Assembly: GCA_963706595.1 (NCBI GenBank)
Contig: OY970166.1
Coordinates: 4,224,001 to 4,288,000, forward strand
Reading direction: 5' to 3'
Source of the DNA: an uncultured cyanobacterium
GTDB lineage: Bacteria > Cyanobacteriota > Cyanobacteriia > Cyanobacteriales > Nostocaceae
DNA length: 64,000 nucleotides
Shown here in pieces: positions 1 to 64,000 of this stretch (position 1 is its first letter; every line of letters starts with the position of its first letter). The notes beneath the pieces were generated by a model that worked only from the letters and a program-made list of their open reading frames with translations, was not told where the DNA came from and did not search any database. Both the position numbers and the translations under genes were made by a program.

Positions 1-1
1 G

Positions 2-427
2 CAGCATTTGGGATTATCTCTGCTAATTTTGCTCATCCCCACGGCTGTAATTTTTGGGGCTTACGGCTTGATGCAGTTAACTAAATTTGGGCGTAAACCT
101 CGACCATTTCTGGAACTTACTTATGGTTATTTACCACTGGTGCTGGGGGGTAACTTAGCTCATTATTTGCGTTTGGGTTTGGGTGAAGCTGGGCGAATTT
201 TACCTGTGACTTTGGCTACTTTTGGTTTAAATGGGGAACAATTACCAATTTTAGTAGCACATCCGGCTGTGATTGACTTTTTGCAAGGTGCTACTTTGAT
301 TTTATCAGTGTTATTGACGATTATTTTAACCCAAAAAATCGCTCGTCAGCCTATAAGATCGCTCTTTTGGCAGCATCTCGCCGCTATTGGTTTGGGAGTT
401 AGTATGTGGGCAATTATTGTTTCTTAA
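2..427 (+). CDS. C-terminal membrane part of a larger protein (resembles cyanobacterial cNMP/sigma54-interaction/4Fe-4S membrane proteins); 5'-truncated by the window
   Basis: Frame open from the window edge; several hydrophobic helices; family call from recall only. Confidence 0.55.
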   Translation, partial: QHLGLSLLILLIPTAVIFGAYGLMQLTKFGRKPRPFLELTYGYLPLVLGGNLAHYLRLGLGEAGRILPVTLATFGLNGEQLPILVAHPAVIDFLQGATLILSVLLTIILTQKIARQPIRSLFWQHLAAIGLGVSMWAIIVS

Positions 428-451
428 ATAAAGCATAAAATAAAACTCCCA

Positions 452-495
452 CTCCTGCGCCCTCTCCTTACTAAGGAGAGGGTTGGGGTGAGGTT
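452..495. repeat. Hairpin-type small dispersed repeat (CCCTCTCCTT-act-AAGGAGAGGG followed by ttggggtgagg)
   Basis: 10-bp perfect stem; related copies elsewhere in the window. Confidence 0.7.
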
Positions 496-643
496 TCAAC
501 AGCTTTCGTTGTTGCTATATTTTTAGGATCGGGACGGGAAAAATTGAGATGTTGTTATAAAAGCTGATATATATTTGTTGGTCAGTGTTAAATCAACAAT
601 TGTCCAATTAAGAGCAATGTCTTTTTTGGACAAAAGTTAAATC

Positions 644-820
644 TTAGAGGATACCCCAGAAGTGAAGGAAACCTTCACCAGAGAACACTTCAATTAAAGC
701 TGCGGCTACAAAGCCGATCATTGCCAAACGACCGTTCCAATGTTCTGTTTGAGTGGTGAATCCCCACTTCCAAGCGTTGCGGCTCTCTGTAGCTGTGGTG
801 GTAGCGGTTGTGCTTTTCAT
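644..820 (-). CDS. hli: High-light-inducible protein (Hlip/SCP), 58 aa; not in the ORF track
   Basis: Manual translation [58 protein letters not shown] contains the [12 protein letters not shown] chlorophyll-binding motif. Confidence 0.95.
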
Positions 821-864
821 GGTTAATACTCTCGGTAGGAGTTAGTACAGGTTTTTGTTTCCCC

Positions 865-901
865 TATTAAGCAATGTAACAGAGATTTTAAAAAATGTAA
901 C
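865..901 (-). promoter_or_regulatory. HLR1-like (RpaB) GTTACATT direct repeats upstream of hli
   Basis: Minus strand GTTACATT-tttTAAAATCTCT-GTTACATT; two perfect half-sites 21 bp apart, partner half-sites imperfect. Confidence 0.4.
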
Positions 902-1040
902 AAACAATTGCAAAAGAATTTTAAATACTTTCCATAGAAATCCTCGCTAATTGGCAAACACAAATATTGGCTCTGATCCCCGACAAAATTGAATTCGCCG
1001 GGGATCATTGAGGTGTCCAGTTATTGAGGATTTTTATAAT

Positions 1041-1952
1041 TTAATCTCTGTCTGTCTCTTCTTGATTACTGACTCTCTCGGCTATCCTCAACTTTGCCGA
1101 ACGCGATCGCGGATTACTCGCCAATTCTTCCTCTTCAGCAGTAATTGGCTTTTTTGTCAATACTTTTACTAAAGGAGAATTACGCAAACCATGCTTCACC
1201 GGGCGGTCTTCCAAACTATGAAAACTGATAATGGCAATGCGTCCCCCAGGAACCAAGGCGTTAGGTGCTTGATCTAAAAAGGTTTCTAAAGACTTTAACT
1301 CATCATTGACCACAATTCGCAAAGCTTGAAAAACCCTTGTAGCTGGATGAATGCGACCATAACGATATTGACGGGGGACAGAATAGGCGATCGCCTCAGC
1401 CAATTCTGTAGTAGTTTCAAATGGTCGTTTTTCGACAATCCGTCTCGCAATCCGCCGTGATAGTCGTTCCTCACCGTATTTAAAGAAAATATCTGCTAAT
1501 TCCTTCTCATCCCACTCATTAATCACATCAGCCGCCGTCAAAGACTGTTGCTGATTCATTCGCATATCCAGATTTGCCGCGTGGCGAAAGCTAAAACCCC
1601 GTTCTGGCTGGTCTAAATGGTAAGAACTTACACCCAAATCAGCCAGGATACCATCGAAAGTGTTAGGACTATATTTATAATCGCAAAAATTGCTGTGAAT
1701 AAACTCTACCCTGTCACCAAACTCAGCTAAATGCTTTTGCGCCGCCTCTAAAGCATCCTCATCTTGGTCAATAGCCGTTAGCCGCACATCGGTTGCAGCT
1801 TCTAAAATCAAGCGACTGTGACCACCACCGCCTACAGTTGCATCAAGATAATGTCCGCCAGGACGTACCGCCAACCCCTCAACGACCTCCTGGCTTAAAA
1901 CTGGCACATGAAGAAATTCAGCGCCTACAATTCCTTGGATCTCAAGCTCCAT
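1041..1952 (-). CDS. rsmH: 16S rRNA m4C1402 methyltransferase RsmH (MraW)
   Basis: [42 protein letters not shown] motifs; ATG at 1952 preferred over the track start. Confidence 0.97.
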
Positions 1953-2172
1953 ATAATAGTTGAAGAAGTGAAACAAAATGAAACAGCAAGTAAAATCTCT
2001 TTGCTGCCACTCCTCTCCAACATACTCCTGTATGGGTGATAGATGTAGAAGCTTCTGTGGCGACTGCTCAAAAATATTTCCCTTACCTGATTTTGGCAGA
2101 CACGATTAATCGAGTCTGGTTGGCATTATGCGGCTCAAGTTAAAATTTTCATAACTGGAGAACAAGGAACTT

Positions 2173-3357
2173 ATGGCAAGATTAGAAACCCGCACCGAAC
2201 CTATGGTGCTGAATATGGGGCCACATCACCCCTCAATGCACGGGGTTTTGCGGTTAATTGTCACATTGGATGGCGAAGATGTCGTTGATTGTGAACCGGT
2301 AATTGGCTATTTGCACCGGGGAATGGAAAAAATTGCCGAAAACCGGACTACTGTCATGTACGTCCCCTACGTGAGTCGGTGGGACTACGCCGCCGGGATG
2401 TTTAACGAAGCAGTCACCGTTAACGCCCCGGAACAATTAGCAGGTGTAACCGTTCCCAAACGCGCCAGCTACATTCGCGTGATTATGCTGGAATTGAACC
2501 GAATTGCTAACCACTTACTCTGGTTTGGTCCCTTTCTCGCTGACGTAGGCGCGCAAACTCCCTTCTTCTACCAATTTAGAGAACGGGAAATGATTTATGA
2601 TTTGTGGGAAGCTGCCACAGGCTACCGGATGGTAAACCATAATTATTTCCGTGTGGGTGGCGTAGCAGTTGATTTACCCTATGGTTGGGTAGATAAATGT
2701 TTAGATTTCTGCGACTACTTATTACCCAAAGTTGACGAGTACGAACGTCTGGTAACAGATAACCCCATCTTCCGCCGTCGTGTTGAAGGTATTGGCACGA
2801 TTTCCCGTGAACAAGCAATTAACTGGGGATTATCTGGTCCCATGTTACGCGCCTCTGGGGTGAAATGGGATTTGCGGAAAGTTGACCATTACGAATGTTA
2901 CGACGATTTCGATTGGGACGTACAGTGGGAAACCGCCGGTGATTGCTTCGCCCGTTACGTAGTGCGGATGCGGGAAATGCGCGAATCTGTGAAAATTATT
3001 CGCCAAGCAATTAAAGGACTACCAGGAGGTCCCTACGAAAACCTCGAAGCCAAGCGGATGGCGGCGGGGAAAAAATCCGAATGGGATGCCTTTGACTACC
3101 AATACATCGCGAAAAAAGTTTCACCTACCTTTAAAATGCCCAAAGGTGAAATCTATTCCCGTGTGGAAAGCGGTAAAGGTGAACTAGGAATTTATCTAGT
3201 TGGCGATGACAACGGTTTCCCTTGGCGTTGGAAAATTCGCCCGGCTGATTTCAACAATCTGCAAATTGTCCCCGAATTACTAAAAGGGATGAAGGTTGCA
3301 GATATTGTCGTGATTCTCGGCAGTGTTGACGTAATTATGGGATCTGTAGATAGATAA
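2173..3357 (+). CDS. ndhH: NAD(P)H-quinone oxidoreductase subunit H
   Basis: [15 protein letters not shown] start and GSVDR end; 394 aa. Confidence 0.98.
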
Positions 3358-3361
3358 GAGA

Positions 3362-3391
3362 GGGAGTAGGGAGTGGGGAGTGGGGAGTGGA
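3362..3391. repeat. STRR heptamer array (GGGGAGT)n
   Basis: About 4 units directly after ndhH. Confidence 0.85.
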
Positions 3392-3507
3392 GACTGTATC
3401 AAATACTTCTCTGTTTCTCACTCATCTCCCTCCTCAGATACTGACAAAAAAAAGAAACACCCAATAATCTAACAAAATAAACCTCTGATTTCTCGATTTT
3501 ATGGAAA

Positions 3508-3613
3508 AACGAACCGCCTTCTCTTACGAGACGCTACGCGTTAAGCGTAGCTATGCCGTAGGCTTTACGCGCAGCGTATGCCCCCAGGGCTTTAGACGCA
3601 AAGAACGCCAAGG
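3508..3613. repeat. Composite of nested small dispersed repeats
   Basis: AACGAACCGCC...GACGCAAAGAACGCCAAG element (intact relatives at 38677 and 45684) interrupted by about 75 bp of short GC-rich hairpin units. Confidence 0.6.
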
Positions 3614-3814
3614 TAAGAGGGTTTAATAGGTTTTTTACATCAGTTTTCTATGTTTTTACCAAGTTGGGATGCTCCCCAACCTAACCTACGAATATGTTAT
3701 TTATTCAGAGTAATAAAAGAGCCGTAATTTCTTAAGAATCCCCAATACTCCAGTAAAAGACACTCAAACTATTAATATGAAAAACGTTAGCCTATTCAAA
3801 CCCAGTAACTAACC

Positions 3815-5377
3815 GTGCCATCCATGCCTCTGTCGCGCATAGTCACGCTAATTGTTGGTTTAATTGTCATTTTGGCATTAAGCCTGTGGCTGATTGACTC
3901 TCTCTCTCGGCTTTACTGGCAGTTGTCTTATTCTCCACTGCTGGGCAATTTGCTGTTGCTGTTGCTGGTTTTATTAATTGGGGGCTTGGTTGCAGCTTTT
4001 GTTTATTATTTATTCATCCTGCAATCAGGGGAAAAAAAATCGCGCCGCCAACGCCGAAGAGTTACAGCCGCAGAAATTCCCGCCGCTAAATCTGATGCAG
4101 CTTCCACAACTCTGCAAGCTGTGAAGCAACAGGTAGCCCAAATTCAAGATGAAGTCGCCCGACAAGCTTTATTAAGTAAATCACGGGAAATTGAAGTCAA
4201 TCTGGCACGGGGTGAAATTCAAGTGGTTGTATTTGGCACAGGAAGCGCTGGTAAAACTTCCCTCGTTAATGCCATTATGGGGCGCATGGTGGGTCAAGTG
4301 AATGCGCCAATGGGAACTACCCAAGTGGGGGAAACCTATTGTTTGCGGTTGAAGGGTTTAGAACGGAAGATTTTAATTACAGATACGCCAGGGATTTTAG
4401 AAGCCGGGGTGGCGGGAACCGAACGGGAACAATTAGCGAGAGAATTGGCAACTTCCGCCGATTTACTGCTGTTTGTGGTGGATAATGACTTGCGCCGTTC
4501 TGAATATGAACCACTACGCAGTTTAGCCGAAATTGGCAAGCGATCGCTCCTCGTTCTCAACAAAACAGATTTATATACAGATGAGGATACAGAATCAATT
4601 CTCGCCCGGTTGCGTCAACGAGTCAAGGGATTTATTGCGCCGAATGATGTGGTGGCGATCGCCGGGAATCCCCAACCTGCACAGCTAGAAACTGGCGAAA
4701 TCTTCCATCCAGAACCAGATATAATTCCCCTTTTGCGGCGCATGGCTGCCATTTTACGGGCTGAAGGTGAAGATTTGGTCGCAGATAACATTCTCCTGCA
4801 ATCGCTACGGTTAGGAGAAGAAGCCCGAAATCTGATTGATATTCAGCGTCGTCGTCAAGCTGACAAAATAGTTGATCGCTTTCAATGGATTGGTGCTGGT
4901 GTGGTATCGGTTACGCCTCTCCCAGTTGTGGATTTATTAGCAACCGCCGCCGTTAATGCTCAAATGGTAGTAGAAATTGGGAGAATATACGGTTGTGAAT
5001 TGAACATGGAACGTGGGAAAGAATTAGCTCTTTCTTTAGGCAAAACCATCGCTAGTTTAGGTATAGTTAAAGGCGCAATTCAACTAATATCTACTGCTTT
5101 GCAATTTCACGTAGCTACCTTTGTCATTGGTAGGGCAATTCAAGGTGTGACAGTAGCTTATTTAACGCGTATTGCTGGTAAAAGTTTTATTGAATACTTT
5201 CGCCATGACCAAGATTGGGGTGATGGTGGTATGACCGAGGTAGTAAAAGAACAGTTTAAACTCAATCGTCGGGATGAATTTATTAAGACTTTTGTCCAAG
5301 AGGCGATCGCCCGCGTGGTAAAACCTTTAACAAATAACTCTGAAGTGATTGAACAGGAAGAAGAAGCCAAAAATTAA
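3815..5377 (+). CDS. Membrane-anchored GTPase with DUF697 (YcjF-like) domain
   Basis: Two N-terminal TM helices; G1 GTGSAGKTS, G3 DTPG, G4 NKTD; PLPVVDLL C-terminal domain. Confidence 0.85.
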   Translation: MPSMPLSRIVTLIVGLIVILALSLWLIDSLSRLYWQLSYSPLLGNLLLLLLVLLIGGLVAAFVYYLFILQSGEKKSRRQRRRVTAAEIPAAKSDAASTTLQAVKQQVAQIQDEVARQALLSKSREIEVNLARGEIQVVVFGTGSAGKTSLVNAIMGRMVGQVNAPMGTTQVGETYCLRLKGLERKILITDTPGILEAGVAGTEREQLARELATSADLLLFVVDNDLRRSEYEPLRSLAEIGKRSLLVLNKTDLYTDEDTESILARLRQRVKGFIAPNDVVAIAGNPQPAQLETGEIFHPEPDIIPLLRRMAAILRAEGEDLVADNILLQSLRLGEEARNLIDIQRRRQADKIVDRFQWIGAGVVSVTPLPVVDLLATAAVNAQMVVEIGRIYGCELNMERGKELALSLGKTIASLGIVKGAIQLISTALQFHVATFVIGRAIQGVTVAYLTRIAGKSFIEYFRHDQDWGDGGMTEVVKEQFKLNRRDEFIKTFVQEAIARVVKPLTNNSEVIEQEEEAKN

Positions 5378-5523
5378 CATAAAAATTGGATTTTTTAGCT
5401 CAATTCCTGTCAATAACTAACTTGCTTTTTAGAAAGTGACGCTGCAATAATATATTTTCCAGGCTTCCGGAAAAACTGGTGAAATCAGGAAACCTATATA
5501 AGGACTTATTCAGTAACTAGCTC

Positions 5524-7281
5524 ATGAACCATCACATGATCGGTCGAGTAATACAAGCACGTTACAAAATTCTTCAGAGCTTAGGTGCAGGGGTATTTGG
5601 ACATACATACATTGCTGTAGATATGGATAACCCAGAAAACTCTAAATGTGTGATTAAAAACCTCATATCTAACAGTTTCCCCCCCAGCTACTTAGACACC
5701 TTAAAGTTATGCTTTCTCACAGAAACAGCAACTCTCCACAGTCTGGGAAGCCATTCCCAAATTCCCCAATTAATCACCTGCTTTCAAGAAAATGAGCAAT
5801 CCTATCTAGTACAAGAGTTTATAGAAGGACACTCATTGAGTGAAGAATTACCCATCAACCAATATTGGCGATGTGTTTGGAGTGAGATAGAAGTTGTGGA
5901 ATTGTTAGAAGATGTCTTGGGGATTTTAGAATTTGTTCACTCCCAAGGCGTTATCCATGGCGATATTAAACCAGAAAACTTAATTAGACGTAGTGTTGAT
6001 AACAAGTTAGTTTTAATTGACTTCGGTTCCATTCAGTCAGTTAGTTTGGGCTTAGATGGGGAATTGCCTATTTATGAAATTCCTGTCACCTCCCTGGGAT
6101 ACATACCGCCAGAGCAATTTATTGGTCAAACACAGCCTAACAGTGATATTTATGCTTTGGGTATGATTGCCATTCAAGCTTTAACAGGGCGAGAACCACT
6201 GCAATTAAAAGTAAATCCTCAAACTAAAGAGATGATCTGGCGGACTCCAGATATATTAGTTAATGATTATTTAGCTGCTATTCTTAGTCAAATGATTTGC
6301 TATGATTACCAAGACCGCTTTCAGTCTGCGGGTGAGGTACTGCATATACTCAAACAAATAGTGGGGGAAAGTGGAATTCAGCCCGTTGCTGAAATACAAC
6401 AGGATGTAGATCAACAGACAACAGTAGAAAGTGACGATACACATCAAGGATTTAAAGGTAAATTATCTTCACTACTGACAGGAATGAAAGTCGGCTTTGC
6501 GGCTAATTCTTTATTGATGGGATTGGGAGTATATTCGATCATGAATAATTCTCCAGGATATTCAGAAACAGAAACTTTATATAAAGCCACAGAAGAATAT
6601 CAAACTGGAGATTTACAAAAAGCCCTGGCTTTAGTTAAATCAATTCCTGCTTACAGTAATGTTTATCCAGAGGCTCAAGCAACAATTGAAGAATGGCAGC
6701 AGCAATGGCAATTTGCCGCCAAACAATATCAAATAGCTGAACAAGCTTTAAATGATGGTCGATGGTCGGATGTATTAGATGTTGCTCCAAAAGTACCAGA
6801 TATTTTATATTGGCAATCGAAAGTAGATAAACTGGTGCAAAAAAGCAAACTCAACATTGAAATACAAACATACAAGTTGTTAGCACAAGCTTACGAAAAA
6901 GCTGCAAATAGAGAATTTTCAAATGCTATAGAATATCTGCGTCAAATTCCTCCAGAAAGTTCTGCTGGTGCCTTAGTTCAAGAAAAATTGGCTGAATACA
7001 ATAAAAAGCGGCAAATTAGAGCAGCTTATTTTTTACATAATGCTAATATCAAAGCATCTATTGGTGACTTTAATGGGGCTGTCAAAATTCTTCGCAAAGT
7101 GCCTAAAAATACTCCTGTTTACGCTCAAGCTCAGATTAAACTAAATGAATATACTCAAGAACAGCAACTACAAATTAAAAATAGAAATTTGGCGTTAAAT
7201 TCCTTTGATGCTCAAAAATTAACGCATAAAAATGAAAATTTTCATTCAGAAAATCATCTGCAAGAGGTGAATATTCGTTAG
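5524..7281 (+). CDS. Ser/Thr protein kinase with TM helix and helical C-terminal domain
   Basis: LGAGVFG, HGDIKPEN, DFG, GYIPPE, SDIYALG. Confidence 0.9.
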   Translation: MNHHMIGRVIQARYKILQSLGAGVFGHTYIAVDMDNPENSKCVIKNLISNSFPPSYLDTLKLCFLTETATLHSLGSHSQIPQLITCFQENEQSYLVQEFIEGHSLSEELPINQYWRCVWSEIEVVELLEDVLGILEFVHSQGVIHGDIKPENLIRRSVDNKLVLIDFGSIQSVSLGLDGELPIYEIPVTSLGYIPPEQFIGQTQPNSDIYALGMIAIQALTGREPLQLKVNPQTKEMIWRTPDILVNDYLAAILSQMICYDYQDRFQSAGEVLHILKQIVGESGIQPVAEIQQDVDQQTTVESDDTHQGFKGKLSSLLTGMKVGFAANSLLMGLGVYSIMNNSPGYSETETLYKATEEYQTGDLQKALALVKSIPAYSNVYPEAQATIEEWQQQWQFAAKQYQIAEQALNDGRWSDVLDVAPKVPDILYWQSKVDKLVQKSKLNIEIQTYKLLAQAYEKAANREFSNAIEYLRQIPPESSAGALVQEKLAEYNKKRQIRAAYFLHNANIKASIGDFNGAVKILRKVPKNTPVYAQAQIKLNEYTQEQQLQIKNRNLALNSFDAQKLTHKNENFHSENHLQEVNIR

Positions 7282-7373
7282 TGGGGAGTGGGGAGTGGGG
7301 AGTGGGGAGTGGGGAAAAGAGGAACGGGTGCAGGGGGCAGGGGAGAAGAAGAACGGTTGTTAAGTAACCGGAA
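7281..7373. repeat. STRR array plus dispersed repeat; inverted homologous copy at 59620-59710
   Basis: (GGGGAGT)n...GGTTGTTAAGTAACCGGAA matches the reverse complement of 59620-59710. Confidence 0.8.
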
Positions 7374-7386
7374 TTTTATCTGGGGA

Positions 7387-9510
7387 TTAGTTTTCAGAAT
7401 TGCGAATAGTTGGGACAATTATAGAGTCTGGTTTTTTAACGGATAATTCGCTTTGGGCTTGGTTACGGGCGTTAATTGCTTCTCGATAATTTGGCTGGTA
7501 CTTTATGGCTTGGTCATAAGATTTGATTGCTTCTGGATATCGTTGCAAATTCAATAAAGCATTGCCTCTGCTGTACCAACTTTCCGCATGATTGGTTTTA
7601 TAACGAACGGCTTTGTCGTAAGATGCGATCGCCTGCTGATATTTCTGTAAAATATATTGAGAATTACCTAAATTATACCAAATTTGATAATCATTTGCTT
7701 TAATCGCGGCGGCTTTAGTATAAGACTCTATCGCTTCTTCATAGCGTTGGCTTTGATGCAATGCCCAACCCCGACTATACCATGATTGATAATCATTGGG
7801 TTTATATTTAATTGCTTGATTATAAGATTCAATTGCTTGGGGATAGCGTTGTAAAGTAATTAAAATATTACTGCGAGAAAACCAAGCTGGGTAAAAATTT
7901 GGTCTGTATTGTACTGCTTTATCATAAGCTGCCAAAGCATGATCAAATCGATTTAAATTATAGAAAGCATTGCCGAGACTATACCAAGCTTGCCCATAGT
8001 CTGGCTTAAATTCAATCGCTGTTTCGTAAGCGGTAATGGCATCATCATATTGCTTTAATTTATGAAATGCTAACCCCTTACTATACCAAGCTTGATAATA
8101 ATTAGGTTGAAATTCTAGAGCTTTGTCATAAGCTTGAATGGCATTATTATATTGCTGCAAAATACTGAAAACTTCTCCTTTAGCATTCCAGACATCTGGA
8201 GAATTATCATCTAATTGTAACGCTTTATCAAAAGCAGCGATCGCTTCGGGATAGCGTTGTAAATTTCGCAGGACAAAACCTCGACCACTCCATGCTTCTA
8301 CATAGTCTGGCTGAATTTGAATGGCTTGGTCATAAGCGGTCAACGCCTCCTCATATTTTTTTAATTCCGACAGAGTTTTACCTTGTCCACTCCATCCCGG
8401 AACATAATCTGGACTAATATTTACTGCCTCTTGATAAGCGGCTAGGGCATCTTGATAGCGCTGTAATTCAAACAGTGTACTTCCTTGTTGCGATAGTGCG
8501 ATCGCATTATTAGCATTAATACTATTAACAACAAATACAGATCCTATACCACTAACTCCAATTAAAAATATTGCTGATGAAAGCTTAATAAATATATCTT
8601 TTTTGTATTTATTAAATTTAAAACTTTTCCGTAGTGGGTCGGGTTGGAGTGGCAAGGCAGGACTCACAACTATAGTCCCAGATGATGGTGGCATTAATTC
8701 TTGCAACTTTTGCAATGCCACAGTTGCCGAAGCGTAACGTTGTCGGAAATCATAACGCACCATTGTATCGATAAATTCCGCCAATTCTGGGGACACACTC
8801 GCCTGATTTTGCCAGATAATTTCATTAGAATCAATATCAATTTCTAGCTGGTTGGGTGATAATCCTGTCAGGGCTTGAATGGCAATTATTCCCACAGCAT
8901 AGATATCACTGCTAAACTTTGGTGTACCCTGGGCTTGTTCTCCGGGTAAATATCCCGGAGTTCCAATAGCAACAGTGGATTTAGTTTGTCCTCCAGGGCT
9001 AATTATCTGAGTAACGATTTGCTTAACTGCCCCAAAGTCAATTAAAACTAACTTGCCATCTTCCTCGCGTCTGAGTAAATTTCGCGGGTTAACATCGCGG
9101 TGAATTACCTTCTCTTGGTGAACAAATTCTAAAATTGACAAAATTTCTTGAACAAGAGAAATCACCTCTTCTGGACTGAAGATTTTTCCTGCTGCTAACT
9201 CCGTACTGAGGTCATGACCGGCGATGAATTCCTGTACCAAATAGAATTCCGCATTTTCTTCAAAGTACGCCAACAATTGGGGGATCTGGTCATGAATCCC
9301 TAATTTATACAGAACTTGCGCTTCTGTATCGAATAAACGTCTAGCTGTCTCCAAGTTTAAGGGGTCAGTGGCTTGGGGTTTGAGTTTCTTGACAACACAC
9401 TGAGGTAATCCCGGCAAGTGAGTATCACAAGCCACAAAAGTTTCACCAAATCCCCCATCTCCCAAGTGGCTAATAATTTGGTATCTTCCAACAAGTGTGT
9501 TTCCCAGCAT
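7387..9510 (-). CDS. Ser/Thr protein kinase with TM helix and about 10 TPR repeats
   Basis: LGDGGFG, HRDVNPRN, DFG, GTPGY; repeated AWxxxG...YDKA TPR units. Confidence 0.93.
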   Translation of the reverse strand: MLGNTLVGRYQIISHLGDGGFGETFVACDTHLPGLPQCVVKKLKPQATDPLNLETARRLFDTEAQVLYKLGIHDQIPQLLAYFEENAEFYLVQEFIAGHDLSTELAAGKIFSPEEVISLVQEILSILEFVHQEKVIHRDVNPRNLLRREEDGKLVLIDFGAVKQIVTQIISPGGQTKSTVAIGTPGYLPGEQAQGTPKFSSDIYAVGIIAIQALTGLSPNQLEIDIDSNEIIWQNQASVSPELAEFIDTMVRYDFRQRYASATVALQKLQELMPPSSGTIVVSPALPLQPDPLRKSFKFNKYKKDIFIKLSSAIFLIGVSGIGSVFVVNSINANNAIALSQQGSTLFELQRYQDALAAYQEAVNISPDYVPGWSGQGKTLSELKKYEEALTAYDQAIQIQPDYVEAWSGRGFVLRNLQRYPEAIAAFDKALQLDDNSPDVWNAKGEVFSILQQYNNAIQAYDKALEFQPNYYQAWYSKGLAFHKLKQYDDAITAYETAIEFKPDYGQAWYSLGNAFYNLNRFDHALAAYDKAVQYRPNFYPAWFSRSNILITLQRYPQAIESYNQAIKYKPNDYQSWYSRGWALHQSQRYEEAIESYTKAAAIKANDYQIWYNLGNSQYILQKYQQAIASYDKAVRYKTNHAESWYSRGNALLNLQRYPEAIKSYDQAIKYQPNYREAINARNQAQSELSVKKPDSIIVPTIRNSEN

Positions 9511-9663
9511 CTCGTTTGCCTACTTGAGTGCATTGTTACCTGATTCCAATCTTGCCACAAATTAATTGAAATAGGGGATGGGGCGAAGAGGCAGGGGCGC
9601 AGGGCGCAGGGCGCAGAGGGGGGCGGGATGAAGAAGAAAATTTATGGAAAATTCAAAATCTAT

Positions 9664-10380
9664 ATGATTCCTATTACTGATAATATTCGCCTGCGTCATC
9701 AACCAATTATTATTTATTGGCTGATAGGGATTAATATGGCTATATTCTTATGGCAACTTAAACTCGAAGTAAATGGGGAATTAGGATATTTCATTAATAG
9801 TTGGGGTTTGATTCCCGCCCAGATTACGAGTGCAATTGTCAATGCCATCTACTTTAATCCAGCCGCTTGGGTAGTGGTTTTTTGGCGTTCATCTGCCCTA
9901 TTTTTGGGCATATTTCTCCACGGTAGTTTTAGTCAAATTTTAGGCAATTCGTTATTTTTATGGGTGTTTGGTAAAACTGTCGAAAACGTGATTGGACATG
10001 GACGTTTTCTGGGATTGTATTTGGGTGCGGGGATGCTGACAGGAATAGCCCAGATTATTTTAGAACCGAGTTTGACCATACCATTAATTGGAGCTAATGG
10101 TGCGATCGCGGCGATTTTAGGCGCTTATGTATGCAGGTTTCCTAAAGTTAAAATCGACACAATTCTCCCCCTGCTAATTGTCTACATTCCCCTTGAGATT
10201 CCCGCCTATTTATATCTATTTTGGTGGTTTATCCAACAATTATTTTACGGCATTGGCAGCTTAAACATTCCTCCCTCTGGTGTCAATTCAGGGAGTTTAG
10301 CATACTGGGCGCAATTGCTGGCATTATTGATTGGTGCGGTATTTATGCGATTTCAACAACCATCCCAGAATAAAAGTTAG
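9664..10380 (+). CDS. Rhomboid-family intramembrane protein (possibly inactive)
   Basis: MIPITD start, FLHGS, LGNSLFLWVFG; GANGAI in place of GASG and YWAQ in place of YWAH. Confidence 0.85.
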   Translation: MIPITDNIRLRHQPIIIYWLIGINMAIFLWQLKLEVNGELGYFINSWGLIPAQITSAIVNAIYFNPAAWVVVFWRSSALFLGIFLHGSFSQILGNSLFLWVFGKTVENVIGHGRFLGLYLGAGMLTGIAQIILEPSLTIPLIGANGAIAAILGAYVCRFPKVKIDTILPLLIVYIPLEIPAYLYLFWWFIQQLFYGIGSLNIPPSGVNSGSLAYWAQLLALLIGAVFMRFQQPSQNKS

Positions 10381-10389
10381 TAACCTTGA

Positions 10390-10434
10390 CGATATAGATC
10401 CCCGACTTCTTTGAGAAGTCGGGGATCTGGATAT
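10390..10434. repeat. 45-bp palindromic element between convergent genes (likely terminator); second copy at 25328-25372
   Basis: AGATCCCCGACTTCT-ttg-AGAAGTCGGGGATCT, 15-bp perfect stem. Confidence 0.8.
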
Positions 10435-10458
10435 TACGTTGTTTAAGTTTGAGCTACT

Positions 10459-10511
10459 TAACTGATAACTGATAACTGATAACTGTTAACTGTTAACTGT
10501 TAACTGTTAAC
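10459..10511. repeat. STRR heptamer array (TAACTGA/TAACTGT)n overlapping the TetR stop codon
   Basis: About 7 tandem units. Confidence 0.85.
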
Positions 10512-11105
10512 CGCAATACCACGCACAAAAATATCTACACAAGTTTCAATATAATCCTCACAACTGTAGCTATTTTGGTGATATTTTACAGTCCGGCATA
10601 ACATTCCGGCTAATAGCATCCCTGTAAACATATCAACAGCCGGCAACGGATGAAGATCAAGTCTAACAGTGCCTCGTTTCTGACTAGATTGCAAGTAAGC
10701 AACCAATTTTTCACCCAAAGGCTGGGCAGCTTCTTGAATTATTTGCCTAGCGGCTTCAGGATGACGTTTAGCTTCCCCAATGAAAGTCCGAATCAAATCT
10801 TCGTGTGCTTCCAGCATGGCATTATAAAGCTGGGCATACTTTTTTAAATCAACGCCAAGATTCTGTGTCCAAGCTTCGGGGTGGGCGAGGGCTTCTGTTT
10901 GCAGGGCGGAAGCATTTTCAATTACTGCCCTGAGCAGTTGTTCTTTGCTAGCAAAGTGGCGAAATAAAGTCACCTCATTCACTCTGGCGACACGAGCTAT
11001 TTCACGAGTAGTTGCACCTTGAACACCTAAACTAGCAAATACCTGTGAGGCAGCTTCTATCAAACGTGTACGGGTAAGAGCGGATGAGCGGATAGTTCTA
11101 TTCAT
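10500..11105 (-). CDS. TetR/AcrR family transcriptional regulator
   Basis: ATTREIARVARVNEVTLFRHFASKEQL helix-turn-helix. Confidence 0.93.
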   Translation of the reverse strand: MNRTIRSSALTRTRLIEAASQVFASLGVQGATTREIARVARVNEVTLFRHFASKEQLLRAVIENASALQTEALAHPEAWTQNLGVDLKKYAQLYNAMLEAHEDLIRTFIGEAKRHPEAARQIIQEAAQPLGEKLVAYLQSSQKRGTVRLDLHPLPAVDMFTGMLLAGMLCRTVKYHQNSYSCEDYIETCVDIFVRGIAVNS

Positions 11106-11210
11106 TTTGCTGGCAAATACTTGCTTAAACAGTATTACATTTTGTTAAATTTGTTGCAAAAACAGTAAAACAAGTTCACTCAGTTTTACTAATCTTAAAG
11201 CATATCTTGA

Positions 11211-11702
11211 TCAAGCAGGAGTTAAATTTTTACTCATTTTGGTAACTGGAACAACTATGCCCGTTCTGAGCTGATGAGGCGCTCTTTTTATCGGAGTAAA
11301 TCCCAGTCGAAAATAAAATCCTTCCGCATAAAGACTGGCAGTTGTAATTACTTTATCTATACCTTGATTAGCCGCTTCCTGACAAAAATGTGTAACTAAA
11401 GCGCGTCCTATGCCTTTACCTTGATAATAAGGATGCACATATAGTGCAATCAGTTCATCAACCATGAAACTAGTAAAACCTGTAATCATCTGATTCTCCA
11501 CCGCCACCCAGAAAATTTCGGCTTGCATATAATGCAAAATATTTTCACCATTAGGCTTGTCGCGATAATTACGCCAAGCCAATAGCTGTTTTCGGGTGTA
11601 AAAAGTTGTGGGAAGAGCTTTGATGGCTGCAATATGAATTGCACTCATCACCCACGCGTCTTTTTCCTGTGCGAGTCGCAGAAATATATTTTGGTCGCTC
11701 AT
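11211..11702 (-). CDS. GNAT family acetyltransferase
   Basis: LYVHPYYQGKGIGRAL acetyl-CoA motif; AEGFYFRLGF. Confidence 0.92.
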   Translation of the reverse strand: MSDQNIFLRLAQEKDAWVMSAIHIAAIKALPTTFYTRKQLLAWRNYRDKPNGENILHYMQAEIFWVAVENQMITGFTSFMVDELIALYVHPYYQGKGIGRALVTHFCQEAANQGIDKVITTASLYAEGFYFRLGFTPIKRAPHQLRTGIVVPVTKMSKNLTPA

Positions 11703-11792
11703 AATACAGCAGTTTTAATGTATGAAACTAACTTGCTCTCCTGCTGTATGTTAGCAATTTCCAGCCCCAGGCCTAAAGCCTGTGGGCTGATC

Positions 11793-12764
11793 CTATTTTT
11801 CTTTCTCCTTCTCCTTTTCAGCCTCTGGGGAAGGCTTTTTGAGAACTGGTTTGGGCGGATTAATACTGGGCTTAGGATTATCCTTTTTGGCTGGTTGCGG
11901 GAGTGTCGCTTTATTCTTCTGAGACTCTTGCAGGGCGGTAGCTTTATCCTTTTTAGATGCTTTGAGAAATCTAGGTGCAGTTTCTTGGGGTGGAGCTAAT
12001 AGTGCCACAAAACCGAAGACATTACGCCCAGGCAAAAATTTGGCTTTCAGGGAGACAAAAACCGGATGTCCTTGGTCTTCTTTTTCAGCTTTGGGATTAA
12101 ATCTGAAGGGTCTAACTGGTGCGTCCTTCCAGAATAAAGGCAAATGACTAGCCTTCATAAATTTCACCTTTCTCGTTGGCTCGGCCTGCTTAATATATTC
12201 AAGTCGTTCACGAGTAAAATTGCGGAAAACGGAAATGCAAGGAGTTTGACAAACGGGAATAAATTGCCAAAGTCCTGAGAATTTAAACTCGTTGTCTTCT
12301 AACTCTGCTGAAACTGTCTGTTGTTCTCTCCCTCTGTCAAAACCAACTAGCTGAAAAGTCATACTATGTGGTTGATCTTTACGCGGAAAATGAACTGCTT
12401 TAGGATAAACTACTAGCCTAAAAGTCTTGTTACCAGTAGTTTCTATTTCTTTAGTGAGAGCGTCAAATACTTTGCGTTTTTGGGGAATATAGAAAAGCGG
12501 ATATTCTAAATTACCAATGGTAACTGTGTTTTTACCATCTTCATTTAAGTTTACATCCCCAACTATTACCCCAATAGCTTGAAATATTGCTCCCGATTCT
12601 TCAATCTCTTCCTGAGTTTCAGTATCAATATTTACTTCTTCAGGTTCAGGTGGGGTTTGAAGTTGAGTTTCAGCCTCATTTGGCTCATTGGGGGTAGGTT
12701 CAGTAGATGACATAGTGGTTAGTTTTTTTGTTCGAGCAATAATTCTTTGAGATACAGGCGACAT
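11793..12764 (-). CDS. Hypothetical protein with acidic N-terminus and Lys/Pro-rich tail
   Basis: 323-aa ORF with protein-like composition; start uncertain. Confidence 0.75.
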   Translation of the reverse strand: MSPVSQRIIARTKKLTTMSSTEPTPNEPNEAETQLQTPPEPEEVNIDTETQEEIEESGAIFQAIGVIVGDVNLNEDGKNTVTIGNLEYPLFYIPQKRKVFDALTKEIETTGNKTFRLVVYPKAVHFPRKDQPHSMTFQLVGFDRGREQQTVSAELEDNEFKFSGLWQFIPVCQTPCISVFRNFTRERLEYIKQAEPTRKVKFMKASHLPLFWKDAPVRPFRFNPKAEKEDQGHPVFVSLKAKFLPGRNVFGFVALLAPPQETAPRFLKASKKDKATALQESQKNKATLPQPAKKDNPKPSINPPKPVLKKPSPEAEKEKEKEK

Positions 12765-12940
12765 TTGAGAGACTGAAAAAATCCCATAGGTACATACGAA
12801 ACAATGTTACATACAAGTTGCTAAACTACGCTTGGTAGGGAAGTAGTGACTGATAGAACAATTCTACCCAGGCAAAAGCTAGCCCATGCTAACACCAACC
12901 AACTACCTTTAATAACGCTCTCTCCCTGTGAGGATTATAG

Positions 12941-13056
12941 CTAGTACAGGTCGGCAGAAATAGCACAACCCTTTGAAATCACTGAAAAGCCTATTTTATA
13001 AGACTTTTGTACGGGCGGATTGCAATCAGCCTCTCCTGACTTCACGGCGGTACGAG
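12941..13056. mobile_element. CTAG-bounded MITE-like element, copy 1
   Basis: CTAGTAC...GGCGGTACGAG; shares GAAAAGCCTA and ATAAGACTT...TGTACGGGCG blocks with 24148-24266. Confidence 0.65.
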
Positions 13057-13115
13057 GTAACTTACTCAGTCAATTATTTTAAAGCTTATCCTTAGTAATT
13101 ACGATAGTATGCACC

Positions 13116-14168
13116 ATGACCAATTACTTTCGCGCTAATATCGATGCCATGGCCAGCTATGTCCCCGGTGAACAGCCCCAAGGTGGGATACAGATCATTA
13201 AACTCAATAGTAACGAAAATCCCTATCCTCCCTCGCCTGCGGTGCTAGCTGTGCTGAAGAATATTGAAGGGGAGTGGTTACGACGGTATCCAGAACCGTT
13301 AGGGGGAGAATTCCGGCGAGCTGCAAGTAAAGTTTTGGGCGTTCCTAGTGATTGGATCATTGTCGGTAATGGCAGTGATGAAGTTTTGAATTTAGTGATT
13401 CGAGCTTGCACTGAACCTGGAAGAAAGGTAGTTTACCCGATACCAACTTATGTATTATATGTGACTTTGAGCCAAATGCAGGCGGCGGAAGTTGTGGAGA
13501 TTCCTTATGGAGAAGATTACAAATTACCCGTGGAGGAAATCATCGCCGCTAATGGGTCTGTAACATTCATTGCGTCGCCTAATAGTCCTTCAGGTCATGT
13601 AGTACCAATCACCGATTTACGACAACTCGCAAGCCGTTTATCTGGGGTTTTAGTGATTGATGAAGCTTATGTAGATTTTGCTGAGGAAAATGCTCTGGCT
13701 TTGGTGAAGGAATACGAGAACGTGATTGTAATTCGCACACTTTCCAAGGGTTACTCATTGGCTGGATTACGCCTGGGCTTTGGTGTGGCTCATCCCAAGT
13801 TGCTGCATGGATTGTTTAAGGTTAAGGATAGTTATAACATTGATGCGATCGCCTGTGCTTTAGGAACAGCTGCCATTACTGATCAAGATTATAAAAATGC
13901 TTGTGCAGACAAGGTGAAAGCATCACGGACGCAACTAGCCACAGACTTAAAAAAATTAAATTTCCAGGTTTGGGATTCCCAGACTAACTTTTTGTTGGTA
14001 CAGCCTCCCCAAGAAAATGCCGAATATCTCTATCAACAACTGAAAGAACGCCAAATTTTAGTCCGCTACTTCCCACAGCCAGGACTCGATAATAAATTAC
14101 GCATCACGGTTGGCACAGATGCCCAAAATCAAGTTTTAATAGAAACACTGAGTCAAATTTGCTCGTAG
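13116..14168 (+). CDS. hisC: Histidinol-phosphate aminotransferase
   Basis: KLNSNENPY, GNGSDE, DEAY, RTLSKGYSLAGLRLG PLP-lysine motif. Confidence 0.95.
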   Translation: MTNYFRANIDAMASYVPGEQPQGGIQIIKLNSNENPYPPSPAVLAVLKNIEGEWLRRYPEPLGGEFRRAASKVLGVPSDWIIVGNGSDEVLNLVIRACTEPGRKVVYPIPTYVLYVTLSQMQAAEVVEIPYGEDYKLPVEEIIAANGSVTFIASPNSPSGHVVPITDLRQLASRLSGVLVIDEAYVDFAEENALALVKEYENVIVIRTLSKGYSLAGLRLGFGVAHPKLLHGLFKVKDSYNIDAIACALGTAAITDQDYKNACADKVKASRTQLATDLKKLNFQVWDSQTNFLLVQPPQENAEYLYQQLKERQILVRYFPQPGLDNKLRITVGTDAQNQVLIETLSQICS

Positions 14169-14182
14169 TCAGGACTTTAGTC

Positions 14183-15259
14183 CTATCTTTTAAAATACTC
14201 AATTACAGCATGAGCGATCGCTTCATTCCCGTCTTTAGCCAGAGGTTGAGATTGCTTTGGAAGCTGTGGCGTTTCATGCAGAAAATCCCAATCACCTGCA
14301 AAAAATTCCTTCGGCGTAAGAATTTGATGTTGATTGTAATTAACAATACCTTCTAACAGCAAATTAGCTTCAGCAAAATCATCTCGCGGAATCGTCACCA
14401 GAGGGATATCAAGTTTTGTGGCTTCCGAAAAAGTGCTGTAACCAGGTTTAGAAACCACACGCCCACAAATCGGCATAAAATCCACAGGACGGTATTTTTT
14501 GTCGCTAATTTTACAGACATTAGGTAACTCAGGGGCAGATTTATCAAAGATAATAAATTGCCAATCGGGAAAATGCCGTAAATTTTCGTAAGGTATTTGT
14601 TGTACACCCAAACCGCCGAAGGTGAGTAAAATTGTTTTTTCTTTAGGCGCAGTTATCCCCCAAGTAGCCCGGAGTTGATCAGCAGAGTAAAGCGGAGTAC
14701 CACCAGTTAAACCGACATTTGTAATATTATTGAAGGCTGACATCGGTTCGTGAAAAGGCAAACGAAACAGTTTATCTGACTTGGAATAACATTCACTAAT
14801 CCAATCAGCAATAGCCATAAATTCGTCTCCCCAATCTCGGTAGATCAAGTCCCAACCAAAATTACTGATCATCCAACAGGGAATATTTGCCGTTTTGCCA
14901 AATAAAGGCGCTAAAAATGGAATATCTGCCAAGATTAAATCCACCCGATTTTGCCGGATAAAATTGACTTCTGAGGCAATTAGGGAATTTTGCTGCTTTT
15001 GAATTTCCCGCAACTTGGCTAAAGTCGCAGGTTTATCCATTGTCAAACTATCTGCCTGCACCACACCCAAATCAAAAGCGCGGGGACGATGAATAAAATC
15101 GCCTTCTATGTAGCACTCTAGCAACCATCGGGGGGCAGTTGTCACCATAATCAGCAAAACTTCTGGACATAACTTTTGAATTGTTGATGCTAGTGATGCT
15201 GTGCGAGTAGCATGACCAAAGCCGTGATTAGTGATTGCTACGTATAAAATTGGGCGCAT
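14183..15259 (-). CDS. GT-B-fold glycosyltransferase-like protein
   Basis: Real start MRPILYVAITNHGFGHATR; SKPGYSTFSEA motif; the track's PTPHSPL extension is STRR DNA. Confidence 0.85.
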   Translation of the reverse strand: MRPILYVAITNHGFGHATRTASLASTIQKLCPEVLLIMVTTAPRWLLECYIEGDFIHRPRAFDLGVVQADSLTMDKPATLAKLREIQKQQNSLIASEVNFIRQNRVDLILADIPFLAPLFGKTANIPCWMISNFGWDLIYRDWGDEFMAIADWISECYSKSDKLFRLPFHEPMSAFNNITNVGLTGGTPLYSADQLRATWGITAPKEKTILLTFGGLGVQQIPYENLRHFPDWQFIIFDKSAPELPNVCKISDKKYRPVDFMPICGRVVSKPGYSTFSEATKLDIPLVTIPRDDFAEANLLLEGIVNYNQHQILTPKEFFAGDWDFLHETPQLPKQSQPLAKDGNEAIAHAVIEYFKR

Positions 15260-15438
15260 ATAGTAATCCGCGTTGATTTTTGATAGCTTGCGTAAGTGGG
15301 GAGTGGGGAGTGGGGAATGGGGAGTGGGGAGTGGGGAATGGGGAGTGGGGAGTGGGGAGTGGGGAGTGGGAAACAGCTTTTTGAGTTGTAAGCGCAAAGC
15401 GCAGGCTACGCCAACAGAAATCAAATAAAACTCCTATA
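15259..15438. mobile_element. TATAG-ended MITE-like element containing about 10 GGGGAGT/GGGGAAT units; truncated sibling at 25257-25330
   Basis: Imperfect TIRs TATAG..ATCC..TTGATTT / AAATCAAAT..ACT.CTATA. Confidence 0.6.
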
Positions 15439-15469
15439 TTAATTTGTAATTCGGACTAGGAATGCATGG

Positions 15470-16126
15470 TCAAGAATTTGGTTCGCGATTAATCCAAATC
15501 CCCCTCAAACCAGCTGCTTTAGCTCCTTGATAATCCTCTACAATGCTGTCACCAATGTGCCACGCTGCTTCAGGTGGACAGTTATGTTTTGCTAAAGCGA
15601 TCGCAAAAATTTTGGGATCAGGTTTAGCCGCACGGGCTTGAGTTGAAATAGTGACTGAGTTAAAATAACTGCTCAATTCTAAACTTTGTAATACTGAGAA
15701 AATTCGGGAGTCGAAATTAGACAGTATTCCGAGTTCGATACCCTGTCGTCGCCAGTCTATCAAAGATGACAAAACATCAGGATAAACGAACCAAGGTTCA
15801 GCCGTGCCAAAGTGGATATAGAGTTCACTAAAAAAACTAGAAAAATCAGCAAATTGTTCGATAACACCGGCGCTTTCAAAAGTATTCAGGGTTATTTTCC
15901 GCCACCATTCAAACTCTTGTTGGGGAAGATCATGTAACTCTGCATTGGGAAATACCGGTGGTGCTGCGGCTTTAAAGCTTTGCAGAAAGGTTGTATTTAA
16001 TATTTCTGCTGAAGCTTCAACATCAAATTCCTTGGCTATTTGACTATAAACTTCGCCCACGCTGCCTTTTACGCCGAAGAGTGTGCCAACAGCATCTAAA
16101 AGAATAACTTTCGGTCGTTCCATCAA
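15470..16126 (-). CDS. HAD-IA family hydrolase
   Basis: DAVGTL, SNFD, KPDPKIF, HIGDS..D motifs. Confidence 0.92.
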   Translation of the reverse strand: MMERPKVILLDAVGTLFGVKGSVGEVYSQIAKEFDVEASAEILNTTFLQSFKAAAPPVFPNAELHDLPQQEFEWWRKITLNTFESAGVIEQFADFSSFFSELYIHFGTAEPWFVYPDVLSSLIDWRRQGIELGILSNFDSRIFSVLQSLELSSYFNSVTISTQARAAKPDPKIFAIALAKHNCPPEAAWHIGDSIVEDYQGAKAAGLRGIWINREPNS

Positions 16127-16181
16127 ACCTTGTATAATTAATTGTAAATGTGGGGTTTTAGATTTGGTAAAATGCCAAAAT

Positions 16182-17375
16182 CTAATCAGAAAGTGTATCT
16201 ATAATAGGACGAACTAGCCAATTAAAACCAACTTTGAGTTGATGATCTAAAGTTGGCATCCGATAGAGATAAGCTAGACGACGGGCAAGGTATGCTAAGG
16301 AACCATCTAATTTCACACCTAAACCTGTGAGGGTGGCGTTATCTATCCCTAATGCCATCATTTCACCTAACTGCTGGTAACGGAATGGTAGTAAGGGGCG
16401 ATCGCTCAGTGAAGCCCAGATATTCCACGCAGTATAATCAGCTTGTTGGAAAGCAACTTGGGCTGTAGCTGGAACTTGTTGACCTTCAGCATCAACACAG
16501 TCGGCTAAATCTCCCAAGGCAAAAATTTCTGGATGTTCTAGAACTTGTAAAGTGGGTGTAGTGGTGATTTGACCACGCTGATTTTGTTTTAAAGCCAGTG
16601 TCTTGACTACAGGCGCAACTCTGGTTCCTACAGTCCAAATGACTAAATCTACAGGAATTGTATCAACCTGATTTTTGTATTCTAGGGAGATGGTATCCTG
16701 TCCTATGGATTCAACTTTGGTTTCTAAATCTAGAAATACTTTTTTTGCTTCTAAAGCTTTTTTAGCAGCTTCGCGGTTAAATTCTGGGGAAGTGCGTAAA
16801 ATTTGATCACCAATTTCAATTAGGCGGAAACGTCCCTTTTCTCCAAGTCTGTCTGCTAATTTACAGGCTAATTCTACACCACTGTAACCAGCGCCCACAA
16901 TGGCGACGCGAATTTTATCTGCATTGGATTCTTCGAGAACTCGCAGACGTTCTTCTAAACGATAGGCATCTGTAATATTGCGGAAAGGGTAAGCGTGGGA
17001 GGTAGCACCGGGAACCATATCTAATGGTGTTTCTCCACCCAAAGCCAATACTAAGCGATCGTAGGCGATTTCTGGACCATCTTGTAAATATACCCGTTGT
17101 TGTTCGGTGTCAATTCCAGCGACAACAGCTTGACAAAAACGCACACCTGTGTTTTGTAGAAGTTCTTCAAACGGTGGGGCGATTTCCCAGGTTTGCAGTT
17201 CCCCGGTGAGTAATTCGTAGAGTAAAGGTGCAAAAATAAAGCGATCGCTTTGATCAACTAAGACAATTTCGGGCTTTTGGTCATTTTCCCAAGGTAACTG
17301 GCTTAAGCGCAGGGCGGTATATAGACCACCAAAACCTCCGCCGAGGATACATATTCTAGGAGTTTGTTGAGTCAT
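16182..17375 (-). CDS. ndbB: Type II NAD(P)H dehydrogenase family; likely demethylphylloquinone reductase NdbB
   Basis: GGGFGG and GAGYSG dinucleotide folds; PATAQVAFQQ. Confidence 0.75.
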   Translation of the reverse strand: MTQQTPRICILGGGFGGLYTALRLSQLPWENDQKPEIVLVDQSDRFIFAPLLYELLTGELQTWEIAPPFEELLQNTGVRFCQAVVAGIDTEQQRVYLQDGPEIAYDRLVLALGGETPLDMVPGATSHAYPFRNITDAYRLEERLRVLEESNADKIRVAIVGAGYSGVELACKLADRLGEKGRFRLIEIGDQILRTSPEFNREAAKKALEAKKVFLDLETKVESIGQDTISLEYKNQVDTIPVDLVIWTVGTRVAPVVKTLALKQNQRGQITTTPTLQVLEHPEIFALGDLADCVDAEGQQVPATAQVAFQQADYTAWNIWASLSDRPLLPFRYQQLGEMMALGIDNATLTGLGVKLDGSLAYLARRLAYLYRMPTLDHQLKVGFNWLVRPIIDTLSD

Positions 17376-17440
17376 CGATTTTATAGGAAAGTCAATCCCA
17401 GCATGGCAACTACCTTCAGTGTAATGAATTTCTTTGCTTC

Positions 17441-17545
17441 TATAGCTGTTATCAGTTAAGTGAGATAGAAGAACCCCACCCCCAACCCCCTCCCCGCAAG
17501 CGAGGAGGGGGCTATGATGTTCTTCATTGAAGTTCGTACCGCTAT
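17441..17545. mobile_element. TATAGC...GCTATA MITE-like element carrying the CCCCACCCCCAACCCCTCCCCGCAAGCGAGGAGGGG hairpin repeat
   Basis: Same core at about 26605-26642, 35220-35295 (inverted) and 43670-43732. Confidence 0.65.
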
Positions 17546-17592
17546 ATTGCCATTAGTCGATAATCTCTATATGTATGTTAAGTGGTTTCGGT

Positions 17593-17645
17593 GCGATCGC
17601 ATCCCTCGTCGTAGGCATCGCATCCCTCATCGTAGGCATCGCATC
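17593..17645. repeat. HIP1 site followed by two 21-nt tandem units ending in ATCGC
   Basis: GCGATCGC-ATCCCTCGTCGTAGGCATCGC-ATCCCTCATCGTAGGCATCGC. Confidence 0.75.
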
Positions 17646-17663
17646 TATTTTTTTTCTCTGCAT

Positions 17664-17933
17664 TTATGGGAAGTAGCGATAAATATCCTGACGGTGAAGC
17701 ACACGTACAAAGGTAACTATATCTCCTGTAACCGTGAAACCTATACGGTAGTCTCCTACGCGAATACGATATGCACTATCAGCATCTTTAAGTTTTTTCA
17801 GACTGCTGAACTCATCCAAACTGGAATATCCAGGAATCTCCTCAAACACCAGAGATTTAATTGACTCAAACACCGGAGTGCTTTTCAACGCCTTCAGGTC
17901 TTTGATAAACGTAGGCATATACTCACAGTTCAT
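17664..17933 (-). CDS. RelE/ParE family type II toxin
   Basis: 89 aa; YRIRVGDYRIGF and VLHRQDIYRYFP; ATGA overlap with the upstream gene. Confidence 0.9.
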   Translation of the reverse strand: MNCEYMPTFIKDLKALKSTPVFESIKSLVFEEIPGYSSLDEFSSLKKLKDADSAYRIRVGDYRIGFTVTGDIVTFVRVLHRQDIYRYFP

Positions 17934-18133
17934 TGCTGTTCAAGTTCCGCCAAAGCCTCATTCATACTTAGAGGAATTTCGCCCTTAACTGTTTGCATAG
18001 CTTGGTAAAGTCCTTCGTCTTCAATAGCTTCTAATAGACGCTGATATTCTTCAAAATTGAGGACTACCTTGAGAACTTGACCTTGTTTATTTGTGATTAA
18101 CTCTTGAACAAAAGGATATTCTTCAGCTTTCAT
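17930..18133 (-). CDS. Putative antitoxin (67 aa from ATG 18133)
   Basis: Small acidic ORF (VVLNFEEYQRLLEAIED) translationally coupled to the toxin. Confidence 0.8.
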   Translation of the reverse strand: MKAEEYPFVQELITNKQGQVLKVVLNFEEYQRLLEAIEDEGLYQAMQTVKGEIPLSMNEALAELEQQ

Positions 18134-18264
18134 AGAATCATTACCTTCTACTATAAAGCGATCATTGCCTGACACCCTACATTAAAACTCAGTTCTGCAC
18201 GAGGTGCATATTGACTTTTCACGGGATCTTGAAAACCCCGCTTCCATTCCTCTCCCCTGCAAGG

Positions 18265-18632
18265 CTACAGTGTACACACAAGTGATAGCACTACCAATCC
18301 TCGAATATTACCCCACCCTAACCCTCCCCTTGGAAAGGGGAGGGAACTAGATTTTCCGGTTTCCCCCCTTTCCAAGGCAGGGCTGTTTCATTCCCTCAAA
18401 GGCTTATTATGTCAAGGGATATTTAAAGCGATCGCTCTAAATATCCTGAGAAAAATTTGAATTTTTTGGATTGAAATGTAGGTTTTCCATGACTTCTGTC
18501 CCAAAAATTATCCCTAATGATATTGACAAATCCTCCCTCCTGATGGAATGAAACAGCCCTGCTTTCCAAGGGGGGATTAAGGGGGGTAAAAACCGGATGT
18601 GAAAGTAACGACGATTTGTGTATACACCGTAG
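18265..18632. mobile_element. Middle MITE with 19-bp imperfect TIRs and 10-bp target-site duplication
   Basis: CTACAGTGTACACACAAGT / ATTTGTGTATACACCGTAG (16/19 match); CCCTGCAAGG at 18255-18264 and 18633-18642. Confidence 0.85.
18378..18561. mobile_element. Inner 184-bp MITE with ISAs1-like ends
   Basis: Perfect 17-bp TIR CAGGGCTGTTTCATTCC; 10-bp TSD CTTTCCAAGG at 18368-18377 and 18562-18571. Confidence 0.9.
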
Positions 18633-18731
18633 CCCTGCAAGGAGAGAAGCTTTAAATTTTCCCCCTTCCCTGGTAGGGAAGGGGGTTAGGGGGTTAGGTT
18701 TCGCGTTAGCTTTTCCACATAACGTGAAAAG

Positions 18732-21700
18732 TCAGGGCGCATCCCCCACTTCCCACTCGCCACTTCCGCAAACCCTCGGCGCATCAGGATGACTAATCAA
18801 ATAACCCTTCAGCCAACTGCAACCCTGCGCTAGTAAATCATCAAGATCCAAATTCCACAGTTTGATCGTCTTATCCCAACTGGCGGAGGCTAAAGTTTTG
18901 CCGTCGGGGCTGAACACCACACTATTGACCGATGCGCCATGACCTTCTAGGGTAGAAATCAGTTTACCTGTGTCCCGATGCCACAGTTTGATCGTCTGGT
19001 CAGCACTGGCGGAGGTTAAGGTTTTGCCGTCCGGGCTGAACACCACACTCCTGACCCAATCGCCATGACCTTCTAGGGTAGAAATCAGTTTACCTGTGTC
19101 CCGATGCCACAGTTTGATCGTCTTGTCAGCACTGGCGGAGGCTAAAGTTTTGCCGTCCGGGCTGAACACCACACTAATGACCCTTTCGCCATGACCTTCT
19201 AGGGTAGAAATCAGTTTACCTGTGTCCCGATGCCACAGTTTGATCGTCTTGTCAGCACTGGCGGAGGCTAAAGTTTTGCCGTCGGGGCTGAACACCACAC
19301 TATTGACCGATTCGCCATGACCTTCTAGGGTAGAAATCAGTTTACCTGTGTCCCGATGCCACAGTTTGATCGTCTTGTCAGCACTGGCGGAGGCTAAAGT
19401 TTTGCCGTCGGGGCTGAACACCACACTATTGACCGATTCGCCATGACCTTCTAGGGTAGAAATCAGTTTACCTGTGTCCCGATGCCACAGTTTGATCGTC
19501 TTGTCATCACTGGCGGAGGCTAAAGTTTTGCCGTCGGGGCTGAACACCACACTATTGACCCAATCGACATGACCTTCTAGGGTAGAAATCAGTTTACCTG
19601 TGTCCCGATGCCACAGTTTGATCGTTTTATCCCAACTGGCGGAGGCTAAAGTTTTGCCGTCGGGGCTGAACACCACACTAATGACCCTTTCGCCATGACC
19701 TTCTAAGCGATTTATTTCTCGAATATTGAGCAGAATAGTCTGCAAACTAAACAAAGGGCTATAGGCAGGATAATCTGCTAAAGATTTTTTATCCTTGACT
19801 AAAGTTTTGAGTTTTTCCGCACTCTGCACTGCTAACAGCAATGCCTCAATTTCTCTTGAAGGTCTAAACTCCCGCAAGGCATTTGTGCCTTCTTGTTCCA
19901 GTTGCGTACCTATCTGGGCAGTTTCACGTTCTCTTTCTGCTATATCTAAACCTGCAATAGCATTTTGACGCTGCTTTTCTGCACTATCACGTTGTCTTTG
20001 AGCAGTTAGCGCCTGTTGTTGTGCCGTCTGTTGCTGTGAAATTGCTTGCTGTGCCTGTGTCTGCGCTTGTTGGTACTGTGTGTTAGCTGCAGCTACTGCC
20101 TTATTTGCTTTATCTAAAGTTTGCTGTGATTCTTTTATCTTGTTCTCAGCAATCGTTAAATTCTTGTCTGCTAAAGATTTTTGTTTTAATATCCTGCTAT
20201 TTTCTGTCTTAGTTTCTTCAGTTGCTGCTTGAGCTTGTTTTAAATCTTCCTTAGCCGCATCTGCTTCTTTTGTAGCTGTTTTTGCTATTGCGAGAGCATT
20301 TCTAGATATTTTAATACTATATTGAGTGACGAGAAAAGATGCAACTGCCCCTACCAATGTCACACTCAGTATAAAAGAACCAATACGAATGCTTCGATTA
20401 GCTTTACGGTTCGCCTCTGCTAAAACCTGCTTTGCTTCTTCCTCAACTTCCAGACTTTTCTGGAGGTCACGTTTTTCTAATTCCTGACTAGCATCCAAAA
20501 ATCGGTCATCAACATCAGTCAAACCTTTACCAATTCGCCAAACCAAAGCCTCTTGTAACGCCTTTCCCCGCAACAACCGCGATTCATCTTGAAAATCAGC
20601 CGCCACCCAAGCATTAAAAGCATCAGAATAAGGACGCAACTTAGCTAAAATCTTCTCACACCACTCTTGCTGAAACACCTCTGCATAGATGCGGTTATAA
20701 ATTCGCAACTTCCCATCCCGCCGCACCACCAACCCAGTTAACCGCAGCACCTTTTGGTCATCACTATCATCAGCAACTATCTCACCCTGCTGCATAATTT
20801 GCTGACACAACCCCAACAACCGCCCAGTTCGCTGTTCCCCACTCAGCATGATTCTATCTCGAATCGTCTTCAAATGTTCCGGCTCATCCTGCCCTTCCCA
20901 ATTCTCAATAATCCGCTTTCTGACAACTGCTTCCACTAACTGCTCAATTTGGGATTTTTGCTGATTTTTTGATTCTTGTGGGGGTGAAGAAGACGCGATA
21001 AATGGGGCAGAAGAAGACGCGATAAATGGGGCAGAAGAAGACGCGATAAATCGCGTCTCTACAAGGTGTTCTTCGATTAATAGGTTACAAACTTTCTGCG
21101 TCAAAAACGGTTGTCCTCCCGTCCACGCTAACACTGTTGCTATTACGTCCTGGGGATTACCAAACTTTGTCAAACCCTGGGCTAAAGGTTCTGCTTCATC
21201 TAATTCAAAACCGGTTAAATCAATAGCTTGTCCAATATTAAAAGGTGTGCGTCCTTTATCTTGAATCAAATCGGAAGGAGTGGACACCCCAATCAAGGCA
21301 AAGGTGAGACGGTTATATTCAGGATTATCAGCCCGGCGGTTATAGCAGTCTCGAATTACTGCAAAAAAATCATCCAGGTTAAAAGTCAAGCTAAGAATAC
21401 TATCAATTTCGTCAATAAAAATAACTATATTGGCTGTGATTTCTTTTAATAAAACTGTTTCAATAAATTTACTAAAACGCTGCACAGGTGAAAGCAACTC
21501 GTTCTGACTCCACCAACTTTCTAAATCAAAAGCAGTATAAATCTTAAAATATCCCACTAAGGTATCAATCACCCCGGCATACCATTGTTCTGGCGTAATA
21601 TCTGCCGTCCCCACTGAGGTAATATCAACTACAGCACAAGCCAACCCCTCATTCTGCAACTGTTGCATCACCCGCACCCGCAAGCTAGATTTCCCCATTT

Positions 21701-21833
21701 GGCGCGAGTTGAGGACATAACAAAATTTTCCAGCTTTCAAGCCTGCATACAAATCATCATCAGCTTGCCGTTTGACATAAGTTGGTGCATCTTGGGGTAA
21801 GCTACCCCCGACTTGATACTGGTACTGGGTCAT
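18732..21833 (-). CDS. AAA_35-type NTPase - TM helix - coiled coil - 7x WD40 protein
   Basis: Start [12 protein letters not shown]; Walker [10 protein letters not shown], Walker [31 protein letters not shown]...W repeats. Confidence 0.9.
18855..19705 (-). repeat. About 7 x 126-bp near-identical WD40-coding tandem repeats
   Basis: CCACAGTTTGATCGT recurs with a 126-bp period from 18855 to 19611. Confidence 0.97.
20986..21062. repeat. In-frame GTAGAGACGCGAT-type palindromic element with 24-bp tandem expansion
   Basis: Encodes [26 protein letters not shown]; the same element occurs intergenically at 55553-55580. Confidence 0.85.
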
Positions 21834-21859
21834 AAATGGGTGTAGGGGTGTAATTGAAG

Positions 21860-21950
21860 AAACCCCTCTCCAAACCTCTCCCCCCACAGGGAGAGAGGCT
21901 TTGATTCTTGCTCCCCTTCCCTTGTAGGGAAGGGATTGGGGGTTAGGTTT
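21860..21950. repeat. Double-hairpin dispersed repeat (uninterrupted relative of the repeat split at 18233-18701)
   Basis: CCTCTCCC..GGGAGAGAGGCTTT...CCCTTCCCT.GTAGGGAAGGG..T.GGGGGTTAGGTTT. Confidence 0.75.
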
Positions 21951-21976
21951 GAGAATGTTGTTAACTGTTAACTGAT

Positions 21977-23578
21977 TCATAGTTCGAGGCGATCGCAAAA
22001 GTATTTCCGGTATAAATTACATAAAGGCATAATTTTATTTCCTTGAAATTTGACTAACCCCATACTGCGGAGTTTAAAGGCTTCTATGGTTCCCACATTC
22101 ACCGCCTCATCAGCTAAAACTACTTGCTTCAGCGCTGCTAATAATTCTTCATCCTCCTGCAAATTCAGCAAATGGCGGCGCAAATGGTCATTATAGGGGC
22201 CGGCTTCTGTGGGTGCGACTTGTTCTAGCTTGTCTAATGTCGTCCTCTCCCGTGCAATTTGATAAAGCGCCATTCGCACTAAATAAGGATGTCCACCCAC
22301 AAGCATAATTAACTGTTGCACTTGGGAATTAGACCAACTTAATCCATGACGCTGGACTAAATCTTGCACCTGTTCTTGATTTAACTCTGGTAACTCCACA
22401 GGTAAACCCACATTAAAGGGCGACTGATTAATATTCAAAGGCACGTACACTTCCTTAGAATGCACAATAATTAACCTGAGTTTTTTCCAATCTGGGTCAT
22501 TTTTAGCCCGTTCATGCCAAGCCCGTAGCAAACCAAAGAAATCCGTGGCTATTGTGGGATGCTTAAAAATTTCATCTACTTCATCTAAACCCAAAACAAT
22601 CGGCTTGTCTATCTCCTGGAGTAAATACCTCTGAAAGTAATTTGTACACTTGTTTTTACTACCCAAAACCCCTTTCCAATAGTCGTCTAGCTTTTCTGGT
22701 AAATTCAAGCTATCGGTGACACTGGCGCAGAACCACTGCAAAAACATATCCAAGCTGCTGAGATATTCCGCATCGGCTGATTGAAAATTTAAAGATGCAG
22801 GTTTATAACCTTGCTTGCTACCATAATCCAGAACCCTTGACATTAAGGAGCTTTTACCCATCTGTCTGGGGGCTTTAATCCGAATTAATGCCCCATCCCG
22901 GAGAATTTCTTCATAGCAGTCAGTTTCAACAGGCGATCGCTTGATGTAAAATGGAGATTCCAAAGGTACTTGTCCTTCAGGATTTTCTAAAGCGATCGCT
23001 GAATTAATGGGAACGCACTTGGCTGATTTGCTTTTCAGTACAGGGGTTGCCGATTCAGGAATGCTTTCTAAATCAATCGCCGTACAGCCAAACTCATAAG
23101 CATCTTCATAATCTCTCCCAGCCCCTAAAGCATCATAAAAGCCCACAGCAAACTTAATTGCGGCTTTATCCCCAAAAGCCTGATTCATCCCCACTACACA
23201 GTCAATGTGTTGAAAAATCGCCTCAGCTTGCACCTCGCTATAGCAAGCATTTAACAACACACATTCTATGTTGTCCTGAAATAATTTAAACAGCCTCGCC
23301 AGTGCATCTGTATTTACTAGCTGTGCATCCCCTGTCTTACTTTCCAAAACCAAACCTTGTTCCCCAGCACCATGTCCAGAAAAGTGGACTATCTGAGGCT
23401 GATAATCTAAAAGACTACGGCGCAAATCATCGGGACGCACAGCCCATTTAGAAATAATTGTAAACTGATCTCGACATTGAGAACGTTCTAAACCTGCCTG
23501 AATTTCTCTAACCTCTTCATCCAAGCGCAGTCGGCTGGTATTTGTGGGATTGGCTGATAAAATCAGGATTTTTTTCAC
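21977..23578 (-). CDS. CHAT (caspase-like) protease fused to AAA_35-type NTPase
   Basis: ILSANP, HFSGHG and LNACYS catalytic motifs; Walker [10 protein letters not shown], Walker B LGLDEVD. Confidence 0.9.
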
Positions 23579-23806
23579 AACAGAGAATAAAAGTAGATTA
23601 ACCCAGGGTTTTCACCTAAATATAGTCTACTACAGCCAATATTCCCAAAACACGCTTAGTTATAAAGAAATTAATCAGGCGATCGCTCTCATTTTCAAGT
23701 AATATGATCTTTGAAGATGAATGAAGAAATGGGTAATCAGAAATCCTACAGAATTCTGAAATTAATCTGTTAACAGTGACAAATAATTAGTGAATTTACA
23801 AAAAAA

Positions 23807-23878
23807 AGCGGGTGATGGGACTCGAACCCACGACGTTCACCATGGGAAGATGACATTCTACCACTGAATTACACCCGC
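23807..23878 (-). tRNA. trnG: tRNA-Gly(CCC)
   Basis: GCGGGTGTAATTCAGTGGTAGAATGTCATCTT-CCC-ATGGTGAACGTCGTGGGTTCGAGTCCCATCACCCGCT cloverleaf; CCA not encoded. Confidence 0.96.
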
Positions 23879-24147
23879 AAATAATGGTTAACTTAACCAA
23901 GCCATCAACTATAATAGCACTATATTGGCAGATAATAACTTACAAAATGATTTTTTGGTCATATCCAGCAGACTGATTACCAGAACCTCAGCTACAAGTT
24001 AGCCTGGGTGGCGGGTTTAAATCCTCACCATACCCTTGATAACTGTTCACTGTTCACTTAATTCACACCTGTAACCTGCTACTTCTATAAATTGAGAGAC
24101 TATGGACTATGATTGTGAGCAAGACATAAAGGTGGCTACCAACCACA

Positions 24148-24266
24148 CTAGTACAAGTCGGCGTAAATAAACAGACTATTCAAGAGGAATGAAAAGCCTA
24201 GAAGATAAGACTTTTGTACGGGCGTATTGCAATACTACCCTACTGATAAACGCCTGGCGGTACTAG
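24148..24266. mobile_element. CTAG-bounded MITE-like element, copy 2
   Basis: CTAGTAC...GGCGGTACTAG; homologous to 12941-13056. Confidence 0.65.
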
Positions 24267-24378
24267 TACCTAAGCTACATCTGATAAATCTGCATTGTCT
24301 GCAATTCCAGCAATAGCAAACCTGACCATGCAATTTTGACAACTCTACATAAAAATTTTATTTATCTGAGTCACCAAT

Positions 24379-25254
24379 ATGTTCAATGTCACTGAAATTT
24401 TAATTGATGCCTTTGTTAACCAAATTCGAGAAGGCTACCGTCGCACGTACGGCTGCTTAAAAAATGATTATCAAGATATTATCGCTTGGGCTGGTAATAT
24501 GGCGTTGGAAAATATTGCCAATAGCGATGCCCTATATCACAATGTGGAACATTCTGTCTTAGTTGCGATTGTGGGTCAAGAAATTCTACGGGGTAAACAC
24601 ATCCGAGAAGGTGGTGTCTCTAGTGAAGATTGGCTGCATTTTATCATTTCCTTGGTGTGTCATGATATTGGCTATGTTAAAGGCGTTTGCCGAGAAGACA
24701 AAGAGTCTATAAATTTATATTCCACAGGTCAAGATGACAAAATGATTTCTCTGCATCCAGGGGCTTCTGATGCTGCTCTGACACCCTATCATGTTGATAG
24801 AGCGAAACTCTTCATTGATGAGCGTTTTGGTGGTCACAAGTTAATTGATGCGGAAGTTATTAAAACTAATATTGAGTTGACGCGGTTTCCTGTCCCTGTG
24901 GCGGAGGATCATCAAGATACCATTAGCTTTGCAGGCTTAGTACGTGCGGCTGATTTGATTGGACAATTAAGCGACCCACGTTATTTAAAGAAAATTACTT
25001 CTTTATTCTACGAGTTTCAAGAAACTGGGATAAATGAAGTTTTGGGTTACAAAACACCTGCCGATTTACGCAAAAACTACGCTAAATTTTACTGGAATGG
25101 CGTTTATCCTTATATTAAAGATGGATTACATTACTTGTCCCTGACTCAGCAGGGTAAACAAATTATGGCGAATCTCTACTCAAATGTTTTTGTTGTAGAA
25201 CATGAAAAGAGCCAAGAAGAAAATTTATATTTACTAGAACAACAACATAGTTAG
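24379..25254 (+). CDS. HD-domain metal-dependent phosphohydrolase (Npun_R2479-like family)
   Basis: YHNVEH, CHDIGY, HVDR, RAADLIGQ motifs. Confidence 0.85.
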   Translation: MFNVTEILIDAFVNQIREGYRRTYGCLKNDYQDIIAWAGNMALENIANSDALYHNVEHSVLVAIVGQEILRGKHIREGGVSSEDWLHFIISLVCHDIGYVKGVCREDKESINLYSTGQDDKMISLHPGASDAALTPYHVDRAKLFIDERFGGHKLIDAEVIKTNIELTRFPVPVAEDHQDTISFAGLVRAADLIGQLSDPRYLKKITSLFYEFQETGINEVLGYKTPADLRKNYAKFYWNGVYPYIKDGLHYLSLTQQGKQIMANLYSNVFVVEHEKSQEENLYLLEQQHS

Positions 25255-25327
25255 ATATAGTAATCCGCTTTGATTTTTCAACTTACTTGCGTAGGTGGGG
25301 AGTGGGGAGTGGGGAGTGGGAAACAAT

Positions 25328-25372
25328 ATATCCAGATCCCCGACTTCTCTAAGAAGTCGGGGATCTATATCG
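25328..25372. repeat. 45-bp palindromic element, copy 2
   Basis: Reverse complement of 10390-10434 with one mismatch. Confidence 0.8.
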
Positions 25373-25455
25373 ACCTACTTATCTCCGACAAAGAATGTAG
25401 AGAAGCTGCATGAAACGTCTCTACAAGCGTTTACCGAAGGCAAAGGAAAAATAAC

Positions 25456-26577
25456 ATGAATTGGTGGCAAAGACTTCAGAAAAATCCTTTGGCGCGATTG
25501 GGGGCAATTGTGCTGTTAATTTTCTATGTGGCGGTAATTGCTGCTGATTTCGTCGCTCCTTATAATCCTCTTGCTTCACAGCCAAATGGTTCACTGCTAC
25601 CACCAACTCAAATTTATTGGTTTTCACAATCAGGGACTAAGCAATTCATTGGACCTCATGTATATCCCACAACTCAAGGAGATACTAACTTGGAAACAGG
25701 CGATCGCCTATTAATTGTAGACTTGGAAAAGCCTACACCTCTACGTTTGTTTGTCTCCGGTCCTGAGTATCGGCTGTTTCAGTTGCGTTTACCACTACCG
25801 CCCAACTGGGATGAAGTCACTATTTCCCCTGGTATTCCTCTAAATTGGCACTTGTTTGGGACAGCAGGTGCAGCCTATATGAATATCTTAGGTACTGACG
25901 ACCAAGGGCGCGACCAATTCAGCCGTCTGTTACATGGTGGTCGCATTAGTATGTTTATTGGCATTATCGGGGTGATGATTACCTTTCCCCTGGGTCTGAT
26001 AATTGGCGGAATTTCTGGCTATTTCGGCGGTTGGACTGATAGCGTAATTATGCGTGTTGCCGAAGTGCTAATGACTTTCCCTGGAATTTATCTATTGGTG
26101 ACTTTGGGCGCAGTTTTACCACCAGGTTTAACCAGTACCCAGCGCTTTTTATTAATTGTCGTGATTACTTCGGTGATTAGTTGGGCGGGGTTAGCGCGGG
26201 TAATTCGGGGACAGGTGCTATCGATAAAAGAGCGAGAATTTGTCCAAGCAGCCAAAGCAATGGGTGGTAAGCCAATTTACATTATTATTCGTCATATTTT
26301 GCAGCAAACTGCCACCTATGTGATTATTTCCGCAACATTGGCTGTTCCTGGTTTTATTGGTGCGGAAGCTGTCTTAAGTCTGATTGGTTTGGGAATTCAA
26401 CAACCTGATCCTTCTTGGGGAAATATGCTTTCTTTAGCCAGCAATGCTTCAATTGTAGTGTTGCAACCTTGGTTAATTTGGCCGCCTGCGGCGTTAATTA
26501 TTCTCACAGTGCTGTCTTTTAATTTACTCGGTGACGGTTTGAGAGATGCTCTTGATCCCCGCAGTTTGCGAAGATAG
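25456..26577 (+). CDS. Peptide/nickel ABC transporter permease (OppC/DppC-like)
   Basis: LGTDDQGRD, EFVQAAKAMG (EAA motif), NLLGDGLRDALDP. Confidence 0.92.
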   Translation: MNWWQRLQKNPLARLGAIVLLIFYVAVIAADFVAPYNPLASQPNGSLLPPTQIYWFSQSGTKQFIGPHVYPTTQGDTNLETGDRLLIVDLEKPTPLRLFVSGPEYRLFQLRLPLPPNWDEVTISPGIPLNWHLFGTAGAAYMNILGTDDQGRDQFSRLLHGGRISMFIGIIGVMITFPLGLIIGGISGYFGGWTDSVIMRVAEVLMTFPGIYLLVTLGAVLPPGLTSTQRFLLIVVITSVISWAGLARVIRGQVLSIKEREFVQAAKAMGGKPIYIIIRHILQQTATYVIISATLAVPGFIGAEAVLSLIGLGIQQPDPSWGNMLSLASNASIVVLQPWLIWPPAALIILTVLSFNLLGDGLRDALDPRSLRR

Positions 26578-26789
26578 GTTTGATGAGGCTTGCTATAGTC
26601 ATTGAACCCCACCCCCAACCCCTCCCCGCAAGCGAGGAGGGGAGTTAAGTATAGTTTTTGTAGAAAATGGGGTTGTTTTATTTTTTTGGCATTGAGTGTG
26701 GGCAAAAATAACAGAGGAGATGAGGAGCAAATTTTCCAACTTACTCTTCATCTCCTGTATAAAATTTGTGATTTTTGCTGGTGCTGTGG

Positions 26790-28010
26790 TTAAGGAGCCA
26801 AAGCGTTACCGCGAATCAGACTACCAATAGTTTTGGCAGTAATTTTTAGTTGGGTGAAGGGGTTGGCGGGGACAACTGTTTTATATAGATAGCTATCAAA
26901 TGTGAGCTTCTGCACATCCAGGTCATCGCACATTTCCACAAAGGCTTCGCGGGTAGCGTCGGAACGGTAGAACACGGTTTGCAAAATGTCAAGCACTTTG
27001 TAGGTGAGTCCGTATTTTTTATCCCAGCGCTTCAAGTAAATCTTCAGGTCTTTTTCTGTGGGAATACTTGCACCACTGTTGGACATTTCCACGATGGTTT
27101 CAGCACACATCCGCCCTGACTTAGCTGCAAAGTAAATACCTTCACCAGAGGACTTGGTGACGTAACCAGCCGCATCTCCTACTAACGCAATCCGACCGAC
27201 AACACGACGGGGACGGGGATGTTCAGGGATGGGGTGAGCTTCGACTTTGATGATTTTACCGCCTGCTAGCTTTTCGGAAGCACGGGCGCGGATACCAGCT
27301 TGTAACTGTTTGATGCTGGCTTTATTGACTTGCATTGTGCCAGTACCGACGGCTACGTGGTCGTATTTGGGGAAAACCCAGGCGTAGAAGTCTGTAGAAA
27401 CGTCATTGCCGACATACATTTCGGCTAAGTCGTTATAGTAGTCCATTTTATCCTGGGGTAAGCGGATTCGCTCTTGGAAGGCGATCGCATAGTTATAATC
27501 CCCAGCATCCATTTCTTTAGCAATGCGAGAATTAGCCCCATCCGCCCCAATTACTAAATCTACTTTTAAAGTTTTAGTAATACCTTGTGAACCACCTTCT
27601 GTATGGTCAACGTAGTGGATTGTATAAGGGCTGGTGTTATTTGTGGGTATATCGAGTTTATGAACAGTGGCGTTAATTAAATTTGCCCCTAGTTTTGCCG
27701 CCCGATCTCGCAGGAAACCATCCAGCACTTCCCGACGGCACATTCCTATATATTCGTCTTCTTTTACTATATTGATATTAACCTCACGATTGGAAGGTGA
27801 AATCATTTTCATCTTCCGCACCCGGCGGTCAATAATCTCTGGTGGTAGGTCAAATTCATCCACCATACACAGAGGAATAGCACCCCCGCAGGGCTTGGCA
27901 TTATCTAGCTTCCGCTCAAACAAGTAAGTCTCAATTCCTGCTTTCGCCAGCGTTTCCGCAGCAGATGAACCAGCAGGGCCTGACCCAACAACAGCAACCC
28001 GTAGTGTCAA
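26790..28010 (-). CDS. chlP: Geranylgeranyl reductase
   Basis: GSGPAG, AKPCGGAIPLCM, GDAAGYVTKSSGEGIYFA. Confidence 0.97.
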   Translation of the reverse strand: MTLRVAVVGSGPAGSSAAETLAKAGIETYLFERKLDNAKPCGGAIPLCMVDEFDLPPEIIDRRVRKMKMISPSNREVNINIVKEDEYIGMCRREVLDGFLRDRAAKLGANLINATVHKLDIPTNNTSPYTIHYVDHTEGGSQGITKTLKVDLVIGADGANSRIAKEMDAGDYNYAIAFQERIRLPQDKMDYYNDLAEMYVGNDVSTDFYAWVFPKYDHVAVGTGTMQVNKASIKQLQAGIRARASEKLAGGKIIKVEAHPIPEHPRPRRVVGRIALVGDAAGYVTKSSGEGIYFAAKSGRMCAETIVEMSNSGASIPTEKDLKIYLKRWDKKYGLTYKVLDILQTVFYRSDATREAFVEMCDDLDVQKLTFDSYLYKTVVPANPFTQLKITAKTIGSLIRGNALAP

Positions 28011-28213
28011 AGGTCTTCTCCCAATAGTTGATAAAAACGTTTAACCCAAGCATCCTATCACGGAGTTTTGCTTGATTTCCCGGTCTTGTTTCAGATTTTG
28101 CCTGAAATGCAATATTCCTTAATATTTCGCTACAAAAAGAGGGGGGTAGAGCATCGAAAATCGGGACTTGTCAATGGGAATCATAAGGTATTACCTAGCA
28201 TTTACTGGCTCCT

Positions 28214-28702
28214 ATGCAGATTTCTTCATTCAACTCGTTGACTAGACAAGTCGGTGCGATCGCAATTACTGGATATCAAAAACATATTTCCCCCCATAAA
28301 GGTTTTGCTTGCGCTCATCGAGTCTTGTATGGGGGTGAATCTTGCTCCCAGTATTTCAAGCGGGTGATTATTCAGGGTGGTTTCAGCGCTGCACTCATTC
28401 AGTCTCGTGAACGATTTCAAGCCTGTAAGCAAGCTAATTATATTTTGCGCGCACAAGCCGAGAAACCTGAACCAGAACCACCAAACCCCCAATCACCGCA
28501 GAAAAATCCTAGTAATAATTTGGACTGTAATGACTATCTAAATGGTATTGAGTGTGGCGGTAATTGTGTTGAGATGATGACTACTAGCCCTGATTGTAGT
28601 GCGGTTGATTGCAGTGGGGCTGACTGTGCTAGCCCTGATTGTAGTGCAGTTGATTGCAGTGGTGCTGACTGTAGCTTTCTCGATTGTGGCAGTTGTGGCT
28701 AA
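28214..28702 (+). CDS. YidD/DUF37-like domain protein with Cys-rich tail
   Basis: YQKHISPHKGFACAHR...SCSQY motif; C-terminal DCS repeats. Confidence 0.8.
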   Translation: MQISSFNSLTRQVGAIAITGYQKHISPHKGFACAHRVLYGGESCSQYFKRVIIQGGFSAALIQSRERFQACKQANYILRAQAEKPEPEPPNPQSPQKNPSNNLDCNDYLNGIECGGNCVEMMTTSPDCSAVDCSGADCASPDCSAVDCSGADCSFLDCGSCG

Positions 28703-28805
28703 AATGTCTAATTCAAATTAACCGAAAGGATCTTATCTGTGATATATGTAAAACACGGTAATCCTAGCAATAAGCCGTAGATTGAATTGTAGAGGTACAG
28801 CAGCA

Positions 28806-29823
28806 GTGGGCATAGTAGTTGAGAATGTATCTAAAAATTTCGGGAGCTTTCAAGCGGTTGATGAGGTTGATCTCGAAATCAAGAGTGGTTCACTGGTGGC
28901 CTTATTGGGGCCATCAGGATCTGGTAAATCCACTTTGCTACGGTTAATTGCGGGGTTGGAAATGCCAGATAGGGGCAAAATCTTGCTGACTGGTAAGGAT
29001 GCTACATATCAAAGTGTGCAAGAGCGAAATATTGGATTTGTGTTTCAGCACTATGCCCTGTTTAAACATTTGAATGTGCGCCAGAATATTGGTTTTGGTT
29101 TAGAAATTCGTAAAGCACCAGCGAAAAAGATTAAGGGCCAGGGTAGATCAATTGCTAGAATTAATCCAATTGACTGGATTAGGCGATCGCTATCCATCCC
29201 AACTTTCCGGGGGTCAAAGACAAAGAGTAGCATTAGCCAGGGCGCTGGCTGTAGAACCTAAAGTATTATTACTAGATGAACCATTTGGCGCACTTGATGC
29301 TAAAGTCCGCAAGGATTTGCGGGCTTGGTTACGCCGCCTCCATGATGAGGTTCATGTTACCACTGTTTTCGTTACCCACGACCAAGAAGAAGCGATGGAA
29401 GTTGCCGACGAAGTAGTGGTGATGAATAAAGGGCGGGTAGAACAGGTGGGAACACCAGCCGAAATTTACGACAATCCCGCAACGGCATTTGTGATGAGCT
29501 TCATTGGCCCGGTAAATGTCTTATCCAACACCTCAAAGATTTTCCAAAGTAGCGGCTTTGATTCGCCAAATAGTCAAGTATTTTTACGTCCCCAAGATGT
29601 GCAGATTGAAAGACAGGCTAATGGGACTACTGCACCAGCTACAGTGACGCGGTTAATACATTTGGGCTGGGAAATTCAGCTAGAATTAACTTTAGATGAT
29701 GGGCAAGTGGTAGCAGCGCATTTAACACGCGATCGCTTTAATGAGTTACAGTTAGAACCGCAAGACCGGGTGTATGTGAAGCCCAAAGATGCGAGGTCTT
29801 TTCCCCTGTACTATTCAATTTAA
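28806..29823 (+). CDS. cysA: Sulfate ABC transporter ATP-binding protein with TOBE domain; +1 frameshift at 29135-29137 as sequenced
   Basis: [29 protein letters not shown] split over two frames; deleting one G restores [15 protein letters not shown], 338 aa. Confidence 0.9.
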
Positions 29824-29844
29824 ATGCAGTATAGAGATACTTTG

Positions 29845-29878
29845 AAAACCCCAATTTCTTGAAGAAATTGGGGTTTTT
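29845..29878 (+). terminator. Intrinsic terminator after cysA
   Basis: AAAACCCCAATTTCTT-g-AAGAAATTGGGGTTTTT. Confidence 0.75.
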
Positions 29879-31313
29879 GAGTTTGAAGAATTACTGAGTA
29901 TGGCTATAAAAAAGTGCTGAGTGCTGTCAAGCCCTGCGGGCATAGAGCTAGGTGCTAAGTGCCGAGTATAAACCCAATCGCTGGACTTTTAAGACAACCG
30001 CTACAGATGGGTTTATTTTTTCAATTGGTAGTGCTTAAAACATCAATTTTACGACTTTCCTCGAATTAGATAACTTAGTCGCTCAATGCTGCAAATGTTT
30101 TTTGTTTCACACCAAGGTAGGTAGCCTCTGGGGCGGCTTAGACGACGTTTCCCAAGCTAGGTAGCGCCAAGGAATAAATACAGAAAACCAGAGTATGGAT
30201 TAAATACATGAAAACTACTGTAAAACTCAAAAATCAAGTTATTTTTTTACATAAATATTCTCAGTTCTAAGTGTATACATATAAAACGCAGATTTGCAGA
30301 TAAATTTACAGCCTGGAAGTGAGAAATTTTTCTACACTATATTTTCATTGTTTATTCCTGATAGTATTGTCACCCCCTGTAAAAATAATAAATTACATAA
30401 GTCAGATAACAGGCTGAATTTAAAAGATACATGAAGACAATACTAATCACCAAACAAGTTTTTTGTTATTCAATATATGCCAAAAAACTTTAGAGAACCT
30501 CAAAAATGCAAATAGACAGCCTTTTACAGAGTATTAGCGTGACTAAGCTCAAGGATCTTGAGAAAGATATTTTGTAATTTAAAAGACAAGAAAGTAATGG
30601 TTATTACTCTAGTATTAGTAGCTGTGAAATGCCTTCTTAGATGACTAAAGCTCATGTATTTATAGGAAAAAGCCGATGTTAGCCATATTTCATTCTTGAT
30701 TGTTAATGTACTAGAAAGCACAAAATGTAATTAGCATCACTACTGTTAATAATGTCAATTTTTTACCTAGTTCAAGAAGTTAATCCGATATTTTTAGCTG
30801 GGAGGAGAATAAAAGAGGTATTGCATCTAATACCAGACAATACAGTATAAAAAAAGCCCTTTTAAGCAATAGTCAAAATTCACAAATAGCAACTGATGGA
30901 GGATAATGCTCTAACAGATGGAGAGTAAAATTTAAAACTATGTGGTCAAGAATTATTTGTCATTGACTATGAATATTTTGGTACATACCGAGTGTAATTG
31001 TAGAGCCACTACATTACAAAAGTCGCCAAAATTGTAGGCGGTTGGTACAGATAAAACCTTGTAACTTAGACTTTGAACTAATTTCCCTCTGGTTTTGGGC
31101 TTAATACCTCAAAAACTCATGGCTCAGTGCAGTGGTTTAATTGATTACCTTAGTAATCTCTGAAAACTTAATTTTTGGGAGCAATAAATTTGCCCAAAAA
31201 CCCTGAAAACACAACAAAATGAATGTTAATTTTCACCAGATCAGTTTGATCTAAATATTGGTATCAAAATTTTAGTAATATTTAGCACCTGAAACCCAAA
31301 TAGAGGAAAAAAG

Positions 31314-31991
31314 ATGAAGATAATTGCTCACTTGGCTAGCGCATTAATTCTACAAATCTTGGCATTGGCTGCAATGTCTCATATTTCCCCGCAGGAGGCG
31401 ATCGCTGCTCCTCAACAGCAAACAACCCAGAGAATTTGCTCTTTAGATCCAGTTGCAGATTTATTACCGCCACCACCAAGTAAACAAAGTAATTCTTTAC
31501 TGGCTTATCTGACTCAAGAAGGTTTTATCCAAACTGAAGAAGGTGCTTGGGTATGTTATGTGAATGACCCCAAAAAACCGGAGCGATTCTATACCCTGTT
31601 TAAGGTTCAGGAGGTTGATGGCAAGCTGGTAGGAAGTTCTTTTTTAGAGAATGAAAATTTAATTGCTGAACAAGAAAGTCGGACTGTTGACTTTTTCATG
31701 ACCCTGGTTAAGCATCATACGAATACCAGTCTAGAGAACCGTCAAAGTGTACAGAGGTATTTAGAAAGTTTCGTTTCCCTGGTGAAGGAAAAGAAGATAG
31801 AAGCTTCGAGCCGTGGGTTTCTTTTTGACCAACCCAACCGAGCCTTAGTTCTGTACCACGCCATCTCTACAGGAGAACTCAAAGGTACGGCAATCACAAT
31901 TAATATTCAATCACCTCATAACTTGAGTGCTGAATCTGTGAGCAGTGGAATAAAAACATCTTTGAGGGAGAGGTTAAAACGTAATCGCTAA
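31314..31991 (+). CDS. Hypothetical exported protein
   Basis: AGAGGA RBS; signal-peptide-like N-terminus ending AIA-A. Confidence 0.8.
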   Translation: MKIIAHLASALILQILALAAMSHISPQEAIAAPQQQTTQRICSLDPVADLLPPPPSKQSNSLLAYLTQEGFIQTEEGAWVCYVNDPKKPERFYTLFKVQEVDGKLVGSSFLENENLIAEQESRTVDFFMTLVKHHTNTSLENRQSVQRYLESFVSLVKEKKIEASSRGFLFDQPNRALVLYHAISTGELKGTAITINIQSPHNLSAESVSSGIKTSLRERLKRNR

Positions 31992-32040
31992 ATGATCCCG
32001 AATTTTTAATAGCGTTTGTGTGGTTTATTTGAGGTGTCTA

Positions 32041-33276
32041 ATGTTGAAATCAACTTTTAAAAGTATCACAATCATATTTTCGTCTTTGGCAGTGGTGTTA
32101 ACAGTCTGTGAGTCAGCTACTGCTCAGTTACGCATCAACCAGAGTAATTCTATCCCACGAGGACAAGAGTCGGAACTTTTAGAGTTTCAGCGTCAAAATA
32201 ATCAGCAAATGCGCCAGATGCGGGTGATGCCTAGCTGTCTGTTGGGATCTGGTCTGGGCTGCAACAAAACTGGCACAGTCGTTGAAAAGATGATTAATCA
32301 GTTTAATGGCACTAACTACCAAGATATGTTGATGCGAGCAGCTGGTGGTGAAGATAACTACCGTAAGTTTGCAGCTTTTTACGAAAATAATCCTCGGCTA
32401 AAGAATGTTCCCTATGCCTCATTTTGGAGGAATGATGATGCCTCTATTCTCGATGGACATCAATACGCTCTTGGAAACTCTGTTAGTCGCAATCCTTTAT
32501 CAGGACTCAAAGCTGTCACGAATAACTTTGCTTGGTCTCCGTTATCGAGAGGCACAGAAATCAGTCCTCGTGATGGTTTGCTGAATTTGAAATACTCTTA
32601 CGGACGTGTTCTCTTTGAAGAAGTGGCAAAAATTCCCGACTTGGAACAGCAGGTGAGGTCTTTGGATTTGTCCACAGAGATGACCCAATTTTATGTGAAT
32701 AATATTTCTCAAGGGTTACGGGCATTAAATACTGGTGATGAGAGGGGACTCAAAGACAGCGTTTTAAAACTACTTTCCTTACCCTACAGGCCAGGCGGCT
32801 ATAGCAATGATGGTTGGTACAACCGTAAATTAGCCAACATTCCCGACACCTTGATTGAAGAGTCAGGGAAATCTCTCCCCGGAGATAGTTTTGAGAGCGA
32901 AAATCCAGTATTGGGGGGAGAAGACATGAGCATTGCCCTCAATGATCCCACCTTTGAGGAATATTTATTGCCGTCAGGAGGTTCTTTTCTACCTTATGCA
33001 GGCATCGCGCTGCTGCTTTTGCTGATGTTTATGGGAGGGAATGGTGGCTCAAGTCAGCCAGCTAGTTTTGTCGAAGTTCCCTCTGATGTGATCCCCAGCG
33101 ATGTTACTCCCGGTGACAACGATTCTGCTAATGAGCTTGAATTGACAGGCGATATTGATGTTCTAGCACCACAGCAACCCCAAGTTAAGACGGTAGCAGA
33201 GCCGTCAACTCTCTCAGCCTTACTAGTGTTAATGCTGACGGTTTATATACTCAATTACAAACAAAGGTTTATCTAA
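32041..33276 (+). CDS. Exported protein with PEP-CTERM-like sorting signal
   Basis: Signal peptide (ATA-Q); C-terminal VAEPSTLSALLVLMLTVYILNYKQRFI; GAGG RBS before ATG 32041. Confidence 0.75.
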   Translation: MLKSTFKSITIIFSSLAVVLTVCESATAQLRINQSNSIPRGQESELLEFQRQNNQQMRQMRVMPSCLLGSGLGCNKTGTVVEKMINQFNGTNYQDMLMRAAGGEDNYRKFAAFYENNPRLKNVPYASFWRNDDASILDGHQYALGNSVSRNPLSGLKAVTNNFAWSPLSRGTEISPRDGLLNLKYSYGRVLFEEVAKIPDLEQQVRSLDLSTEMTQFYVNNISQGLRALNTGDERGLKDSVLKLLSLPYRPGGYSNDGWYNRKLANIPDTLIEESGKSLPGDSFESENPVLGGEDMSIALNDPTFEEYLLPSGGSFLPYAGIALLLLLMFMGGNGGSSQPASFVEVPSDVIPSDVTPGDNDSANELELTGDIDVLAPQQPQVKTVAEPSTLSALLVLMLTVYILNYKQRFI

Positions 33277-33301
33277 ATACTTAAGCGATCGCGCCAATAA
33301 A

Positions 33302-33338
33302 AAATCCCTCGATTAGTCATCGAGGGATTTCTATTTTT
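33302..33338 (+). terminator. Intrinsic terminator
   Basis: AAATCCCTCGAT-tagtc-ATCGAGGGATTT followed by a T-rich tail. Confidence 0.75.
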
Positions 33339-33436
33339 AGTACTTTGCACATGAAATGTATCCCACAGAAATAGTGTATCTATCCTTTTGAAATTATGTG
33401 TGCCAAAATGCCAATTTAACGCGACTCATTCAATCC

Positions 33437-34156
33437 ATGACGGCTCTTAATCATTTGTGGCTACCTGTACCGAAAAGTTTGACTTTATTACCAAATGATG
33501 TACATATCTGGCGGATTAACCTTGATGTCCCAGAAGCACAGCGACAAAATTTGCTAGCAACCCTATCGGGTGACGAAGTTTCTCGTGCTAACCGCTTCCA
33601 TTTTCCGGAGCATCAGCAGCGTTTTATTGCGGGGCGCGGTATCCTCCGGAGTATATTGGCTAGCTACTTGGGTATTGAGCCGCAACAAGTCCTGTTTGAC
33701 TATCAAGAGCGTGGTAAACCAGTGTTAGCGGCTACTTTAGCTAGCAGTGGCTTATGGTTTAATTTGTCTCATTCCCAGGGGTTAGCGCTGTGTGCAGTCA
33801 ATTATCACAGTCAAATTGGCATAGATTTAGAGTATATGCGCCCAATGTCGGATGTGGAAGCCCTTGCCAAAAGGTTCTTTTTGCCGAGAGAATATGAGGT
33901 AGTGCGATCGCTATCTTCTGACCAACAGCAAGAAATATTTTTCCGTTATTGGACTTGTAAGGAAGCTTATTTAAAAGCCACTGGAGAAGGACTAGCTCAG
34001 TTAGAGCAAATTGAAATATTACTCAGTTCCACAGCACCAGCCCAGTTACAGACATCTAAAAATTGGAGTCTATTTGAGCTAACGCCTGCTAAGAATTATC
34101 TTGCTGCTGTGGTTGTGGCGGCTTCAGGTTGTCATTTGAAGTTTTGGCAATACTGA
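33437..34156 (+). CDS. hetI: 4'-phosphopantetheinyl transferase HetI
   Basis: FNLSHS, IGIDLE, WTCKEAYLKATG; convergent with the hetN-like gene. Confidence 0.93.
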   Translation: MTALNHLWLPVPKSLTLLPNDVHIWRINLDVPEAQRQNLLATLSGDEVSRANRFHFPEHQQRFIAGRGILRSILASYLGIEPQQVLFDYQERGKPVLAATLASSGLWFNLSHSQGLALCAVNYHSQIGIDLEYMRPMSDVEALAKRFFLPREYEVVRSLSSDQQQEIFFRYWTCKEAYLKATGEGLAQLEQIEILLSSTAPAQLQTSKNWSLFELTPAKNYLAAVVVAASGCHLKFWQY

Positions 34157-34960
34157 TTAGTTATCTTCTTGCATATTTCTCACAATCTTTGTCACTAGCC
34201 TTCTGGGGGTAAAGCTGACACTTTTGGCGAGAATTTGATTGATTAAACCAGGAATGACAATGGTTTGACCTTTCATTAAGGCCGCATAGCCAATTTTAGC
34301 AACCGTTGCGGCATCCATCATCCTTTTCCCCTTCAGCAGTTTAGAATCTGCCATCCCCGTTCGTTGATGAAAGGCAGATGCGGTTGAGCCTGGGCAGAGT
34401 ACCGTCACCGTCACACCTGTACCTTCTAATTCATTAGCGATCGCCTCAGAAAATGATAAAATGTAACCCTTGGTAGCAAAATAGACCGCCATCAACGGGC
34501 CAGGTTGAAAAGCTGCCGCCGAAGAAACGTTTAATATCTTGCCATAGCCTTGCTTGACCATATCCTTCAGAAATAGCTTAGTTAAATGGGTCAAACACAC
34601 CACATTTAGTTGCAGCATTTCCAACTCAGATGTTAAATCTGTTTCGTTAAACAATCCATAAATCCCAAATCCGGCATTATTCACCAGCACATCAACATGA
34701 ATGTTTGCAGCTTGCAACTCCGTGAAAATTTCTTGGGGAGATGTGGATATAGATAAATCCTTGACAATAGTTGTCACAAAATTGCCAAATTCTGCGTGAA
34801 ATTTAAGCGCAATTTCTTGGAGTTTTACCCCAATTCGATCTACCAATACTAAATTGTAATTATTAGCAGCAAAGATATATGCTAGTTCGTAGCCAATACC
34901 ACCCGCCGCCCCAGTAATCAGAGCAGTTTGTTTGTGTTGAACTTGGTTTATTGTATTCAT
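34157..34960 (-). CDS. hetN: SDR ketoacyl reductase at the hetN position (lacks RGSGR)
   Basis: TGAAGGIG, NNAG, YFATK; synteny hglB-SDR-hetI. Confidence 0.75.
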   Translation of the reverse strand: MNTINQVQHKQTALITGAAGGIGYELAYIFAANNYNLVLVDRIGVKLQEIALKFHAEFGNFVTTIVKDLSISTSPQEIFTELQAANIHVDVLVNNAGFGIYGLFNETDLTSELEMLQLNVVCLTHLTKLFLKDMVKQGYGKILNVSSAAAFQPGPLMAVYFATKGYILSFSEAIANELEGTGVTVTVLCPGSTASAFHQRTGMADSKLLKGKRMMDAATVAKIGYAALMKGQTIVIPGLINQILAKSVSFTPRRLVTKIVRNMQEDN

Positions 34961-35382
34961 ATTAGAAGATTGGTGAATTCAATTTGCTCGATCTGCCTGA
35001 AATTGAAAGTGGCTTTCCGTGATGTCCAATTTAATAATTGTGCTTGCAACTACTAACATTATTACAGTTCCTTATCCTTTGAACTGCTTGCGTGACCAGA
35101 TGTCAATATAGTGAAAAGTTCATCAAGGTCTTTCACTTTGTACAAAATCCTAACAAACACGATTCGTATATATTTAATTGTTATGATTTCCAAATAAAAA
35201 AATACTCAATCATCCATATCATAGCCCCCTCCTCGCAAGCGAGGAGGGGGTTGGGGGTGGGTTTCTTGTATCTCACTCAACTGAGAACCGCCATAACACT
35301 CATAGCAAAAGCTTCTCAAAACCTTACAAGTAAGTTAACGGGAATAAATCTAATTAAATTTCAATATCTCTTATCAAAATAA

Positions 35383-35412
35383 AGTAGAGACGTTTAATCA
35401 AACGTCTCTACT
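35383..35412. repeat. GTAG-type palindrome downstream of hglB (possible terminator)
   Basis: AGTAGAGACGTTT-aatc-AAACGTCTCTACT. Confidence 0.7.
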
Positions 35413-35469
35413 CTTACTTACTATCTGTTAGTATTGGGTCAATTTGATGTTTATTGACCAGAGAAGAAA

Positions 35470-36963
35470 TTAGGCTAGAGTTAAGAAGCCAGTCTGAATC
35501 AAATAGGAAGTGTAAGTCATCAATAATTGAGAATCAATTGGTGGACAAACAATAGAACTACCTGCGAGCGCTTTCAGAGTTTGCTGACAGCTAATAGTTG
35601 GTCTTCTCGCTTGCAGATACAAATCAGGAATAGTCAATTGTTCATCAGACCAACGTTCTAGTAAGAAAGGACGCAAGGTATATAAAGGATTCTCGACAGA
35701 AGAGACATTATTGATTAACTCTGATTGCCATTGTTCGTAGGGAATCATCTCTACAGGATAACCAAAAGACCGCACCCATTCAACTAAATCTTTTAAAGAA
35801 ATTGGTTGCGGATGTTGTAAATGGAAAGCCTTACCAATAGATTGTTTTTGTCTGGATAAGTAAACAACGGCTTTACTTACATAGTCCACAGGGGACATAT
35901 CTAACATATAATCTACATCAGGGAAGCTTCCCATTTGTAAACAGCCTTTAGTCATTAAATTGATAAAATCATGGGTATTACAAATACCTGTTTTGCTATC
36001 CCCTGAAATTAATGGCGGTCTGTGAATAGTTACAGGTAAACCTCGCTCACGGGCAACTTTAACTAATTTTTCTGCCACCCATTTAGTCTGAGAATAACCA
36101 AGGTAAATACCTTCCCAATGATTAAAGTCATCCTGTTCTTCTACGAGATGTCCAGCATAAGCAGTTGATTCAAAAACAGCGATACTGGAAACGTAATGCA
36201 CAGGCTTGACTTTAGTCTGACAAGCTAATCTCAAAATTTCTTGAGTACCTAAAACATTGGCTGTTTTTAGTGCTGAATAGGGATAAACATAATTCAGCAA
36301 AGCCGCACTGTGATAGATAGTATCAATATGGCTAGCTAAAATGTGAAACTGTTCAGAATCAATACCCAAAAGTGGTTGGGCTAAATCACCAACAATAGCA
36401 ATAATTCGAGAATTAAATTTCTCATCCCAAATTGCATACTGTTCTAAATTCTTTTGCAGTTTGCTTTTGCCTTCTTCTGTATTAGCAGCGCGGACTAAGC
36501 AATATATATCCGCATCGGTTTCTTGTAGTAGTTCCCTGATAATAAAAGCGCCTAAAAAACCAGTGCCGCCAGTTAAAAAGATATGCTTGGGTTCACCTGT
36601 AAATACACTCACTGCATTACTAGGATGAATAGTGGGGTCAAGCACAACTTCATCTGCCAGATTTACAACTGAAGTGTTAACTTGACCATCTTTCACCTCT
36701 AAACCTTCTTGTAATTCTTCAGCTAAACGCTGAGAAAGAGATGCAATATTTGGGTAATGCCATAGCAGAACCGGAGCAGGTTGAAAACCCAATAATTTTT
36801 CTAATTTGCTGACCAGAGTCATCGCTTGCGCGGAATCCAAACCATAGTTTTCTAAATTTTCGTTGATGTCTATCTCATCAGTTTCTAAACTGATTAACTC
36901 AGCCAGATTAGTCACCAGCCATGCTTGAATATCTGCGGCGCTATAAGTTTGTTTTAGAGTCAT
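35470..36963 (-). CDS. hglB: ACP + thioester reductase HglB (HetM)
   Basis: [11 protein letters not shown] motif; [13 protein letters not shown] reductase motifs. Confidence 0.93.
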
Positions 36964-36965
36964 TT

Positions 36966-38639
36966 TTACATCTCCAATAAACGAGAAAAATCTGGGCAAT
37001 ATTGACTGTAATCATCGGGGATTTGCATTCCTTGAATTTTCAAGCTTTGAATGCGATATAAAAATGCTGCTCCAGTCATGATGTGATGAGCAACATCAAC
37101 TACCCGACGATTATTTGGTTCAGCTAAATAAGAACCTCGCACCCAATCATTAAAACTACCCATTGCTGGGCCACACCAAATTTGATAATCGACTTCTCTA
37201 CCTTTTTCCCCAGAACTAGACCACCGAGAAGATAATCCTAAATACCAGCGAAAAATTAACGCCATTTTCAGCTTGGGATTATTAACTGCTTTGCCTAGTT
37301 TTTCGGGGTTTTTCTGGGATAAATAAGTTGCTGTTCCTTCCCAGACTTCAGCCAGAGTTTTGCGGAAAATTTGCTTTTCTAATTTCTGTCTTTCTGCTAG
37401 GGGAATTTCTTCAATTGAGTTATAGTTACGGTACAATTCATACAACTTTTGCGCCCGCATGGGGAACATTGTGCCGCGTTTGAGAACTTGCAGTTTCACA
37501 CCCATTTCAAACATATCGGCGGCTGGAGCCATAATCATATCCGCCATTTCAGCTTGAGCTAATAATTTTTTGGTATAATCACAAGCTCCAGATTCAATGC
37601 AGGACTGATTAATTGAGCCAGTCATAATGTAAGCCGCACCCATCATAAAAGCTGCTAAGGCTGATTCTGGTGTGGCAATTCCGCCAGCTACTCCAATTCT
37701 AATTGGTTGTTGATATTGAAATTGTTCTTGGATTTCATTCCGCAAACTAATAATAGAAGGTAATAAACAGACTAAAGGACGATTATCTGTATGTCCGCCA
37801 GAATCAGCTTCGACGGTGATATCATCAGCCATCGGCACTTTAGTTGCCAGTTTGGCTTGTAAATCAGTAATTAATCCTTGTTCCAGGAGTTCTTTTAATA
37901 TTCTGGCTGGTGCTGGTTGGAGAAATTTACTGGCTACTTCTCGACGGGAAACTTTGGCAATGACTTTGTTTTTAATTTCAATTTGATTGGCATCATTTAA
38001 ACTTAGTCCGGCAACACGGTAATAAACTATGTTGGGGGTTAAATCTAAAAATGCTGAAGCTTCTACGGTTCTTACTTGATATTTGAGATATAAGTTCACA
38101 GCACGGCGTTCAATTGCCATGTCGTTAGGGCTGTGAATTAAATTGAAGGCGTAGGGACCATGAGGTAAGGCTGATTGAATGCTTTTAATGGCTGTTTCTA
38201 AACGTTCTGGAGGTAAGCCACCTGCACCAAATGAACTCAAAATTTTGGCTTTTCCTAGTGCAATAACCATTTCTTCGGAGGCTATTCCGCCAGCCATTGC
38301 GCCAGTTACATAAGCATATTTTACGCCATGAGCAGCTAGGAAATTTGGATCTCCTAGTTGTTGTAGATTGATTGGGGGAATAACGGTGAGGAGTTCTGGT
38401 TGTGCTGTGGTGTTATTTTCTGAAGGGCATAAGTAGCCTTCGTTTGTGACACCAATTTTTCCGGCAATTTTGAGGATGTAGCAGGGTTTATCTAATGTTA
38501 ATAGTTTGTTTTTGATGGCTGATTCCTGGAAGGATATGCTATCTAATGCACCTTTCCAGGTGAGGTTTTGACTGTGGGGATTGGTGGGAAATTTTAGGCT
38601 ATTATTGTGTTGGTCTGGTAGTGTGTCTACGGGAATCAC
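36966..38639 (-). CDS. hglA: PfaD-family enoyl reductase HglA
   Basis: [37 protein letters not shown]. Confidence 0.93.
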
Positions 38640-38676
38640 GGTGGTTATACCTCAATTTGTTAATGATGGGTTATTA

Positions 38677-38890
38677 ACGAACCGCCAAGTCGCCAAGTAC
38701 GCCAAGAAGAGAAGGAGAGATTTTTATTTGATAGTTAGCATGGCTGAATGAGAGTCGGGAGTTATGGAATAACGAACCGCAGAGGACACAGAGTACACAG
38801 AGGAATGAGAGTTTGAGAGGTTTTGTGCGTAAGTCCTAAACCGGATTTCTCATCTCTTACTCTCTGCGCCTCTGCGTCTTGGCGTGAGAC
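38677..38890. repeat. Cluster of AACGAACCGC(C/A)-type dispersed repeats; relatives at 43768-43796 and 45554-45714
   Basis: AACGAACCGCCAAGTCGCCAAG..., CTCTGCGCCTCTGCGTCTT. Confidence 0.7.
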
Positions 38891-38906
38891 TAATTCATGA
38901 TTTCAA

Positions 38907-41900
38907 TCAAGTTTGTTCATTCAATAAGTTTTCGGCACAAACTAGCTGTAATTGAATGATTTCGCTCATCTGTTTACTAAAATCTTTTCTGGCTTGGAGG
39001 AATGCCGCGTGATTTTGAGTTATTCTGTAATTGTTATCGCTCAGTTTTTGATACTGGGTTTTGTTTAATTCGGACATTCTAATTGTGTTATCAAGTTGAT
39101 GGTTTATAGCTGGAGATGACACAATTGGTTGCTGGATTTTCTGTGCCAGAACTGTTGACTCAGAAGATTGTAATTCTTCTGGAATCTCAAAACCGTGTTC
39201 CATGATATTTTTTGTTGGGTGTTCTGCTGGCTGGGTTGGGGAATTTAGGTTTTCTAATTCGCTGGAAATTGGTATGTTTTGATGCAGTTTTTCTACCCGA
39301 TAACTGTTGAGGTTTTTGGCGATATTTTGGAAGTATTTACGGTTTTCTTCACTTAAAATTGCACCTGCAATTGATTTACCGCCCAAGGTAATTGTTCTTA
39401 GGGTTAATTTGTTTTGTTTGGTTGTGGCTGTACTGAGATTGTACAGAGGTGATAAATCTAAATTCACCCGATGGCTAACAAGTTTTGCTAAGGCTTTGAC
39501 CATTGATGTGTGGTCATCCATACCTCTACGATTGAGGGATACGGTAATGTGTTCTTTGTTTTCTAAGATTTTACTAATCCATCGAGAACAAACTCCACCA
39601 GCGCCAGCTTCGACAAATATTTTCACGCCATCGTCATAGACACGGTTGACTAATTGGGGAAAGTCAAGTTGTTGGCAAAGTCCGGTGGCTATGCTTTTAG
39701 CTATGACATCTCTATCAAGTTTGATGGGTTGATACTCGGCGGCTGAGTAAAATGTGATGTCTGGTAAGTCTTGGGTAGGTAAGCTATTAACTTTGGCGAT
39801 TTCTTCGTATTCTGACCGCATAGCTTCACAATGAATTACATGGTCGAAGGGTGCGGGGAAGGAGTTACAACCCAAAGTTTGAATTACTCTCTGACAAGCT
39901 GTTTTTTCACCAGCAATTAAGACTTCTTCTGGTGTGTTGATTTGAGTTAAATAAACTCGTGACTCATGTTTTAAACATTCTTCCACCTGGGAAGGTTTCG
40001 CCATGAGGACATAAGTCGCCCAGAAGTTATCTTCTTGTAATTCTGTGCTATCTGTTAAGCCCCAATACTGACGCACCGCATTTTTTGCACCTGATAATTT
40101 ATCTCCAAATAAAGGTGATGAATTTAAGGTATTACTTCCGCCTTCAAAATCACTCCAAACTCCTTGGGCTACCATCATGCTGGTTTCACCTAAGCTATAG
40201 CCAAAGACGCATTTTGGTTTCACTTGAAAGTCGTCTCGGAAAATCGCTGTCATGTATCTAGCGAAGGCGATTTCACTTTCAAACATTCCTAGAGAATCAT
40301 CTAACAATTCTTTTTCGAGGGTTTCTAGTTGTCTGGTGGCGAGTTTGGGGAAGCTGCGGGGATAAACCAATTTCTCTACATCAGCAGCACGGTTATAGAG
40401 GTTATTACTCTTTAAGTCCTCAAAAACTTTGGGAAATAATCGGAACACTGTCCGACCAATACCAATGTAGGAATTAACGGCGGCTGGATAAACATAAGCG
40501 ACACTTGCAGTTTTACCTAACGGTTTGGCTGTAAAGTAACTACCTAATGGTGTTAACCAGTCTGTACCTTTTTCAAAGGCTATATTTACACCTTTACGTG
40601 CAGCATCAATTTGTTTGAGGAGTTCTTTTTTGTTACGTCCGGTAATTGTTAGAGCATATTTACTTTCAGAATACTCTTTAAAAGTTGTGAAGGTTTGACT
40701 GGCTGTAGTTGATAAACAAGAACTATCTGCAATAGTTTTTTCGAGATTATTTAAAACCTCTTGTAAGTTGTTTTGATTCTCAGCTGCTACAGGGAATAGA
40801 TGAAAAGGCATTTGCTGTAAATACCGACTGTCACGTTCTTCTTGGTTTGGGTCTTCAGATAAGATAACGTGAGCATAAGTCTCGTCTATACCTATGCTAT
40901 TAATGGCGGCTATACGACGCGTACTACCTTTATCGACAAACCAAGGTCTGGACTCTGTAGCTACATAAAAAGGGCTACCTGACCATTTTTGTGGAGTCTT
41001 TGCACCAGACCATTTAGGAGTGGCGGGAATGTATCTGTAATAGAGACAGAGGGCGGTTTTGATTAAACTAGCAATTCCCGATGCTGTGTATGTATGACCA
41101 ATATTAGCCTTGACGCTACCAATGGCACATTGCAAACCATTTCCAGTTTGGGGATAAGCCTGTAATAACCCGGTAATTTCGGCTTCATCTTGTTGAGGAA
41201 TACCACTACCAAACACCTCTACATAGTTAATCTCTTGAGGTTTAATTTTGGCTATGTCAAAAGCTTGGTGACAAGCATCGTTTGTGGCTGCTGCAAAACT
41301 GACTGCATCCAGGACAGCATATATTTTGTGGTTGTCTTGTTGAGCCGTATCATGACGCTTGAGGACAACGGCACCAGCACCTTCTCCGACCATCCAACCA
41401 TCGGCATTTTCGTCAAAGCTTAAGGTGTTGATACCTTGATTTATTTTGGCTAATTGACTGCGTAACAAGACATTTTCTACACCTCCAGCCAAATCAATTG
41501 CACCTAAAACTACAGCTTCAACTTCTCCAGAGGCTAGTAACATTTGTGCGACTTCTAAGGCTTTGAGAGCAGAGTTTTCACCAGCCGTCATTGTGAAAGC
41601 GGGTCCTGTGAAATTCCATAAGGCGGAAATTCTACCTGCCATAATATTGGCGATGTGACTGACATACTCGCTGGTTTCAACGGGATGATGAATACTATCT
41701 TTAACTACGCCTTCTAACTGTGAAAGTTCTGCATCTGGCAAAGAGATATTATCCTCTAATAAGCCCTCTTTTACCTGCCAAGATAAATCCCATCTTTGTT
41801 GTAATTGATGCACAGAAAGCTCGGTTTCCGCCGCTACAATTACGGCGACATTTCCACCTTCTTTGAGTCCTGCATCTTCAACAGCACGGTTAGCAACTTT

Positions 41901-43577
41901 TAACAGTAACAGTTGTTGGGGATTGAGTTTTTCAACTTCGTTTGGAGGAACCTTACAGGCTAAAGTATCAATGTCAAAGTCTTGAATGTATGCTCCAATT
42001 GGTGCTTTACCATCCTCTAAACCATACTCTTGCAGTAAGTCTGTTTGCTCGTCTATACCTTGCCATCTAGATGAGGGTAGAGGAATAAAATGCTGTTTTC
42101 CTTCGTAAATACTGCGCTCAAAGGCATCTAATCCGTTACATCCACCGAAAAAGGCATCCATGCCTACAATAGCGACTTTGGCAGGTTCTACAGGTGAATC
42201 TGAGTTAATATCTAGGGCTGTATTTCCTTGTTCAATAATTAAGTGGGAATTAGTTCCGCCAAAACCAAAGGCGCTGATGGCTGCTCGTTTAATTGGTGTA
42301 TTTTTGTGAGGCCAGGCTGTGGCTTTTCTGACAATATTATCACTGGAAATAACGTTATTGTCTGAGGCTAAAGGGACATCAACATTAATAGTAGGTGGAA
42401 TGACGTTCTGAGACATACTCAGAATTACTTTTGTCAAGCCTACCATCCCAGCAGCAGTTAATAAATGCCCGACGTTAGCTTTAGCAGAACCTACTAAGGG
42501 TGAGGCTTGATGTTGTCCAAAAAAGGTTGCTATGGAGTTGAGTTCTGTGGTGTCTCCCAGCAATGTTCCAGTAGCATGACATTCTAAATAGTCGATGCTT
42601 TGGGGACTAATTTGAGCTTCTTTATAGGCTCGTTCAAAGGCGAGAACTTGTCCTTTGGTATTGGGGCTGAGTAGGTGCTTACCTTTACCATCGTTGGAGA
42701 GTCCATTACCGCAAATTGTGGCGAGAATATTATCTCCATCTCTGACAGCATCGGTGTATCTTTTCAGAACTACCATCCCTACACCATCACCGGGAATCAA
42801 ACCTCTGGATGTCTTATCTAAAGGGCGACTTGTACCGTCTTCTGCAAAGCCTTGGACACCAGAAAAGAGCATTCGCACAAATAGCGAGTCTGCACAACTG
42901 ATGGCTCCGGCTAACATCATGTCAGCTTTATGAGATGATAGGTAATGAGAGGCTAGTTTTATGGCATAAAATGAGGATGAACAAGCCGCATCTAGACATA
43001 AGTTAATTCTAGATAATGATAAGGCTTGAGCAACTATTGATGCTGGTAAGCCGGAAATCATCGCATTGTAAACAGATGCTTTGGTTGTTGTGGGTAAACC
43101 AGCTAAATCGAAGTTTTCATGCTGCAAAAGTTCTTTAACAGCAGGTGCGATCGCTTGCTGATAAATAGGGGAGAATAATTGATGGGAAAGTCTGGTTGGG
43201 AATGACAGATTACCCAGAATTACGCCACATTTAGCGAGGAGGTTTTGATTTCCCCAGTAGCCACTATTTTTAATGGCTTGTTTGGCTGCATATAATGACC
43301 ATTTAAAGCTGTCGTCTAAACCAGCAAGTAATTCTGAGGGGAGATTGTATTCAGACGCATCAAATTCAAAGTCCCGGATGTAGCCACCTTTGAGGGAATA
43401 TGTTTTATCTGGTGTGCCTTTGACTGGGTTGTAAAAAATAGTGGGATCTACCCCAATTTCGGCGATGGTGGCTGATGATGTGGCATCTTTTTTGTTAATC
43501 AGATTCTGCCAAAATTCTTCAGGGTTTTTAGCATCGGGAAATAGGCTGGATAATCCGATGATGGCTATTTTTTGCAT
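38907..43577 (-). CDS. hglC: KS-CLF-AT PfaB/C-type synthase (HglD-HglC fusion)
   Basis: KS DAACSS...HATGT...GH; second KS-like domain without Cys (AGENS); AT-like GYSLG. Confidence 0.85.
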   Translation of the reverse strand: MQKIAIIGLSSLFPDAKNPEEFWQNLINKKDATSSATIAEIGVDPTIFYNPVKGTPDKTYSLKGGYIRDFEFDASEYNLPSELLAGLDDSFKWSLYAAKQAIKNSGYWGNQNLLAKCGVILGNLSFPTRLSHQLFSPIYQQAIAPAVKELLQHENFDLAGLPTTTKASVYNAMISGLPASIVAQALSLSRINLCLDAACSSSFYAIKLASHYLSSHKADMMLAGAISCADSLFVRMLFSGVQGFAEDGTSRPLDKTSRGLIPGDGVGMVVLKRYTDAVRDGDNILATICGNGLSNDGKGKHLLSPNTKGQVLAFERAYKEAQISPQSIDYLECHATGTLLGDTTELNSIATFFGQHQASPLVGSAKANVGHLLTAAGMVGLTKVILSMSQNVIPPTINVDVPLASDNNVISSDNIVRKATAWPHKNTPIKRAAISAFGFGGTNSHLIIEQGNTALDINSDSPVEPAKVAIVGMDAFFGGCNGLDAFERSIYEGKQHFIPLPSSRWQGIDEQTDLLQEYGLEDGKAPIGAYIQDFDIDTLACKVPPNEVEKLNPQQLLLLKVANRAVEDAGLKEGGNVAVIVAAETELSVHQLQQRWDLSWQVKEGLLEDNISLPDAELSQLEGVVKDSIHHPVETSEYVSHIANIMAGRISALWNFTGPAFTMTAGENSALKALEVAQMLLASGEVEAVVLGAIDLAGGVENVLLRSQLAKINQGINTLSFDENADGWMVGEGAGAVVLKRHDTAQQDNHKIYAVLDAVSFAAATNDACHQAFDIAKIKPQEINYVEVFGSGIPQQDEAEITGLLQAYPQTGNGLQCAIGSVKANIGHTYTASGIASLIKTALCLYYRYIPATPKWSGAKTPQKWSGSPFYVATESRPWFVDKGSTRRIAAINSIGIDETYAHVILSEDPNQEERDSRYLQQMPFHLFPVAAENQNNLQEVLNNLEKTIADSSCLSTTASQTFTTFKEYSESKYALTITGRNKKELLKQIDAARKGVNIAFEKGTDWLTPLGSYFTAKPLGKTASVAYVYPAAVNSYIGIGRTVFRLFPKVFEDLKSNNLYNRAADVEKLVYPRSFPKLATRQLETLEKELLDDSLGMFESEIAFARYMTAIFRDDFQVKPKCVFGYSLGETSMMVAQGVWSDFEGGSNTLNSSPLFGDKLSGAKNAVRQYWGLTDSTELQEDNFWATYVLMAKPSQVEECLKHESRVYLTQINTPEEVLIAGEKTACQRVIQTLGCNSFPAPFDHVIHCEAMRSEYEEIAKVNSLPTQDLPDITFYSAAEYQPIKLDRDVIAKSIATGLCQQLDFPQLVNRVYDDGVKIFVEAGAGGVCSRWISKILENKEHITVSLNRRGMDDHTSMVKALAKLVSHRVNLDLSPLYNLSTATTKQNKLTLRTITLGGKSIAGAILSEENRKYFQNIAKNLNSYRVEKLHQNIPISSELENLNSPTQPAEHPTKNIMEHGFEIPEELQSSESTVLAQKIQQPIVSSPAINHQLDNTIRMSELNKTQYQKLSDNNYRITQNHAAFLQARKDFSKQMSEIIQLQLVCAENLLNEQT

Positions 43578-43813
43578 TGTTATATCCTCGACAGTTTTGG
43601 GGTATTAAAAGAAGGCAGGATTTACGCTGTTCCCCAAATTTGAGAATGTGAATGAAATGCAAGATATCCTTTCTCGGTTGAGTGAGGTAGAAGAACCCCA
43701 CCCCCTCCCCGCAAGCGAGGAGGGGACTATGATAGACCTCTTATGTACGCCAAGAGAATAAACCTCCTCTCTCTGCGCCTCTGCGTCTTTGCGTGATAAT
43801 CAAGGCTAAATAA

Positions 43814-45532
43814 TTAACTTCTGAGTTGCTTCATTGACCAAATAATGGCATGAGCGCCTAGCATTTGAGAGTATATTTTTCCCTGATTATCGTGTATAAT
43901 AAAATCTGCGATCGCACTACTCGGAGTTTTCGCTTTTATTTCACAAGAAACATAAAATAGTTCGTTGTGTGGGGTAGGCGCAAATTGTTCAAATTTCTCT
44001 ACTTTTCCCGGTAAGCAACCTTCTTGATGAAAGTGTTGTGTCCAAATCCATAAGGCGTGCATACTCAAGTCTGTGGTATAAGGATTAACCCATCTTACGG
44101 GGAATTGTCCTTGTTTTTGAGCGCTGATTTCTGTCCACAAACATTCTGTGGTGATTTTTTCAGGCGTAATATTTAAAACTCTTTGAACTTCTTGAAATGA
44201 AGGTCCATGAAATAATGTAGCCCCACCATTTTGATAGAACTCTTTTCCTGTAGCAGTAATAATGTGATCTTGATTTAGATTGATAGATTCATAAGTAGGA
44301 ACATGAGGAATTATCCTATGCAGGTTGAGTTGAGCGCTAAAGTGATAATGGGTTTTTCCGGCTGGGTTTTTACTCCAGATTTTAGCTTTAACTACAATTT
44401 TTTCTGAGTTAATTTTCTCAACTTCTTCTATGTCTAGAATGTGTTCTTTGGCTAAGTTGTGATTGAAGGTAATTCCCTTTAAAACTTTGAAATCTGTGTA
44501 ATTGAATAATCGATAGCCGGGATACATTTCCTCACAGCAATTAATTATCCATGTCATTGCACAGGTAGCAGGTAATACTGGCGAACCAGCTATTGCATGG
44601 TCATATAAAAAGGGATTGGCTTCCAGTTTCATCTGGCGACGGATGCGATGATTTCGCAGTTGGGAATCTAACTCTATAGCTGGGGGAAGCAATGGACTAC
44701 CAATGACAACTTGTGCAGTATCATGATGGGACGGGTGCAATTCGTTGACTAACATTTGTGTACCCGCATCCACAGGAATAATATCAAATCCCCTTTCTGC
44801 AAGCGCTTTTTTCAGTTCTGGTGACACCATCCCACTATCCCAAGCGCCCCAGTTAATGGCGACTACGTGACAGTGAGGATGATTTTGCTTGATTAAATGG
44901 GCGGATTTGTTGAGAATTTCGTTAGCGATCGCATAATCAGATTGTCCAAGATTGCCGTAAAATCCAGTTACGGAGGAGAACAATACTAAATGCTGGAGTT
45001 GCTCAAGGTTCACGCAAGTTAGGAGATTTTCTAATCCCTGCACTTTAGCAGTGTAAACCTTTTCAAAATCCTGGTCTGTTTTCTTTTCAATCAGCTTATC
45101 AGCTAAATTTCCCGCCCCGTGAATAATCCCAGTGATTGCACCTACAGCCGCTAATTTTTGCTGTAAATCTGCAACATTGGTGACATCTACACTAATATAT
45201 TCGGCTTGAGCGCCTGTTTGTTGGATACTTGCTAAGGTTTTCTTAATTTCTCGACTGGAAACGATTTTGTTATATATCTTCAGTACACTCATAGGAGTTG
45301 GTTTTTCTCCTTGAGTCAGAAGATTCTCCATAATGCGTTTCTTTAAGGCTGGTTCCTCGATACAATCTTGAGCAAATGCTGGTTCAATTTCTAAAAGTTC
45401 GGAACGACCAAGGAGAATGAATTTACAAGGCTGGTGCTGGGCTATTTTAATCGTACATTGGGCTGTAATCCCTTTTGCACCACCACTTACAACAAAAACT
45501 GATGAAGGACGAATCTGTGTCTGTGTAGTCAT
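43814..45532 (-). CDS. hglG: Ketoreductase + dehydratase-like HglG
   Basis: SGGAKGIT, HGAGNLAD, YAIAN; DH HAIAGSPVLP. Confidence 0.9.
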   Translation of the reverse strand: MTTQTQIRPSSVFVVSGGAKGITAQCTIKIAQHQPCKFILLGRSELLEIEPAFAQDCIEEPALKKRIMENLLTQGEKPTPMSVLKIYNKIVSSREIKKTLASIQQTGAQAEYISVDVTNVADLQQKLAAVGAITGIIHGAGNLADKLIEKKTDQDFEKVYTAKVQGLENLLTCVNLEQLQHLVLFSSVTGFYGNLGQSDYAIANEILNKSAHLIKQNHPHCHVVAINWGAWDSGMVSPELKKALAERGFDIIPVDAGTQMLVNELHPSHHDTAQVVIGSPLLPPAIELDSQLRNHRIRRQMKLEANPFLYDHAIAGSPVLPATCAMTWIINCCEEMYPGYRLFNYTDFKVLKGITFNHNLAKEHILDIEEVEKINSEKIVVKAKIWSKNPAGKTHYHFSAQLNLHRIIPHVPTYESINLNQDHIITATGKEFYQNGGATLFHGPSFQEVQRVLNITPEKITTECLWTEISAQKQGQFPVRWVNPYTTDLSMHALWIWTQHFHQEGCLPGKVEKFEQFAPTPHNELFYVSCEIKAKTPSSAIADFIIHDNQGKIYSQMLGAHAIIWSMKQLRS

Positions 45533-45747
45533 ATTTTTTTATGATTAAAGAGGAACGAACCACAGAGACGCAGAGTACACAGAGAGATTAGACTTAGTGT
45601 TCTTCCTTCTTTGCGTCTTTGCGCCTTTGCGTGAAACAAAAAATATTTCTGTAATGAAGAGGGAAATATAGAGTCCTATTTATCGAACCGCCAAGTCGCC
45701 AAGAGCGCCAAGGAATGATTTAGGACTGCTATATCTCCCTCATTCCC

Positions 45748-46464
45748 TTACTTCTCGAAAGAAGCAACTAAGGTTACGCGTCCTTGGGAACCGTAAGCAA
45801 CTTCGCTGATATAAAGATTGGGGTCGTGCATTTCAGCGATGATATATTCTGCTGACTGTTGGGGATTTATAGCTGGACTTAAGTCAATGGCGCGAGTAAA
45901 GACTTTTGGCCATTCCCATTTCAGAGTTTTGGTTAATCCAAATAATCCTGCACCAATGGCTCCAAAATTAATGTTATGTTCTAAGCCAAAAGCACCATCT
46001 AAACGGTTGACTGTTATGAAACAACTGCGTTCATAACGCGCTACTTCGTTGAGGGTTTGCTTGAGATGTTTGGCTATGAAGAAGACGTGCTTGACAATGG
46101 CTTTTTCTTGTTCTAAGTAAGCTGGGGTTTGATTTCCGGGAAATACTGGATGAATATGGATGAAAGCGCCAATGTTGCCGAAGTGAGTCGCGATCGCAGA
46201 TAATTTATGTTGAAGCAATTCTTCGGTCATATCTGCGAGGACTACGCGATTCACTCCGACTGGTAAGGGCGATTGTTGAGGAACGATAGATGGGGGGAAA
46301 CTTAAAACTACCACTTTCCCGCCGCGATCGCTTAAAGTTTGAGCTAATTTTGAGGTGGTGAGGGAACCATCGTCAGTAATTACACTCACGTGTCCCTCTG
46401 GTAAAGCGAAGTCTAAACTATCCGGTGGTGGGAGGAATTGCAGTTTAGCTGGTCGCCGTGTCAC
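45748..46464 (-). CDS. hglF: HglF (N-terminal structural part of a PfaA-type KR region); frame is open upstream to the A9 run at 46511-46519
   Basis: RLDGAFG, GLFGLTKTLKWEWP..RAIDL motifs; position between hglE and hglG. Confidence 0.85.
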   Translation of the reverse strand: MTRRPAKLQFLPPPDSLDFALPEGHVSVITDDGSLTTSKLAQTLSDRGGKVVVLSFPPSIVPQQSPLPVGVNRVVLADMTEELLQHKLSAIATHFGNIGAFIHIHPVFPGNQTPAYLEQEKAIVKHVFFIAKHLKQTLNEVARYERSCFITVNRLDGAFGLEHNINFGAIGAGLFGLTKTLKWEWPKVFTRAIDLSPAINPQQSAEYIIAEMHDPNLYISEVAYGSQGRVTLVASFEK

Positions 46465-46472
46465 ACCGTCTA

Positions 46473-49400
46473 TTACCTGGACTGGCTGGTAACTAAACTC
46501 CTGCTGAGGCTTTTTTTTTCACCCCCAGCAGCTAGCTTCTGGAGATAATCAACTATTTGACCGATGGTGCGAAGGTCTCCCAGTTCTTCTATATTCGGCT
46601 GGGGTAAATTGGGGTATTTATCTTGCATCGCTCCCAATATTTCTACCCGTTTGATGGAGTCAATTCCTAAATCAGCCTCCATATCCATATCCATTTCTAG
46701 CATCTCTACTGGGTAGCCAGTCTTATCACTGGTGATGCTTAACAAGGTTTCACCCAAGTCTGCGTAATTATCGGTAGCTGCTATTTCTGGTTCTGTTTCT
46801 AATTCTGCGGGGAGGGGGGTAGAGACAACCGGGCTGGTCGTCTCTACGGGAATGGGGATCTCGTTGTCCCCTATGGGGATAAGGGACAAGGGGGATTGAG
46901 TCGATTCTAGCACGACTTCTGGAGTAGTAACAGCAGCACTGCCAGAAACTTGGGATTGCAGGTATTCTACAACTTGACCAATGGTGCGTTTTTCTGATAA
47001 TTCTTCTAAGTTTGGTTTGGGTAGGTCGGGGTACATATCCTGTAACGCGCCCAAGATTTCAACTCGTTTGATGGAGTCAATTCCTAAATCAGCCTCCATA
47101 TCCATATCCATCTCTAGCATCTCAACTGGGTAGCCAGTTTTATCGCTGGTGATGGCTAACAAGTTGTTACCCAATTCGGCTAAGTCAATATTAGAAGCAG
47201 CTACAGGTGCGGGGGGAATTTCGACTACTGGCGCTGGTGCTACTGCTACAGGTGCGGGTGGAATTTCTACTACTGGCGCTGGTGCTACTGCTACAGGTGC
47301 GGGTGGAATTTCTACTACTGGCGCTGGTGCTACTGCTACAGGTGCGGGGGGAATTTCTACTACTGGCGCTGGTGCTGTTTTTAACGACTGTCTTTGTGGG
47401 CTGAGTCGTTACCTGAGTCGAGATAATTTGAGAATATTCTTGTTGGATAAGTTGGAAAAACTTCTTGGCGTATTCTAACTGTTCTACAAGATATTGCTCA
47501 TGGATGCGGAGGGTTTCACCTTGTTGACTGTGAAACTGCATCATTCCTCGTTCTACACTTTCCTTGACAACTAGCTGAAGTTGTGCTGCTTCATCGTTAG
47601 ATTTGCTGTTAGCAAACACAGCGTTCTGTTGCTGCATCAATTGGAAAAACGCTTTGGTATATTCCATCTGATGTTGCAGATAAGTCCCGTGGACTTGCAG
47701 ATTTTCGGTTTGATTTTGCTGGAACTGTGTCAGCAGATATTCTAAACTCTCTAACGCCCGTTGGTAATTTACAGGTTTTTCTGGTGTTGGTTGCATTTTT
47801 GTCTCCTGGGCTATTGCAGTAGGAAGAATCACAGGATTCATTTGAGCCTGGGGTGCAGAATTAGTAGATTTATGTGAAAATTCGGGCAGACTATCTGGAG
47901 GATGGGCAACACGTCCATTGGTGGTATGTTCTTTCACTGCTGGAGTTGCTACTACTTCGGAAAATTCAGGTGCGGTAGTGACAGGTAAACTCACTTGATG
48001 TCCGTTCTGCAAAGCTTCAGTAAAAGCGTTCTTGGTTTTTTCGGAGACATAGTTCATGCCGTTTAAACGCACATTTAACGCCTTCTTCTTCTCTACTGGA
48101 GGTAGTGCAGGTTCTACTTGATAAGGATCGAGATTTTTCAAAGATAAGCCCACTACACGCAATTGTACAGCCGCTTCTCTCAGAGAGCGATCGCTGTTCT
48201 TTTGAGTGCTGGGGTTCAATGAGATGGTAAGATGTGGGCGATCGCCTAAAATATCTTTAACCAAGTTGGTCAAAATCCGTCGGGGACCAAATTCCACAAA
48301 GCAATAACCACCCGCAGCATAGATATTTTCGATTTCCTGTTTAAACATCACCGAATTAGACAGGTGAGTTTCCAGAATTTTTTGAATTGCTTGAGATTCT
48401 TGGGGGTAGGGTTTCCCTGTAACGTTGGTGAAGACAGGAATTTGAGGCTGATTGAATTTAACAGATTTAGTGGCGATCGCAAAGGATTTTTGAGCAAAAG
48501 CAATTAACGGCGTGTGGAAAGCAGCAGACACAGGTAACACCACCGCCGTACAACCTTGTTCCTGTAAAGCTTGTCTCACCTTCGCGATTTCTGCCGTCGG
48601 ACCAGCCAAGACAAATTGCGTCGGAGAATTAAAGTTAGCAATAGTCACCTGGGGAAAATTCCGCAGTACCACCGCAACCTTAGTCATATCTTCCTTCACC
48701 GCCAACATACTCCCAGCATCGTGGTCTGGGTCTTCTGGCGCAGCCATCGCTTGACCTCTAGACTTCACGAGAAACAAATAATCTGCTTCACTCAAAACCC
48801 CAGCAGCCCATAAAGCTGTCAATTCCCCAAAGCTGTGTCCCGCCACAAAATCTGATTTAAATCCCGCTTGTTGCAATATAGAATAAAGACCAGCGCTAAA
48901 TACCCCAATAGCAGGTTGAGCGTATTCTGTGCGTTGCAATGCAGCAATTTGGGCATTTTTTTCTGCTTCATCAAACACCGGATGAGGAAACACAATTTCT
49001 GAAACTGGCTGCAAATTATCTTTAAGTAACAAACTATCCATACAGCCATGTAAACGGCGCATAGTCGGGAAGTTCATCACCAATTCTCGCCCCATTTCCA
49101 GGTATTGCGAACCTTGTCCAGAAAACAGAGAAACAACCTTTCCGCCCAAAGCCATTCCAGAAGAACGGTAATAAATACCTTGGGGATGTTCCCAAGAAGC
49201 TGCGTTAGCTTTATTTCTCAGCCAGTCAATACTCACTTGCATAAACTTGCAGGCTTCTTGCAGATTCTCAGCCACAAACCCAACTCTAGCTGCAATTTGG
49301 GGAATCTCCAGCGATTGACATTCTTGAATTAAAGCCGCAAAGTGTCTGTCACCATCGGCTGACTGCAACTTACCCAGAGTTTCTTCACATTTACTCAAAA

Positions 49401-51015
49401 GTTGAGCCGGATTATTCGCAAATAGCAACACCTCACGGGCTGTACTGTGTAAACGGTAGGGAACGTTGTCTCCAGTTTCGTATTCTTCTAAAACAACGTG
49501 ATAATTTGTTCCACCGAAACCGAAAGAACTCACCCCAGCCCGTCTTGGTGCTTCACCTTCCGCCCGAATCCAAGGTCTGGTTTGGGTATTCAAATAAAAT
49601 GATGAATTCTTGATATCCAGTTTAGGATTTGGTTCAGTAATATTGATGGTTGCGGGTAAAACTTTGTGATGCAAAGCCAAAGCAGTTTTAATCAAACTTG
49701 CAGCCCCAGCAGCAGCTTTGGTATGTCCAATTTGAGATTTTACACTCCCCAAAGCGATATGCTGTCTTTGGGAATCATGTTTGCCAAAGTAATCTTTTAA
49801 AGAACCGAACTCAATCGGGTCTCCAGCCATTGTCCCAGTCCCGTGGGCTTCCATTAACCCCACAGTCGCAGGAGAAAAGTCAGCATCATCATAAGCACGT
49901 TCCAAAGCTTTGACTTGGCCTTCCTTGCGGGGAGCATAAATACTCTTGTAGCGACCATCGCTAGAAGTGCCAATCCCTTTAATCACGGCATAAATTTTAT
50001 CATTGTCCCGTTCCGCATCTTCCAAGCGTTTGAGGACATACATACAAACACCTTCACCCAGCAACATCCCATCAGATTTAGCATCGAAAGGTTTGGCGTT
50101 TTCACTGGGAGAAACGGCTGGGGTTTTGCTGAAAGAAATGTAAGCCATAATTGTGTTGTCAGTGTCAACACCACCGGTCAGCATCATATCAGCCCGATGT
50201 TCCACCAGTTCGCTAATAGCCATTTTCAAAGCACCAAAGGAACTAGCACAAGCCGCATCAACTACACAATTTGTGCCGCCAAAATTCAAGCGGTTGGCAA
50301 TTCTTCCAGCTACCACATTCGCCAACATCCCAGGGAAAGCATTTTCATCCCATTTGATATAGGCGCTTTTAATTTTTTCGATAATTTTTTGGGTATCTTC
50401 ATCAGAAATACCACTGCTTTTAAGTGCCTTTTCCCAAACAGGATACTCTAACCGAGCCGAAAGTGGCATTCCCAATTGCTTGGCCATCGCCACCCCTAAA
50501 ATGACCCCTATCTTTTCGCGACTAAATTCACGGGAGTCACCATAACCAGCATCTTCCATTGCTTCTTTAGCAATCACCAAACTTAATAGCTGGGAAATAT
50601 CTGTAACTTCCAAGATGCTGGGAGGAATGCCAAACTCCATGGGGTTAAAATCAATCTCTGGAATAAACCCACCTCTTTTACAGTAGGTTTTATCTTCAGG
50701 GGTTCTGGGGTTGGGGTCGTAATAATCTTCGACGCTCCAATGTGTGGAGGGGACATCAGTAATACAATCAATTTTATTAACGATATTTTGCCAGTATTCC
50801 CGTAAGTTTCTCGCTTGAGGTAAGAGAGAAGCCATCCCGACAATAGCTATGGGATTTTGTGCTAATTTTCTATTAATTTTGTTAACTGACATTACTGACA
50901 TAGGTGTTTCCTTGCTCAACTTCTTTTCCTCTATTGACCTAATCAAAGTTTTCTCAACACTTTTGATAAGGCTCTCTAACTCTGCCAAAGCCGTATCAAT
51001 TGAATAAGCAGACAT
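46473..51015 (-). CDS. hglE: Heterocyst glycolipid synthase HglE (KS-AT-linker-2xACP); +1 frameshift near 47378-47382 as sequenced
   Basis: DAACAS, HGTGT, GHTK; AT GHSFG and AFH; two DLGIDSIKRVEI ACPs in the downstream frame; about 1513 aa when joined. Confidence 0.92.
47200..47376 (-). repeat. 4 x 45-bp tandem repeat encoding the APVVEIPPAPVAVAP linker
   Basis: Units start at 47200, 47245, 47290, 47335. Confidence 0.95.
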
Positions 51016-51366
51016 AAGGCATATACTGTTCTTAAGTACTGTGGATTGTGATAGCTGGCGTGGCGATAGCTACAGTAATTCCTAATTCGTAATTCCTAAT
51101 TTGTAATTAAGAAGTCAGATTTCATCTGATTCGGGAGAACTGGTATAATGTCAAGCACCCAATAAATGAAGTCCACATTTTAATTTTATTAATCTTGTGG
51201 GGGAGGGCAAAGATGTCCGCCCTTGTGTACCTCATTTAGATGAAATATACTGTAACTGGTTGTTACTAAAGCAACCGCACACGATACATACTGTCTTTCC
51301 GCCCTCATTAATGGATGCTTTGAGCATTTCCAGGCACTTTCGGAATACAGCATTCGTGAAATAATC

Positions 51367-51645
51367 TTATACAGGACTCGACTCTTGATATTGAGGTAAT
51401 AGGTCAATCACGTTGTTGAAACTGGAAAAATAGTCTTGGAGTACGTTAGCTGCTTGACCAGTGAATTCCATCCATTCGTAATGGTAGAGATTTTCAGCGA
51501 TTGTATCCCACTGGATTAAGGGAAACTGAGGAGTAGCTACTAGGACAGAAACGCTTTTTTCTCCCAAACTAGTTTGAGTATCTAGCCTAACCGCAGCCAC
51601 GTAGCTGGTGTTAATGACAACGTTCTGTATCTTGATAAATGCCAT
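51367..51645 (-). CDS. Small hypothetical protein (92 aa) upstream of hglE
   Basis: ATG-start ORF with protein-like composition, at the position of the small ORFs in the PCC 7120 hgl island. Confidence 0.75.
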   Translation of the reverse strand: MAFIKIQNVVINTSYVAAVRLDTQTSLGEKSVSVLVATPQFPLIQWDTIAENLYHYEWMEFTGQAANVLQDYFSSFNNVIDLLPQYQESSPV

Positions 51646-52399
51646 AGCCAGTTTCAGCGTCCAGGATAATTTAGTTTAAGCAATTTGACCCAGAAAAGTT
51701 GACAACTTCGTTACAGAAAAAACATTCCCTTTAATTCTGAAATCATGCACTTTTCTGAAGAAATACTCACACACTTATAGAATGATGCCAATGCGGTTAG
51801 GTTTAGTTTTGCTTTTTCAAATTTAAACAAAATAACTAATTTTCCTTGCCGCTTTGAAAGGGTTGAATTAATAAAAACAATAGCATGATTCACACAAACT
51901 AAATCATTTGTTTAAAGTAATTTTATAAATAAACTAGATTCTCCCTGGTAGCAATTTTCAAAAAGGCACGATCTACAAGTATAGTAAATAACTGAGTTGC
52001 TAGGCTGGTATTTTAGCTTAACTGCTTTCCTAGTCTTGATTTTTATGCCAGCACGCATATTTTGGTAATGCAGCTAAGATTTAATCAATACATCAAAAAC
52101 GTCCGGTTTTATCTAAGTTTATTTTTCAGCAGAACATCATAATTAAAGGGAATAATTCGATAATGTTTAAAGATAAAAGTACCTATAGAAAGCAATAGTA
52201 ATTTATAAAGCAAACATTAATTTAGAAGATAGTGCATAATAAACAAAACTCATTTGTGATGAATTGCCTAAACTTTGACCGCATTTAGCAATATCTGACA
52301 AAGCAGTTACAGATTAAGAAATAACTTTGTGAATCAAGGAATTTTAGATTTTAGATTTTAGATTTTAGATTTTGGTGTGTCTGTAGTAAAAAATAGATA

Positions 52400-53731
52400 C
52401 TAAGACACCAAGCCGATTTTCTGCGGTAATTTACCAGTCCATTTCTGCCACCGCATGATTCCCCGATTCACCAATTGGGGATTTTCATCGCCAATAAAAC
52501 AGATTCGCCCCATTCTTTCGCAAGCAATGAGAATTTCACCGTTACCCATAAATGGAGCAATGACAAAATTATTCTGATGGGTATACAAATTAATTAAGTA
52601 GTTGACAATACCTTCTACGCCGTCAATATTAATTGGTGTCTGTGGCTGAGGTATTGATTGGTGAGAAAAAATGCCCACATAAAGATTACCTAGAACTAAT
52701 TCATATTGAAAAGGCATTTGGCTATGACGATAAAAATTATAAATATGACCCTCAGAACGCAGCACCGCCACCACCCGCGCTTCATCTATTAAGTAATTAT
52801 GCTCCCAAGTCTGAGAAAGGGTGGCGATCGCTAAAGCAGCATCTGACGGTAACAGGTTTCTAAATTTTGAACTAGCAGTATGATCACAATACACTAAATG
52901 CCGTCCCAGCATCCATTCTTCACCAATTTTAACACTCGGTTCATGAGTAGCGATCGCTGGTTCCGGCTGACGTTGCCCTTTTTTGTGCGCCAACTTAGCT
53001 TCCCGTTGCGCCATAGCACTTTTGTAAGCCAAAATCTGTAAATCTTTTTGCTTCGCCTTAGCTTCCAGCATCAATTGAGCTTGCCTTGCCGATTCTGCGG
53101 CATCTCCTCTCGCCTGGGCTAACTCCCAAGCCTTTTGAGACTCTTGGGCTAAAATCCGCTCTTTACTCCCAGCCCTAGCTATTTTCAGCAGTGCAGTCGG
53201 ACTATCAGCAACAGGCGAACCCTTAATGATTTCTTTCACCTCTGAGTGAATACTTTTAGCAATTTGCTTACCGTGCTGAAAGGTGCGTTCAGAGTAGCCA
53301 ACTTCTCTCGCCAACTCCACAGTCCGTTTTAACGGTGGTGAAATGATTTCACCACCTTTGGCTGTATATTGATTATCGCCAACCTTTGCCCTTAAACCCA
53401 TCCGCGCTAAAATCTCGTCTCGCTCCAACCACAATTCCGAACGCTCCAGTGGTTCCAACTCATTGCGAATCAAATTCTCATCAATTTCCGCCAACCGGGA
53501 TTGATCAGAATTTTCATAGTTCACAATATGACACTCAACAGCCTCTAGCCCCAAAAGTTTGCAAGCCGTCAAACGATGTAGCCCAGCAATCAAATTCAGC
53601 TTTTGATCCACCGTAATCGGATTTAACAAACCATTAGCCCGAATTGACTCCTTCAACTCATTCACCTTTTCGCCCTTAACCGGACGGCGATTCAGACCAA
53701 TCCGAATTTTATCTATGGACACTATAGGCAT
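52400..53731 (-). CDS. ParB/Srx N-terminal domain + HTH + degenerate DNA-methylase-like C-terminus (Alr5348-like)
   Basis: GLLNPITV, AGLHRLTAC, DENLIR; WMLGRH, APFMGNGEILIACERMGR. Confidence 0.85.
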   Translation of the reverse strand: MPIVSIDKIRIGLNRRPVKGEKVNELKESIRANGLLNPITVDQKLNLIAGLHRLTACKLLGLEAVECHIVNYENSDQSRLAEIDENLIRNELEPLERSELWLERDEILARMGLRAKVGDNQYTAKGGEIISPPLKRTVELAREVGYSERTFQHGKQIAKSIHSEVKEIIKGSPVADSPTALLKIARAGSKERILAQESQKAWELAQARGDAAESARQAQLMLEAKAKQKDLQILAYKSAMAQREAKLAHKKGQRQPEPAIATHEPSVKIGEEWMLGRHLVYCDHTASSKFRNLLPSDAALAIATLSQTWEHNYLIDEARVVAVLRSEGHIYNFYRHSQMPFQYELVLGNLYVGIFSHQSIPQPQTPINIDGVEGIVNYLINLYTHQNNFVIAPFMGNGEILIACERMGRICFIGDENPQLVNRGIMRWQKWTGKLPQKIGLVS

Positions 53732-53957
53732 AATTACTAAACTTGAGTGCAATCAGTCAAAGGTATATCTAAATATATTGCATCAATATACTCATTGGCG
53801 AGTCAATGAAGAAGCAGGGGAGAAGAGGAGAGGCGGTTGGGATTGACAAGATAGGCAATTTTTGCAATACTTATAAACGAGCTAAACCAAGTTTTGCCAG
53901 TTATTTTTCTCTTCGCTGCGAGCATCTGAAGATTTAGATTTTGATCCTAGCCAGATT

Positions 53958-53971
53958 GTATTTTACGCTAC
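53958..53971. promoter_or_regulatory. Candidate NtcA box in the divergent promoter
   Basis: GTA-TTTTACGC-TAC; only imperfect -10 boxes 21-22 nt away on either strand. Confidence 0.4.
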
Positions 53972-54285
53972 TTGATTCGGTGTCAAATTAGGATAAAACT
54001 AAGGAAGATTTGCAGTCACACCACCATTAAATCAGTGAACAGTGAACAAGGCTTATGGTGGGGGATATAAACCCAATTATGTCTCTTGACTGTTCACTGA
54101 TAACTGATAACTGATAACTGTACAGGCGTACAACAATTTATATAGAACTAATTAGACCTCTCAATTGGCAAAAAAGTAACACCAGAGAGAAAACCCTCTG
54201 GGTTAAATTGCGGATGAGTCTATTGCATTCAAATGATCTAGCCATTTTAGGCTGTTCCCTGGCATAGCACAATTGGAATAAAAAT

Positions 54286-55500
54286 ATGGCCGCAAACAAA
54301 GAACGCCTGTTACTCATAAAACCCCTCGGTCGGTGGCGAATAATTTTGGCAGCTTCTATCACTGTAGCGACTGGATTAGTAACTTTTTACAGCTTTTCAC
54401 AAAATCGATTTAGCGCCCAAGTTCAAACTCCCCCAGCCAATTTGCCAAAGACTACCGCTACCGCCACCCCAGCCAAACTTGCGGTGACAGCTTTAGGACG
54501 TTTGCAACCTGACGGTGAAGTGACTCAGTTATCTGCGCCCAATTCAGTCAACGGTGTGCGGGTAGAAAAAAGCTTGGTCAAGGAAGGAGAAGAAGTTAAA
54601 GCTGGGCAAGTATTGGCATATCTAGAAAATTATGCTCGCGCCACAACCGCCCTGCAACAGGCTGTAGACCAACACGAAGTTGCTAAAGCTAAACTAGCAC
54701 AAGTGCAGTCTGGAGCTAAAGCTGGAGATATTGCCGCCCAAAGAGTTGCGATCGCGCGTTTAGAGTCACAATTAAAAGGAGACATTGCGGCTCAACAAGC
54801 CACAATTAACCGCATCCAGGCCGAAGTAGATAACGCCCAAAGCGAAAACAATAGATATCAGCAACTATACAAAGACGGTGCTGTTGCCGCCTCCGTCGCA
54901 GATAGTAAAGCTTTGCAACTCAAAACTGTACAACAGCAGCTCATAGAAGCCAAAGCCAGCCTTAACCGCACCCAAAATACCCTTCAAGACCAACTCAAAG
55001 AAGGCAAAGCCAGACTAAACAGTATTAGCGAAGTGCGTACCGTTGACGTAGAATTGGCACAAACTGAAGTGAATAGTGCTGTAACTGCGATCAAACAAGC
55101 AAAAGCAGACCAAGAATTGACTTACCTAAAATCTCCCATAAACGGCCAAATTCTCAAACTTCACGCCAAAACAGGAGAAGTAATTAGCAACGCTGGATTT
55201 GCGGAGATAGGTAAAATATCGCAAATGTATGTGATCGCAGAAGTTTATCAAACCGATATTCAAAAAGTCAAATTAGGTCAAAAAGCTACCATTAATAGTA
55301 ATGCCTTTCCTGGTAAAATACAGGGAACCGTCAGCGAAATTGGTTGGCAAGTTGACAGACAAAGCATCTTCAGTCTTAATCCCGCAGCAGATACAGACCG
55401 CAGAATAGTGGAAGTAAAAATCAGCATCAATGACCCCGCAGATAGTCAACGGGTAGCGCGTTTAACAAACTTACAAGTAGATGTCGCCATTCAACTCTAA
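54286..55500 (+). CDS. hgdB: DevB-family membrane fusion protein HgdB
   Basis: VTALGRLQP, AEVYQTDI, DRRIVEVKI, LTNLQVDV. Confidence 0.88.
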   Translation: MAANKERLLLIKPLGRWRIILAASITVATGLVTFYSFSQNRFSAQVQTPPANLPKTTATATPAKLAVTALGRLQPDGEVTQLSAPNSVNGVRVEKSLVKEGEEVKAGQVLAYLENYARATTALQQAVDQHEVAKAKLAQVQSGAKAGDIAAQRVAIARLESQLKGDIAAQQATINRIQAEVDNAQSENNRYQQLYKDGAVAASVADSKALQLKTVQQQLIEAKASLNRTQNTLQDQLKEGKARLNSISEVRTVDVELAQTEVNSAVTAIKQAKADQELTYLKSPINGQILKLHAKTGEVISNAGFAEIGKISQMYVIAEVYQTDIQKVKLGQKATINSNAFPGKIQGTVSEIGWQVDRQSIFSLNPAADTDRRIVEVKISINDPADSQRVARLTNLQVDVAIQL

Positions 55501-55502
55501 TT

Positions 55503-55580
55503 CAAGACGTGATTTATCGCATCTCTACAAGACGTGATTTATCGCATCTCTACAAGACGCGATAAATCGCGTCTCTACAA
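55503..55580. repeat. 3 x 25-bp tandem REP-like palindromes
   Basis: CAAGACGTGATTTATCGCATCTCTA x2 + CAAGACGCGATAAATCGCGTCTCTA; no spacers. Confidence 0.9.
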
Positions 55581-55606
55581 AACAATATCCCAGATGGTAT
55601 TAAACC

Positions 55607-56785
55607 ATGAATTTTAAAATTCCTTTAGCGTGGCTACAGCTAGCCCAACAAAAAGTTAGGTTTCTGGTAGCTGTAGCTGGAATTGCATTTATTGTACTGC
55701 TGACCTTCATCCAACTAGGCTTTCAAGATGCACTGTATTCTAGTGCTACTGCACTGCATCAAAATCTCCGCGGCGATTTATTTTTAGTTAGTTCGCAATA
55801 TAAATCTTTGACCGCAACTCAAAGTTTTTCCCGCAGTCGTTTATACCAAACCTTGGGTTTTGATGGTGTAGAGTCAGTTAGCCCCATATATTTGCAATTT
55901 GCGAAATTAAAGAACCCAGCAACTGGAGAAAAATATTCCATATATGTGATTGGTTTTGACCCCGGAAAATCTGTATTTAATATACCCGAAGTTGCTGAAA
56001 ATTTAGACAAACTCAAAATTCCGGATATTGTCCTTTTTGATCGAATTTCCCGCCCAGAGTTTGGTCCAATCGCCGCCAATTTTGATGCTGGAAATACTGA
56101 GCAGACAATTGAACTATTTCCCTTTGATGCTCCCATTGGTTACAGAATCAGAGTCGGAGGCTTATTCAGCTTAGGTCCTTCCTTTGGTGTAGATGGTAAT
56201 TTAATTGTCAGTGATTCAACTTTTCTCCGGATAAATCCTAATACTCGCCCAGCAGACATGATTGATATTGGTGTGATCACTCTAAATGCTGAGGCAAATC
56301 CAGAGCAAGTTTTGCAAAAATTGGCAGCCAGCTTACCTAATGATATCCAAGTTTTTACTCGTCAAGGCTTTATTGATTTCGAGAAACAATATTGGTCTGT
56401 GAGAACACCCATCGGTTTTATACTTAACCTCATGCTGACTATGGCTTCTGTGGTTGGTGTGGTAATTGTCTATCAAATCCTTTACAGCAATATTGCCAAT
56501 CAATTAGTTGCTTACGCAACCTTAAAAGCTATTGGATATGCCAATGGATATCTACTAAATGTAGTTTTTCAACAAGCATTAATTCTGGCTTTGTTAGGTT
56601 ATATTCCAGGGTTTATCTTTTCCATAGGCTTGTATAGTTTTGCTATGGAAGTGACTAAATTACCAATTATGATGACTGCAAACAATGCCATAATTGTTTT
56701 AGTTTCAGCAGTTTTAATGTGCATAACTTCAGGGTCACTTGCTATCAATAAACTTCGTTCCGCAGACCCGGCTGATATTTTCTAA
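55607..56785 (+). CDS. hgdC: DevC-family ABC permease HgdC
   Basis: IPLAWLQL, YATLKAIGY, ADPADIF end. Confidence 0.9.
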   Translation: MNFKIPLAWLQLAQQKVRFLVAVAGIAFIVLLTFIQLGFQDALYSSATALHQNLRGDLFLVSSQYKSLTATQSFSRSRLYQTLGFDGVESVSPIYLQFAKLKNPATGEKYSIYVIGFDPGKSVFNIPEVAENLDKLKIPDIVLFDRISRPEFGPIAANFDAGNTEQTIELFPFDAPIGYRIRVGGLFSLGPSFGVDGNLIVSDSTFLRINPNTRPADMIDIGVITLNAEANPEQVLQKLAASLPNDIQVFTRQGFIDFEKQYWSVRTPIGFILNLMLTMASVVGVVIVYQILYSNIANQLVAYATLKAIGYANGYLLNVVFQQALILALLGYIPGFIFSIGLYSFAMEVTKLPIMMTANNAIIVLVSAVLMCITSGSLAINKLRSADPADIF

Positions 56786-57005
56786 ATACACCAATTCTTC
56801 CTAATTATGTACTTATCTGAAAGCAGAAATAGCCTTCTAGAAAAGTATGCTAGTTCGCCCTTGGCGTTCCCATAGGCTATAAATTAAAAAGCCCAAAATG
56901 CCAAGGATAACTAAACTTACAGGTAATTAAGTATTAGTTCATAAAACAGAGCTAATACTGGTTATTCCACTCAAATTCCCTAATTTACCCATCACTTATA
57001 CCACT

Positions 57006-57995
57006 ATGAACCTCCAAAACAAAACTCTCTTAATCACTGGTATCGATGAATTTGTTGGTTTGCGTGCAGCCGAATTAGCAATAGCGCAAGGAATGAAAGT
57101 TCGGGGACTACAAAGTTCAACAGAGGTGAATAAAACAGCACAAAATTTGGGAATTGAGATCATTGTTGGTAACATTACCGATGCTAAAATTGCCCAAAAA
57201 GCTTGTCAGGGTGTAGATATTGTTTTACATACGGCTCAAATTGCTCAGGAAGCTGGCGCAATTAAAGAATTTCGTGAAGTAAATGTTGGCGGTACGGTTA
57301 ATATAGCTAAAGCTGCTAAAAATGCTGGGGTAAAAACTTTTGTCCATCTTTCTAGTGTGATGGTTTACGGTTTTAATTATGCAGATGGTATTACAGAATC
57401 TGGCACTCTATCCGGTGATAATAATTCCTACTGTCAAACCAAAATAGAAGCCGAAGCTGAACTTCTACCCCTGAATTCTCCTCCTGATTTTGGTGTAATT
57501 ATTCTCCGGGCTGGAGATGTTTATGGTCCTGGTAGTACTTCTTGGGTTGTCCGACCAATTCTGATGATGCGTCAAAAATTATTTGCTTATGCAAATGATG
57601 GTCAAGGAGTGATGAATCATGTCTATGTGGATAACTTGATTGATGCTGTTTTCCTCGCAATTCAAAAAGAAACCTACGGGGAAATTTTTAATATTACCGA
57701 CGGTCAAGAAACTTCCTGGAAAGAGTATTTTCTGCGTTTAGCTGCAATGGAAGGTTTAGCTGCGCCGATGTCTTTACCTAAAGAGGAGATGAAGTTATTT
57801 CTCAAGCTGCGCGCCCAAGGACAAAAACTGTTTCGCAAAAAAGCTGATATTCTCCCAGAGTCTGTAGATTTTATGAGTCGTCCTCATGCTTATTCCATTG
57901 CTAAAGCCCAAAATCTGTTAGATTATAAACCAAAAATTGATTTAGAAGATGGTTTACGACTAACACAAGAATGGATTCAAAAAACTGATATCTAA
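57006..57995 (+). CDS. hgdA: NAD-dependent epimerase/dehydratase (HgdA position)
   Basis: ITGIDEFVG, HLSS, YCQTK, VYGPG; directly after hgdC. Confidence 0.78.
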   Translation: MNLQNKTLLITGIDEFVGLRAAELAIAQGMKVRGLQSSTEVNKTAQNLGIEIIVGNITDAKIAQKACQGVDIVLHTAQIAQEAGAIKEFREVNVGGTVNIAKAAKNAGVKTFVHLSSVMVYGFNYADGITESGTLSGDNNSYCQTKIEAEAELLPLNSPPDFGVIILRAGDVYGPGSTSWVVRPILMMRQKLFAYANDGQGVMNHVYVDNLIDAVFLAIQKETYGEIFNITDGQETSWKEYFLRLAAMEGLAAPMSLPKEEMKLFLKLRAQGQKLFRKKADILPESVDFMSRPHAYSIAKAQNLLDYKPKIDLEDGLRLTQEWIQKTDI

Positions 57996-58038
57996 AAGCT
58001 AGTGAAATGCCTTTAGATTTTACTTAGCCTTTTTTTAT

Positions 58039-59025
58039 ATGAGCGACAATATACCACGAGTAAGCATTGGTTTGCCTGTATATAATGGCGAGAAATTTAT
58101 CAAAGCAGCCCTCGATGCACTTTTGGCTCAGACTTTTGAAAATTTCGAGTTAATCATCTCAGATAATGCTTCGACAGATAATACTGAAGAAATTTGTCGG
58201 GCTTATGCGGCTCAAGATAAACGTATTCGTTACTACCGCAATCAGAGTAATCTTGGTTGTTCATGTAACTTCAATCGTGTCTTTGAATTGTCTGTGGGCG
58301 AATACTTTAAATGGGCAGCTTATGATGATTTACACGCTCCTGAGTTTCTGATGAAATGTGTGGAAATACTTGACAATAATCCCAAAGTGGTATTATGCCA
58401 TCCTCAAGTATATTTCATAGATGAAAATGGTAATTTTCTGCAAAACTACAATATTCAACTCAAGACTGATTCAGAAAAACCTCACAAGCGTTTTCACGAG
58501 TTGCTGACTAAGCATCTCTGCTATCAGACTTATGGTGTAATTCGTGCCAGCACTCTGCGAAAAGTGCCACCTATGGGTAGTTATGGGACTGCGGATGGAA
58601 TTTTATTGTTAAGAATTGGGTTGCTTGGGCAATTTTATGAAATTCCTGAATATCTATTCTTTGCTAGAAGCCATTCGCAGCAATCGTTGAGTATGTTTTT
58701 CCCCAATTATCATTTATTGGGGGACAATCAATCAAAATCTCCTCCTAGCATTTTACCTGACTTTTATGCTTACACAGTTTGGTTTGACTCAGCCAAAAAA
58801 GGCAAGATATTATTTCCACATTGGAGAATAGTTTGGGAATACATGGTTTCTGTCTGGCTGTTTAAACTGAGCCTTTATCAGCGCCTACGTTGCCATATCA
58901 GTATTTATCAGCAGTTGCACGGTACAGAATATTTGTTGCTTAAAGATTTACTGAAAGTAGCTCAAATATTATGGCAGCGTTGTTGGCAGTATCCATCTAT
59001 AAACAATGAAAAAATCATCCCTTAA
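58039..59025 (+). CDS. GT2 family glycosyltransferase (soluble)
   Basis: SIGLPVYNGE, SDNASTD, WAAYDD. Confidence 0.9.
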   Translation: MSDNIPRVSIGLPVYNGEKFIKAALDALLAQTFENFELIISDNASTDNTEEICRAYAAQDKRIRYYRNQSNLGCSCNFNRVFELSVGEYFKWAAYDDLHAPEFLMKCVEILDNNPKVVLCHPQVYFIDENGNFLQNYNIQLKTDSEKPHKRFHELLTKHLCYQTYGVIRASTLRKVPPMGSYGTADGILLLRIGLLGQFYEIPEYLFFARSHSQQSLSMFFPNYHLLGDNQSKSPPSILPDFYAYTVWFDSAKKGKILFPHWRIVWEYMVSVWLFKLSLYQRLRCHISIYQQLHGTEYLLLKDLLKVAQILWQRCWQYPSINNEKIIP

Positions 59026-59082
59026 AGGGATTGCTGTGACAAATTATTTCCAAGTAAAATCACATTTTCAATTCCCCAAACT

Positions 59083-59557
59083 ATGTTGAACATTACTCAT
59101 TTTAGTCGTGTACTTCTAGCTACTTTATTGAGCCTGAGCTTTGCGAGAACTGTAAGCGCCGAGCCAACTGCAACTCTTACAGTTGTAGTCAATGGCATCA
59201 GCAATCAAAAGGGGACGATTTGCATGGGCATTTACTCCCGTGCTAAGGGATTTCCGATGAGTACCTGATGATGTGGTAACAAGCGCTTGTGTGCAGCCTC
59301 AAGGCAAGACTTTAACTCACAAATTCTCTGGTTTGAAGCAGGGAACTTATGCGGTTGCGGTAGTAGATGATCAGAATAGCGATCGCAAACTCAATAAAGA
59401 CTTTCTCGGTATTCCTCAAGAAGGTTTTGGTCTTTCCCGAAATCCCACTGTCTCAATAGCAACTGGTACACCAAGTTTTTATGATGCCAGTTTTATATTG
59501 ATGCCAAATCAAAATACCAAAATCAACATTTTGATGAAATATTCCCTTGATTCATAA
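59083..59557 (+). CDS. DUF2141-family exported protein; +1 frameshift at 59264-59265 as sequenced
   Basis: Signal peptide, GTYAVAVVDD.N, GIPQEGFGLSRNP; deleting one C gives FPMSTDDVVTSAC, 157 aa. Confidence 0.8.
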
Positions 59558-59619
59558 AAGTAGCTAGTGGGGGATTGAAAAAGAAGCAGGGGAGCGGGGA
59601 GTAAGAAATTATTTTAAAC

Positions 59620-59710
59620 TTCCGGTTACTTAACAACCATTCTTATTCTCCCCAGCCCCCAGCCCCTTTTCCTCTTCTCCCCACTCCCCACTCCCTACTC
59701 CCTACTCCCC
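59620..59710. repeat. Dispersed repeat + STRR (inverted copy of 7281-7373)
   Basis: TTCCGGTTACTTAACAACC...(ACTCCCC/ACTCCCT)n. Confidence 0.8.
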
Positions 59711-59718
59711 AGCTATAT

Positions 59719-60978
59719 ATGAAAGAGTTGACGATATTCATTAATCAGTCTTTGCTGAGTTGGCTGGCTATTCAAATGTGTTTAGCGCTGGTGTTTCTGT
59801 TATACCTGCGATCGCACCAAGAAAACATCTTAGCCGATGAGCAGTTACCCAAAACGGCTGTAATTCTTTGTCTGCGGGGAGCCGATCCGTATTTACCTAA
59901 CTGCGTCGAGGCGCTGTTAAATCAGAATTATCCAGAGTACGATTTAAAGCTGATTGTTGATAGTCAAGAAGATCCGGCTTGGCAAATTGTCAATGATATT
60001 ATCAACGAACAAGGAGCCATCAACGTCCAAGTCAGCCCTCTGAGGACTATACGACATGACTGTAGTCTCAAATGTAGTTCGCTGTTGCAAGCTGTTTCCG
60101 AGTTGGATGATTCCTATCAGGCGATCGCCTTAGTAGATGGTGATACTATTGTTCATACTAATTGGTTACGTGAATTAGTTAGTCCTCTCGCTGATCCCAA
60201 AGTCGGCGCAACCACGGGGAACCGTTGGTTTGTACCTACAGGTAACTATTGGGGGTCTTTGGTCCGCTACATCGGTAATGTCTCTACTGTGGTGCAAATG
60301 TACCTGTTCCAAGTTCCTTGGGGTGGAACTTTGGCGATTAAAACAGATGTGCTGCGCCAAACAGGTCTGTTAGATAAGTGGAGACAGGCTTTCGGCGAAG
60401 ATTTTATGATCCACAAAATCCTCAAAAAACATGGGATGCGGGTTAAGCTTGTACCTTCCTTGATTATGCTCAATCGGGAAGAGTGTGATTTACTGGGATT
60501 AATAGACGCACTCAAGCGTCTCATCTTGTATTCTCGACTTTATCATCCCAGTTGGTTAGCGATAGTTGGTGATGCAGTTTCGAGTATTCTGTTTCCTTTT
60601 GTGGCCATAATTCTGTTTCTATTATCGTTGTTAGATGCACAGTGGGATTTAGCCGTTTTATTGTTTTCCACTTATTGCATTTACACTGTGGGACTACTCT
60701 TAGTAACGCTGATTTTAGAGTTAGGGGTAAGCCAAGTGATTTACTCTCATGGTCAGCCCACTTCAAAATTATCAATGGCGACAATAGCCAAAATATTCAT
60801 TGCTATTCCCCTCACGCAATGGGTATATGGATTAGCTTTGCTCTCGTCATTATGGATGTCAACAGTTAAATGGCGCGGTATTGTTTACCGTGTGCAAAAT
60901 GCCTGGAATATCCGATTAGTTGAATACCATCCTTATGATTTGTTGGATCAACCTATTGACAGCAAAATTTCTCTTTGA
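59719..60978 (+). CDS. Membrane GT2/ceramide-glucosyltransferase-like protein, paralog 1
   Basis: CLRGADP, DGD, TTGNRW, PWGG, WRG. Confidence 0.88.
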   Translation: MKELTIFINQSLLSWLAIQMCLALVFLLYLRSHQENILADEQLPKTAVILCLRGADPYLPNCVEALLNQNYPEYDLKLIVDSQEDPAWQIVNDIINEQGAINVQVSPLRTIRHDCSLKCSSLLQAVSELDDSYQAIALVDGDTIVHTNWLRELVSPLADPKVGATTGNRWFVPTGNYWGSLVRYIGNVSTVVQMYLFQVPWGGTLAIKTDVLRQTGLLDKWRQAFGEDFMIHKILKKHGMRVKLVPSLIMLNREECDLLGLIDALKRLILYSRLYHPSWLAIVGDAVSSILFPFVAIILFLLSLLDAQWDLAVLLFSTYCIYTVGLLLVTLILELGVSQVIYSHGQPTSKLSMATIAKIFIAIPLTQWVYGLALLSSLWMSTVKWRGIVYRVQNAWNIRLVEYHPYDLLDQPIDSKISL

Positions 60979-61081
60979 GGTAAATCAATGAGACGCGATG
61001 GAGACGGGATGAAGACGCGATGAATCACGTCTGTACAAGAAAGTTCATCTTTCAGAGTCAACCATACAGCAGTAATTAAAG

Positions 61082-62344
61082 ATGAACGACTTGGTAATAT
61101 TCATATCTAGGTGTCTAACCGTTAGCTTGGCTGTTCAAGTATGTTTTATGTTAGTGTTTTTGTGGCATCTATCCTCATCCCCAAAAAATCTCTTAGCAGA
61201 TGAAGATTTACCCAAAACGGCAGTGATTCTTTGCCTACGTGGCGCTGATCCGTTTTTGAGTGATTGTTTGCGGGCGCTGTTGAATCAGAATTACACGCAG
61301 TATGATTTAAAAATAGTCGTTGATCGGATGGAAGATCCAGCATGGACAATTGCTACGGATACTGTCCAGGAACATGGCGCGACTAATGTGCAAATCAGCC
61401 CGTTGCGAATTATCCGGAGAAATTGCAGTCTCAAATGTAGTGCTTTAATCCAAGCGGTGACAGAATTGGATGATTCTTATCAAGCGATCGCCTTAGTAGA
61501 TGCTGATACAATTGTTCATGAGCATTGGCTGCGTGAATTAGTCACTCCTTTAGCTCATCCCCATATTGGCGCGACAACGGGGAACCGTTGGTATGTCCCT
61601 ACAGGTAGCCATTGGGGTTCTATAGTTCGGTATATGTGGAACGTATCTGCGGTGGTGCAGATGTATTTATATGGTATTCCTTGGGGCGGGAGTATGGCGG
61701 TAAAAACAGCAGTCATTCATCAAACAAAATTGCTGGATAAGTGGGGAAAAGCCTTCTGTGAAGATACAATGATGCGTCATATTTTAGGTAAACATAAAAT
61801 ACAGATTAAATTTGTACCTTCTTTGATGATGCTGAATCAAGAAGAGTGTGATTTAACTGATTTAAAAACTTGGATGCAGCGCCAACTTTTGTTTTGCAGA
61901 CTTTATCACCCCCACTGGTTTGCAGTAGTAGGTAACGCGATTTTAACAATCCTGTGTCCTACTCTTTTGAGTGTATTGTTTGTAGCAGCTTTGCTAACTG
62001 GACAATGGTATGCTGCATCATTATCTCTGAGCTACTATAGCAGCTATGTAGTGGCATTACTATTGATTGTACTTTTCTTAGAACAAGCAGTACAGCTAGT
62101 TATTCGCGCTGATCATCAACCAAGTGCAAAATTATCCGTTGCGGCAATTTTCAAGATGTTAATGGGAATTCCCTTAACACAATGGGTTTATGGGTTCGTA
62201 TTCCTCTCTTCTCTCTGGATGTCAAAAGTTAAATGGCGTGGGATCACCTATAAATTCAAAAGTCCCTGGAAGATTCGGTTAGTTGAATATCGTCCTTATC
62301 GGTCGGGAGACAAACCTGTTTTGCCAAATATTTCTTTGAATTGA
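61082..62344 (+). CDS. Membrane GT2/ceramide-glucosyltransferase-like protein, paralog 2
   Basis: CLRGADP, DAD, TTGNRW, PWGG, WRG; tandem paralog of 59719-60978. Confidence 0.88.
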   Translation: MNDLVIFISRCLTVSLAVQVCFMLVFLWHLSSSPKNLLADEDLPKTAVILCLRGADPFLSDCLRALLNQNYTQYDLKIVVDRMEDPAWTIATDTVQEHGATNVQISPLRIIRRNCSLKCSALIQAVTELDDSYQAIALVDADTIVHEHWLRELVTPLAHPHIGATTGNRWYVPTGSHWGSIVRYMWNVSAVVQMYLYGIPWGGSMAVKTAVIHQTKLLDKWGKAFCEDTMMRHILGKHKIQIKFVPSLMMLNQEECDLTDLKTWMQRQLLFCRLYHPHWFAVVGNAILTILCPTLLSVLFVAALLTGQWYAASLSLSYYSSYVVALLLIVLFLEQAVQLVIRADHQPSAKLSVAAIFKMLMGIPLTQWVYGFVFLSSLWMSKVKWRGITYKFKSPWKIRLVEYRPYRSGDKPVLPNISLN

Positions 62345-62415
62345 TCATGCAATGCGCTCGAAAAGCATAAAGAGACCTTTTTTTCGGTTCTAAAATACAC
62401 AAAAGCACTAAAATT

Positions 62416-63678
62416 ATGAACAAGCAACCGCTTCGTATTGCTCTGTTTACAGGATTGTATGCTCCTTTTTTAACAGGGGTTTCAATTGCAGTCCATCAAA
62501 GGGTGCGCTGGTTACTCGAACAAGGGCATGAAGTTTTTCTAATCCATCCAGAAATTAACGATCAGTATCCTAAAAATGTTAGCAATCGTCCTATGGCAGG
62601 ACTGGAAGAATTGCAGTGTTTTCCTAATTTTTCTGCTTATGCTTTCCCCACAAAGCCACTAATTTTTTACAAGTCTTTACCCCAACCATTACACTATCGC
62701 CATTGGAGTGATACTAAGTTATTAGAAAAGTTTAAACCCAATATTGTAGTAGTAGAAGAAGCTCCGCAAATGCGAGGTTTCTATTCAATGTTCTTGCAAG
62801 GTTATGGTCGCCCCATTGGGGTTGAATATGCGAAGAAAACGGGGACTCCAATTATTTCTGTTTTCCACACTGATATTGTTGCCTACATTCAATACTACTT
62901 GGGTAATCAGATTTTCAATTTGATGCGTCCGATTATTCCCTTTTTAGTCAAGCAGTCCACTGAAGTCTATGATCGCAATTTATTTCCTTCTCAAGGACAA
63001 CTCCTAAAGTACAAAGAACTGAATTGCCAACGGGGTGAATATGTTCCTTATCAAGGAATTGATTGTGAAAAATTTCACCCCCGCAATATTATCCACAACC
63101 CGATTCCCGACGACAACAGACCAACTATCTTGTTTGTGGGACGCATTACGGCGGAAAAAAATGTCACCCAACTTATCGATATGTTTCCGCTAATTGCTGC
63201 CAAAATTCCTGATGTTCATTTGGTGATTATTGGTAGTGGTCCTTTAGATGAAGAACTGCGTCGGCGCTCCCAAAAGTTTGAAGGTATTACTATGTGGGGT
63301 GAGTCCCACGGTACAGAACTTTTGGGTTGGTTTGCTCGTGCAGATGTATTTGTCAACCCTTCTGCGACTGAAAATTTCTGCACTACAAATACCGAAGCGC
63401 TGGCTTCCGGTACTCCTTTGGTGGCTGTGGTTGCACCTTCAAGCTTTGAGCAAGTTTTTCCTGGTCGCAATGGCTTTTTAGCTGAAGCCAATAATCCTCA
63501 AGATTTTGCCGATCAGGTAGCGGCAATTTTGGCAAATTCTCAACTTAAAGCAGAAATGGCTGAACAGGCTCGTCCTTCTATACTCAAATATGATTGGTCG
63601 GCGTGTTCACAAAAGTTTGAAGATAAGCTTTATGAGATAGTTCAAGATGTTAAGAAACTAGAGCCAACAACTGTTTAA
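62416..63678 (+). CDS. hglT: GT4 glycosyltransferase HglT
   Basis: RIALFT, FVGRITAEKN, ENFCTTNTEALASG; terminal gene of the hgl island. Confidence 0.82.
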   Translation: MNKQPLRIALFTGLYAPFLTGVSIAVHQRVRWLLEQGHEVFLIHPEINDQYPKNVSNRPMAGLEELQCFPNFSAYAFPTKPLIFYKSLPQPLHYRHWSDTKLLEKFKPNIVVVEEAPQMRGFYSMFLQGYGRPIGVEYAKKTGTPIISVFHTDIVAYIQYYLGNQIFNLMRPIIPFLVKQSTEVYDRNLFPSQGQLLKYKELNCQRGEYVPYQGIDCEKFHPRNIIHNPIPDDNRPTILFVGRITAEKNVTQLIDMFPLIAAKIPDVHLVIIGSGPLDEELRRRSQKFEGITMWGESHGTELLGWFARADVFVNPSATENFCTTNTEALASGTPLVAVVAPSSFEQVFPGRNGFLAEANNPQDFADQVAAILANSQLKAEMAEQARPSILKYDWSACSQKFEDKLYEIVQDVKKLEPTTV

Positions 63679-63846
63679 TTCGTAATTCGTAGTTTGTAAT
63701 TCGTAATTATGCTACAATACACTCTACTGGTGTGAGGCAGGGCAAGGACTGCCCGCCCATAACAGGCATCTTGCCTGTTCCACAAGAGAAACATAATGCA
63801 TCATTTTAAGCTTGTCACGCCACTACGAATTACGAATTACGAATTA
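63677..63846. repeat. Inverted (AATTCGT)n/(ACGAATT)n STRR arrays enclosing a MITE-like insert
   Basis: Arrays at 63677-63708 and 63825-63846; insert ends TACTGGTGTGAG / GTCACGCCACTA. Confidence 0.6.
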
Positions 63847-63850
63847 GTAA

Positions 63851-64000
63851 TTATTTTGTTGCTTTCTCAATTTGCTGAGTAAAGTATGTTTCCTCATGTT
63901 TGAGTTGTTGAGCAAGTTCTAATCCTTTTTGAAAGGCGGCGAGTGCTTGGGGATATTCTTGACGTTCTAAATATAATTTACCAATTTGATCGTAAGCTTG
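63851..64000 (-). CDS. C-terminus of a TPR protein (truncated by the window)
   Basis: QAYDQIGKLYLERQEYPQALAAFQKGLELAQQLKHEETYFTQQIEKATK*. Confidence 0.8.
   Translation of the reverse strand, partial: QAYDQIGKLYLERQEYPQALAAFQKGLELAQQLKHEETYFTQQIEKATK

Follow-up and report, generated by a model that had tools for sequence, protein, structure and literature searches.

A conserved A-run at the hglE-hglF junction of cyanobacterial glycolipid synthases as a probable transcriptional slippage site

To our knowledge, few cases of productive transcriptional slippage in chromosomal bacterial genes are known. In dnaX of Thermus thermophilus, RNA polymerase slips on a run of nine with stops near in both other frames (PMC5009743), the long product being encoded in one ORF and extra A's leading to the short product. 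Slippage on A-runs is also described for tssM1 of Citrobacter rodentium (A11) and tssM3 of Yersinia pseudotuberculosis (PMC4256274). In these genes the run lies ahead of a partner-binding domain and two length variants are made, the default being short or long depending on the species; for tssM1 the ratio of the variants was shown to matter (PMC4256274). In the Roseiflexus IS630 element, slippage is stimulated by a stem-loop, a nascent-RNA hairpin that the slip motif T5C5 needs directly 5' of it (PMC5009743).

We analysed a window of 64,000 nucleotides (the whole stretch of DNA under study) from an uncultured cyanobacterium of the Nostocaceae, together with its relatives. The window contains an A-run at the junction of hglE and hglF that is probably (we estimate about 0.7) a programmed transcriptional slippage site, from which HglE would be made with and without the pseudo-ketoreductase HglF, with a default that flips between lineages. 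It would resemble Thermus dnaX in encoding a long product in one ORF with a short product arising from extra A's, and tssM1/tssM3 in the position of the run and the species-dependent default. The hglE case differs from Thermus dnaX in that it concerns a lipid megasynthase, the run is kept class-wide, the default frame depends on the lineage and the case is known here from sequence. The tssM runs are described for two species only, whereas nearly every canonical hglE examined has the run. A hairpin directly 5' of the hglE run is a candidate counterpart of the Roseiflexus IS630 hairpin, although a pure A-run, unlike the IS630 motif, should slip unaided.

The hgl island of Anabaena PCC 7120 and the PfaA protein of PUFA synthases show the same gene order and domains as the locus described here (PMC11804610). 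In PCC 7120, HglE has 1541 aa and HglF has 162 aa; of the latter it is said that it 'probably interacts with HglEA'. Formation of the glycolipid layer is listed as requiring both genes, and in Calothrix PCC 6303 E and F form one ORF (PMC11804610). That report treats the E/F arrangements as fusions or fissions, unlike the recoding reading given here; its main text and supplement file make no mention of frameshift, nor does the supplement file mention slippage. Keywords for such a cluster gave no match in the main text of PMC3711429. The literature searched, which covered few subscription papers, yielded no description of recoding in hglE or pfaA, and within that literature the hglE site appears to be previously undescribed.

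Layout of the hglE-hglF junction

The gene order hglE-F-G-D/C-A-B-hetN-hetI identifies a heterocyst glycolipid island with a PfaA-type synthase, and its domains follow in series as KS-AT-ACPn, KR-DH, KS-KS-AT, ER, ACP-reductase, SDR and PPTase. The PfaA model (TIGR02813) is tiled in succession by HglE (model positions 1-1164), HglF (1758-1980) and HglG (1991-2572). The 5' part of hglE (47191..51015, minus strand), with ketosynthase and acyltransferase matches in Pfam, is continuous in relatives and leaves its frame here at an A5 near 47380. By ORF and domain reading, the 3' part (46473..47174, minus strand) encodes two acyl carrier domains and ends in this allele with a TAA at 46475-46473. There follow the linker and hglF frame (45748..46518, minus strand), with a putative non-catalytic ketoreductase domain, and hglG (43814..45532, minus strand), with catalytic ketoreductase and dehydratase domains in Pfam. 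Toward the other side of the window lies a tandem pair of genes for HpnI-like glycosyltransferases (419 and 420 aa; 59719-62344), and after it a GT4 gene (62416-63678), as expected for the far end of the hgl island.

On the minus strand the junction reads GGG GGT GAA AAA AAA AGC, with nine A's at 46519-46511 near the end of hglE. The hglE frame closes at the TAA, giving a C-terminal end of SLSRSLVTSQSR*. In the -1 frame a TGA (46521-46519) adjoins the run and is followed by an open frame (KKPQQEFSYQPVQVIDGVTRRPAKL) as far as the hglF stop at 45748, all as the preliminary description had claimed. The third frame, that of an A11 or A8 transcript, is closed by a TAG at 46493..46495 on the minus strand. 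The candidate start codon of hglF, a GTG at 46464 (minus strand), is not conserved. The lengths given in that description for short HglE (1513 aa) and for the HglE-F fusion (1755 aa) hold if reading shifts by one base across the break near 47380. An exact protein look-up returned no match.

The A-run in relatives and its conservation

Among 30 loci compared, all 29 relatives from other genomes have an A10 and a single fused hglE-hglF frame, and the congeners are likewise A10 and fused (10/10). The 80 named loci comprised 72 fused with A10, six fused with A11, one split with A9 and one split with A11; an open frame of <300 aa was seen in four of the best 150 listed matches of a 389-genome family search. 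The junction sample included 60 family picks spanning genera, three of them picked for looking split, as well as 20 second copies and homologs from outside Nostocaceae, and removal of duplicates reduced 243 hits to 226 distinct junctions. The preliminary description had proposed looking for a conserved A-run among orthologs, and one is indeed present: a run of 8-11 A occurs in 201 of the 226 distinct homologous junctions across Cyanobacteriia. This conservation supports its proposal of a recoding site at which short HglE and an HglE-F fusion are both expected. Its picture of a split A9 as the typical arrangement has to be replaced by a fused, in-frame default, with 146 of 157 Nostocaceae junctions of the canonical hglE clade in frame.

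All 159 tips of the canonical clade carry A9-A11, and the run is present in each of the 163 Nostocaceae junctions at which HglF ends as its own domain. Split alleles within the canonical clade are scattered singletons on the tree. An A9 pattern count over the family, too loose in that 22 of 30 loci among the matches listed were off target, yielded a single further A9 split of the canonical type (L308). Outside Nostocaceae the run occurs in 26 of 33 junctions, 19 of them split, and 17 of these 19 need one more A. The KS-AT-ACP frame is continuous up to the run in four of the five split clusters from outside the canonical clade that were examined in full, the exception (L338) having a second break. 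Altogether 40 of the 226 junctions are split, 39 of them with the run, and 24 of the 25 run-less junctions are in frame; the 24 homologs without a run indicate that not every such synthase needs two products. In an unrooted tree of 92 rows, from which most canonical A10 rows were omitted, run-bearing rows are spread throughout and run-less rows fall mostly into one group of long second-cluster genes. Among metagenome contigs, 13 of 18 pattern matches were junctions (A10 in 12, A9 in one), and 12 of the 13 are in frame. A near-invariant A9 site (context ...GAAGCGGCG-A9-C) found once each in about 60 genomes of one genus (L101-type Nostoc loci) is unrelated and by context no hglE junction.

The occurrence of A9, A10 and A11 alleles among close relatives would also be expected if the run were a contingency (phase-variation) tract, with replication slippage in the DNA toggling HglE-F in subpopulations. 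We regard this as very unlikely, given the in-frame state of nearly all canonical Nostocaceae and metagenome junctions, the splits in the same direction in sister genomes outside Nostocaceae (L193/L195, L224/L231, L238/L240, L242-L244), and the reported need for both genes in forming the glycolipid layer.

Several observations show that the bases of the run are kept, and not merely the peptide. This 5.57-Mb genome contains 74 A9/T9 runs and two A10/T10 runs. Five genomes have 8, 9, 8, 3 and 21 exact A10 runs, and for four of the genomes coordinates place the hglE junction among these runs. The residues [EQ]KK[KN] are spelled with A10 in none of 24 cases elsewhere in this genome. All 146 fused canonical orthologs have A at the third position of each of the three run codons, as do all 38 that are left after thinning to <80% identity. 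Among control K/E/Q columns none of 28 reaches 100% (0/26 after thinning), with a mean of 0.78 and maxima of 0.98 and 0.95; no p-values are attached to this conservation because kin are not independent. The residues vary at the ends of the run (E or Q first; K, N or T last) while the A's are constant, so it is the bases rather than the peptide that are kept. The A-run itself is thus under selection.

The A+1 frame meets a stop after a median of 3 codons as compared with 12 in controls, and within 5 codons in 39 of 45 orthologs (controls, 26%). A conserved peptide tail in the A-1 frame, a by-eye impression, was rejected, its stop distance matching the control (median 8 versus 7).

These results bear on the reading that there is no recoding, that is, that the gene is simply fused, that E-K-K-K is kept for the protein, and that all split alleles are assembly errors or pseudogenes. 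The uniformly fused A10 congeners speak for it, as do the frameshift errors in this assembly (9 events in 152 kb) and the second break in hglE, and for this one A9 alone the error reading may well be true. As a general account it is extremely improbable in view of the synonymous control (146/146 versus 0/28), the avoidance of A10 elsewhere in the genomes, the consistent splits in distant lineages and the placement of all splits but one at junctions with the run. The preliminary description had raised an A10 making simply a fused gene as an objection to its own proposal; relatives do carry A10, but conservation of the run extends to its nucleotides, and hglE-hglF is therefore more than simply a fused gene.

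The A9 allele of this assembly

Whether the A9 seen here is an assembly error is about an even question. All nine frameshifts sampled in this assembly (152 kb, 128 orthologous ORFs) are insertions. Relative to a congener, the genome as a whole has a frameshifting insertion about every 17-30 kb of coding sequence, a rate that calls for caution with other frameshift findings in this genome. The preliminary description had taken the breaks in the window to be +1 insertions, in agreement with the nine sampled events; the break near 47380, however, can be read as +1 or -2. There (about 47377-47381, minus strand) this genome has A5 in place of the AGCAAAA of relatives, which lack the break, so that it has one base too many or two too few. 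The A5 adjoins a 45-bp tandem array (47200-47376, 3.9 copies), and this second hglE break is probably an assembly error.

In favour of a real A9, the sampled frameshifts are all insertions, two T10 runs are kept in this assembly, and split A9 alleles are also seen in draft assemblies (L118, L163, L283, L308). Against it, the congeners all have A10 and the same gene is broken at another A-run; in addition, 7 of the 11 splits in the canonical clade were found in assemblies with <=10 contigs, which by hand count make up 90 of the 389 family genomes and toward which the locus picks were biased. For the canonical-clade splits, sequencing error fits as well as tolerance. Systematic undercalling of A10 as A9 was considered and rejected: the two orthologous T10 runs are kept, a plain one-base loss was seen at 0 of 10 alignable sites (15 tried), and A9 runs number 74 here as compared with 61-82 in congeners. 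The conclusion on the slippage site is independent of whether this A9 is real.

Slippage, frameshifting and the two HglE products

The site is real and conserved, and very probably programmed. The preliminary description had left the choice between a -1 ribosomal frameshift and slippage; transcriptional slippage fits better and the ribosomal shift is less favoured. In the slippage reading, RNA polymerase would add, and less often drop, A's at the run (46511..46519, minus strand; A10 in nearly all Nostocaceae orthologs), which lies between the last acyl carrier domain and the HglF domain, and the mixed mRNA pool from one gene would yield both KS-AT-ACPn (short HglE) and KS-AT-ACPn-pseudoKR (HglE-F). 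Because the canonical Nostocaceae junctions are mostly in frame, the fusion would be their default and slippage would make the short product: with A10 in the DNA, translation of slipped mRNA (mainly A11) would end only a few codons past the run. For A9 alleles, that of this assembly included, and for most of the non-heterocystous cyanobacteria examined, the short form would be the default and one added A would give the fusion.

The same two proteins could come from a uniform mRNA by -1 ribosomal frameshifting of the Escherichia coli dnaX type at A_AAA_AAG or A_AAA_AAA, with an upstream GGAGG possibly helping. Of the 201 runs, 143 contain A_AAA_AAG in frame, as the A10 allele does, the stop in the -1 frame is close, and exactly a -1 shift is required by 32 of the 39 split junctions that have the run. 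Yet only 4 of those 32 splits have the heptamer A_AAA_AAG in frame; the junction in this window, with A_AAA_AAA only, does not, and the other seven splits call for the opposite shift. GGAGG lies <=9 nt upstream in 20 of 45 orthologs but in 4 of 26 junctions outside Nostocaceae. The heptamer needs seven bases, whereas the runs mostly stay 9-11 long, the length for efficient polymerase slippage (PMC5009743). A conserved 3' structure was not found in 45 orthologs: the 50 nt after the run give a mean z of -0.15 (2/45 below -2), and a 70-nt window gives z -1.07 (14/45 below -2) with no common fold. Both tRNA-Lys, UUU and CUU, are present in this genome, in contrast to the single tRNA-Lys (UUU) that would suit such shifting, and the presence of both has been linked to slippage in Thermus dnaX (PMC5009743). 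An RNA contig with A11, described below, is a further hint against a uniform mRNA. Since any A9 contains an in-frame A_AAA_AAA, ribosomal shifting stays a candidate, and codon phase was dropped as an argument against it; on balance we consider it unlikely. Polymerase slippage is favoured by the run lengths, by the seven splits that lie beyond -1 frameshifting, by the lack of a shared 3' structure, by the scarcity of in-frame A_AAA_AAG where a -1 shift is needed and by the presence of both lysine tRNAs.

A predicted RNA hairpin (46520..46547, minus strand) abuts the run on its 5' side, with -11.1 kcal/mol and z -1.65 in this genome. In 45 canonical orthologs its mean z is -2.43 relative to synonymous recoding, with 36 of 45 below -1.5, and 20 other windows gave z of -0.93 to +0.44 in the same test. 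Across the alignment 78% of cells pair, one pair being G-C in 21 and A-U in 16 sequences, and covariation exceeds that of shuffles. In a tree-aware covariation test, co-changes in the hairpin were not above those of control pairs, RNAalifold gave no consensus structure for it, and the encoded peptide accounts for much of the stem. A role as stimulator is therefore suggestive only, and the hairpin may tune the slippage rate.

The conserved-looking hairpin is also what would be expected if hairpin and run were some other RNA signal (pause, partial termination, processing or antisense-linked), with the short product a by-product. For PCC 7120, an antisense transcript covering the 3' end of hglE, whose level has risen by 12 h into nitrogen step-down, has been tabulated (PMC3141674) and would fit such a signal; it may overlap the hglE/hglF junction. 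However, no terminator-like site was found at the junction on either strand, the hairpin is by eye not apparent in most junctions beyond the canonical clade, and HglF synthesis from start-less split genes would be left unexplained; this account is highly improbable.

RNA and DNA contigs of relatives were drawn from four of 24 listed sequencing runs, with A-run length rebuilt from difference tables. One RNA contig (X13) and one DNA contig (X12) share an organism code and the differences listed elsewhere, yet the A-run is A11 in the former and A10 in the latter; the extra A is in the direction predicted from the near A+1 stop. X13 is one contig of depth 15.5, from another sample and study than X12, and could reflect a substrain allele or a library error, so that RNA longer than DNA at the run is weakly shown. 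A second RNA contig (X18) has A10, and a metatranscriptome contig (X9), from one study, stops at the edge of the run, a weak hint. Among the sequencing runs searched for reads of the strain itself there were none, the best run containing 0.40 of the words.

How HglF would be made apart from the fusion bears on the slippage reading. An ATG lies between run and HglF core in one of 39 split junctions; when GTG and TTG are counted as well, 10 of 39 have a candidate start there. In ten split alleles, a protein beginning at the first Met would have 109-197 aa (160 here), with part of the fold lost. A conserved start codon for a free HglF is thus lacking. HglF is predicted to fold as a complete SDR-like domain (pLDDT 92), and in alignment to FabG its glycine-rich motif and catalytic Tyr-Lys motif are degenerate. 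From alignment and structure prediction, HglF appears to be a non-catalytic pseudo-ketoreductase. From its colinearity with PfaA and from natural F-G fusions, it may be the docking half of a ketoreductase that recruits HglG. Judged from sequence, both HglE proteins presumably exist, and the balance between long and short chains in the synthase may be important. A wider reading, possible but doubtful, is that an ancient recoding element across Cyanobacteriia sets the ratio of docking to non-docking chains, that heterocyst formers gained a slippage-tuning 5' hairpin, that slippage controls the output, reduction state or chain length of the glycolipids, and that 'hglF' is no gene of its own.

If the slippage reading is true, productive slippage would act on the key enzyme of the heterocyst oxygen barrier in nearly all heterocyst formers examined, and on its counterparts in distant cyanobacteria. 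The annotation of hglE/hglF and the mutants of the model strain would have to be re-read. It would be explained why the annotated HglF (162 aa) is short of about 78 residues of its own fold and why hglE appears split in two in some genomes. The run would offer a simple handle on the control of an iterative lipid synthase by its subunit composition, and in other expression hosts the product mix would depend on the polymerase.

Two further arrangements were observed among the homologs. L334 and L335 are split as KS-AT-ACP and pseudoKR-KR-DH, with frames overlapping by about 70 codons, and one added A at the run would yield a whole PfaA-like chain. A second hgl-like cluster in the genome studied here (C1:1941298-1944993, L196) encodes E, F and G together in a single frame of 2399 aa; its junction is without an A-run, as are many long copies of the same kind.
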